Position numbers and translations under genes: made by a program
The notes under the pieces: model-generated
Seen by the model: only the letters and a program-made list of their open reading frames with translations
What the model was told of the DNA's origin: nothing
The model's database searches: none
Shown here: piece by piece, positions 1 through 64,000 of the stretch
How positions within the stretch are numbered: position 1 is the stretch's first letter
How the letters are laid out: the number at the start of each line of letters is the position of its first letter
Source: Phoronis australis
Lineage: Eukaryota; Animalia; Phoronida
Direction of reading: 5' to 3'
Assembly: GCA_002633005.1 (NCBI GenBank)
Contig: NMRA01000078.1
Span: 880,233 to 944,232 of the forward strand
DNA: 64,000 nucleotides

Positions 1-272
1 AAAAAGTTGAGTTCACGATTTTGGGAACTGAAATAGGGACTGCTCGAAGAAAAAGTTTCATAACGGGAGTATTTGTTCGAGTTGGAAGGAATTAAACACA
101 TCGACAACCTCCTAAGGTGTTCCTCTATGCGCAAAAGGTATTTGTAACAACGTGACTTTGATGGTTTAGTCGGTGCGAGGCATAATTCGCCGAAAAGCTT
201 CCGGCGTACAGAGCGCCTATAGCCTCTACATCGCCTCTGCTTCGGGCCAACAGAGGCGATGGTCATTGCCTA
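1..272. mobile_element. Right part of a non-autonomous DNA transposon (MITE), truncated by the window start
   Basis: Ends in GGCCAACAGAGGCGATGGTCATTGCCTA (245-272), identical to the TIR of the complete element at 43141-43270. Internal sequence 20-185 resembles 700-870. Confidence 0.75.
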
Positions 273-599
273 ATGACATCATACCACCTGTCGCTTGCAC
301 TAACTTGATAAACAACATTGCTTTCATAAGGGATAGGTGACTTCAGTTTACACAGCATATTGGAAAGTTTGCGAAGAGGTTTTTAAAGGCTGAATGTGAC
401 AACTGTAAGGAATTCTATATTGGACTCACACAGAGATGCCCTGTGACAGGCTGAAAGAACATAACACCTCTGACAAGTAAAATCTATAGGCATTGTGATG
501 TATAGTTTGCCAAAAAGTTTCCGGTTATGAAGAGCTATAGGAGCTTCACCCTCTTTACTGGGGCCAGCTAGAAATGGTGGCCCCTGTCTATTCCGAACC

Positions 600-929
600 T
601 AGACAGTGACCGCCGTCTTGACTGGTCTCCGATACAGTGAAGCTCCAATAGGCGCTTAATTCATATGCTGGAAGTTTTTCGTGTTAAAAATGACCAGTTG
701 CCGATTTGGGCAACTGAACGAAGGACTGCTCAAAAAAGTTTGATTACAGGAGCATTTGTTTGAGTTTGAAGGAATAAGACATGACGGACTCATAAGGCGC
801 TCCCTCTAGGCGCTAAAGGTACTTATAACAATGTGACTGTTAGATGTTTTAATCAGTGCGAGGCGTAAGTTGAAGGACCTATGAGAGCTTCACTGCCCTG
901 ATGGCCAGTCGAGACGATGGTACTGTCTA
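600..929. mobile_element. Diverged MITE of the same family as 1-272
   Basis: Imperfect TIRs TAGACAGTGACCGCCGTCTTGACTGG ... CCAGTCGAGACGATGGTACTGTCTA and internal similarity to 20-185. A further TIR-like end (...GGCCCCTGTCTA) finishes at 590. Confidence 0.6.
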
Positions 930-1948
930 GGTGACCTGGTGGCTGACACTGACTGAGTTCTGAACCAGGCCCATGAAAACTTAATAATTATTTTGATTTT
1001 TAGAACATACCTTTATTTAAGTAAAGATGGGAGAACAGTGTGTGCCATTATATCGCTATATATAGGATTGCTGGAAGTCTGTCGAGGTTCGCAATCTTGC
1101 CACTTGTTCGTTGTCTTGTCTTGTAAATCCCCGAGGTTATTTGACCCAGCACTATGTGACACACGTGATTGGCTGCTGCTCGATCTTCGATCAGGATTAG
1201 ATTTCCGGTCGTTCTATAAAGCGATTTAATTTCATACGCCGTTCTCCCTTATTGTGCAGTTACGGTGAGCTTAGCCACAGGTAATATGTTCTAAAAAATC
1301 AAAATAAACTCCCGTGTTCCAAACCATGTAGTTATTTGAGCATTGTGGTAATACATGCAGGACAATGTAAGAATTCCTACATAGTATAACAATGTGGGAA
1401 TTTTTACGATTCGTGTTATCTAATACCTTAGCTTTTAACTTTAGGAGGTTGCACCATATCCTAATCTAAGTGACGGCACATCCTCATGCAGCCTGTACTC
1501 CAGAAGATTTGCTGAAAATTAAGTTTAACTCTGGGTAAGACTCGTTTCTATTTGTACCTTTCAAATTACTTACCTTTGAAGGCATTTGTAGTCTCTAAAT
1601 TTGTCCAACTCAAACACATATGTCCACAATCAACACTTTTGGAGTTGTTCCTCCATCTGCGAAATTAAAGGCTGAATTCTGTTTTAGACAAACTGCTTGA
1701 GGTCAAATGGAAATTTACAGTTGGTTATGGGGGAGATCATCTGTTTGCCAGTCTCACTGAGCGGAGGCAGCACCGATGGGGGACAGACATGTCTAATTAA
1801 CACACAACTTCAGTTCAGCATTACTCTGGTAGATCTACAGACAAACTGCAATAATTTCTCAATAGTTATGAGAAAAACATTGACATTCTTCAACTTATAT
1901 TTCTTTTCATGTTAGCTCTTAATCCTTGGACAGGGTAATTTTAGTTTG

Positions 1949-2279
1949 CAGGGCTTGGAATTTTCCGCGGAAACGCGGATTTCCGCTTTTTTCAAATGTT
2001 CTGTCCGCATATTTTATTATATTTCCGCATAAAAAATCGGATTTGATGTAAAATTTCCGCGGCAAATTCCTTTCTTACCGCGGCGTTGCCGACGACGTTC
2101 ACCTCGAAAAGCGGAAGTTGCTCTTTATGTTTTGGAGGAACGCAAAATTGTCAAAATCTGGTCCAACTTAAATTTCTACACTAACAGCCAATGAGCATTT
2201 GTTTATCCTAAATTCTTACTCGGATATGGGTCACTATCACAGGTTGTGTTTCGCATTTTTTAGTCACTACCAAGCCTCG
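1949..2279. mobile_element. hAT-like MITE (CAGGGCTTGGAA family)
   Basis: 1949-2155 is a close reverse-complement match to about 28965-29174. The right end TTTTTAGTCACTACCAAGCCTCG resembles the family's other TIR. Confidence 0.7.
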
Positions 2280-2829
2280 CAGCTGCAAAATAAATTTCAA
2301 AATTTCACGTAAAAACTAACAATAGCACAACTTCCATCAATGCAACAGTGCAAGAAAGAATATCCTCAAACTCAGGGAGAGCAACGTAACGCGCTTAATG
2401 ATCCTCAATTTCCTTGCTGTTACCACTTACTAATCTTCGTGGCTGCCAAGCTTTTCATTCATGACTGGCAATTATACTTTATTTTTGATTTCAAGAGTAG
2501 CCCTCATCGGTTCTAGTACATTTTCATAATTACACACAATATGCTACTTTTTGAGCTGCATTTTACCCTATTTAGCCGACTAAAAACGAAAATCAATATT
2601 AGGCCTTTTACTCTGACTGGTAAATTCTTTACTGTGATAGGGCCCTATTTTAGTTACCAACAAGAAATTGAAAACATCAGTGACTCGAGAAAAAAGTTAA
2701 CTTTGAAAGGTCAACTAATTTTGTCCAAAATTTTAGAGATTTTATGACGACGATAGACTAGTGTGATTTCTGCATATTTATTGAAGACAGTTATTGTATT
2801 ACCTTCGTCTACATTTTTGTCACAGATAA

Positions 2830-5800
2830 ATGCCCAGATTGCGATGGCGCCCCCTAGCATTGGCGGTGTGTTTGTTGTTGACTCTGTATATATTGTTGCA
2901 CTGTGGAGAGAGACAGGAACCAGTCATGGTGGATACAGGTAAATCCAACATGCTATAGTAAATTATTCCCGTAGGTAATTTTGGATGTACTAAGTTAGGT
3001 GATGGTACGGAATGAAGGGATAGCTACTGTAATCGTGTGAGAGTGTTAAGGATCAGATGAGGCTATGAATAATCGTAGATTCAGTAGAAAAATGTTGAAA
3101 TTTGGCTTGCTTTGTAACATCATATCTCACCACCAACTGATTGGATTCAAATGAAACATTCAATTGCAGTGATTTGTGTTTTATTCACTAAAACATTTTA
3201 GGAAATTGTTTATGAAATGTTTAACTTTTGCACAATGCCTCAAGGTATTATTGAAAACTGAGGCCTTTGAGATTTTAATAAAAAAAGTCAAAAGTTGCAT
3301 GGCAAAAAATTAATATTAAAAAGTGTGGTTATTTTTAAAACAAAAACTCATGCGTTGGGTAAGGCTGTTCTTACGATATTTCTTAAGTTGCTCCCGTTCC
3401 CTCATGCCCTACAATCCTCTGAAATGGGGGAGTTTGTTTGCAAAATATTTTATTTTCCCTCTTGGCAGTGTTGGAGTTTGCTCATTTTTGTTCAGAAACG
3501 TTTCATTTTTACTGCTAAAAAACATTTGCCTGATTGCAAAAAAAATATTTTGGGTACTTGCATTTTACGGTCAATCACATGAAGGGAAATAAACTGAATT
3601 TCTATGTAAAATTATAGACTGCTGTGATTTGGTTGTGTCATTTGTGAATTTGTTGAACACAAGTTAAAAGTATGCAACTACAAAATTAATAAAGATGTAC
3701 ATAGAAACTAACAGTCTTGAAACATTTATTATTGTGAAAATAAACACTTTACTTTAAAACTGTGTAATGTACGGTGCAAGTCTGGCAAGGAATTTCTCTA
3801 TAAAAAGCAGTTTATGTTGCAAAGTCAAAATACATTTTGGGCTGGGGGGGGCTAACTCGTCTGCATAGTGGCTTAGAATTTTGCAAATGGTTATAAATCA
3901 CAGGTGCCATTCACATATAATAGACTTTTTGAAATTGACATACAAGGTCAGTGAAAGTAGTTCTTTGTGAACCCTGCTCGTTGTCATACAACTGTCCCAG
4001 TTAGCCTGTGCAAGTAAACACAGCTTATGCTCCTGGCTGAAAACGAATAATTGTTTTATTGCCCCCTTTGGATTCTGAATTGGGAAGCCTGGAATGATAG
4101 GAAGTCAAACAGTACGATTCAGTATCCTTCTGAGTGTTTATATCATCCTATTGTTAGATTTGGACGACCCTGTTGATCCTACATGGAGCCCCTTTGAACC
4201 TTATCACCATCGGGGTCAGAAAGTCAAACCATTTGTACTTCCTGCTCATGAAGACGAGAGAAACGTGGTTGAAATATGGGGCAAGGCTTCTGTTGGTAAG
4301 TATTGTCAGAGGAATTTGAATAAACTTTTGCACTTTTGTGATGATGAAGTTTTTGTGGTCAGCATATGTCGACATCAGTTTTGGCAATGTTTAGTTTGAT
4401 GACCTAGGATTTTACGAAGTCACATTTGGGGACCTGGCGTCAAGCTGAGCGTCAGGCACTGAGTCAACTTGTAGAGATTGTTCTCAAACAGTAACACACT
4501 CTCAGTTCTTTACGAGTTAGGAAATCACATCTATTTTGGCTAAGGAACAATTTGAGACCAATTTCACAGTAGTAAGTGGTTTCAAAAGCGGGAAGTGAGT
4601 TTATAGCGCTTTAGAGCTTTCTTCTCTGTTGAAAGTTAACTTCAATCGTGTCAAATCCTTGGTGAGTTTAAAATGTCACATGTTGAAGTTTATGCATTTT
4701 GTTTCTTGATTATTGATGTTAATTTATTATAATTGTATTGGTGTTTGATTTCACAGGTCTATATCTGTGGCAGCATGTACTGCGGGGACCACTGGAAGAA
4801 AAACTTGGAGGTGTGTGGTCATACGGTGAACTGAGCGTTGGACGTATAAAGTTTGTGTAAGTAGATACTACGGTACTACACATTTTTTCTTTCAAGGAAA
4901 ATTCTCTTTCCCCTCTTTCCCCATTTTGTATAAACAGGGCGTTCCTTTGTTGGTACCATTGGCACTGCATATGAATTTGAGTAGTGATATGAATGTGAAT
5001 GCTAATCGAAACAAAATGAGTGCAGCAAAATGAGCGCAGCAAAAGTTTTCCTCTCTGATATACTGTTTTTCTCTTCTCTCATACACTACCTTTTTCTTGT
5101 GGGGATAATCTTCTTTCCCCTTTTTGTATAAACAATGTTCTTTTGGCAAGACCATTTGGTTGTATCAGTAAACTCAAGCAATGTGTTCACTGTCTTCATA
5201 ATAAAGGATATTCTTATTCGGCACGAAGCTTTCAAGTGTTATCATATACTTAGGAGTTTATGGGCGGGCTGCCCACTGCTAAGTCTGGTTGGATTTCTAT
5301 GTTCCATATGTTCATTGGGTCAGGTGATGTGGCCAACAGGTGACTTGTGGACCAGACTTAAAAATGTTTGCAATCTATATTTCCACACCAGTGCAAGATT
5401 TACATAATACAATTTTTCAGGCATGGTGTACTGTCATGGCTTCTCTGTTCCAGTTTCAGGACGGGTCCCGGAGTGACACCCCAACACGTACCCACGGACT
5501 CACAGAATCTCATCCTCGTTCTCAACGGCATGTCACCAGAGAAGATAGTGTTCTCCAAGAAGTGGCTGGAAGCTGTGGCAGGCATGAAAGCCTTAAAAAA
5601 TGTTGGACTCGTGTTGCTAGGAGACGAGGGCTGTCACAATGAGTGGCTACAGCCATACCTGCAGAGGAATGGAGGATTCCTCTCATTTGTATTTCTTGTT
5701 TATGACAGTCCAGAAGTGGATGACAGTGTGTTCTTCCAGTGGCCCCTAGGTGTCGCCACGTAAGTGTTCTGTATTTTCTTGTATTGCTATTTTGTTTTTT

Positions 5801-8800
5801 TTTTCTGACCTGCAGGTCTCGTACCCTGGTTGGACTATTATCTGAGTGGGCCAATGGTTCTTGAGGCTCTAAACTCACTCCAAGCGAACCATGATTTCCT
5901 GCTTAAATGTGTGAAATTATACAAGGTTGTATAGCACCCCAGAAAATGCCAAAATTCACAAACGTTTGGAACGCCATGTCTCAGAGTTGGCATTCTGGGC
6001 TTGGCTAGTCATAATCCAGGACCATAAACCCTTTGTTTATCTGTGTTTAGTTTCATAGTCCAACTGGGACAGTTGCATGACTGAAGTGTTGTCCAAACAC
6101 AGACTTACCATTGATAGAACAAGTTACTCCTGGAACAATTTGTGGCTAGGTTTCAGGGCTATCTAGATGCTTTTGAAGCTAATGTAAAATGTCCCACTTG
6201 TGACAACTTACTTCACGTTATCGAGGTAGGGTAACTTGTTTTAGGGTAACTTCCGCCACTTATAATTGCTGTGTGGCCGCAAATCTGGAGCAAGGCGGAA
6301 GTAATTATCGGCTGCGGTTACATACAGACAGGTGTTCCTTTGCGTGCGGCATTCGCACCAGCTGTTCATTGTCATAGAGAGCAACGACTTCCACCTTACC
6401 TTAGGCATCAGATATATGTGTGTAGGTGCTCCACTTATTGTGGGTATAGTTGCACAAATGCAAGCTGTTCGAGGATAAGTCTGTGTGTGGATGGGACTTA
6501 AGAGCAAGGTTCACAAAGAACCACTTTCACTGACCTTGCATTCCAATTTTACAGCCATCAGCAAAGTTCTAAGCCACTAGGCGGACTAGTTACCATTGCA
6601 AGCATTTCTCCAAAATGCTCTTAGATTGTTTCTAAAATCGGTCTCCTTATTGTGATAAGTTTCTATTTCTGTGACTCAGAGTTTATTGTAATTGACGGCC
6701 TTTAATAATTTTAATTAGTAAGTGTATTTATATGAAGCTAAAAACAGACAATGAGGGCTTTCAGGCAGATCAAATAAACAGTGTGCCCCCTAGTGGCAAT
6801 ATCATTTTATTCTGTTTTCCTTTGTTTCTCTGAAGTTCCGTGACGGATTTCTATGAAATTTGGTGTATAGCTTTCTATTAAAGAAGCAATGACATTTTCC
6901 TGTTTTCGGATGGATTGTACGTTTTTGCGCCATCTAGTGGCTACTTTTATGACACAAATAAACAGCCCTAAAAGCACACCATTTGCGATGCATTCGTGGG
7001 CGCATTTAAACGCTCCGCATTGCTCTTGTTGTTTTTAGCTTGCTAAACAAGGCAGCTTTAAATGAATGTCGTTCTTTGCCACTCAGGTACAGACAGTTCC
7101 CCTTGGTGTCTGATAGTGACCCGTCCATGACTCAGTCAGCAAGACCCTACCTGTGTAATTTCCTGGCTACCATCTACCCTGGCTCCTCGAGGGAACACCT
7201 GCTCAACAAACTGAAAGAGCTCCCCCTTGCAGCAGATTGTTTCGTTAAACCTCGAATGCAGTAAGTAAAAGGGTTTAGAACTTGTTACCTCTGAGTTTTG
7301 ATACTTGAAGCAAAACCAAGATGTTAAAAACTTTTTATGTGTTGAAACAGGGATTAAAGAAATAAGTAAGAGCATTTGTGTGCTATTTGTTTTCAATGTC
7401 TGCAAATGAAATTGGGAAAAACCAGCGTATTTTTCTTCTTAGCCTGTGCTACAATTCCGGAGTTAGATCTACCATAGTAGACTGACATTGTGGAACTTGA
7501 GTTAGAGTAACAGTGGGTTTGATTACTTACTGTGCACTAGTTTAATGCAGTGGAGATTTGTCAAGTCATAATACAAAAATATTGTTACATGTACAGGTGC
7601 TCAAGTTTTTCCATGTTGTTCTGTGTTGGTCAAGTTAAATAAATGTTAATGAAATAACATTTCCATAGAATTTGTATTTGTTGAAAATTTTCACAAAATA
7701 CTACACTTCTGTAAATTGAAGTTTAAAATTTCACAATACTTGAATTTTAAATGTACCCTTGAATGTCTCAGCTCACAAAAATTGCATTTCTGGATTTTGA
7801 TTGCTATGTGCCCACATATACAAGTGAGTGCATATTGCCGTCCTGTCTGTCAGTGCATCTGGGGTCCACCGGCAGCAATATCTCCTGAACCCCAAGCAGA
7901 TACGGCAGAGGTGTTTCTATAAGGTTGACAGCAGATGAGGAGTCTGGAACCAATCCAGCTAACCCTTTGCTGTCTTATGGCAATTGTATTTTTTTATATT
8001 TGCCCTTGTGTCTTTGGAGTTTCTTGACAGATTTTCGTGTAATTTGATGAATAGTTTTCTACTAAATAGATGATGTTGTCTTCTCATTTTCAAATGGAAT
8101 CGATATATTCTACATCACCTAGTGGCCATTTTTATTATTTTTGGAGTCTGCCTCGTAAACCGCTGAAGTGCTATGAAAGTTTTTGGTAGATGTGCTCCTT
8201 TTGAGGAGACTGTGGCCGACATTGATATTCAGGTGAGCCCGGCTGCTTTCGTGCCCCTTAGTGACAATTTTGTTTTTTTGTGTGTCTGTTATTTTATCTC
8301 CTTAACGTTGGAGGATTGTTTTGAAATTTGGCAAGTGTTTTCTGTGAATGCAACTATGGATGACCATGACTTTTGAGTGGATCACCATAATAGTCACTTT
8401 TGTAAGGAGACCAGGATGTGTAAAAGTAATCTCTCTTGCCAAGTTGCATTAGCAGTTCCAATCTTTGTCGCCAGGTGGCTCCCCAGTGAAACCAATATGA
8501 CGAGACAGATGTACATTGATGCACTTAAGACCAGTGATGTCACGTTGCATGCTGTGGGCGAGAACGCCGAATGCTATAGGCTGTACGAAGCATTGTCATT
8601 TGGATCTTTGCCAATAGTTGAAGATGTGCGGGGTATAAAGCCTGGACAGTGCAGTGCCCCCTTTAGGCAGCTCAAAGAACTACGCGCACCTCTTGTGTAT
8701 GTGGAGGACTGGAGTGACTTGGAACAGTTGTTGGCTAAAGAGAAGAAAATGTCGCCAGAAGCCAAGGTGAAACGAAGGAAGGAATTAATAAATTGGTATC

Positions 8801-8874
8801 AGCGCTTCTTAGGAAAACTGAGAAGAAAATTTGTGTCCATAGTTCAAGGAAAATTTTTTCTTGATAAGTTATGA
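2830..8874 (+). CDS. RXYLT1: Ribitol-5-phosphate xylosyltransferase 1 (TMEM5) orthologue, 408 aa. Exons 2830-2938, 4158-4295, 4757-4856, 5454-5759, 7087-7260, 8475-8874
   Basis: All introns are GT-AG and the phases close (1227 nt). N-terminal signal anchor MPRLRWRPLALAVCLLLTLYILL. Motifs IWGKASVGLYLWQH, LLGDEGCHNEW, FQWPLGVATYR, RPYLCNFLATIY and ECYRLYEALSFGSLPIVED match my recollection of TMEM5. A non-coding first exon may end at the donor near 1280. Confidence 0.93.
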
Positions 8875-9499
8875 CATATCTTTGAAAGTTTTATCTTTTA
8901 AAGAAGGTGCTCAGTGAATGAAGTTCGCTCACAGGATATAATTAATTAATTAATTTTCCATAACTTGTGAAATGAAGTTTGCCAGTTTGCAAGCAGTGTT
9001 AATTTTAGACAGGGTTTGAAATAAAGGTGGCTACAGATCTGCATTTTCTGTGGTTTAGACAACCTGCGACTATGACACAAACTGTCTGTGGATGCATGGA
9101 GAAAGCTCTCTGCCTTCAGACAAACCGAAGAACTTTTCCCAAGTCCTGCTGAATCAAAAGGTTCAAAGAAACTGTTTTGTTTAGATAGGCTTGCTATAAG
9201 GCAGCTGATCAAGGTTATTACTGGACAATGCAACCTAGCTTTTGCGCCGTGACACCACACGCCACATGGCATGTTCATTTTGTCCCATCTGTGGCTTGGA
9301 CTCCTCAATATCTGGTGGAGATTTGTCCTGCCTACAACAGACACGGTAATCTACTACTTGATGGGCACATATCCTCCCTGGTTAACATTGTTAATTCATA
9401 CAGGTTTAATAGTCTTTCTGTCTTTCTGAAACAAACAGGGAGATTGGAAGAAAGATTTTAGCCATGAGGAATCCGGTGATGTCATGTCCCCATGAGTCA

Positions 9500-9591
9500 T
9501 AATCAGGTTATTAGTGTAATGGGCCCGGCCTTGTGGCCTAAACTTGCCTGATGTACCGCAAATGGCATAAAGCCACCTGCACCCTTTTTTT
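9500..9591 (+). mobile_element. 3' tail fragment of a SINE/LINE ending in oligo-T
   Basis: ...GTAATGGGCCC...CTGATGTACCGCAAATGGCATAAAGCCACCTGCACCC-T(n) aligns by eye with 56905-57007 and with the tail of the SINE at 59131-59359. Confidence 0.6.
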
Positions 9592-9994
9592 AACTTATGA
9601 TTATAATAGCGATCTCAGCTGAGGTCTGGTTTCTGACATCATGCTAGGCACATGACATGAGGTGCTGTGTTAAGCAACTTTGAACTGCCTGTTATTTCCA
9701 AGCCTAGGAATTTCTGTCACATTTCAGAAGGTATTTTTGTCATAGAAGGCAGTTTTATCTGCTTACGGTGACATTTTTTTGCAAATATGTGTTTTTTTTA
9801 TGTTTGCAATCATGCAACAAAGCTTGCTCTCTCAGAGAAGCTAACAGAAGGCTTGGTGTGCATTATAACAATTGTTTTGTTATTTTGTAGGGCATCAATT
9901 ATCTTGGTGAGATGACAATCTCTAAAAACTGTCTGATAAACGATGTTTATGCTTAAACGTAATAATGGCACATAAAAGTGTTTCTTTTCCATTT

Positions 9995-11450
9995 CTCAAA
10001 TTTCTCGATTTGCCGAGTTCCATCCTCAGCAATTTGTCCCCACCCTTCCTTCATATGTTAAAGATACAAATCATTTTCTTAATATAATTAAAAATATCAC
10101 AGATTTACCCAAAAATGACCTCCTAGTTACTCTTGATGTTGAAAGCTCATACACTAATATTCATCAACATGAAGGCATGGAAGCCTGCATCAAAATTCTT
10201 AACTAATAACCCTAATCATACCTACATCATTCATTCACTCTCTTCTTGAAGATGTACTTATCGTGAATCACTTCACCTTCAATGATAAGCATTATCTTCA
10301 AATATTAGGTACAGCTATGGGCATTAGAGTTGCCCCTACTTTTGCAAGCCTTTTTATGGGAAATCTTGAAAATAACTTCATCAAATGTTGTTCCGAAAAA
10401 CCTCTTCTCTGGCTGAGGTACATTGACCACATTTTTATGATCTGGACCCATGCCCCACAAAAATTACATGCATTCTTAGAAAATATTAACAAATTTCACC
10501 CCCAATAAAGTTCACCCACGACATTTCTCAAGATAAAATTTCATTTTTAGATGTCACTGTCATCATTAGTAATGATAAACTAGAAACGGACTTATTCTGT
10601 AAAGAAATTGAGAAGCACCAATATCTGTCGTATCACTCATGTCGTCCCTTTCACTGCAAGAAAAACCTTCCATATGGTACTGCACATTTGTGGCATTTGT
10701 TCAGAAGAAACTGCCTTAAATATTAGTTTAAAAGAACTCAAACATTACTTACTTCAACGCCATTTCCCCTTACATCTTATACACAAACAGTTTGACAAAG
10801 TCCGCTCAATCACAAGAAATGAATCTTTAAGAACTTAAACGAAAGATTATAGTACTTTTAATAGAATACCTTTCATAACCATGTTCAATGGGTGTTTAAA
10901 CATCATGTCTTCAGAAAACACCTTTCCACTCTGCATATTTCCCCTCGTATGAAAAACCTATTTCTTCATCCACCTAAAATTTCTTGGAGAATATGTAAAA
11001 GCTTAAAAAATATTTAGTTAGAGCAAATATGAACTATAAAAGCCAAAGTGACAAATCTATTGGTAACACATAATGTAACAAATCTAGATGCAAAATGTGT
11101 AACTTTATAACGACAATACTTTCTTCCAGTCTTCTCAAACTATTTTTCTGACTGCACCACCAACAATATCATTTACCTAATAACATGTAGAAAATGTTTC
11201 GTTCAATGTGTAGGACAAACTCAACATAATCTGCAAACTCGGTTTCCCAATCATAGATTTAACATAATACATAAAAATATTTCTGATACTATAGGTAATC
11301 ATTTCAATTCCAAAAAACATAATCTACAAGATCTTTCTGTACAAATAATAGAAAACTCCAATATCCCAGAACCCCTCACAGACTTAAAAGAGAACAATTT
11401 TGGACAGATAAGCTTAACACACTTGAACCCAATGGATTAAACATTAAGAA
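9995..11450 (+). mobile_element. Decayed Penelope-like retroelement (reverse transcriptase + GIY-YIG endonuclease), Neptune-type, with several stops and frameshifts
   Basis: Translated fragments: LPSYVKDTNHFL, LVTLDVESSYTNI, YLQILGTAMG..APTFASLFMG, WLRYIDHIF, ISFLDVTV, a CNKSRCKMC Cys linker, NIIYLITCRKC..CVGQT...RF.NHR and REQFW..KLNTLEPNGLN. The order RT, Cys linker, GIY-YIG is characteristic of PLEs. Confidence 0.88.
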
Positions 11451-12153
11451 GAAAAGACAAAACGTTGAATTGAACATGAACTTTTTTATTTGTGCTGCGA
11501 TCGTCCGGTTTTTAAACATAAAGACTTTAAATCATATCCTTTAATTACTTTTTTCCGCAACAATTTATCATGTTCATTACGCCAAATATCAGATGTCATT
11601 TATCATATCATATTTGATTTTACTTTATTTCTATTTCTGTTAACAAAGGATGTTATTATATCCAAAAATTTCAGTGATCCATTTTTGTTGTTTTATTTAC
11701 ATTCTGCTTTTCCACACACAAGTGTATCCTTTAGAGGATATGCATCGCTTCTTTTATTTTCATATTTATTTTCTAGGTTATGTACATTTGAAGGTATGTT
11801 ATGTTGCACAGATTTCTTTTCTATTAAAAAATACAAATGGGCACTGTGTTTGTTAAATTTCATTATCAATAAATAATTATTTAAAAGGATTTGAGGCCAC
11901 ACAGAGAGAGGTCTTTGAAAAAAAATGTTTGCTTGTTTGTCTTGTGTTTTGTGGTAGGTGACACTCACTATAGTGGATTTTAATGGGGTGAAAACTCCCT
12001 TTCGAATTCGTGGAATTCACTAAAACCTTGAATGGATTCTCTGGATTCACCACCTTAAACTTGATTTATTACAGTTTTGCGATTATAACGTTTCAGCATA
12101 ACCTAATTAGCACTAGGTGGCGCTTTAGCCATCCTCTTGTTACTATAACAATC

Positions 12154-25021: not shown

Positions 25022-28000
25022 ATGATAGGAAATTCCGTAGGCCTATTTTTCAATCTTTCAAAGTATGGGAAGTTTTTCGACAGCATCAGACATTTCAGTG
25101 TTGTGGGAAAAGTGTGCTGTAATGGGGTAAGTTTTGTTACTCCACTGTGTCGCCTGCGAAGACGTATTCGCAGGGTGGTAACGGCGGCGGGTTTCGGTCC
25201 CCGAGTTTTAGTCTCCTGTCCGCGGCTGATTCAGTTGCGTGGTTTTGCTTTTCCGAAAAGCACACAATACTTCGCGAGATATCGCATTACTATGGAAGCA
25301 AATGCTCACGCATACTTTTCTTGCGAGTGTTTTGGATCTACGAAACTTAACCTTCGACGCACCGACAAGGCCATAAATAACTTAATAAGTAGCATGCCAG
25401 GATGGGCAAAGCAAAATAGGGCTACTGGCGATTGCATCAGACACAGGGAAACAATTTCAAATGATAGATTTTGACTTGCCATTTACTTAATTTTTAAATT
25501 TTTGAAATCCATTGATTGGTTTTGGAGTCATTTCAAAATTTGGACCTCAATGGCACTATAGGCAAACAGCACTCGAAAGTGTGTAAGGCAATGACAATCA
25601 TTGCTTAAAAACCGGTGCTGTTTCTTTTGAAACAAGATGACCTACTGGACAACATAACAAATTTGGGGCTTGCCTATTCAAAACACAAAGGGGTAACCAA
25701 ATAATCATCTTCTCACTCAGGCAGGACCATAAACATTCTAATTGACACCAGCCACATGGGACATATGCGCGCACCCAGCCTAGAAGCTGGGGGCTTGAAT
25801 TTTTTGGTGTGGGGACCTTGAGTGAAAGAAATCAAGGACTAAAACAAAAAAAATCGGGGTCACTAGGTTCAAGCCCATGAATTGTGCATCCGCACCGACT
25901 TCCCGTGGGGTTTCGGCTGAGTTTGTGGACTTTTGTCTCGTTTAAGTACTCGGACTTTTTGTTTCACTGAAGCGGACAGTGCCCAATTCGCTCCTGGGTG
26001 CGCCCATGCTATAAGAACAGGGTTCTCAGAACTATTTCCACTGACCTCTGGCATGTCAATTTCAAAAGGCCAATTGTGTGTAAATCGCACCCAACTAGTT
26101 GCCTCCATGATTGTTAGAGAATAACGCAAGTTGCAAAAGTCAATATAACAACTTTTCAAGTTAACTGGTCACAAAATACCTTTTGCACCCTGGCTAAATC
26201 AAAATTAGAAGCACATTTTGAAGTCTGACTGAATAATCGTCTGTGAAAATGTCAGAACATATTGCTAATGCTTAGAAAAAAGCCATATAAGTTTTGATAT
26301 TCTTTAAAAAAGAAATTGCATGGAAATTAATTTTGAGATCAAATTATTACAAATAGGCGAAAACACCAAACCTACCACGTTTCAAAGAAGTGAATGCTCA
26401 TAATTGTGCTTGAATTGTTCTTTTTTCCTATGTAATCATAAATTATACACCATTTCTACAAAAATGAACATTATCCTTTTTAATCATATGAAATTATACG
26501 GAATCCTAAAATTTAAAGATACTATGTCTCATAATTGTGAATATGCAAATGAAGTACTAGTTTAAAACCAACGCCGGGTCTACCTGTGTGCCGAAAACCA
26601 TCCGAGAACCAGTTACCGTTACAATCTCACAATGGTCTCGTTTTGCAAGACCATTTTTATGTAAATACGCGTGGTAATATGTCATCATTATCCTAATAAA
26701 ACAAGGCTCAGTTTTATCGTTTGTTCATTTCACTGTCGTATAACAATTGCGTACTATTCAGAATTACATGGGTTTTCTATAATCACACTTGTTTTCAAGT
26801 CTATCACTTTTGGTATACTCTGAAAGCTGCATTTCATGTACAAATTGTTTCAATCTTTTCCTGATTATACTTGTATACACAGTTCTCCAGTAAGCCACAA
26901 GGGTGCGCTTGCATGCGCGCACCCATGCAGCCTTTAATATTATTTCTGACAATGTGGACCTTTTGCTGACAAAAAACGCGGCAGGACTATAAAAAAACGG
27001 GGTACCACCTTCAGAACTGTGAACTGCGCCTTTTTGATGAACTTTGTCTCGTTTTCTGGGACTTTCTGTTTTTCTGTGGCGGACCTTTTTGCCCACTTCG
27101 CCAAAAGGGGGGACGAGCCCCCCCTGGGTGCGCGCATGGATTGCTACAAATTTGAATATACACGGTTTTAATGAGACATAGTACTATCTTTAATGTAATT
27201 CTAAAATTTTTTGTAATTTCAAATATTGATTTTATATTGTACAAAGAACACCATGATGGAAGGAGTGAAAAAAGTGTTAAGTGCTCTCATTTTTTAAAGT
27301 TCAAAAAATATTCATTAACCCCCCATTTGTAATGTATATCAACTGAAAGAAGAAAGTTGCTGTCATATTTTTCATTTTCTGACATTTAGTAAGCTAACTG
27401 GCTCAGGTGTCTAACTGCATCAGTTTTTTCAACTAAAGAACTGCTTCCACCTACACCCATTGTGCCTAAGTAGGTGCATTCAGGATGTGCCTCTACCAGG
27501 AAGGGTACACCCATAGAAGACGTAGGGGATGTGCCGCTAGATGGGTGACGTTTCCACAACTAGTTTCCTTACGAAAAGGTGCCTTTTCCTAAGATTGACT
27601 CACCTTGTAGTTCGCGGAACAAACCAAGACTTTTGGTATGCTCAGCAATTTTGACTGTCGCAAGTAGATAAACTGGTTACTCGTGATGGTCTGTCATTAC
27701 GAAGTTGCATTCTGCTGTCATGGCAGCTTGAAATGAGTGAATCTAATAATTCACTGCATGGTTATGGAGTTACAGATGAACGATCAGTCATGGTGCGGAA
27801 TATGATACAATTAGCTTTGGTATATGTGCAGTAAGTCAGAGAGTGACTGCTTTTGCTGTTGTAGAATGTCTACCTTATGGGGCCACCTGGTGCAGGGAAG
27901 ACCACAGTGGGCCAATTACTGTCCAGGAAGATGGACATGCCAGTTTTGGACATTGACAATGACCACCTTGAGCCTTACTGGGGAATGACAGTTGCTGAGA

Positions 28001-31000
28001 AGGTGAGGTCAGTGTTAGCACTCATATTAGCTTGGTGGTCAGTGGCACGTGATGTATATACAACTGTGAAATCATTGGTCCAGTTTCTTGCTGTTGTTTC
28101 TGGTGAGGGGGATGTGGGAGTGCGGGATGGGGAGGGGACGAGGGCAGGGGAAGGTAGGGAGAGGGGCAACTGAGGTTGATGCAGAGTTTGTAGGTTTAAC
28201 AGTTATGATCTTTACTACAAGAGGTTTTCTGTGTTGTTTGGCCTAGCTGCATGTTCTCAATGTTGTTTGGCCTAGCTGCATGTTCTCAATGTTGTCACTT
28301 AAAATGAAATGAAAAATGGCTTAGGGATATTACTAAGGGGTATTTACAATGACTATGTAATTCTGTAAAATAAAATAATGCTCCCTAATCCTCGCCAATC
28401 CTTGGGAGTTTGGGCAATTATAAAGTATTTCTTCACATCCGCCCATTTCTATTGACCACTCCTTACAAGTTTCATGATATGATATTCTTTATTTAAACAT
28501 CATAGTTTCAGAAAATTTGACTCCACAGAGCTTGAGCTCATGGACTGCATATTTGTGTATATTGATAGTGACATACAACCCTAGTCACCTTTCTGGATCT
28601 TGCAAAAGCTTTTGATACAATAGACCACAAATACCTTTGCATCAGATGAATCAATGCGGTATTAGTCAGGGCTTAGAATGACCAATGACAAAAAACGCGG
28701 AAACTTTTACGGCCCAAAACATGCGCACTACCCAGCCTTGAAATAGTCGATGTGAACCTTTCGCCGACAAATTCGGGAGGACTATAAAAAAAAGAAAAAA
28801 AAATCGTTACCACCATCATTGGCATGCGTCTGCGTCTTTTTAGCTCGCCCGTCCACTCCCAACCCACACATTTTGGCTGCAGAGCCGTAGTATTTGTCAC
28901 CGTGGTTTACAATCACATGAGACGCCATTGAAAATCCCACCACGCTATCCCAGATGCCCCGGCAATGTTGACAATTTACGTTCCTCTGAAACATAAAGAG
29001 CGACTTCCGCTTTTCGAGGTGAACGTCGTCGGCAACGTCGCGGTAAGAAAGGAATTTGCCGCGGAAATTTTATATCAAATCCGATTTTTTTTACACGGAA
29101 ATATAAAAAAATGCACGGACAGAACATTTGAAAAAAGTGGAAATGCGCGTTTCCGCGGAAAATTCCAAGCCTTGATTAGTGGAACTAAACATGGATTTTT
29201 TAATAGTTGCCTCTCAATCCATACACAGTGTGTTTCTGTGAAGGACACTACTTGTACTAGTTTGTCTCTCTTTCTCGCTCGTCCCCCTTTCTGTGTCTCT
29301 CTGAAAGTAGAAAGACTGTGGAATTTAACCAAATTTGTTTTGTGAGACCATGTCCTTAAGTTAATTTTACAAAACAGTACAATCGTAGCAAAACAAAGTA
29401 TTGATAACATATGACCGTTCAATAATCATTTTGTTTTATGCCTAACTTTTCATTTTTTGTCTTAAAACATATTTGTCCTATTCCTTTTGATAGCCCCTCA
29501 TGCATAAGTACATGGATCAATTTCTGTTTCTGTTTCCGTGGTGACGTCAGAAGGTAGGCACTGGGATAGTCTCTGGCCCTCCTCCTTCAAGTATCGCAAG
29601 CAATGTAAATTTGGAGATGCAACCAAGTTCGTGTTGGTTACACCGGATCTTTTCTCCTGATACGAGTTTTTGCTGAATCTCCGTATTGCAGTCCTCGCTC
29701 TATGAGGCGCTTTGTTGCCCATCTCTCCTGCTGTTGTACAATCTCGGCATCTGTAAGCGATTCACGCACTCTGGAGATTACATCTGCTGGTGTGAGGAGC
29801 GGGTTGGCAATCGGTTCTGCGATGCCTGCACGCTCATTCGCCTTGACCTTGAATGAGATGCCACAGTGTCCTGGTATATGAACACTGGTGAAGAGACCAT
29901 TAATAGAGCTGAACAAAGGGATCCAGGAATCTTTCACATGACCATGGATCAACTTAAAAAACAGCGATTTAGAGAACATTGTATAAAACACAAATATCTA
30001 AAAGTTTCGTATAAATTTGATGACTCTTTTCTGAAGTAAGCAAAATTTGGACATTTTCCTTGGTCGTACGTAAACTAAGCAATTTTAAATTACATTCTTT
30101 TCAGCTTGAAGAAGTTGGTCCTGACAGCTTTGTTCAAGTAGAGGGCAATGCTTTGCTTGATTTTCATGCCTCCAATTCCATTGTCTCCCTGTCTGGATCC
30201 AACCCCATGCATACAGCGTCCATGGATCACATTCGCCGCCGCGGAACTGTTGTATTCATGGACGTGAATAGCTCGGACATCCTCAGCAGACTAGAGCGCA
30301 TGAAAGTGAACAGAATTGTGGGACAAACAACTGGTATGAATATGGCGGACATCTTGAATTACCGACGGCAATTTTATCTCAGCAGTTACGACCTGAGAGT
30401 GGTGTGTGAGAAAGATGAAAGTGCGGAGAGTATTGCGCAAAAGGTTTATAACGAGCTTCAGAGGACTGAAAGCCCACCTGAGTACACATCAACAAGGGGA
30501 CAGAGATTGGATGGGGGCACATTCTGCGATGTAACCCTGCAGGGGCTGGCTGATGATGGAGGACTGTTCTTACCCTGTGTTGACCCTCCCGTGTTCTCTC
30601 CAGGCCAGTGGCAGGCGATGGCCTCCTACACTTACACTGAGAGAGCTATAGCTATTCTTGAGAAATGGATACACCATACAGAGATCTCTCCACACAAACT
30701 AAGACAATTTGTGGAGTCAGCCTATTCTACTTTCGACCATACTCTAACCTGTCCTGTGGTTCACTTACTTGGTAACGTTTACCTGTCCGAGCTCTTCCAT
30801 GGACCAAGTGCGTCCTTCAAGGACATGGCTCTGCAGATGACGCCTCACTTCTTTCACTATGCCATCACTACTCAGGATCCAGATTACAGGTTTGGTGAAA
30901 GTGAATATTCTAAGAAAATTTTTGTCGTACTGTTGAGGACTGCTATGTCGAGTGGCAGTGCACTTTTCTCAATAGAGTCGTTGCAAGATGCGAGTCTTTA

Positions 31001-34000
31001 TGTGCTTGGTATTCACCTCTTTGGCCGCCTTGCTCAAGGTTATCTTTGTAGTCTTTTTGAAGAAAAAAGTTGTTTTTTAATAAATGAGAAAAATATACTT
31101 TCTATTATGCTCTGAATAATATAAAGAGCCAAAACAAAGAAAAAACAATTAAAATGCACTAATTGTCTGTACGTACTTAATCAGTTGTATGCTGTGGTCA
31201 GGCCTATTTTCAACAGCATCTCAGTATTTGTGTTAGCAACAAAATTTCAAAGTACTAATTTGCTTTGCACTATGGGACGATGGTTTGAAAAAAAAAGTGC
31301 CTCAATTTTGTTTTAACAAATTCATTCAACAATCTGATCTCGTTTTTGTGTTCCAAGAATGTAACGGAATGTTCTTAGGAATTTATTTTTAAGTAAATGA
31401 TTTCAAAATCAGTGTTATTGTAGCCAGACTGTTCTCGTATTTTGGTTCCAGATATTTGGTAATTGTGGCGACATCTGGTGACACAGGTGGTGCAGTTCTT
31501 GATGGGTTTTCAAAACACGCTGAAAATGTCGCTGTCGTTGTTCTCTACCCCGAACATGGCATCAGCTCCATACAGAAAGCTCAAATGACGTCTGCTGAAG
31601 GTAGAAATGTTATGGTGGTTGGTGTTAATGGCGATTTTGACTTTTGTCAAAGTACCATTAAGGACCTATTTACTGACGGACACTTTGGCAAGAAACTGAG
31701 AGAGGAACATGGAATCAAATTAAGGTTTATAGTTTTTGCTTTAGAAAATGTAAATTTTATAAATCTGTACTTAGAGTGGCAATATACACGCGTTCCGTCA
31801 AAGAAACAAAAATTTTCAGTGTTAAACCGCCTACTTATTTAAGTGTGGTTGCGCTCTGCAAATGTCTGGTCTCAACTGCGAACTGCCAATTCTTTCAAAG
31901 CCTCGAAGTAATACCTAATTAAGTACAATTTGATGCCAATTTCACAACCCTAAGTTTTCTTAATCAAAAGTGGGTCCCTTTAAATTTCAGGCATGACTGT
32001 TTTTCTAATTTGGCAGAACTGTGGTCATTAACCGATCACGAAACAATTTAAGTTGGTCAAATGTGAGGGTATTTTTATATTCCAGAAAGGAAGTTCCATA
32101 TTATGGAAGGTTCAAATGGACCTTCCACCCAGGTTTCTACAGGTGCACAGGTGCTGAGGCCCCTATTTTGTTACAAATAACAAAAATACCAGTTGTTTCG
32201 ACAACTGCTCAGCACGAACCATGATCATGATGAAAGTGGAGAAAAACTTGGCCATGTTTTGTTTTTGTTGACAAAAATTCCATTAAAGTATTTTTTCTGC
32301 CATATCATGTGCTAAATAAGGGAATTTATTTACTATACATGAATAATGATTTTGAGCTTTAGGCATGCATATAATTCAGGTGCACACCTAAGACTGTTCA
32401 GGCTATTATGCACGACCAGTTCACAGGGTACCGAAGACAGGCCTAGCCGTTTACCTGCACACCTAGAATGTTACCTCTGGAGCAGGTGACCTCATAATCT
32501 TGCTTGTATGCACACCTGTATTTGCATAAATGGGAATATAATTCACATGCAACTGATGACTGTTTTGTACCTTTGATGCACCCACATTTTGAGAACCAGT
32601 TTGATGTCCGTTATTCAGTGGAGAAAACTGGTTCTCAAAATGCGAGCACGTTATATCCGACTATTATCCCTTTGTGTGGTCATTACCTTCACCTGGCTTT
32701 GTTCACCTTCAGCGCTGCTAACTCCATCAACTGGGCGAGACTGTTACCCCAGGTTGTGTATCATGCATCCTCTTACCTGGAGCTAGTCAAGTCTGGCATT
32801 GTTGCCATGGGAGACCAGGTAGACTTGTGCATACCTACTGGCAACTTTGGCAACATTCTTGGTGCCTATTATGCAAAGGTATGTATGACTCATTAATTTG
32901 ATTTATGGAAACACTGGTTTTGTATTACCTTTACTTATACTCCTGAAATAAATGTAATATTATGTAATGTTGTGTAATGATATGTAATTTTATGTAATAT
33001 TATCTAAGGATATGTTTTTATTTATTCTTATGAAATAGCGAAACTTGTCATGAACACTGAATTTCAAAGCATTTAGACCACGTACAATTCTCCCAGTGGC
33101 AGATCTAGGATACCATAAGGTGGGCCAAACATGTTGCCTCGGGAAATTGAGCAAAGCACAATTGTATGTGCACAGGCGGCTCGAAAGTTTCGGGGGCAAG
33201 GGATGTGTATCTTCTGTTCAGGAAATCTATCGGTGGAGACTAAAAATCTGCCTATGATGAGATGGATCTTAAATTGTTCCTTAGACAACTCGTAGGTGAT
33301 TTCATTGCTTCTAAAGAACTGACAGTTATTTCATGAGACTTAGCTCTACAAGTTGGCTTGTCACAGTGGGTCATTTCATGAGCCAATCTAGTTTCTTAAG
33401 CCCGATAGCCACTTCTCATCTTAGTTGGGCTCAAGTTGAGATCAGTTTCAAAGCAGCAAATCTTTTAAATCAAAACTTCTTTCTGTATAGCTTAAATTCT
33501 CCTACCTTCCAATCAGTAGTTTTTGCAGGGCAGCATGAAGCTAATTAACCCCTGACTAAGCAAATTGCGATTGACCTCATTGGATATAGTAGCCAATTGT
33601 ATAGTAGCATTTTGCAATTTCTACATATAGAATTGCTACTTTGCTAGGCAGAGAATTAATTTAAAAGTTACAACCTCCAACCTGCGTTTTTGTGTACTTG
33701 TTAATTTTTTCAGTGTATGGGTATCCCTGTTGGTCGTCTCATATGTGCATCAAACGTTAACAACGTCCTGACAGAGTTCATTCAGACAGGTGTCTACCGC
33801 ATCGACCATCGGCACCTGATGCAGACCATGTCTCCTGCAATAGACATACTGAAGTCTTCCAACCTGGAGAGATACTTGTACCACAAGTGTGGTCGCGACC
33901 CCACATATGTGACCTCACTCTACAACAATATGAATGAGACGGGCCGCTTTGATGTTGGCAATGAGGTAAGTACATAATGATCGTGTAGATTTTTTAACAC

Positions 34001-37000
34001 CACTGAATACCCTTGGCCGTATTCTTCAAACTTTGGCAGTTTATGTCCAGAGGGCACTCAAATGTATTTTGCGATGAGATTGCTTGTAGCTCCCATTCAG
34101 AGAATGGGTTTGAAAAGGGGACTCGTTTGTAGGGATCTTCCATGAATGAAAATATTACTCTTGTGTAGGATGTAGTCTAGAAACACCAGTCTTGTGAAGG
34201 TATTATTGGAGCCCCAGCTGAATATATAAACTGATGTACTGTGTGCCTGAAATAGTATAAGAACAGATGGCATGTTGTCAAAAATTAGTACATCTTTTGA
34301 AATCAGTTTTAAAAGCATGAATGAAAACCCTTCTCTGTATTTGGATCAAGGAACCTAAGATCTAGCGTGACCCTTTGTTGGAAATCAATACTGCCTTTTG
34401 CTGGGAATTAAATTGGAAAAAATACCCTTTGGATGGGAATTTTGTAGGAAAAGAACCCTTTCATGAAGAAACTTGCAGTAAAAATAGTTACACCTCTCCG
34501 AGCAGCATGTCCAGTATACCACTTCTACGCTTTGTGTTTGTTTGGATCAAAGTCAGAAATTTTTGTTGGTTTATTCGTTGCTGTTTTGAAGACTAAATTT
34601 TAGCTTAATTAAACTAACTGGGTTCTAAAACGGAGTTTTCAGTTTTAAAACATCACATTTTAGCATTACAGCTGAACACTCAGATGGCAATAGTGTAGTA
34701 TAATGTAAACAGAAATGTGCCTGTTCAAGTGTGATTATCCTATTTGTCCAGATTAACGCCAAAGCTTATGAAAATCTCAAAAATCATGGGTTAAGGTATT
34801 AAGCTGTGTTTGGATGATTGGGTTTCTTTTTCTTGAACTGCCAGTTTAGGCTTAGTAACCTAGAAGTTGCATTTATCTCCATGATAGCAAGTAGCAGCAT
34901 ATATTGAAGAAAACAACTACGGTTTTAAGACTTGACATGTTTCGGTGTCATTTATTCAACATCATCCTCAGAAGTGATAATACAGTGGCCACCTAGCTAG
35001 GCCCAGCAACAAGTTGCATTTATATAATTAAATAAAAAATCTGACTGAATGCAGACAATGTGCTTTTTGTGAGTAAAAACAAATGAGTTGTGTGCATCTT
35101 GAGAGCTGCAGTGAGCTTTCATGATGAGAATATACTGCTTTAAGGGATCAAAATCCTTGACGTTATGAAATTAAGTTAGGGTAAATAACTGAGCACTGAC
35201 ATTTTAAAGGGATTTTGATTTTTGTTTGAATATTGAGGAGTGGATATTTAGTTGAAGATGAAGGTTAACTAGGACAAAGTTAACAAAGCTGTGCAAATAC
35301 TGAGAATGATTATTATGATCGTGTTTCAGTTGTTAAGCAGCATCCAAGAGGATATTGTTGCTGGTTGGTGTGATGAAGCGGTCGTCATGGAAACCATAAA
35401 GAGCACACTGGAAAGAACAGGTAAGATGTATATGGAGCAGGACCTCTTTTCCGTCTTCAGTGAGCTGTTTAAGAATTGGGTTACTGAGGGTTAATACAAA
35501 CACTACGGACTTTTTGTCATGAAGATGATTTTTACTTGAGAATAACATGCATTCACAACAATGGTTGGAAATATTAAGTTAAGATCCCTTTTGGAACCTC
35601 CATGTAGCAATTGTACAGCCATTCCGTCTTGTGCACCCTCATTTGTTGTAGAATAAAACAATAAAAACAATTCGTTAATGCCTGGTGGAATCTTGTAACA
35701 GGCCTGAATGCACCACAGGGAGATCAAGTCCGGGATCCCTGTTCCGACTTGGTTTGTGAACTTAAAATCTCAATAGCCTCCCGTACCGTACGTTTCCACT
35801 TATCTGGGTGTAGACTTAATATACTGAAATCCTCATCAGAGATTTGGTGATGCACATATCTAGCATGGTCTTGAATAACAGTAATGAGTTGGAAGGTTCT
35901 TCACTAATTAAGCATATGTGTTGTTCTTTTCAATTACTTAACAAATAAAGATTGAGCATTCAAAAATAGGAAACTGGCATTATTTGTGTGTGAAATAAGT
36001 AAAAAATTAACAGTGTGGTAAAATCTAACCAATTTCAGGCAAAAAACAATTGACAAATTTCATCGTTTTTCGTTTTTCAAAGGCTTGTTAAAGTAAATAC
36101 AGTGAATTTTTCAAAACATTGTCTGAGGTTAGCTATGAAGTAGAACTTCGAAATAAAAAAGCACTTGGTTGGGTTACTTATATTTTATGAAGAAAAAGGA
36201 TTTCACTAGTCCAAAGCTGAGGAAATTTTTTTGCTTTCTGTGATTGAAAATTGAACATTTCAAAAAAGTTAATCGGCTAGGCTTGCCAGTCCATCTCTGT
36301 TCTTTGCATCTATTTACTGAGTTTGACATCATTTCATAATAATAAATTATTATAAACAAATAATTTCTACAACTATAATTACAATTACTATTATTGTTAT
36401 CACTATTACTATTCTCATTGAATATTACTATTATTAGTATTACTGTTACTATTATTACCATTATTATTACTATAATACTAATGCTTTTCTTATCATTACT
36501 ATCATTACTATTATTGCTATTGGTTGAAGCGGTGTGGCCTAAGTGGGATAAATGTCCATTTCATTTACTCAAGGTCGCGGGTTCATGTGCCACTGGGGCA
36601 CACTGCTAGGCCTTTGAGCCAGCCAGGTCTCTAGTTCCTCACCTCGGTTTTATCGATGTATCCGATAAAAATGAAGAAATAAAGCATAAATATGGATTTG
36701 GGTGATCACTGCATTGGGCCCTCATGTGCATTGGGCCCTCATGTGCTATTGATATTGCTATTAATATTACTATTATTGCTTTTATTATTACTAGTACTAT
36801 TGATATTGCTATTAATATTACTATTGTTATTGCTTTTATTATTACTAGTACTATTGATGTTGCTATTAATATTACAATTGTTATTGCTTTTATTATTACT
36901 AGAACTATTGATGTTGCTATTAATATTACAATTGTTATTGCTTTTATTATTACTAGTACCATTGATGTTGCTATTAATATTACTATTGTTATTGCTTTTA

Positions 37001-37478
37001 TTATTACTAGTACTATCGATATTGCTATTATTATTACTATTATTCTTGCTATTGCTTTTATTATTAGTAACACTATTGATATTGCTATTACTATCGCTTT
37101 TCCTGTTGCTATTGTTATTCTTCTTATTATTTTTGTTATTATTATAACATTGCAGGTATGTTGCTTGATCCACACACTGCTGTGGCCAAATCTGTGGTCG
37201 ACCAACTGCATGACGGCAAGAGACCAGTCATAATCTCTTCCACGGCTCATTATGCCAAGTTTCCAGAGGAGGTGCTGACATCTATTGGACACAGTATAGA
37301 CAAGAGTAAAGACGGTTGTGCTGTCTTGTTAGAAACATTAGAAGCTATGGATTTACAACCACAAATGCACAGGGAAATGAGGAAATTGAAAACAAAGGAA
37401 CGCATACATCATGGTGTCTTGCCAGCAGATGTCTCTGCTATCAAGGAGTGCATAGAGATGTTCATGTTGAGGACATAG
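25022..37478 (+). CDS. THNSL1: Threonine synthase-like 1 (shikimate-kinase-like N-domain + PLP-dependent threonine-synthase fold), 710 aa. Exons 25022-25126, 27865-28002, 30105-30889, 31452-31724, 32713-32878, 33714-33965, 35330-35420, 37156-37478
   Basis: GT-AG introns, 2133 nt in frame. P-loop GPPGAGKT, LSGSNPMH, GLADDGGLF, ELFHGPSASFKD (PLP lysine), ATSGDTG, ANSINWARL, PTGNFGN, SPAIDILKSSNLER, LDPHTAVA, STAHYAKF. Exon 1 (presequence-like) is less certain than the rest. Confidence 0.93.
26912..27138. mobile_element. MITE with 14-bp TIR CATGCGCGCACCCA
   Basis: Perfect TIRs. Flanks GCTTG/GATTG suggest a 5-bp TSD (4/5). Related ends occur at about 25764, 26008 and 41922. Confidence 0.7.
28581..29245 (+). 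mobile_element. LINE (CR1/L2-like) reverse-transcriptase remnant interrupted by a MITE
   Basis: LVTFLDLAKAFDTIDH...CGIS | GTKHGFFNSCLS..TQCVSV joins up once 28667-29174 and one TSD copy are removed. Confidence 0.75.
28667..29174. mobile_element. 508-bp hAT-like MITE with a 6-bp TSD
   Basis: TIRs CAGGGCTTAGAAT / ATTCCAAGCCTTG. ATTAGT is duplicated at 28661-28666 and 29175-29180. Confidence 0.85.
29500..29991 (-). mobile_element. Probable RNase H-containing non-LTR retrotransposon remnant
   Basis: VHIPGHCGI...ANERAGIA resembles the RNase H C-terminal motif W(I/V)PGH.GI.GNE.AD.LA. Broken into two frames. Confidence 0.45.
34877..35010 (-). mobile_element. 134-bp hammerhead-bearing retroposon with a 13-bp TSD, in THNSL1 intron 6
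   Basis: AAGTTGCATTTAT is duplicated at 34864-34876 and 35011-35023. The body matches 57724-57858. Confidence 0.85.
34929..34976 (-). ncRNA. Minimal type I hammerhead ribozyme motif
   Basis: Minus strand reads ACTT-CTGAGGA-T-GATGTTGAATAAATGACACC-GAAA-CATG-TC-AAGT. The core is intact, with one mismatch in stem II. Confidence 0.75.
36362..36520. repeat. (ATT/ACT)n low-complexity tract
   Basis: Directly visible. Confidence 0.8.
36526..36746 (+). mobile_element. tRNA-derived SINE, 3' part lost or replaced by a minisatellite
   Basis: A-box-like GTGGCCTAAGTGG and B-box-like GGTTCATGTGCC. Colinear with the minus-strand SINE at 59131-59359. Confidence 0.65.
36748..37090. repeat. AT-rich minisatellite, about 54-bp unit x about 6
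   Basis: Unit TATTGAT(A/G)TTGCTATTAATATTAC(T/A)ATTGTTATTGCTTTTATTATTACTAGTAC. It explains the poly-I/L/N ORFs reported here. Confidence 0.92.
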
Positions 37479-37838
37479 CATTTTCAGTATGTTATCGGAA
37501 TGCAAACAGTTGGATTGCCTTGTAATGAAATGTAAGGTATAATCTCTTATTTGGATGTCAGAATTTCTCAGTGGCAGCAGCAAAATTCTGAAATTCTGAT
37601 CAATGCCTAACTCACTAATAGTTGGACCATTCGTAGCCCAGGCGTATATAGCTATCATGTTTATTAATAGCTGACTTTTGAAATAGTCGCACCATATTGA
37701 AACTCACTAACCCAACAGATGGCGATCAGGTCTTTGTTGGACAGGCGTTCAGTGCCACCTGCAGATCCCTTGTTACATGAGGATTGGCGGTTTCAACCTG
37801 CTGGACCAGGTATAAAAACATTTTAGCATGCTATTATA

Positions 37839-38022
37839 ATGCCGGCACATTTCCTCTGCTGTGCTGTGGGATGTACCAATGCCTTACAAAAAGGCAAACC
37901 TTTTGAACTTTCAGTAGATGAACAAGGACGTCATGTTCATATATTTTCCACTGCGAAGATATATCGGTGACAAAGCTAGTGGATGCCGCTGATAAAACGA
38001 GAGAATTTCGATTCCACCCAGT
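37839..38022 (+). pseudogene. Degenerate THAP-domain fragment, probably transposon-derived
   Basis: MPAHFLCCAVGCTN...HIFST..IYR*QS*WMPLIKRENF shows the THAP N-terminal CxxxxC, hF and W..xI.R pattern, with two stops. Confidence 0.55.
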
Positions 38023-38053
38023 GTTAAAAAGCTAAAATAAATTAGTGAGAGGG

Positions 38054-38201
38054 CAGGGGTGGATCCAAGATTTTGAGTTGGGGGGGGCATGGCAGAGTAT
38101 TAGCCAGGATTTTGCCCGTCAGACATTCGCACCCCCCATCTGACAAATGTAAACTGGGAGAATTTTAGAGGGGGCATGGCCCCCCTCTAAATCCGCCACT
38201 G
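38054..38201. mobile_element. 148-bp MITE (same family as 17293-17448) with a 5-bp TSD
   Basis: CAGGGGTGGAT...ATCCGCCACTG, with GAGGG at 38049-38053 and 38202-38206. Confidence 0.8.
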
Positions 38202-41200
38202 GAGGGTACCTTTCTGATGGTGTTCTTAATTAAGGGGCACCTTTTCTGAAAAAATACACTTCAAAAAGGGACATGACAGAAAGAGACCCATGAAAAAATC
38301 ACCCGGCTTTCGTGGAGATTTATTCCAGTAACACAACCCTTTTTGTGGGGGTAAATCATAGGTAAATCTATTACTTTTGTACAGATTTTTGGATTAACGG
38401 AATTTTTAACCAATTAAATCTAAAAAAGCTGTAAAAAGAGATGCCATGTTGTCAAAAATGAGTTCAGCAAAAAGTTTTTAAAGTATTAATAGATAACAGC
38501 AGAAACCTGTGGATTTTTGGAGTTGGAAAAGGAAACTTTTGTAGAGTTTCAAACTCCCATTATGAATACTTTTGTAGAGAATTGTGTTCGAAAAGCATCC
38601 TTTCATGGAGAAATTGTGAGAAAAGGCACCCACTCATAAGGAAACAGGTTGTCTTAAAATCATCGTTCCAGCGCCTCTTATATGGGAGTCAGGTGCCTCC
38701 CAGGTACTGTAGTATATTGGCAGTGAACGTCTAAAAAAGCCAATGCAACTTGGCATGCTGCACAACGAAAAGCGGCCAGCAGCAAAAGGTATTTATTTCA
38801 AAGGTATACTGTCTGATAAAAAATGACACTGATGTCCCAGGCGTGGCCTGCTTCTTTGCAGGGGAAGTAATTACAGTAATTTCACCTTTTGTGATTGCAA
38901 TGTTGCCACTAAGAAATAGGTAAAAGGCAAATATCAGTAGCATAGGTGCTTAGTCGCTTGTAAACTAACTCAGCACTGCCTGACAATTTGAAAAGTAGCA
39001 CATTCATGCAACGTGTTTTTTCTATCTCCACGAAGGAAGACTTTAATCCAGAATAGGCCTATTATGTTCCAGCTGTCCAATGGATCTTAGAGAAAGTTCC
39101 TCCCAAGCATGGGCGATGGCATTTTTAAATTCTTCATGTTGATTAAGTTTCTTTCTTGCTGGGACGATCACGCACAGCTGTCCTTTATGTTTGAATGTTT
39201 GGTATTGTATTACATGAAATGTAAGGTGTATGGTGAAATATAATGTGCAATGGAGTAAACAAAACAATTGTAACAGCAGGAATGATCTCATTTCTGTCTC
39301 TCAGTGTATTAGCACGACACCTGTTGGTTGTCGTCGGTTCTAGTGCGTTCGTATTATTTAGTTATCTTACCTTATTTGGTCAGGGATTATAGTCCAAGAA
39401 CGTTAACTCAGTTGGTGACTTGTCATTGGCCCGGTTTGTCATGTGACGCGCTGTATAATTGGTGGGCCACCTCGTAACGTGCGGTCACTTTTTCCAGCGT
39501 CGTGCAGGCGCCACATTTCGGCTCCACCAAATTCAACCGATGCGCAGTTCGCAGTTATGCCGAATGCGTAAGCCCACAAAGGTTTAGCCCCTTAAACTTT
39601 CGGCTATATATCTAAATTCACCCCCTATTCACTCCAGAAGCAAGCGATCGGTCTCGTACATGTTCTCCCCACAAACGCTAGGACTTATTGTCTAAGACGC
39701 ATCAAACACAAACGCACGCTCACCGCACAAAGACCGACTACGTTCAACTCAAGATTGCCTGGGAGTAAACGTACTAGCGACTGTACTGTTTGATTTAATT
39801 AACGCTGCATACTATATACTACAACTTGGCGATTGTTTCCTTTGACTTAAATGTTCGTTCGTTTTAACACTAAAATAGTTGACAAGTCCTGTCCGGGCTC
39901 GATAACGCCCCGGAGCGTCTCGATTACACAATAACCAGGCTGAATTGTGTGAATTTTTGTGAGTTCTGTAAATAGCCAAACAGTTCGAAAAACCACCAGT
40001 GTTAGTTCACGATATATATCAATCAATTTTATTTTAGCCAGTGTATTGACTTGCAAGCGGAGGTAAAAGTCGGGAAGCCATCGGTAACTGAATGCGCGGT
40101 AATTGATCTGTTCTACACCCTCTCAGAAAGCGAAATTCGTAAGCTAGCCGGGCTACTTTCTGGTAAAATCACAAAACTCGACACATTTGCTATTTCTTCA
40201 CGATCGGAGATACTTGATGTACCCAACAATGATACGTTTTTGTCCTCGGCCGGGCTAAAAGACCAGTTGCTTTGCCTCGAACACAGTCGCAGCACCGTCG
40301 ACTTTTTAAAGCCATTGTACTGGTTATAACACTTTATTTTTTTACTGAAAAGGACTTTCTCGGCAGAAAAGTAATTTTACAAAAAATTGCTGGATGCAGG
40401 TACGCAGCCTTCGAACGCACTGGCCCGGCTATAGGCCATCGACGTATACCCACGACGTGTCAAATAGCAGGGTTGAAAGACGTACCGAATTCTAGACAAC
40501 GGCGGGAANGGCCTCGAATGTTTGGGGTTGCGCACCTAGTGTTGACTAAAAAAAAAACGGTAAACGGTTTGTGAGTTTCACAAGTTGTTCAGGGCCTATC
40601 GTTGTTTATATTCACCCGACTTTCGCGCACCCGAACTCCCAAATGGTATCTGGTAGAATTTTAGGGGGGGGCTATGGCCCCTTGCCCAAATCCGCCACTG
40701 TTACCTGCCAGTGGGTACTAGTAGGCGATGACATAGTACAACTGTAAGTAAGGTCGTACCGACCAGTAATAGTTAGTGACCTAAACATGAGTAAGGTAAA
40801 AATACTAATCTCTGGTAAGATGGGCAAATAAAAAGCGCCACAAGAGATGTAGTAAGACAGCTCATGCCCATCAAACAAAAACCGCCAGAAAATCATGTTC
40901 ACGCCGTACGTAGCCTGGCCCCCCCCGGCGGCCGGCGCGGCGGCACGCAGTGTGAGGACCGACGTTCGTACGTCCTGCGGCACCGACTCCCAGCTAGTGA
41001 ACCCCAGAAGTGAAATGTTGTTTGGCTGCCCACTCAGGCCTCCGACTACCGGTAAGTCAAAACGAATGAGTTTTTTTATCTCATTGAGTGAAAGCAGATC
41101 AGCGCATATAGTAGCCTACATACAAAGACGTTACACTGGTACATAACCAATGACATTGTACATAACAACAAAGTCTAGCACTCCTAGTGGTGAAGTTGAT

Positions 41201-41217
41201 AACTAACGTGAACAAAC

Positions 41218-41343
41218 ATGGAGGACTCGACCGGTTTCAGCGCACTGGACAGTTTCCTACATTACGGCTTGTTTCTGGGTGCTATATTTCAACTTGTCTG
41301 TATTTTTGCTGTAGTTTTCATTCCATTAAAAGAGGACGAAAAT
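41218..41343 (+). CDS. MANBAL: Second (probably allelic) copy of MANBAL coding exon 1
   Basis: Encodes the same 42 aa as 42642-42767 and has a GTAAGT donor. Confidence 0.7.
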
Positions 41344-42641
41344 GTAAGTCGTGCACTGCTTTTTGTATGTTGTAAACGTAAAATCACGGAAGGGTTTAAA
41401 ATCAAGCCGCTGCTTGACTTGCAACCTGTCCTGTCTTGCTGTGCGTGAACTTGGAATCCTGCTCTCAAGATCGCGTATGCGTGAACTTCGAATTGACTAT
41501 TCATTTGGGCAGTCTGGTGAATTTTGTGCTCAGTGTAAAGAATATTTGTATTTATTGCTCTCATCATCTCCCATTTTCTTCTTTAGTTGAACTTGTCTCT
41601 AAGAATCTGAGGAATATGTGAATGGTTAAATCAATTATTGTTTGATGAATAAAATCGCCATACGCCATCTTGAGATTAATCAAGATTCCAAGTTCACGCA
41701 CAGCGGTCCTATTTACTAGAGTCTAAAAGGCAACTAGGGAATGATGTGTGTAAGATTTAAAGAACCTCGAAATTACAAACCGCGTGGGTAGTGCTGCTCA
41801 TCACTTTGTCATGAAACAATGAGTGACAATGCAGCGTGTAGAAACCACAGGGCCGTAGAAACTAGTCTAGGGCAGGCAATTACATTGTCTTGAATAGCGC
41901 AAGCATACAGCCTTACCGNCAGATGCGCGCGCCCAGCCTAAAATGTGGGGACGCAGATCGAGGCCTCGAATGTTTGGGGTTGCGGACCTCAGTGTTGACT
42001 AAAAACTGAAAAAACGGTACGGGGTTTGTTCAGTTTCACAAGTTGTTCAGGGCCTATCGTTGTTTCACCCGACTTTCGCGCACCCGAACTCCCAAATGGT
42101 ATCTGGTAGAATTTTAGGGGGGGGGGCAATGGCCCCTTGCCCAAATCCGCCACTGGTTACCAGTGAAACCAAGACTCCTGCCAGTGGGTACATGAGTAAG
42201 GTAAAAATACTAATCTCTGATAAGATGGGCAAATAAAAAGCGCCACAAGAGATGTAGTAAGACAGCACATGCCCATCAAACAAAAACCGACACATTTTAA
42301 AATGCGCGTTTTCACTATACCCTATATCGTGCCACTGTTGGGCAGCCGGCCGGCGCGGTGACACGCAGTGTGAGGACCGACGTAGTTGACGTACGTCCTG
42401 CGGCACCGACTCCCAGCTAGTGAACCCCATAAGTGAAATGCCTTTTGACTGCTCCACTCGGGACTACCGGATTAAAGTGAAACGAATGAGTTTTTTTTTA
42501 TCTCATTGAGTGAAAGCAGATCAGCGCATAGTAGCCCACATACAAAGACGTTACAGTCTCTGGTACATAACCAATGACATTGTACATAATAACAAAGTCT
42601 AGCACTCCTAGTGGTGAAGTTGATAACTAACGTGAACAAAC

Positions 42642-43878
42642 ATGGAGGACTCAACCGGTTTCAGCGCACTGGACAGTTTCCTACATTACGGCTTGTTTCT
42701 GGGTGCTATATTTCAACTTGTCTGCATTTTTGCTGTAGTTTTCATTCCATTAAAAGAGGACGAAAATGTAAGTCGTGCACTGCTTTTTGTAAGTTGTAAA
42801 CGTAAAATCACGGAAGGGTTTAAAATCGGGCCGCTGCTTGACGTGCAACCTGTCTTGCTGTGCGTGAACTTGGAATCCTGCTCTCAAGATCGCGTATGCG
42901 TGAACTTCGAATTGACTATTCATTTGGGTAGTCTGGTGAATTTTGTGCTCAGTGTAAAGAATATTTGTAATTATTGCTCTCATCATCACCCATTTTCTTC
43001 TTTAGTCTAACTTGTCTCGAAGAATCTGAGGAATATGTGAATGGTTAAATCAAATTCAATTATTGTTTGATGAATAAATTCGCCATACGCGATCTTGAAA
43101 TTAATCAAGGTTCCAAGTTCACGCACAGCGGTCCTATGCCTAGGCAATGACCATCGCCTCTGTTGGCCCGATGCAGAGGCTATAGGCGCTCTGTACGCCG
43201 GAAGCTTTTCGGCGAATTTAGGCAATGACCATCGCCTCTGTTGGCCAACAGAGGCGATGGTCATTGCCTATCCTATGCCAAGCTTTTATATTTACTAGAG
43301 TCTAAAAGGCAACTAGGGAACGATGTGTGTAAGATTTAAAGAACCTCGAAATTACAAACCGCGTGGGTAGTGCTGCTCATCACTTAGTCATGAAACAATG
43401 ACAATGCAGCGTATAGAAACCACAGGGCCGTAGAGGGCAGGCAGTTACATTGAATAGCGCAAGCATACAGCCTAACCGGCCAACCGAGGGGCAACGTGTT
43501 GGCTAGTTTAGGGTAGCATATAGCGGGCAACAATTTTAGCCTGTTATGGCTGTATGTTCACAAATACAGGGACTATTGTATTCGACTAGTTATCGAACAG
43601 GCCACAGGAGCTTATCGGGAAAATAGGTTTGGAGGGTTATGTGTGCCAATGTGGTAAATATTGTGCCCTCTGATTTTGTGTTAGTTTCTGGGTGGGCAAA
43701 CGAGAGAAGTTGTTACAATGATGAGTATTATTGGGGAGTTTTCAGTATCCAGGTTTAATTGTGTCTTTGTTTAACATTGCAGGAGGCGGTGGAGGAATCA
43801 AATACACATACACCTGCCACAAGTCGAGCGACAGAATCTCAGAAACGTCCGAAACACGAAAAGAAGAAACGAAAATGA
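42642..43878 (+). CDS. MANBAL: Protein MANBAL (UPF0239) homologue, 73 aa. Exons 42642-42767, 43783-43878
   Basis: FLHYGLFLGAIFQLVCIFAVV transmembrane motif, a phase-0 intron, and a second exon EAVEESN...QKRPKHEKKKRK* giving the family's basic C-terminus. Confidence 0.9.
43141..43270. mobile_element. 130-bp MITE with 28-bp perfect TIRs and a 9-bp TSD (Mutator-like signature)
   Basis: TIR TAGGCAATGACCATCGCCTCTGTTGGCC. TCCTATGCC occurs at 43132-43140 and 43271-43279. The element is absent from the other copy of the intron (about 41710). Confidence 0.9.
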
Positions 43879-45519
43879 TGTCTGGATGTTTGTGCACATG
43901 CGGATGTATTGTAAATAGCCTGCAAGAACACAACTGATGAGCAGTGTTATGGCTGTTCTTGTCTATCTATTAGCAGTTGGTGAACTGGACACATTTTGTA
44001 CATAGTTGAGTTTGGTTATGGGACCATTGGTGACGAGAAGTGGAATGATTATGGAACAGAGATACACTTACGATGTCATAAGATGTCATGTAACCACTGA
44101 GCCAGTATTCATGAGCATTTGGAAGAGTTTGGCTGCAAAGATGCACTGCTGCGAGGTAGTGTAGACCTCTGATTCAGGAATAAGGGATTGTGGATTGGTT
44201 ATCTTTACACAGAGGCACTATATATGATGAGATGATGTAAATCATTGGATCAGAACTGATGAGAGTATGAATGGTTATCCCTAGAAATATGCAGTATAAC
44301 TTTGAGATCTCAATATCATGATGTGAACAACAGGGCTTGGTTTGATGAGCATTGGATATTTGATATCCCTAAAAATGAACACTGTACATGGTGAGATGGA
44401 GTACAGCTCTGAGCTGTGAGTGATGAGTGTTGGAGTATTCTTACAAAGATGCACCATACGTAGTGAAATAGTGTAAATCACTAGATCAGGAGTGATGAAC
44501 AGAATTGACTACCCCAGCTCATCTAACTGTTGTTTGTTTGATCTCACAGTGCCCGTAGTAGTACAGTGATTGGCTTGTCAGCAGTACTAGTCAGGCTAAG
44601 TTGGCATTGGTGACACATTTCGCTAACGCGGCAGCATAACTGGCTATTGTATATGTTTTAGTGTAGCCTACACGTAGGTTTGGTGTATTGCCAAAATTCA
44701 GTACTCGGGGTTGTCAGTCCAACATTTGGCTTATGGCCAGCACCAATAGAATCTTCATAAATTCACAAGACATATTTGTCTGGTTAGCGGAAATACTCCT
44801 GTGGATTGAAAACCACTGAGGGCTTTTTTCATCCAACTTCACATAATCTATTGGTGTTTCATAGATGCTGAGAAACATAACAAAACAGGTGTGTGAAGGT
44901 AGTGTGTGCCATAGTATCAAAACAAAAACCAATGTAGTAGATGAAAGGTACAGTGTTCATTTAAATATATCATGATTATGCTTATAATTAGTTATTAAGG
45001 ATTAGTTATTAAGGATTAGTTATTAAGGGTGTTGCAATAGCTCTAACATGACTTTTAAAGATGCTTAGTCTCATTAAATTGGGAATATGCAAATGAAGTA
45101 CTAATTTACAAACAACCCTGGGGATCACTAAGTTTGCAGTGTTCTTGTCTGGACAATAGTTGAATGTGAGGGCAGTCAGGAAAAGTTGTCAGTCACAATG
45201 TTTAAGTGGGGAAAAGTATGCACTTCGAAATGTGAATGTTTAGGTTATAGTGGAGTTATAATAATTTCGGTTAAAACGGAAACTCTGTATGCAGAAGTGG
45301 TAACAGTGCTGGATGGAAAAACACCGCTGCTTCCACTCAAAATTTCAACATTGTTATCAAAATTTTAAAGTAAATATCAGTCTCAGGACTGGAAAGTTAC
45401 AATTAGTAACAAATATAGGCATTAATGTAAGTTAATAAATAAATGTATATTTAATAAACCTGCCAAGCAAATACAAAAAGAAATGTTTGTACAAAAACCT
45501 TATCACGCCCTCCCGCATC

Positions 45520-46428
45520 TTACTGGGTAGGTTGAGTACATGGTTGGGCACATTCCGTTTTGTCGGCCATTTGTCCCACATCCTCTCCATTTGCATATTG
45601 CCGATATTCCTCCTTGAATCTCACCACCGGAAGTTCACCGCGCACGACACTGATGAGGTCCATTACTTCTTGGTAGTTGTGTTGTGTGTTCTCTTCCAAC
45701 CAACAGCAGAACTTCCGTGTTGGAAAGGTAACTCTCTTGCGCTGAATTCTCTGGTAGTATTCCTCCGCCTCGAAGCTGGGGTCAAGCGGCGGGGCGTAAG
45801 ACTTCGAGATCTCCGTTTTATCTTCGTTCTCATCCAAGAGAAAGTCAATGTACGCAGAGACGATGTCTTGTAGTTTATCCTCTATGTTGTTATGGCAACG
45901 GCGTGTGGGTATTGCCAACGCAGATGGTTGGAGGCTGCCGTGGCACGTTTGAATCACTTGGTTTGGTGCCAACATTTGTGTTTGGGTGTAAAAATAATTC
46001 TCATGCTGTCCAGGCACTCGATCGGACCCTGCCGCTGGCCCACTGCCTTGAGGAACGCCCATCATTGGCTGGGCCACTCGAGGGATGTAGAATATATACT
46101 GTGGCATCGTGGAACTCTCCGGGGTCGTCGGCACCTGGTCATCCGGTCTTGCCGGATGTTGCGGGCTGGGTTCGTGCTTTTGTTCAACCATAGGAGATGG
46201 TTCGGGAATAGTTTCGGTCGCTGAAGTCACGGGGACATCACACGTAGGACGGACGCTCGTGTGGTTTATGTTGGAGCGAGCTTCTCTTCGATCCTTTGAC
46301 TTCGGGGGCCGCCCCCTGCCGCAACTGCTGGAGCTGCTCTTTGTCTCGCGCGCCTTTACTCCGCGGAGTTTCCTCCCCGAGCGCGCGTTTTCTTCACTGG
46401 AAGATTTGGTTGCTTTGTACGAAACCAT
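45520..46428 (-). CDS. Uncharacterised intronless protein, 302 aa, with a basic N-terminus and an AT-hook-like motif
   Basis: 909-nt ORF, visibly more GC-rich than its flanks, with the ATG in ATCATGG context. GRGRPPK motif, P/Q-rich middle and a helical-looking C-terminal ~100 aa. No family recognised. Confidence 0.7.
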   Translation of the reverse strand: MVSYKATKSSSEENARSGRKLRGVKARETKSSSSSCGRGRPPKSKDRREARSNINHTSVRPTCDVPVTSATETIPEPSPMVEQKHEPSPQHPARPDDQVPTTPESSTMPQYIFYIPRVAQPMMGVPQGSGPAAGSDRVPGQHENYFYTQTQMLAPNQVIQTCHGSLQPSALAIPTRRCHNNIEDKLQDIVSAYIDFLLDENEDKTEISKSYAPPLDPSFEAEEYYQRIQRKRVTFPTRKFCCWLEENTQHNYQEVMDLISVVRGELPVVRFKEEYRQYANGEDVGQMADKTECAQPCTQPTQ

Positions 46429-49043
46429 GATTGCAAGAACACTGGCGAGAGATTTTTCGTCGCCGTTGTTGCACAGCAAGAACAATAATATTGTTGTCAG
46501 CGTGTGATGTCATGCTTTGTTCAACATCACGATGACATCAGGCGTGGCCCTTTGTTGCTGTTTCAGGTCTGCCTTTTGGTGTCGCTGTAAAAAATCTCCA
46601 GTTCAAGGAGATGTTCTAGATTTTCTCCCTGTGTTATCGTGACAAAATTAAACCTGTGACTAAAAACTGTAGTGTGACATTCTGCGTGTCGTGTCGCGTA
46701 ATTCGTGACGTGGTGCCATGAAATCCCGCTTTTTGCTGTAAAACAAGGTCATCATGTGAAAAATGTGTTCATGGTATAAAGAATATGGCCCTGTAGTGTT
46801 GATTAATTAGAGTGAGATGAAATTAGAAGACCCACGCATCGGTTATTCAAGTCGAACTAGTATCACAAATTTCCGAAACTAATAAATTTACTTCGCGACT
46901 GCCGGCACTTGATTGACTTCACCGGTTCCGCTCACACAGTACAGAAAGCTTCCCCCTCCCCCATCATTGCTTAACTTAGCAGCAAGAGTGATTTAATTGT
47001 CGGACTTTCATTTAGGAAAGTGAAAGGCTCCCTACTCGGAAGTCGCGGTCATAGTTTCGGGATTCAGCCGGGGAAATCAACAGGTTATTATTCGTGAAGA
47101 CTGAAAACAGGCTTTTGAGCAGCAGGTATAGCCTAACGCTTAAAATCAAAGTAAGCATGAATGTTGGACTATTCTGGAAGACGGAAGAAGAATGCAAACC
47201 CACGCGGCTGTCTAACTAAGAAAACTCCGCATTTCTGGAAATGCATCTATGGTCTCGCACGGCCATCGCTCGACTCGTTCCCAAATATGCTTATTCTAGA
47301 AAAGGTTCGACAACTCCAACGGTCTTCGACTTAGTTTCCTTTCTCACAAAACCTCAGAATATTAGCCCTTGCCCCATTTCACGCCGGGTTTTGTCAGCAC
47401 TGCACCTTCATCGGCCACAAGACCATTTTCACGGGCAACGAAAGATAGCCGATTACTAAGATCGCTGTCTCGATTTCAGTTATAACTTTGAGTGCACGGG
47501 ATTATATAATAATTTTATAAAAAACAACAGATTTTGCTGTTTCAGCTGTTCGAGGTTTCGTTACCCCAACGCCTGAGACTGTGACTACCTGATCTAATCG
47601 ATTCACAATAGCGGAGTTGCAACCGAATCGATTTAACGATTGCGCATGTCCGGAAATTAAGGTGCGCAAAGGCTACTGGGATTGTTGATGGTAAACGGGA
47701 TGGCCGACTGGTTTGCACGACGTGTAATTTGTGTGCATTAAACTACGCTGTTGTATGTAATTCTGCCGCTATTCGCCCTAATTAGCGCCCATGGCTCATC
47801 AAGTGCCCCAACGCGTTTTCAGACTTTGCTAAAGTAAGCGCCCANTCTTCACTGGAAGATTTGGTTGCTTTGTACGAAACCATGATTCCAAGAACACTGG
47901 CGAGAGATTTTTCGTCGCCGTTGTTGCACAGCAAGAACAATAATATTGTTGTCAGCGTGTGATGTCATGCTTTGTTCAACATCACGATGACATCAGGCGT
48001 GGCCCTTTGTTGCTGTTTCAGGTCTGCCTTTTGGTGTCGCTGTAAAAAATCTCCAGTTCAAGGAGATGTTCTAGATTTTCTCCCTGTGTTATCGTGACAA
48101 AAATTAAACCTGTGACTAAAAACTGTAGTGTGACATTCTGCGTGTCGTGTCGCGTAATTCGTGACGTGGTGCCATAAAATCCCGCCGCTTTTTGCTGTAA
48201 AACAAGGTCAGCATGTGAAAAATGTGTTCATGGTATGAAGAATTTGGCCCTGTAGTGTTGATTAATTAGAGTGAGGTGAACTTAGAAGACCCATGCACGC
48301 ATCGGTTATTCAAGTCGAACTGGTATCACAAATTTCCGAAACTAGTAAATTGACTTCACTTGATTGACTTCGCCGGTTCCGCAAACACAGTGTAAAAAGC
48401 TTCACCCTCCCCCATTAGCAGTGATTTAATTATCGGACTTTCGTCTAGGAAAGTGAAAGGCTCCCTACTCGGAAGTCGCGGTCAGAACAGTTTCGGGATT
48501 CAGCCGGGAAAATCAACAGGTTATTCGTGAAGACTGAAAACAGGCTTTTGAGCAGCACTGAGGTATAGCCTAACGCTTAAAATCAAAGTGAGCAAGAATG
48601 TTGGACTATTCTGGAAGACGGAAGAAGAATGCAAACCGCCCACGCGGCTGTCTAACCAAGAAAACTCAGCATTTCTGGAATTGCATATGGTCTCGTACGG
48701 CCATCGCTCGACTCGTTCCCAGATATGCTTATTCTAGAAAGGGTTCGACAACTCCAACGGGCGTCGGCTTTGTTTCCTTTCTCACAAAACCTCAGAATAT
48801 TAGCCCTTGCCCCATTTCACGCCGGGTTTTGTCAGCACTGCACCTTCATCGGCCACAAGACCATTTTCACGGGCAACGAAATAGCCGATTACTTAGATCG
48901 CTGTCTCGATTTCAGTTATAACTTTGAGTGCGCGGGATTATATAATAATTTTATAAAAAAACAACAGATTTTGCTGTTTCCTATTCGAGGTTTCGTTACC
49001 CCAACGCCTGAGACTGCGACTACCTGCTCTTATCGATTCACAA
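46391..49043. repeat. Tandem near-duplicate (46391-47610 vs 47846-49043) across the N at 47845; probable allelic duplication
   Basis: Colinear with SNPs and small indels. Includes the first 13 codons and upstream region of the orphan ORF. Confidence 0.85.
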
Positions 49044-51404
49044 TTTAATACGCGTGGCTTAGCCGCGATACTGAGGAAATCCTGTTCTCGAATTTCTCTT
49101 ATAATGCGTAGATTTAAAAAAATGGTAGAAGGCAGTTGTTTACTTCTCAATTTCAAAAAGTCATGCAGGTCGTTTGCCTTACTTAGTGTTCTTTTTTACT
49201 TCAAAACCAGCACGCGTAACATGCTAGTTGTTTAAGACCGACATTATCGCCATTAATAGCGACTTCATATCTGCGGTGGCGCCATCACGCTTTTGATGTG
49301 CTGGATTCTCTGACATGGCAGCCTCCCGTTCAGTAACGCTAGGACCTCGCTATAAAGCAAGACTTCGCGAGATTACGAGAGATATTGCCGTGTATTTTAA
49401 ATGAGAGCAGGTGACTTTGACTAGGTCCTAGCGTACATTGTAGGTCCTAGCGTAGGTCCTAGCGTCTATTGAACGCACGCCAGGACACGCTTTCTCGACC
49501 ACTTGCGTGCAAATCTTGTCAGCGTAAGATTTGCCTAATGTATGGAATAATTCAACATCCCAATCTCAGTCATTGACCAATTAAGTTTGTATACGTCCAT
49601 ACATTTTGCTACTGTAGGTTACAAAAGTAAAGACGTGCGTGACCTAGTTGGGCTCAGTGTCTTGGTAATTATGATAAAGTTCCCCACACGAACAAAAATA
49701 ATTGCAATTTTTGCATTTTTCAAAAAGTTCACTCCAATTTTAAAATTCTCAAATTTCCCCGGGGGCTTGTCACAACAGTGTTGACGAGTTCTGAAACACG
49801 AACAGTGAAAACAATGAAGTAAACTTCTTGAAAATTTAGGTTCTACATTGAAGAAACTCAACTGCAGGTAGTTCAAGTAAGGCGCCAATTCAAACTTTAA
49901 ACACCCATGCACTATCCGATCTTTTAAGTTTCTCAAATGCACAGGGTAACAAGCCAGGTTTTTTAAAAATAATTTATTTCAACAAAATAATAGAAATTAG
50001 CAACCCATGTGAGAAGGAATAAAACCTTCACTCTCACATTCAAACTGCCCACTTCTCAGTGCTTAACTTTAATTTGCAGTGAATCTCTATCATAAAATGC
50101 TTCCTGCTTTCATCTATTCAGGTCTTTAAAAGGGCCATTATCCACTAGTGCCACCTGGTGGATACAAAGTGTCCCATTATACTTATTTACCTCTGAGGAA
50201 TGCTTCACTCTCATAGTCACACTTCTCTGCTCTGATTGACTTTACTTACAGTGAATCTATAAGGATGACAAAAAGCTATGCCAGGGGACGATTCTCTTAG
50301 TTTCATATTTTTCCATACCTGGACAACATGAATTACATTTTGTTTAATTTCCCAAGTACAGGGCTACAGGTGGCCTTGGAACAAGTATAACAAAAGTAAC
50401 CCAGATGAGTACAGAGGGTGCAATCAAACCGTTTGTTTACAACCCAGCTTTAAAGATTTTAGCATATCTGCAACAAAAATTTATCTTAAGGATCCAGTTT
50501 TGAACTCGTACTTAAAACAATTTTTTCTTGTAAATGTAACACTTACAGACACGGTTACAGATTAAAAATCAATTAGACAGCACGTCTGAGACGATCATTC
50601 ATCACAATTTTAACTAATTCGCCCAGTTTATTAGTTAAATATTCACCAACATGTGACACGCCACAAGACATTTCCGGTAGGCAAAATAAGCCAACGTGTT
50701 ACACCATTCACACTAGCTTGGCAATCTGTCACACAGACTCCCATTGTATCATAGCCAATATAGGTATACTTCCACAGATATTCGCCAGTAACAGATTATA
50801 TGAAAACCTGTATGGTTCAACATTTGATTAGTGCAGGGCAATACATTGGTGACCACCTGGCTACTCTAGGCAGGTTGACTTCCAGTGACCATTAGTCTAG
50901 ACTTTAATATCTGATCAAACAGCCCAATGAACAGGGCACTATGTCTTTATGGCCAGTTCCCATTTCATTACAGTGTATGGAATTAAGTCTTTCACAGCAC
51001 TTGGGGTATTAACCGTGTCAATGGAAATGTGGAACACTGCCAAAGGGAGATGCGGCCACAATTTTCAAAAGTGAAGCTGTCCATGTATGTGTGTTAGGTG
51101 ATTCATCACAGCCACGACAGATCTTGGTTATGTGTGGAGCTTTCTACTAGCAATACAGTTGGAGAGTTTGTAGACACCAGCAAACTTCGATGAACTTTAA
51201 CTGCTGCAAATGTGGACCGTCATCTAATGAAGCTAAGGCACTGCAGATAAACAACAGCCTCCAATCTACGCAATGCGCAGACTGAAGGCGTCAATAAAAG
51301 CCGAGGCTCCAACCCAGATCAAACGCGGGTTGCAAACGTTGCACGAGAGTGCCGTCTGCGTTGCGTCTTGCAGCAAGCCACAAAATAAGCCAGGACTCAC
51401 GAAA

Positions 51405-54346
51405 TCAAATGTCTTTATAAATGAGATCGTATCTTGGTACTCGACTTGGCTCTAATGGACTCATCACCATCAGCTTGCCTTTCATGGCTCCTCTGTAAAT
51501 GACTTCAATGACATCAATAAAATCTTGCCTCGACTGGAAACTTCCAATAAACTTGGTGTTGTCTGGTGATCTGGAAAATGGAAATGGAAATTTTTCAATC
51601 GTGAAATAACAGATGAGGTAAATTTTTTCAACTACTGTTGTCTAATCTTCAGACATTCAGAAAATCTCTACTAGTTCGAAATAACAGGCATTGTGGAAAT
51701 TTTCAGAACCTAGAAATGGGCAAAAGGATAAAGCAATCATATTTGGAGGGCAATTCCAAATATAAAAGGAAATGCCATCACTGAATTACATCATTTTTGT
51801 TCATGAACTGAAACACTAATATTAGCACACAGACACTATAGAAATGACAAGTCTGTATGGTTCAGTAGATTAAAGTCGTAAACACTTAAATCAATTGTTC
51901 TTGTGGCAGATTTAAAGGGTAGGTAAAGGCTCTCTAAAATTTCTGGATCTGCTGTTGATTACGTAACACTACGTTATACAAACCCCCAGTCCACTCGCAT
52001 ATGATGGCCGTTGAAGAAAAAGACAGTTGCTGGTATCAGGGTGATATCGAAGTAACTTCTGTAGATGTCAACTTGATCGACATTCACTGTATATATGGCG
52101 GCCATGTTTCGAAGTTCATCTTCTGTCTTGGCAAGCTGTCGAGGAGAATATTCAAACACTCAATAAGTCCTACAATAAAAGGTTGCTGCCCAAGTAAATA
52201 AGAGATTTACAAGCACACCAACCTTGGTGCCTGATAACCACCCTTGCCCTTTGGCTAATTCTTGCTCTTCTGGAGGTGTTGCCGGAGGTAACACGGCCTT
52301 GGGTTAAGTGAAAGAGAAGGAACAAATGGGCCCTAGCTCAACATTTTTTAAAATAATTCTTAGAGTTAGTGTTAGTAGGCAAACAACATCAGTCACTAGC
52401 CATATAGATATAATTACAATAAGGCCAAAAACAGTTGTTTTTGGTCCTTTTGGTGATGTGGTATTGCTGTCAGTGAGTGCAGGTCTCAAATTGAGCCGGG
52501 GTAGAGATCAGAACCAGCAGCTAGTTTTGAGGCTGAATGGGGAACTTCATAGCAGAACACTTGCTTTATGGATATTAAAAGGATACTAAAAACCAAATCC
52601 TGTTCTGTTACCTGGTAATATATCAGTGGTGATCCACAAGTTTCACAGATTGGATACCACAGAAAATAAATCTGAAACTAAATGAGGCGATCCAGTTCCT
52701 CTAAAGGATACTATTGACTGATGAAATGTAGAATATATATTAGGTAAATAAAACAACAATAATGGACAGGGCTCAACACTAACGGTTGCCCGATTGCCGT
52801 GTACATGTAGATTTTGCGTCGAGCAAGTGGAATTTGAAAAGTACCTGCCCGATGGACAAGTTAAAACAAACCTATATTTACCGTCGAAAAAACCCTGGTG
52901 GCCGTCAAAGAAACTCCTGTCTTCGAATGAGCACCTTAAGGAAAATTGAAAGAGTGTGATGCTGCGTGCACAGATGACGCTCGCGGTCAAATCCTTTCAA
53001 TTCTCTGATCGAGCCCTACAGTTTCTGAGTAAGTTGTCAGGCGATACTACTGATCGTCTGCACTCAGGCAAAATGTCCTTGGTTTAGTTGCTAAAAAGCG
53101 ACCTCAGGAAGAATCAAAACAACAATATGAAAAGAAAAGAGTGCGGGAGTGGGTTCCGTCATGGGAAATTAGGTTTCCTGGCCTGCAAGACAGTAAACAA
53201 GGGATGACGTGTGAATTTTGCCGGCGTTTCCCCAAGTACAGCTGGAAGCAACAAGTTTACCGGCGGATTAAGTCATACAGGTTAGCGCAAAACCTAAAAA
53301 GTGAATGATACCACGTATTTTCTACACTACACAGCAGTTTTAAAGGCTGGGTATTTATTCGGGGGGAATTCCAAAGGAAACTCTTATGAATTCCCGGCTC
53401 CCGGTGGCGACTCTAAAACAAGAGGAATACGGTCTTCGGGATTGTCGCTATGAAGGGTGACTTTCGCGGTCTATTTATTTTTCAAAAAGGTAATTAGTTA
53501 TTGAAAATAAAAGTAAATGTGGCATTATTATTTTAAAATTTGATTTTAAACTAATACAAGGTACCGATGGCCATGGTTACAGGAATCGTTAAAAAATAGG
53601 AACTCAAGCATATAGCATGCACGGCACTAGAGTAGGCTCAGCACAGACAGCCTTACGGTAACACATTACCTAGGTGTGCACATGCACGGTGCTGTTTGAG
53701 ATTGTACTTGGGGCAAGTGAGTTTGTTGTTCGGGCAAGTAAAAATTTCAACTACTTGCCCAAAAGGCAAGTGACTTAAAAAGTTAATGTTGAGCCCTGAT
53801 GCCAGTGATGGTTTGAAGTAGTGAAATTTTGCCACAGCCTGGTGGGGGAGTCGGTGCCGTGGTTGGTACCCGGGTAGGGGCAAAGGACAGGTGAACTGGG
53901 GGGTTGGGTTTAAAGCCAAATGCTGAAACATCGAACAGGTAGCAAGAAGGACATGTGACAGTGACACTCCTGAGGGAGTACGTTCCATCACAAGCACTTT
54001 TAAGCAGCCCTCAACTATACACTTTACACAACTTTATTTAGTGTATAGCTGAGGGCTGCTTAAAGGTGCCTGTGGTTTCATAAAGACAAAGCCAAGCATA
54101 AATAAGACACTACTACTCCACTACTGTCTGTAGTTTGTAGACAGTAGTGAGTGTGGACTGAGACTGAGACAATGTCAACGCCAGTGTCAGTGTGAAAGCT
54201 TGGGCACGTACTATGTCATCTAAAAGTAAACAGTTCACGTCGCCTTCTCTTCCAAATCGCAGCACCAAAACGAGTTCTTTTGTTTGAGTAATGGCACTGT
54301 CCACTTCTGCCTTACTGTCCAATTTCTTTAGCAGAAACGTGGCCAT
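51405..54346 (-). CDS. TXNL4B: Thioredoxin-like protein 4B (Dim2/DLP), 150 aa. Exons 54346-54212, 52135-51984, 51570-51405
   Basis: LVLVLRFGR...LDDI | LAK...YFDITLIPATVFFFNGHHMRVDWG | SPDNTKFIGSF..QDFIDVIEVIYRGAMKGK...YDLIYKDI*. GT-AG introns, 453 nt. The C-terminus is 4B-type rather than Dim1/4A-type. Confidence 0.93.
52767..53798 (+). mobile_element. Internally deleted hAT-like transposon in TXNL4B intron 1
   Basis: 17-bp TIRs CAGGGCTCAACAC/TTAAC with subterminal CTTGCCC/GGGCAAG repeats. An internal remnant REWVPSWEIRFPGL...GMTCEFCRRF (about 53145-53230) resembles a TTF-type zinc finger. No clean TSD. Confidence 0.75.
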
Positions 54347-56021
54347 TGATAACGCACGTTTCTTTTTCAACAGAACCACTTGCTGTGTTGTTTGTCTCCC
54401 CTGATTTTCACAATTTATCTCTTCTAATCTCCAACCAAAGTCTGGGTTCGAGACTACAACGTGTGCATGAGTAAGTATACATGTGCGAACTTAGTTGGTC
54501 TAACAAGTCGCCGTTGGTTAGCTCTGACGACATTAATGTAATAGACAAATAGTTATAACTATTCCTGTTTTATTTGTAAGCAGATTATTGGTGACAAAAT
54601 ACCATTTTAGGTCACATTACTCCAAATCTCCGACACCGCATGTAGAGCCGGGAGAGGGCAGCACAGTCCAGCCCATAGTCACAGACACACTCAAACACAG
54701 TTGACTGTGTGACTTACTAGTATCATGAATGAAGTGAGTCAGTTGTACAGTAGGAAATACGAAATTAATAGGTAGTGTCACAGTCATGTTGGAAATTTTT
54801 TTGTCTTTATAAATGGTGCAAAGCTGTATATTTATATTGTATTAATGTCGGCTGACATGGACAAACAGGCTACAACACACAGCAGTTTCAGTTTTATTCA
54901 CAGTGTAACTGTAACAGTAAATTTCTAGAGGGTACTCACATAGCGTCCACATTGGACAGCGACGAACTCCAGAAGGCCCAGACGATCTTGTCACATGGTC
55001 TTGACAGGTGACATGTCACGTGGTGATAGTGTGACCTCTGCTGGGCTCTTCTGGCATCCAGTCAGGTACGTGTCGCACCAGACCAAGACCAAAGAAAATC
55101 AAAAGGACATCACAATATAGAGATGCCACAGCCGAGACTGACTTCGACATTTACTACATTCTTCCCGTCCCTAAAGACACACACAATGAAATTCACAAAA
55201 ATATTATTAAATTTTTGTGCTCTGAGTACCTTCTAATCCCATGCTCCAATTGGAAGCACGGGGTGTTTCTGAGTGTTGTGGCAGACAGTTGCTTCTTGTG
55301 GTATGACCTAGATCCAGATGTTGGACTTAACTTTCATTTTTTCAAACATTGGCAACCATGCCAGAAAAAGCGAGACACCTGGAGTAAGGTCTTATGGTGA
55401 GGGGAAATGTACCGCAACACGCAAAAACATTCTGACGACGTCTTTGTTGTGCTTGTGAAATAGAACGGGGGAAATGAGGGCGTGGTAAAGTATCTACAAT
55501 TAAAATTGAACACGATATGGCAGAATAGTAAATTTTCATTTTGTTTTCTCCATGATAGCAAGTAACAGCATATATTCACGAAAACAACAAAGGTTTTAAA
55601 ACTTGACATGTTTCGGTGTCATTTATTAAACACCATCCTCAGAAGTCATAATACAGTGGCCACCTAGCTAGGCCCAGCAACAAGTAATGAAGCACAGATA
55701 CAGTCTAGTTCATTGTCACTCCCTGTAACTGACTGTATCTGTGCTTCATTACTTGTTGCTGGGCCTAGCTAGGTGGCCACTGTATTATGACTTCTGAGGN
55801 AATAAAATGGCTGCCGAAGGCAGTGCACATTTGAAATAACTCGGCACAAATTAAAGAAAACTTCCGAATCGATGAATGCGGTATATCTGTGAGAGTTAAA
55901 TCGAATCCTATTCAGATCATAACTTTGAAGTGGAATAATTCGGTGAGTACAACAGCAAGTCGGTTTTATGCTTAGGCGGACGAACATTGGGCTCCCCAGT
56001 ATACGTTTCATCACAAGCACT

Positions 56022-56087
56022 TTTAAGCAGCCCTCAACTATACACTTTACACAACTTTATTTAGTGTATAGTTGAGGGCTGCTTAAA
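56022..56087. repeat. 66-bp hairpin (25-bp perfect arms, 16-nt loop); other copy at 53999-54064
   Basis: TTTAAGCAGCCCTCAACTATACACT ... AGTGTATAGTTGAGGGCTGCTTAAA. Confidence 0.85.
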
Positions 56088-56240
56088 GGTGCCTGTGGTT
56101 CCATAAAGCCAAAGCCAAGCATAAATAAGACACTACTACTCCACTACTGTCTGTAGTCTGTAGACAGTAGTGAGTGTCTCAGTGTGGACCGAGTGAGAGT
56201 GAGACAATGTCAACGCCAGTGTGAAAGCTTGGGCACGTAC

Positions 56241-56375
56241 TATGTCATCTAAAAGTAAACAGTTCACGTCGCCTTCTCTTCCAAATCGCAGCACCAACAC
56301 GAGTTCTTTTGTTTGAGTAATGGCACTGTCCACTTCTGCCTTACTGTCCAATTTCTTTAGCAGAAACGTGGCCAT
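56241..56375 (-). CDS. TXNL4B: Second (probably allelic) copy of TXNL4B coding exon 1
   Basis: Same 45 aa as 54346-54212, with the same GTACGT donor. Confidence 0.7.
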
Positions 56376-56501
56376 AACGCATGTTTCTTTTTCAACAGAA
56401 CCACTTGCTGTCTTGTTTGTCTCCCCTGATTTTCACAATTTATCTCTTCTAATCTCCAACCAAAGTCTGGGTTCGAGACTACAACGTGTGCATGAGTAAG
56501 T
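56376..56501. promoter_or_regulatory. Probable bidirectional promoter/5' region shared by TXNL4B and TRMT10C
   Basis: Divergent genes. A plus-strand GTAAGT donor at 56496 lies only 120 bp from the TXNL4B ATG, and the TRMT10C ATG exon begins at an acceptor (58105). The promoter itself is inferred. Confidence 0.45.
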
Positions 56502-56878
56502 ATACATGTGCGAACTTAGTTGGTCTAACTAGTCGCCGTTGGTTAGCTCTGACGACATTAATGTAATAGACAAATAATTATAACTGTTCCTGTTTTATTT
56601 GTAAGCAGATTATTGGTGACAAAATACCATTTTAGGTCATATTACTCCAAATCTCCGACACTGCATGTAGAGCCGGGAGAGGGCAGCACAGTCCAGCCCA
56701 TAGTCACAGACACTCAAACACAGTTGACTGTGTGACTTACTAGTATCATGAATGAAGTGAGTCAGTTGTACAGTAGGAAATATGAAATTAATAGGTAGTG
56801 TCACGGTCATGTTGGAAATTTTTTTGTCTTTATAAATGGTGCAAAGCTGTATATTTATATTGTATTAATGTCGGCTGA

Positions 56879-57007
56879 GTTCATAATTGGGGTCTCGTGC
56901 CTTTGCTCAGGTGTTTTGTGCAATGGGCCCATCCATGAGGCCTGCGCACGTCTGATGCACCGCAAATGACATCAGACCACCTGCACTGTTTTTTTTGTTT
57001 TTTTTTT
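56879..57007 (+). mobile_element. 5'-truncated retroposon insertion with a T-rich tail and a 14-bp TSD, present in only one of the two copies
   Basis: TTAATGTCGGCTGA occurs at 56865-56878 and 57008-57021. The empty site has a single copy at 54842-54855. Confidence 0.9.
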
Positions 57008-57723
57008 TTAATGTCGGCTGACATGGACAAACAGGCTACAACACACAGCAGTTTCAGCCATATTCACAGTGTAACTGTAAGAGTAAATTTCTAGAGGGTA
57101 CTCACATAGCGTCCACACTGGACAGCGACGAACTCCAGAAGGCCCAGACGATCTTGTCACATGGTCTTGACAGGTGACATGTCACGTGGTGATAGTGTGA
57201 CCTCTGCTGGGCTCTTCTGGCATCAGGTACGTGTCGCACCAGACCAAGACCAACTTTGTACTAAGAAAATCAAAAGGACATCACAATATAGAGACGCCAC
57301 AGCCGAGACTGACGTCGACATTTACTACATTCCTCCCTTCCCTAAAGACACACACAATGAAATTCACAAAAATATTATTAAATTTTTGTGCTCTGCTATA
57401 TATACCCTCTAATCCCATGCTCCAATTGGAAGCACGGGGTGTTTCTGAGTGTTGTGGCAGACAGTTGCTTCTTGTGGTATGACCTAGATCCAGATGTTGG
57501 ACTTAATTTTAGTTTTTTCAAACATTGGCAACCATGCCAGAAAAAGCGAGACACCTGGAGCAAGGTCTTATGGTGAGGGGAAATGTACCGCAACACGCAA
57601 AAACATTCTGACGACGTTTTTGTTGTGCTTGTGAAATAGAACGGGGGAAATGAGGGCGTGGTAAAGTATCTACAATTAAAATTGAACATGATATGGCAGA
57701 ACAGTAAATTTTCATTTTGTTTT

Positions 57724-58032
57724 CTCCATGATAGCAAGTAACAGCATATATTCACGAAAACAACAACGGTTTTAAAACTTGACATGTTTCGGTGTCATTT
57801 ATTAAACACCATTCTCAGAAGTCATAATACAGTGGCCACCTAGCTAGGCCCAGCAGCAAGTAATGAAGCACAGATACAGTCAGCTACAGGGAGTGACAAT
57901 GAACTAGACTGTATCTGTGCTTCATTACTTGTTGCTGGGCCTAGCTAGGTGGCCACTGTATTATGACTTCTGAGGATGGTGTTTAATAAATGACACCGAA
58001 ACATGTCAAGTTTTAAAACCGTTGTTGTTTTC
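57724..58032. mobile_element. Fold-back (inverted-duplicated) hammerhead retroposon. 126-bp arms at 57756-57881 and 57907-58032; partial second copy at 55548-55799
   Basis: The arms match at 124/126. TSD-like TTTTCATTTT(G/A)TTTT at 57709-57723 and 58028-58042. The left boundary coincides with that of the solo copy at 34877. Confidence 0.88.
57965..58012 (+). ncRNA. Minimal type I hammerhead ribozyme motif, with predicted cleavage after C58007
   Basis: GACTT-CTGAGGA-T-GGTGTT(TAATAAAT)GACACC-GAAA-C-AT-G-TC-AAGTT gives stem I, an intact CUGANGA/GAAA/GUC core, stem II and a palindromic ACATGT mini stem III. Confidence 0.82.
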
Positions 58033-58120
58033 ATTTTATTTTGCACTAACTGTGAAATCCTCGGTGTGTTCTGCTCTCTAATGAAACTTTCATTTGATTT
58101 CACAGGTTTGGTCGTCCATC

Positions 58121-60703
58121 ATGATTTCTGGACATGCTCGCTGGCTTATTTCAAGACTGTCTCTTCTAAATGCACAGTGTGTAATAACAAATAGTTGCTT
58201 CTTAAAGCCAACGGTTAAAAGTACATCAGTTACTTCATTGATAAAGAACATTATAACAGATGCAACAAGTCGTGTGGTAAGCCCGAAATCAGCATCTCAG
58301 ATACTATTAGAACTGTCACCAGAGGAAGACAGGACGTTAAGAATAATACAAATGGAATACGATGTTGCGTTTGCTTCTGGAGCGAAAGTACCCGATGTGG
58401 TCACAGATGACATGTGGCTCACCCTGTTGAGAGAGTGTCCGACTGTGACCTCGCGGAGAGGTCAGATGAGGTTTTGGTGGCAGAAAGAGTTCTATCGTCT
58501 TCGGAAGGCGGAGAAAAGGGAAAGGATTGCAGAACGGGAACAACAACGACTGGAGGACATTGAAAGGGCAAAATTAGAGGGGTTGTGGAAACCGCCAGAT
58601 AATAGGATATTCATTAGGCTTTACGACTCGCAGATGAATCGGTTTTGCAATTCAAAGTTAGTTCATGCATTAAACTTTGGACAAGAGGTTGTGTTTGACA
58701 TGAGCTTTGATGACTATATGTCAAAAGGTGAGCACCAGAATCTTGTCAATCAGCTGTTGTTTTGTCTGGGAATGAACAAGAAACAGAGGGACCCCTTTCA
58801 CATGCACTTCTGCAATGTGGATCCCAACTCTGTATCCTTGCGTAAATGGAATAAACACATGGACAGCTTGGCCGACAATCACGACTTGATTACAAAGTCT
58901 AGCCAGTGCTACACTGAGTTATTTGACAAAAACCGACTAGTGTATCTGACTCCACATGCACCAAACTACTTGGAAGAGTTTGACAGCGATGCAGTATATA
59001 TCATCGGGGCCTATGTGGATAAAACCACCAAACAGCCACTGACTCTAGCTAAAGCCAAACGCCAAAGACTGAAGATGGCAAAGCTACCTATTGACTTGTA
59101 TTTGAGGTTTGTTGCCTTTAGCCAAGTTGTAAAAAATAGTTGCAGGCGGTCTGGTACATGTTATAGATGCAGGCCCATCAGGCGGGCCTGTTGCACTGAT
59201 CACCGGAAATCATTTTTGCGCTTTAATGCATAGTCAAAACCAAGCTGAGGAGCTAGAAACCTGTCTCAAAGAGGGATACAGCAGTGTGGCCCAGTGGGAC
59301 TGAAACCCACGTCCTCAAGTAAAGGAATCGGACACTCATTTACACTGGGCCACACTGTCTCCTCTCAGCCAAATTAAGTTGGACATGACTCCAGGCTGTT
59401 TACTTAACTTCTGTAAGAAGTACCTGAGATACTTGAATTCAGCGTAATCTTAAACATTTCCTAGGCCCGGTCTCTAATCTTTGTACTCGAAACGAACTCG
59501 AAACTATTTTTGGCAACTTCTCTGCTCCTTTTGTGCGAAGTTAAGATAATTGGTTATCAGAGTGCGCTCGAATACATTATAGTTTATGCATAGGAGTTTC
59601 TAGTTCAAGTTTGCCCTTGAAGACCCTTATATTCGTGCTACAAACTCGAGTAAAAACTCGAAATTTCGAGTTCAAACTCGAACTTATTGCTTTAATATTG
59701 GGTTTACAAACTGTGAACTAAGGGCAATAAATTATCTACGTAAGTTATTGTGTACTCGAGCATAGAATAATAGACACTTATCTTGAGTTCGCCCAAAAGT
59801 AGAGTAGAAAATGCCAAACCTAATTTCAAGTTCCATTTCGAGTAAAAGATTGGAGACCGGGCCCTGGTGTTAACCTTGAGAGTGCCAGTTTCGAATATTG
59901 TTTGTGGCACCTAAAGGCACGGTGCTTAAAGCACACTATTGGCATGACTGATTCAACCAGGAGCATTTTGTCCAAGTGAGATGAAATCAAACTTTTATTG
60001 TAAAAACACAACTGACACACACACACGCCCATGACATACTTTCCCTTTCACCCTCCATGCAGACAACGTAGTTACTGTGAAAAAAAAGCTGCCCACTTTT
60101 GCTGACATTAACTCTTTTCTTCACTTTTTACTATTATAGTTAAATTGTTTTATTTTGCTCTATTGTCACTTTCCACTCACTAATTTGTTGTAGTGGTTGC
60201 TATAGTACATTATTTGATCATGGAAAACCGTTGGTTTTATGAAAATCATGACAAAATAAATTGGTGACATTTTTCTTATTTGCACCTCAAAACTCACATA
60301 AATCGGGATCCAACCAAATCAAAAGATTTGATTCAAGACAAAATAGGATTGAAGAACTGGTTGCATGCTACTCTGATTTGGAGAGCAGCAATACTGCTGG
60401 AAATAGCGAATGTCTGCAATGGAGAACTGTCTCTGTGATCAGCAGAATAGATTCACACCTTGATTGTGATGACTCACCTTCGGTCACTAAGTTTCTGTAT
60501 TCTCCTTCAGGTGGGGCAGCAGTGCTCACAAGAATCTTACCTTGAACAGTGTCATGGGCATATTGCTGGACATAAAACACACTGGAGACTGGAAGTACGC
60601 TCTGCGCCATATACCAGCACGCAAGGTGAAGACGGCGCAACAACGAGAGAAGGAACGTGCTTACAAGATGGCCCGCTACAAGACTATCTACAGGGACGCC
60701 TGA
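58121..60703 (+). CDS. TRMT10C: tRNA methyltransferase 10 homologue C (mitochondrial RNase P protein 1). Exons 58121-59106, 60511-60703
   Basis: Presequence-like N-terminus, FGQEVVFDMSFD, LVYLTPHA, YIIGAYVDK, AKAKR..LKMAKLPIDLYLR|WG...KNLTLN...LL......W..AL..IP.RK (TRM10 SPOUT domain). The phase-2 GT-AG intron closes. Confidence 0.92.
59131..59359 (-). mobile_element. Full-length tRNA-derived SINE with an oligo-T tail, in the TRMT10C intron
   Basis: Minus-strand head GACAGTGTGGCCCAGTG...GGTTTCAGTCCCACTGGGCCACACTG. The body is colinear with 36526-36746, and the tail ...CAGACCGCCTGCAACTA-T(n) resembles those at 9500-9591 and 56879-57007. Confidence 0.7.
59464..59863. mobile_element. 400-bp MITE, PIF/Harbinger-like ends
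   Basis: TIR GGCCCGGTCTC(T/C)AATCTTT, internal ACTCGAA repeats, and 3-bp flanks CTA/CTG. Confidence 0.75.
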
Positions 60704-62333
60704 CATTCGACACGTGTGAAAGAAACATGCTCGCAGAACGTTACACAGCTGTCTACGTGGTTATGTGACGTTAGTGATAGGATGTCTATACTATCTGCAC
60801 ACGTATGTGACAAGTAACATGGTCAAGAGGGGATGTGGTCGTTGGATGGTCATTTATTGTGAAAGGTGTTGTGCGACACTATTTCTGTTACCGACTAGTC
60901 ACAGGCAATGTGATCATGCACTGCTTTCAAATTTCACAAGTTTTGGCTGGCCCAAGCCCAATACTTTGAGGACTCTTCTTGAACCGTTGATGGTTTTGAT
61001 GTTTATTGTTGGTAACAGATATAGTATGAGAGATCGATTTAATGAAAGTAAAGAGCCTAGATTGATTTCTGTTTGTTAGCCAGCTAAATGGCAAAATGTT
61101 GCTTAAGAGGCTTCAACACAGTTTGCAAAAAATATTAAAGCAGTTTCATTTTACCATATTGACTGTCTGTATTTGAAAGTAATTTTTTTATCTCAATATC
61201 GTTTAATTTGAAAAATGTTCATATCCAGCGGTGCCTTTTTAAACTGTTACCATGGGAAAACTACTTAGTGACTCCACATTTTTGTCTGATTTGTAGTCGA
61301 CAAAGATCAAAATCTTAAAAAATCAATGGTAAATTAAAACTGTGTTGAACACCCATAACAAAGCTACTTTCGTTGGTTAACAGTGGACAGTTAGAAGAGA
61401 GTTACTTGATGAAACGTAAAAGGACTAAGTCTATGTAAAATTTTCATTGGCTTGCAAAACTTGAGATTGTCAACAGAAACAAAACATGTAGACGAGGTTT
61501 GTAATGTACTTTATTAAAAATAGCAATTGCATAACACTTTAATGAATGTAAATTTAGAATTCTTTTAAAAGTTTTTCCAAGTAACACTCCAAATACAACA
61601 TACAGACAAGCACTTGAGAATAACAATACAACGGAAATTATAAAATTACGATACAAATTCCATCAAACAAAAAACATTCCTTGCATTCACTCTTTAGTCT
61701 TTCCATATACTCAGATTTGTCCAAGATAAAGGGATATAAAACTACTTGTTAATTCATGTAATTTGAATATTTACTGATGACATATCTGCCACTATTATTT
61801 TGCAATTTGTATCCACAATTAAACATTTTCAAAAATTGCACAGGCCTTGGACTGTTTCCGATTCCGGCAACCATGAGGATAATTCAGCACTTCGAATTCT
61901 TACAAAACTGAGCTCCAACAACAAAAGTTGAGAAGGATTGGGATCGACAGAGGCCAAACGACCCAGGAAATAATTTTCTTAGTGCTTAGTAATTTACAGC
62001 ACGATGTAAATCTGGCCTAATTAATATTGTTTTTAATTTTGACAATTTTAATTTTATTTGACTTTGTTCAACTCCTCAAAATGACGCCGTACTAAACAAG
62101 CGAATTAATACAGCCTGGAGTTCTGGGGACCTCTGCTCTTCACAAGTACCTACAAGATGAGATGATCCACTCTACCCATAGTGGCCAGCTGTTGGTATGC
62201 CAGTCTCACCAAATGTTTCTACGTGACCTTCATATGCTTGTTAGATATACTCAACTTACTAATTGTGATCTATACTAGGAATGTTTGGCAATTCTTAAGT
62301 CTATATTTACCCTGTCCACATGGTTGATAAAAG

Positions 62334-62526
62334 CAAGGCTTGGAATGACCAATGACAAAAAAGGAAAATTTTCCAGGTGATTTGTCGATCCACTAATAGA
62401 TGTTTTTTATTTTGTGGAATTCAACTGAAATAAACGTTGAGTAAAGTAAATATGATAATCAAACAAGAGTAAATCGAAACCAAGAAAGAGGAAAATCGTT
62501 TAAAAAGAGTAAAATTCCAAGCCCTG
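62334..62526. mobile_element. hAT-like MITE (CAGGGCTTGGAA family)
   Basis: CAAGGCTTGGAATGACCAATGAC ... AATTCCAAGCCCTG. Flanks TAAAAG/TAAAAC. Confidence 0.8.
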
Positions 62527-62841
62527 TAAAACCTTGGTCGTCTCGGTAATTTACCTATCGCAAGCTCCGCCCCCTTGCAAAAGTCGACAATAAGTTTTAC
62601 CCCACCGGGTAAAATTTGCAGCTTGGAAACGAACAAGGTGCGTCAAGAATGCTGCATTCTGATTAGTCAGTTAAGCCATCACTCAAAATTCTGGTGATCG
62701 GTCAATTACGTTTGTGACTCGCAAAGCAATTTTTTCTAAATGAAATTATCTGTGAACTCTCCTGATGCTTCTTCAATTTCTATAAATTTTTCTGGCCTGG
62801 ACTTTTCTTGTCATTTTCCATGTTCTACCTGGTGATTGAGA

Positions 62842-63060
62842 CAGGGATTATATTGATCAGTGTCAAAAAGGAGGAAAAATTTCCAGGTAATGTATCACAA
62901 ACAGGCTTGTGTGACACAAATATTTCTTGTGTTGTAAAATTTAAATGAAATAAACATTTTTGCATGAATAAAGTCAAAAAAGGAAACGGGAAATCAAATA
63001 TGAGGAAATCAAAACCAAATAAGAGGAAATCCTCGTAGAAAAGGAAAAATCCAAGACCTG
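62842..63060. mobile_element. Diverged copy of the same MITE family
   Basis: Colinear with 62334-62526. Ends CAGGG...CCAAGACCTG, with TGAGA on both sides. Confidence 0.65.
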
Positions 63061-64000
63061 TGAGAACCAAGACATGTAAACCAATTTGTAATTGGCCCCT
63101 TGAGATACTTCACCTCCTAATTGCCCTTTCCAAACCAACTGAGTTTGCACGAGAAATGCGTTGGAATAAAACGCTTGATCTGATATGGCACTAAAACATC
63201 GACATGACCCTTTATCTATGAACAGATGTAGGCATGAGAAACTATGATTGCTTTAAAACTGATTAATTTATATACCGTAACCTGTGTAACCACCAAAACC
63301 ATGAAGATTCAAAGTAACTATAAGCACTCGAAATAATATAACTAGTTATTGCTTCCTCTTGGTGTCATGCTGCATGACTGACCACTATGGAATGGCGATA
63401 ACATAAAATGTAACATGGAATGGTTTGAACACTACAGGATATGTACAAAATCTTTAAGAGACAAAAAGTGCACTTCAGGAGGCACACAACGCTTAATGTA
63501 ATGTGCCCTAACTTATGCTGCCAAAAATTAGAAAAATTAATCAATTTGGGACAAAGAAATTGCTAAAATTGTCAATTTTCTAAGGCTTACTACAATGCTG
63601 CAAATGTTATATAATCAAATGTTCTTTTGTAACAGCTCAACCTATTAACAGAATTAGAAATATTTTCTTGAAATGATTTCTGATCAGAAGACCAAGAAAA
63701 TGAATTTCCACTTGACTGTCGTATTTTGTCCCAAATTGAACAATTTTACCAACTGATTTTAACTCTTAATGTATTAGCGCCTGGGAACTCAGCATGACAA
63801 ATAAACCTCCTTGATGGCTGATGACTGTAGTAGCATGATTGGCTGATCAAATGTGAGGATAAGAACAAATCAAACGTGTCGCATTGTCAGAGTGATTACT
63901 AGTTATCACAAATGATCAATAGAGTTGACAAAAAATCAGGTGTCCACATGCACTCATACAATATGAATTTACTAACTTCGCAGAAGTCTCAACATCAGGG

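What the first reader, a model, noticed from the sequence alone, without database searches (positions are those of the whole stretch)
57724..58032. Fold-back palindrome with a hammerhead ribozyme on each strand, about 100 nt upstream of the TRMT10C acceptor
Seen: 126-bp inverted arms (124/126 matched) around a 25-bp spacer. Each arm holds a hammerhead motif (CTGAGGA-T-stem II-GAAACATGTC) pointing outward. The whole is flanked by a 15-bp TSD-like repeat and shares its left boundary with the solo copy at 34877. Established: minimal type I hammerheads with a palindromic mini stem III are typical of Penelope-like element pseudo-LTRs and of non-autonomous retrozyme-type elements, and such minimal forms usually cleave as dimers; PLEs also produce inverted terminal duplications. 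Inference: the element inserted by TPRT and its cDNA folded back. The result is a sense-strand ribozyme in the presumed 5'UTR intron of TRMT10C (predicted cut at 58007, acceptor at 58105), preceded by its own near-perfect antisense. The pre-mRNA would form a 126-bp dsRNA that sequesters the ribozyme and could be an ADAR or Dicer substrate.
Basis: partly seen in the sequence, partly recalled or inferred. Interest (0 to 1): 0.85.

Follow-up and report, generated by a model that had tools for sequence, protein, structure and literature searches.

The report
Penelope mirror-image stub in TRMT10C intron
This DNA palindrome is real but ordinary: it is likely a short two-sided insertion of a common Penelope-type jumping gene in a predicted intron of TRMT10C, with one ribozyme motif mutated and the other predicted to be locked in double-stranded RNA, and nothing here shows that it affects the gene.

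Summary
The palindrome is real (arms 124/126, 25-nt spacer, 14/15 target duplication), but only the right arm has an intact hammerhead core; the left has a private G8A change. Reads show a high-copy family with two recurrent ends, at 57723 and 57746-57756. The spacer is native element sequence. This head-to-head, one-tailed layout is the published insertion form of Penelope-like elements, and opposite-strand hammerhead pairs are in print. 38 of 57 testable database loci with the same core have an inverted partner. Two-ended priming fits better than cDNA fold-back (inferred). TRMT10C exons are expressed, but no read covers the unique intron, so editing or cleavage here is untested. The ribozyme is predicted trapped (about 78 kcal/mol) and has no same-strand dimer partner. 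Transcripts of other family copies carry an A-to-I-like signature (10 of 10 strand-biased sites in the right polarity), also known for lizard Penelope. The reverse transcriptase and endonuclease could not be tested. This scan noted the same kind of palindrome before on other DNA (252 notes, at least 36 genomes).

The parts
57709..57723 (+). Left target-site duplication copy (AT-rich)
   Evidence: 14/15 identical to 58028-58042
57724..57755 (-). One-sided 32-nt tail; 57724 is the family's long 3' end (32-37 nt, given the 5-nt TSD overlap at the other end)
   Evidence: Absent from the right arm; shared with the solo copy; 12, 10 and 14 DNA contigs leave the element at 57723 into unlike flanks in X1, X2, X3
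57756..57881 (-). Left arm, element in sense on the minus strand
57776..57823 (-). Left hammerhead motif with G8A at 57813; predicted inactive (effect of G8A recalled; G8C shown inactive in PMC11167929)
   Evidence: family base intact in 99% of summed contig depth
57882..57906 (-). 25-nt spacer: native element sequence collinear with the left arm
   Evidence: Family reads run through it and continue past 57906-57909
57907..58032 (+). Right arm: inverted, 5'-truncated second copy ending at the family's short end
   Evidence: contigs also end at 57746, 57750 and 57756
57965..58012 (+). Intact minimal type I hammerhead: core from 57970, extra U before stem II, palindromic stem III, predicted cut after 58007
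   Evidence: stems covary in 83 distinct motifs with the same core
58028..58042 (+). Right target-site duplication copy; first 5 nt shared with the arm end
57062..57226 (+). Probable non-coding first exon of TRMT10C, ending at a CAG|GT donor
   Evidence: Plus-strand RNA depth 2.8-5.6 in X6, 0.5-1.6 in X7, 0 in X8; donor sequence; no junction row was listed
57227..58105 (+). Predicted 879-nt 5'UTR intron holding the insertion
   Evidence: Zero RNA depth at 57386-57709 in 3 of 3 raw-read runs; coverage resumes at about 58106
58106..59106 (+). TRMT10C-like coding exon, ATG at 58121
   Evidence: Pfam PF01746 E=4e-20; 35% identity to a named MRPP1 homolog; plus-strand RNA in 3 of 3 raw-read runs
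55548..55799 (.). Second copy of the same palindrome in a probable allelic duplicate, cut at the N; both arms match over the 69 nt available, left core intact, spacer flipped
   Evidence: flanks differ at 36 of 1544 aligned bases
34877..35010 (-). Solo 5'-truncated family copy with tail and a 13-bp target duplication

Best explanation
The palindrome is likely a stub insertion of a high-copy Penelope-like retroelement family: two 5'-truncated copies of the element's hammerhead-bearing end joined head to head, likely made by priming reverse transcription from both nicked target strands, and likely neutral for TRMT10C. Inferred steps: the element's endonuclease cut both strands of an AT-rich site about 15 nt apart; one strand primed at the distal start site (57724; 183 nt copied), the other at the proximal site about 32 nt inside (126 nt copied); the two cDNAs were joined at 57906/57907. 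Shown: the arms, tail, target duplication, native spacer, two recurrent family ends and a private G8A change. Predicted: in TRMT10C pre-mRNA the antisense arm is made first and pairs with the sense ribozyme over 126 bp, so the ribozyme stays silent and the hairpin leaves with the intron, possibly edited by ADAR.
For: Layout matches published Penelope insertions: inverted 5'-truncated copy, 30-40 bp tail at one end, short TSD, head-to-head (PMC8557442 passages; PMC3846280 passages). Dual minimal hammerheads 100-700 bp apart on opposite strands, and the extra base before stem II, are in PMC4209133 (parts 1-2 of 4). A purified Penelope protein cuts and extends both strands and starts at two sites that bound the tail (PMC11167929, parts 1-2 of 4). 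Own-species DNA: 466, 323 and 433 contigs lie on 250 bases, with ends at 57723 and 57746-57756 into unlike flanks. Database loci with the same core: 38 of 57 testable have an inverted partner upstream, against 1 of 89 inward-facing. 27 of 37 show an end asymmetry of 18 nt or more, median 31 nt; solo copies use either end; the tail is on the shorter arm in 4 of 7 informative cases. Folding: arm pairing probability 0.999, ribozyme stems 0.000, forcing them costs about 78 kcal/mol. Element divergence between the two duplicates (4 of 252) is not below the flank rate (expected 5.9, P=0.30).
Against: No reverse transcriptase or GIY-YIG ORF was linked to this family; no genome was held, and none of 18 ORFs from the database loci gave GIY-YIG (one RT fragment, not shown to belong). 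Later flipping of a spacer between arms can mimic the tail-on-shorter-arm pattern, and the two copies in this window do differ in spacer orientation. PMC3846280 explains such palindromes by self-priming on an antisense template. The splice junction and the 57906/57907 junction were not listed in the read tables. The divergence test has little power.
Confidence: 0.72

Rival explanations
1. Same element, but made by cDNA fold-back: one cDNA from 57724 turned back at 57906, copied itself to 57756 and joined the target.
For: In this copy the spacer is collinear with the tail-bearing arm, as fold-back requires. A weak native micro-hairpin (4 bp) and 2 nt of microhomology lie at the turn. Self-priming is the reading in PMC3846280.
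Against: Fold-back does not explain why copying stops at a recurrent family end also used by solo copies. In 4 of 7 informative database palindromes the tail is on the arm that the longer copy could not have templated.
Confidence: 0.2
2. The parent is a small non-autonomous retrozyme-type element moved in trans, not the end of a coding Penelope element.
For: No coding sequence is linked to the family here; retrozymes are proposed to derive from Penelope pLTRs (10.64898/2026.07.22.740005, part 1 of 5 and passages).
Against: Retrozymes are defined as tandem repeats, mostly with canonical hammerheads (PMC7229834 passages). No tandem unit is in the window, the hammerhead is the minimal kind, and the family runs at least 154 nt past the spacer in one contig.
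Confidence: 0.2
3. The hairpin has been co-opted to regulate TRMT10C, through editing, small-RNA production, altered splicing or gated cleavage.
For: It lies about 75-380 nt upstream of the acceptor of an expressed gene, in both duplicates; both mismatches become G-U pairs on the pre-mRNA strand (chance 1 in 4). Family transcripts from other loci look edited.
Against: No intron read; no excess conservation; thousands of such stubs are expected to land in introns (about 43% of Xenopus retrozyme copies are intronic); no same-strand partner for a dimer; no pile-up of read ends at the cut site in 3 of 3 raw-read runs, a weak test in this library type.
Confidence: 0.05
4. The palindrome is an assembly fold-back artefact.
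For: A contig breaks inside the second copy's right arm at the N (55800); the central junction is not listed in the contig joints.
Against: Unique flanks on both sides, a target duplication at the exact ends, arms that differ at two positions, an end at a known family end, and presence in two duplicates with different spacer variants. The contig table found only one inversion joint in 3 DNA runs, so it is insensitive. Only the spacer flip of the second copy may be an assembly choice.
Confidence: 0.02

Closest known systems
Endonuclease-positive Penelope-like element insertions with inverted pLTR, tail and TSD (Adineta vaga Pen2a, PMC3846280; overview in PMC8557442)
   Same: Head-to-head inverted truncated copy, 31-bp tail at one end (32 here), short TSD (8-10 bp there, 13-15 here).
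   Different: Here only two short ends remain, with no ORF between them; the coding parent was not seen.
Minimal type I hammerheads of metazoan PLEs (Cervera and De la Pena 2014, PMC4209133)
   Same: Short stem I, extra base between positions 9 and 10.1, G10.1-C11.1, palindromic stem III, pairs on opposite strands 100-700 bp apart, low activity and none as a single motif.
   Different: A different sequence family; one of the two cores here is mutated.
PAc/Poseidon of Anolis (Frangieh et al. 2024, PMC11167929)
   Same: AT-rich target, two ends bounding a tail, hammerhead close to the 3' end of the insertion.
   Different: No biochemistry here; the ORF start of this family is unknown.
Non-LTR retrozymes (PMC7229834; 10.64898/2026.07.22.740005)
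   Same: Non-coding, type I hammerhead, TSD longer than 4 bp.
   Different: No tandem array, minimal rather than canonical ribozyme, inverted layout with tail.
ADAR-edited repeat hairpins, including lizard Penelope and frog Harbinger (Porath et al. 2017, PMC5625713 passages)
   Same: A short palindromic repeat that forms dsRNA on its own; G depleted upstream of candidate sites.
   Different: Editing is only suggested here, from other copies of the family, and is not shown for this locus.

Membership tests
EN+ Penelope-like element | ORF with telomerase-related RT and GIY-YIG endonuclease | not testable with these tools
   No genome held; I saw no RT-like frame among the window's 52 ORFs of 110 aa or more (read by eye); read laying shows only 30 letters beyond the stub
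EN+ Penelope-like element | Minimal type I hammerhead near the 3' end of insertions | tested here: met
EN+ Penelope-like element | Inverted 5'-truncated copy joined head to head | tested here: met
EN+ Penelope-like element | 30-40 bp tail at one end, from two recurrent ends | tested here: met
   32-nt tail; family ends at 57723 and 57746-57756
EN+ Penelope-like element | Short TSD in AT-rich target; variable 5' truncation | tested here: met
   15 bp here, 13 bp at the solo copy; lengths 183, 126 and 134 nt
EN+ Penelope-like element | pLTR plus tail overlaps the start of the ORF | tested here: inconclusive
   A 20-codon frame is open through the tail in 3 of 3 window copies, but so short a frame arises by chance
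Non-LTR retrozyme | Head-to-tail tandem units each with a hammerhead | tested here: not met
   No tandem copy in the window; other loci of this genome could not be searched
Non-LTR retrozyme | Abundant circular RNA monomers | not testable with these tools
   Unit length unknown; no go-back joint at the cut site
Hammerhead ribozyme (type I, minimal) | Conserved core and stems I and II | tested here: met
   Met for the right arm; not met for the left arm (G8A). In 83 distinct motifs stem I has 3.41 of 4 pairs against 1.73 shuffled; relatedness not controlled
Hammerhead ribozyme (type I, minimal) | Self-cleavage | not testable with these tools
   Needs an in vitro assay; no end pile-up at the cut site
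Rfam hammerhead families | Covariance-model match | tested here: not met
   0 hammerhead among 25 matches at E<=5
MITE / DNA transposon | Symmetric terminal inverted repeats, fixed length and centre | tested here: not met
   Ends asymmetric by the tail; a solo one-armed copy exists; other copies invert at other points

The most novel reading that the evidence does not exclude
An editing-gated intronic ribozyme: ADAR edits the 126-bp hairpin in TRMT10C pre-mRNA, as family transcripts appear edited at 15-41% of reads per site, including the hammerhead core base A15.1 (39 of 138 sense reads). Editing would either disable the ribozyme or loosen the duplex enough to let it cut, and so tune a mitochondrial RNase P subunit.
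Probability: 0.04. Interest if true: 0.7.

Novelty: new member of a known kind. Interest (0 to 1): 0.2.

Why it matters
As a single locus it matters little: it is one more example of a published Penelope insertion form. Such stubs as a class bear on an open question, how Penelope elements make their inverted ends; the tail and spacer counts here lean towards priming from both target strands, a reading that earlier notes of this scan also reached with larger samples. The editing-like signature in family transcripts suggests that these self-made hairpins are ADAR targets in this invertebrate, as reported for lizard Penelope. It would matter more only if an effect on TRMT10C were shown.

Tried and rejected
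Whole-genome search: no genome held. Rfam scan: no hammerhead; miRNA hits rejected as generic hairpin matches. Viral contigs: 0 matches to the core pattern. Database loci gave no blastn match to this element (E<=0.01), so they are analogues, not relatives. Looking for a coding parent in 18 ORFs of those loci: one RT fragment about 600 bp from a palindrome, not shown to belong; no GIY-YIG. The look-up of sequencing runs listed no indexed holder on record as RNA; raw-read runs of the same species label were laid instead. Splice junction 57226-58106: not listed; a 5-nt indel beside the donor in the other duplicate and low depth may explain this, and another upstream exon or trans-splicing is not excluded. 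RNA inversion joints cluster at 57794-57803 (4 joints); rejected as a mechanistic signal because a subfamily diverges at 57803 in DNA, none of the four was listed in DNA contigs, and library template switching is possible. The idea that arms stop at the ribozyme cut: 1 of 9 database cases with the hammerhead in the spacer, and not in this copy. Summed contig depth was not used as a copy number. The TSD count in database loci (14 of 27 with 8 nt or more) has no chance control. Literature: 'Penelope-like' with 'twin priming' gave 3 papers, none about Penelope by title or abstract start; one search gave 1 unrelated paper. Supplements of PMC4209133 and PMC11167929 were not read and may describe these palindromes further.

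Full report
OBSERVATION. The inverted arms are at 57756-57881 and 57907-58032, 124 of 126 complementary, around a 25-nt spacer. A type I hammerhead descriptor of my own found intact cores at 57970 (+; cut after 58007), 55642 (-) and a weak one at 10914 (-), against a mean of 0.01 hits in 100 dinucleotide shuffles. The left arm of the finding is not intact: it reads CTGAGAA, a G8A change at 57813. The solo copy failed the descriptor through a stem II mismatch. Rfam listed no hammerhead among 25 matches at E<=5. A 15-bp repeat (14/15) flanks the insertion at 57709-57723 and 58028-58042; the solo copy at 34877-35010 starts at the same base and has its own 13-bp duplication. The 32 nt at 57724-57755 are present at one end only.

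A SECOND COPY. The stretch 53979-55799 repeats as 56002-57975, joined by a single N; four other single Ns in the window also sit beside near-identical duplicates. I read these as two alleles placed in tandem by the scaffolder (inference). Flanks differ at 36 of 1544 aligned bases. The duplicate carries the same palindrome, cut at the N, with an intact left core and the spacer flipped. Its arms match over all 69 nt available, so the flip may be an assembler's choice. Within the element the two copies differ at 4 of 252 positions against 5.9 expected at the flank rate (P=0.30): no sign of constraint, with little power.

HOST GENE. The ORF from 58121 matches Pfam tRNA_m1G_MT and a named MRPP1 homolog at 35%; a DIM1-family exon (TXNL4B-like) lies on the other strand at 56229-56378. 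The organism was not identified. In three raw RNA runs (18-19% of each read) the coding exon is covered from about 58106 by first-mate-minus reads only, which fixes the library polarity. Plus-strand RNA also covers 57062-57223 in two of the three runs, ending near a CAG|GT donor at 57226/57227. The unique stretch 57386-57709 has zero depth in all three. This fits an 879-nt 5'UTR intron, but no junction row was listed, so the intron is likely, not shown. With no intron reads, editing, small RNAs and cleavage at this locus could not be examined.

THE FAMILY IN ITS OWN SPECIES. Reads over the element (about 40-215 deep, both strands summed) come from other copies, since they run into other flanks. 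In DNA contigs of one sample, 466, 323 and 433 records lie on 57660-57909. They leave the element at 57723 (12, 10, 14 contigs) and at 57746, 57750 and 57756 (9, 7, 7 in X1), into unlike AT-rich flanks (only the best-supported loose ends were shown). So the family has a long and a short end, and the right arm stops at a short end. The bases at 57813, 57856 and 57884 are private to this copy (the family differs in 99-100% of depth). Family reads continue through the spacer collinear with the left arm and beyond it: the spacer is native and the right arm is the inverted duplicate. Other copies invert at other points: four joints in RNA and one in DNA. The junction of this locus was not listed, and the RNA joints were not seen in DNA contigs, so contigs are a weak test.

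THE SAME LAYOUT ELSEWHERE. None gave a blastn match to this element. Of 93, 36 had too little flank; 38 of the other 57 have an inverted partner within 700 bp upstream (three doubtful: L017, L022, L056), against 1 of 89 inward-facing and 2 of 89 tandem (window included in the 89). With a second anchor, 37 palindromes remained; 27 have ends that differ by 18 nt or more (my threshold), median 31 nt. Solo copies use either end. Eleven have a long spacer; in 7 the tail side could be called, and in 4 the tail is on the arm not collinear with the spacer. Stems I and II covary across 83 distinct motifs beyond the bases fixed by the pattern (relatedness not controlled). Palindromes have two chances to match the pattern, which inflates their share.

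MECHANISM. PMC11167929 (parts 1-2 of 4 read) shows a Penelope protein cutting and extending both strands of AT-rich DNA and starting at two sites that bound the tail; its hammerhead cut only with protein, and G8C abolished cutting. Applied here (inference): one strand primed at the long end and copied 183 nt, the other at the short end and copied 126 nt, and the two were joined. A fold-back cDNA has no reason to stop at the second start site and cannot put a tail on the shorter arm. Against this, spacers can flip after insertion, this copy alone fits either model, and PMC3846280 prefers self-priming (passages). I put two-ended priming at about 0.75 and fold-back at 0.2.

RNA FATE. On the plus strand both mismatches become G-U pairs; arm pairing probability is 0.999 and ribozyme stems 0.000; forcing stems I and II raises the energy from -256.7 to -179.1 kcal/mol. 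Single minimal hammerheads did not cut in PMC4209133, and there is no second one on this strand nearby. The sense ribozyme is predicted silent.

EDITING IN THE FAMILY. Of 27 variants listed for run X8, 15 are under 5% in DNA contig depth (cut-off chosen after seeing the table). Ten of these are A>G in plus-strand RNA or T>C in minus-strand RNA, the polarity of A-to-I editing; none has the wrong polarity, one is unbiased and four are other changes. At a 1% cut-off it is 8 right and 0 wrong. All ten have A or U upstream, and one is core A15.1 (39 of 138 sense reads). The DNA is from another animal, the sites are clustered and linked, strand-biased non-editing changes also occur, and most variants exist in single DNA contigs. 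This is suggestive only. Heavy editing of lizard Penelope and of palindromic repeats is reported in PMC5625713 (passages).

WHAT IS KNOWN. PMC8557442 (passages) and PMC3846280 (passages) describe the inverted truncated copy, the 30-40 bp one-sided tail and the TSD. PMC4209133 (parts 1-2 of 4) reports dual minimal hammerheads 100-700 bp apart on opposite strands. Retrozymes are tandem (PMC7229834 passages; 10.64898/2026.07.22.740005 part 1 of 5 and passages). No supplements were read. Earlier notes of this scan hold 252 findings with these words in at least 36 genomes, none with this sequence; they are unreviewed. My reading of tail and ends came; the tail-side test was run after reading those notes.

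VERDICT. A real feature and a new member of a known kind: it works like, and meets every testable structural feature of, a Penelope-like insertion, while the coding feature could not be tested. No evidence of a role at TRMT10C. Interest 0.2.

Noticed in passing
family reads laid on window 57763-57875: A-to-I-like, strand-polarised variants in transcripts of other copies, including hammerhead core A15.1 at 57787.
   Followed up: partly
window 16811, 40509, 41919, 47845, 55800: Five single Ns, each beside near-identical duplicates of 0.2-2 kb; likely alleles placed in tandem, so gene and repeat counts in this assembly may be inflated.
   Followed up: partly
window 55701-55730 versus 57877-57911: The spacer is in opposite orientations in the two duplicates; assembly choice or real flip by recombination between arms.
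   Followed up: partly
window 56229-57226: TXNL4B-like (DIM1) gene on the minus strand, head to head with TRMT10C; a likely shared promoter near 57150-57200 with CACGTG/CACATG boxes (function of the boxes recalled).
   Followed up: partly
window 10859-10914 (-): A weak third hammerhead-like descriptor hit with a poor stem III; its predicted fold is not a hammerhead.
   Followed up: partly
window 53989-54074, 56012-56097, 59464-59863, 43219-43270: Other local palindromes or inverted-repeat elements without a hammerhead descriptor hit.
   Followed up: no
window 57794-57803: Four RNA inversion joints and a DNA subfamily divergence point fall in hammerhead loop II.
   Followed up: partly
window 56900-56980 and 59150-59300: Another abundant transcribed repeat family, present in opposite orientations on either side of TRMT10C exons 1-2.
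   Followed up: no
L003, L007, L008, L011, L054 and related loci: Several unrelated hammerhead families in metagenome contigs share the same core, head-to-head layout and about 31-nt tail; several tails hold an ATG.
   Followed up: partly
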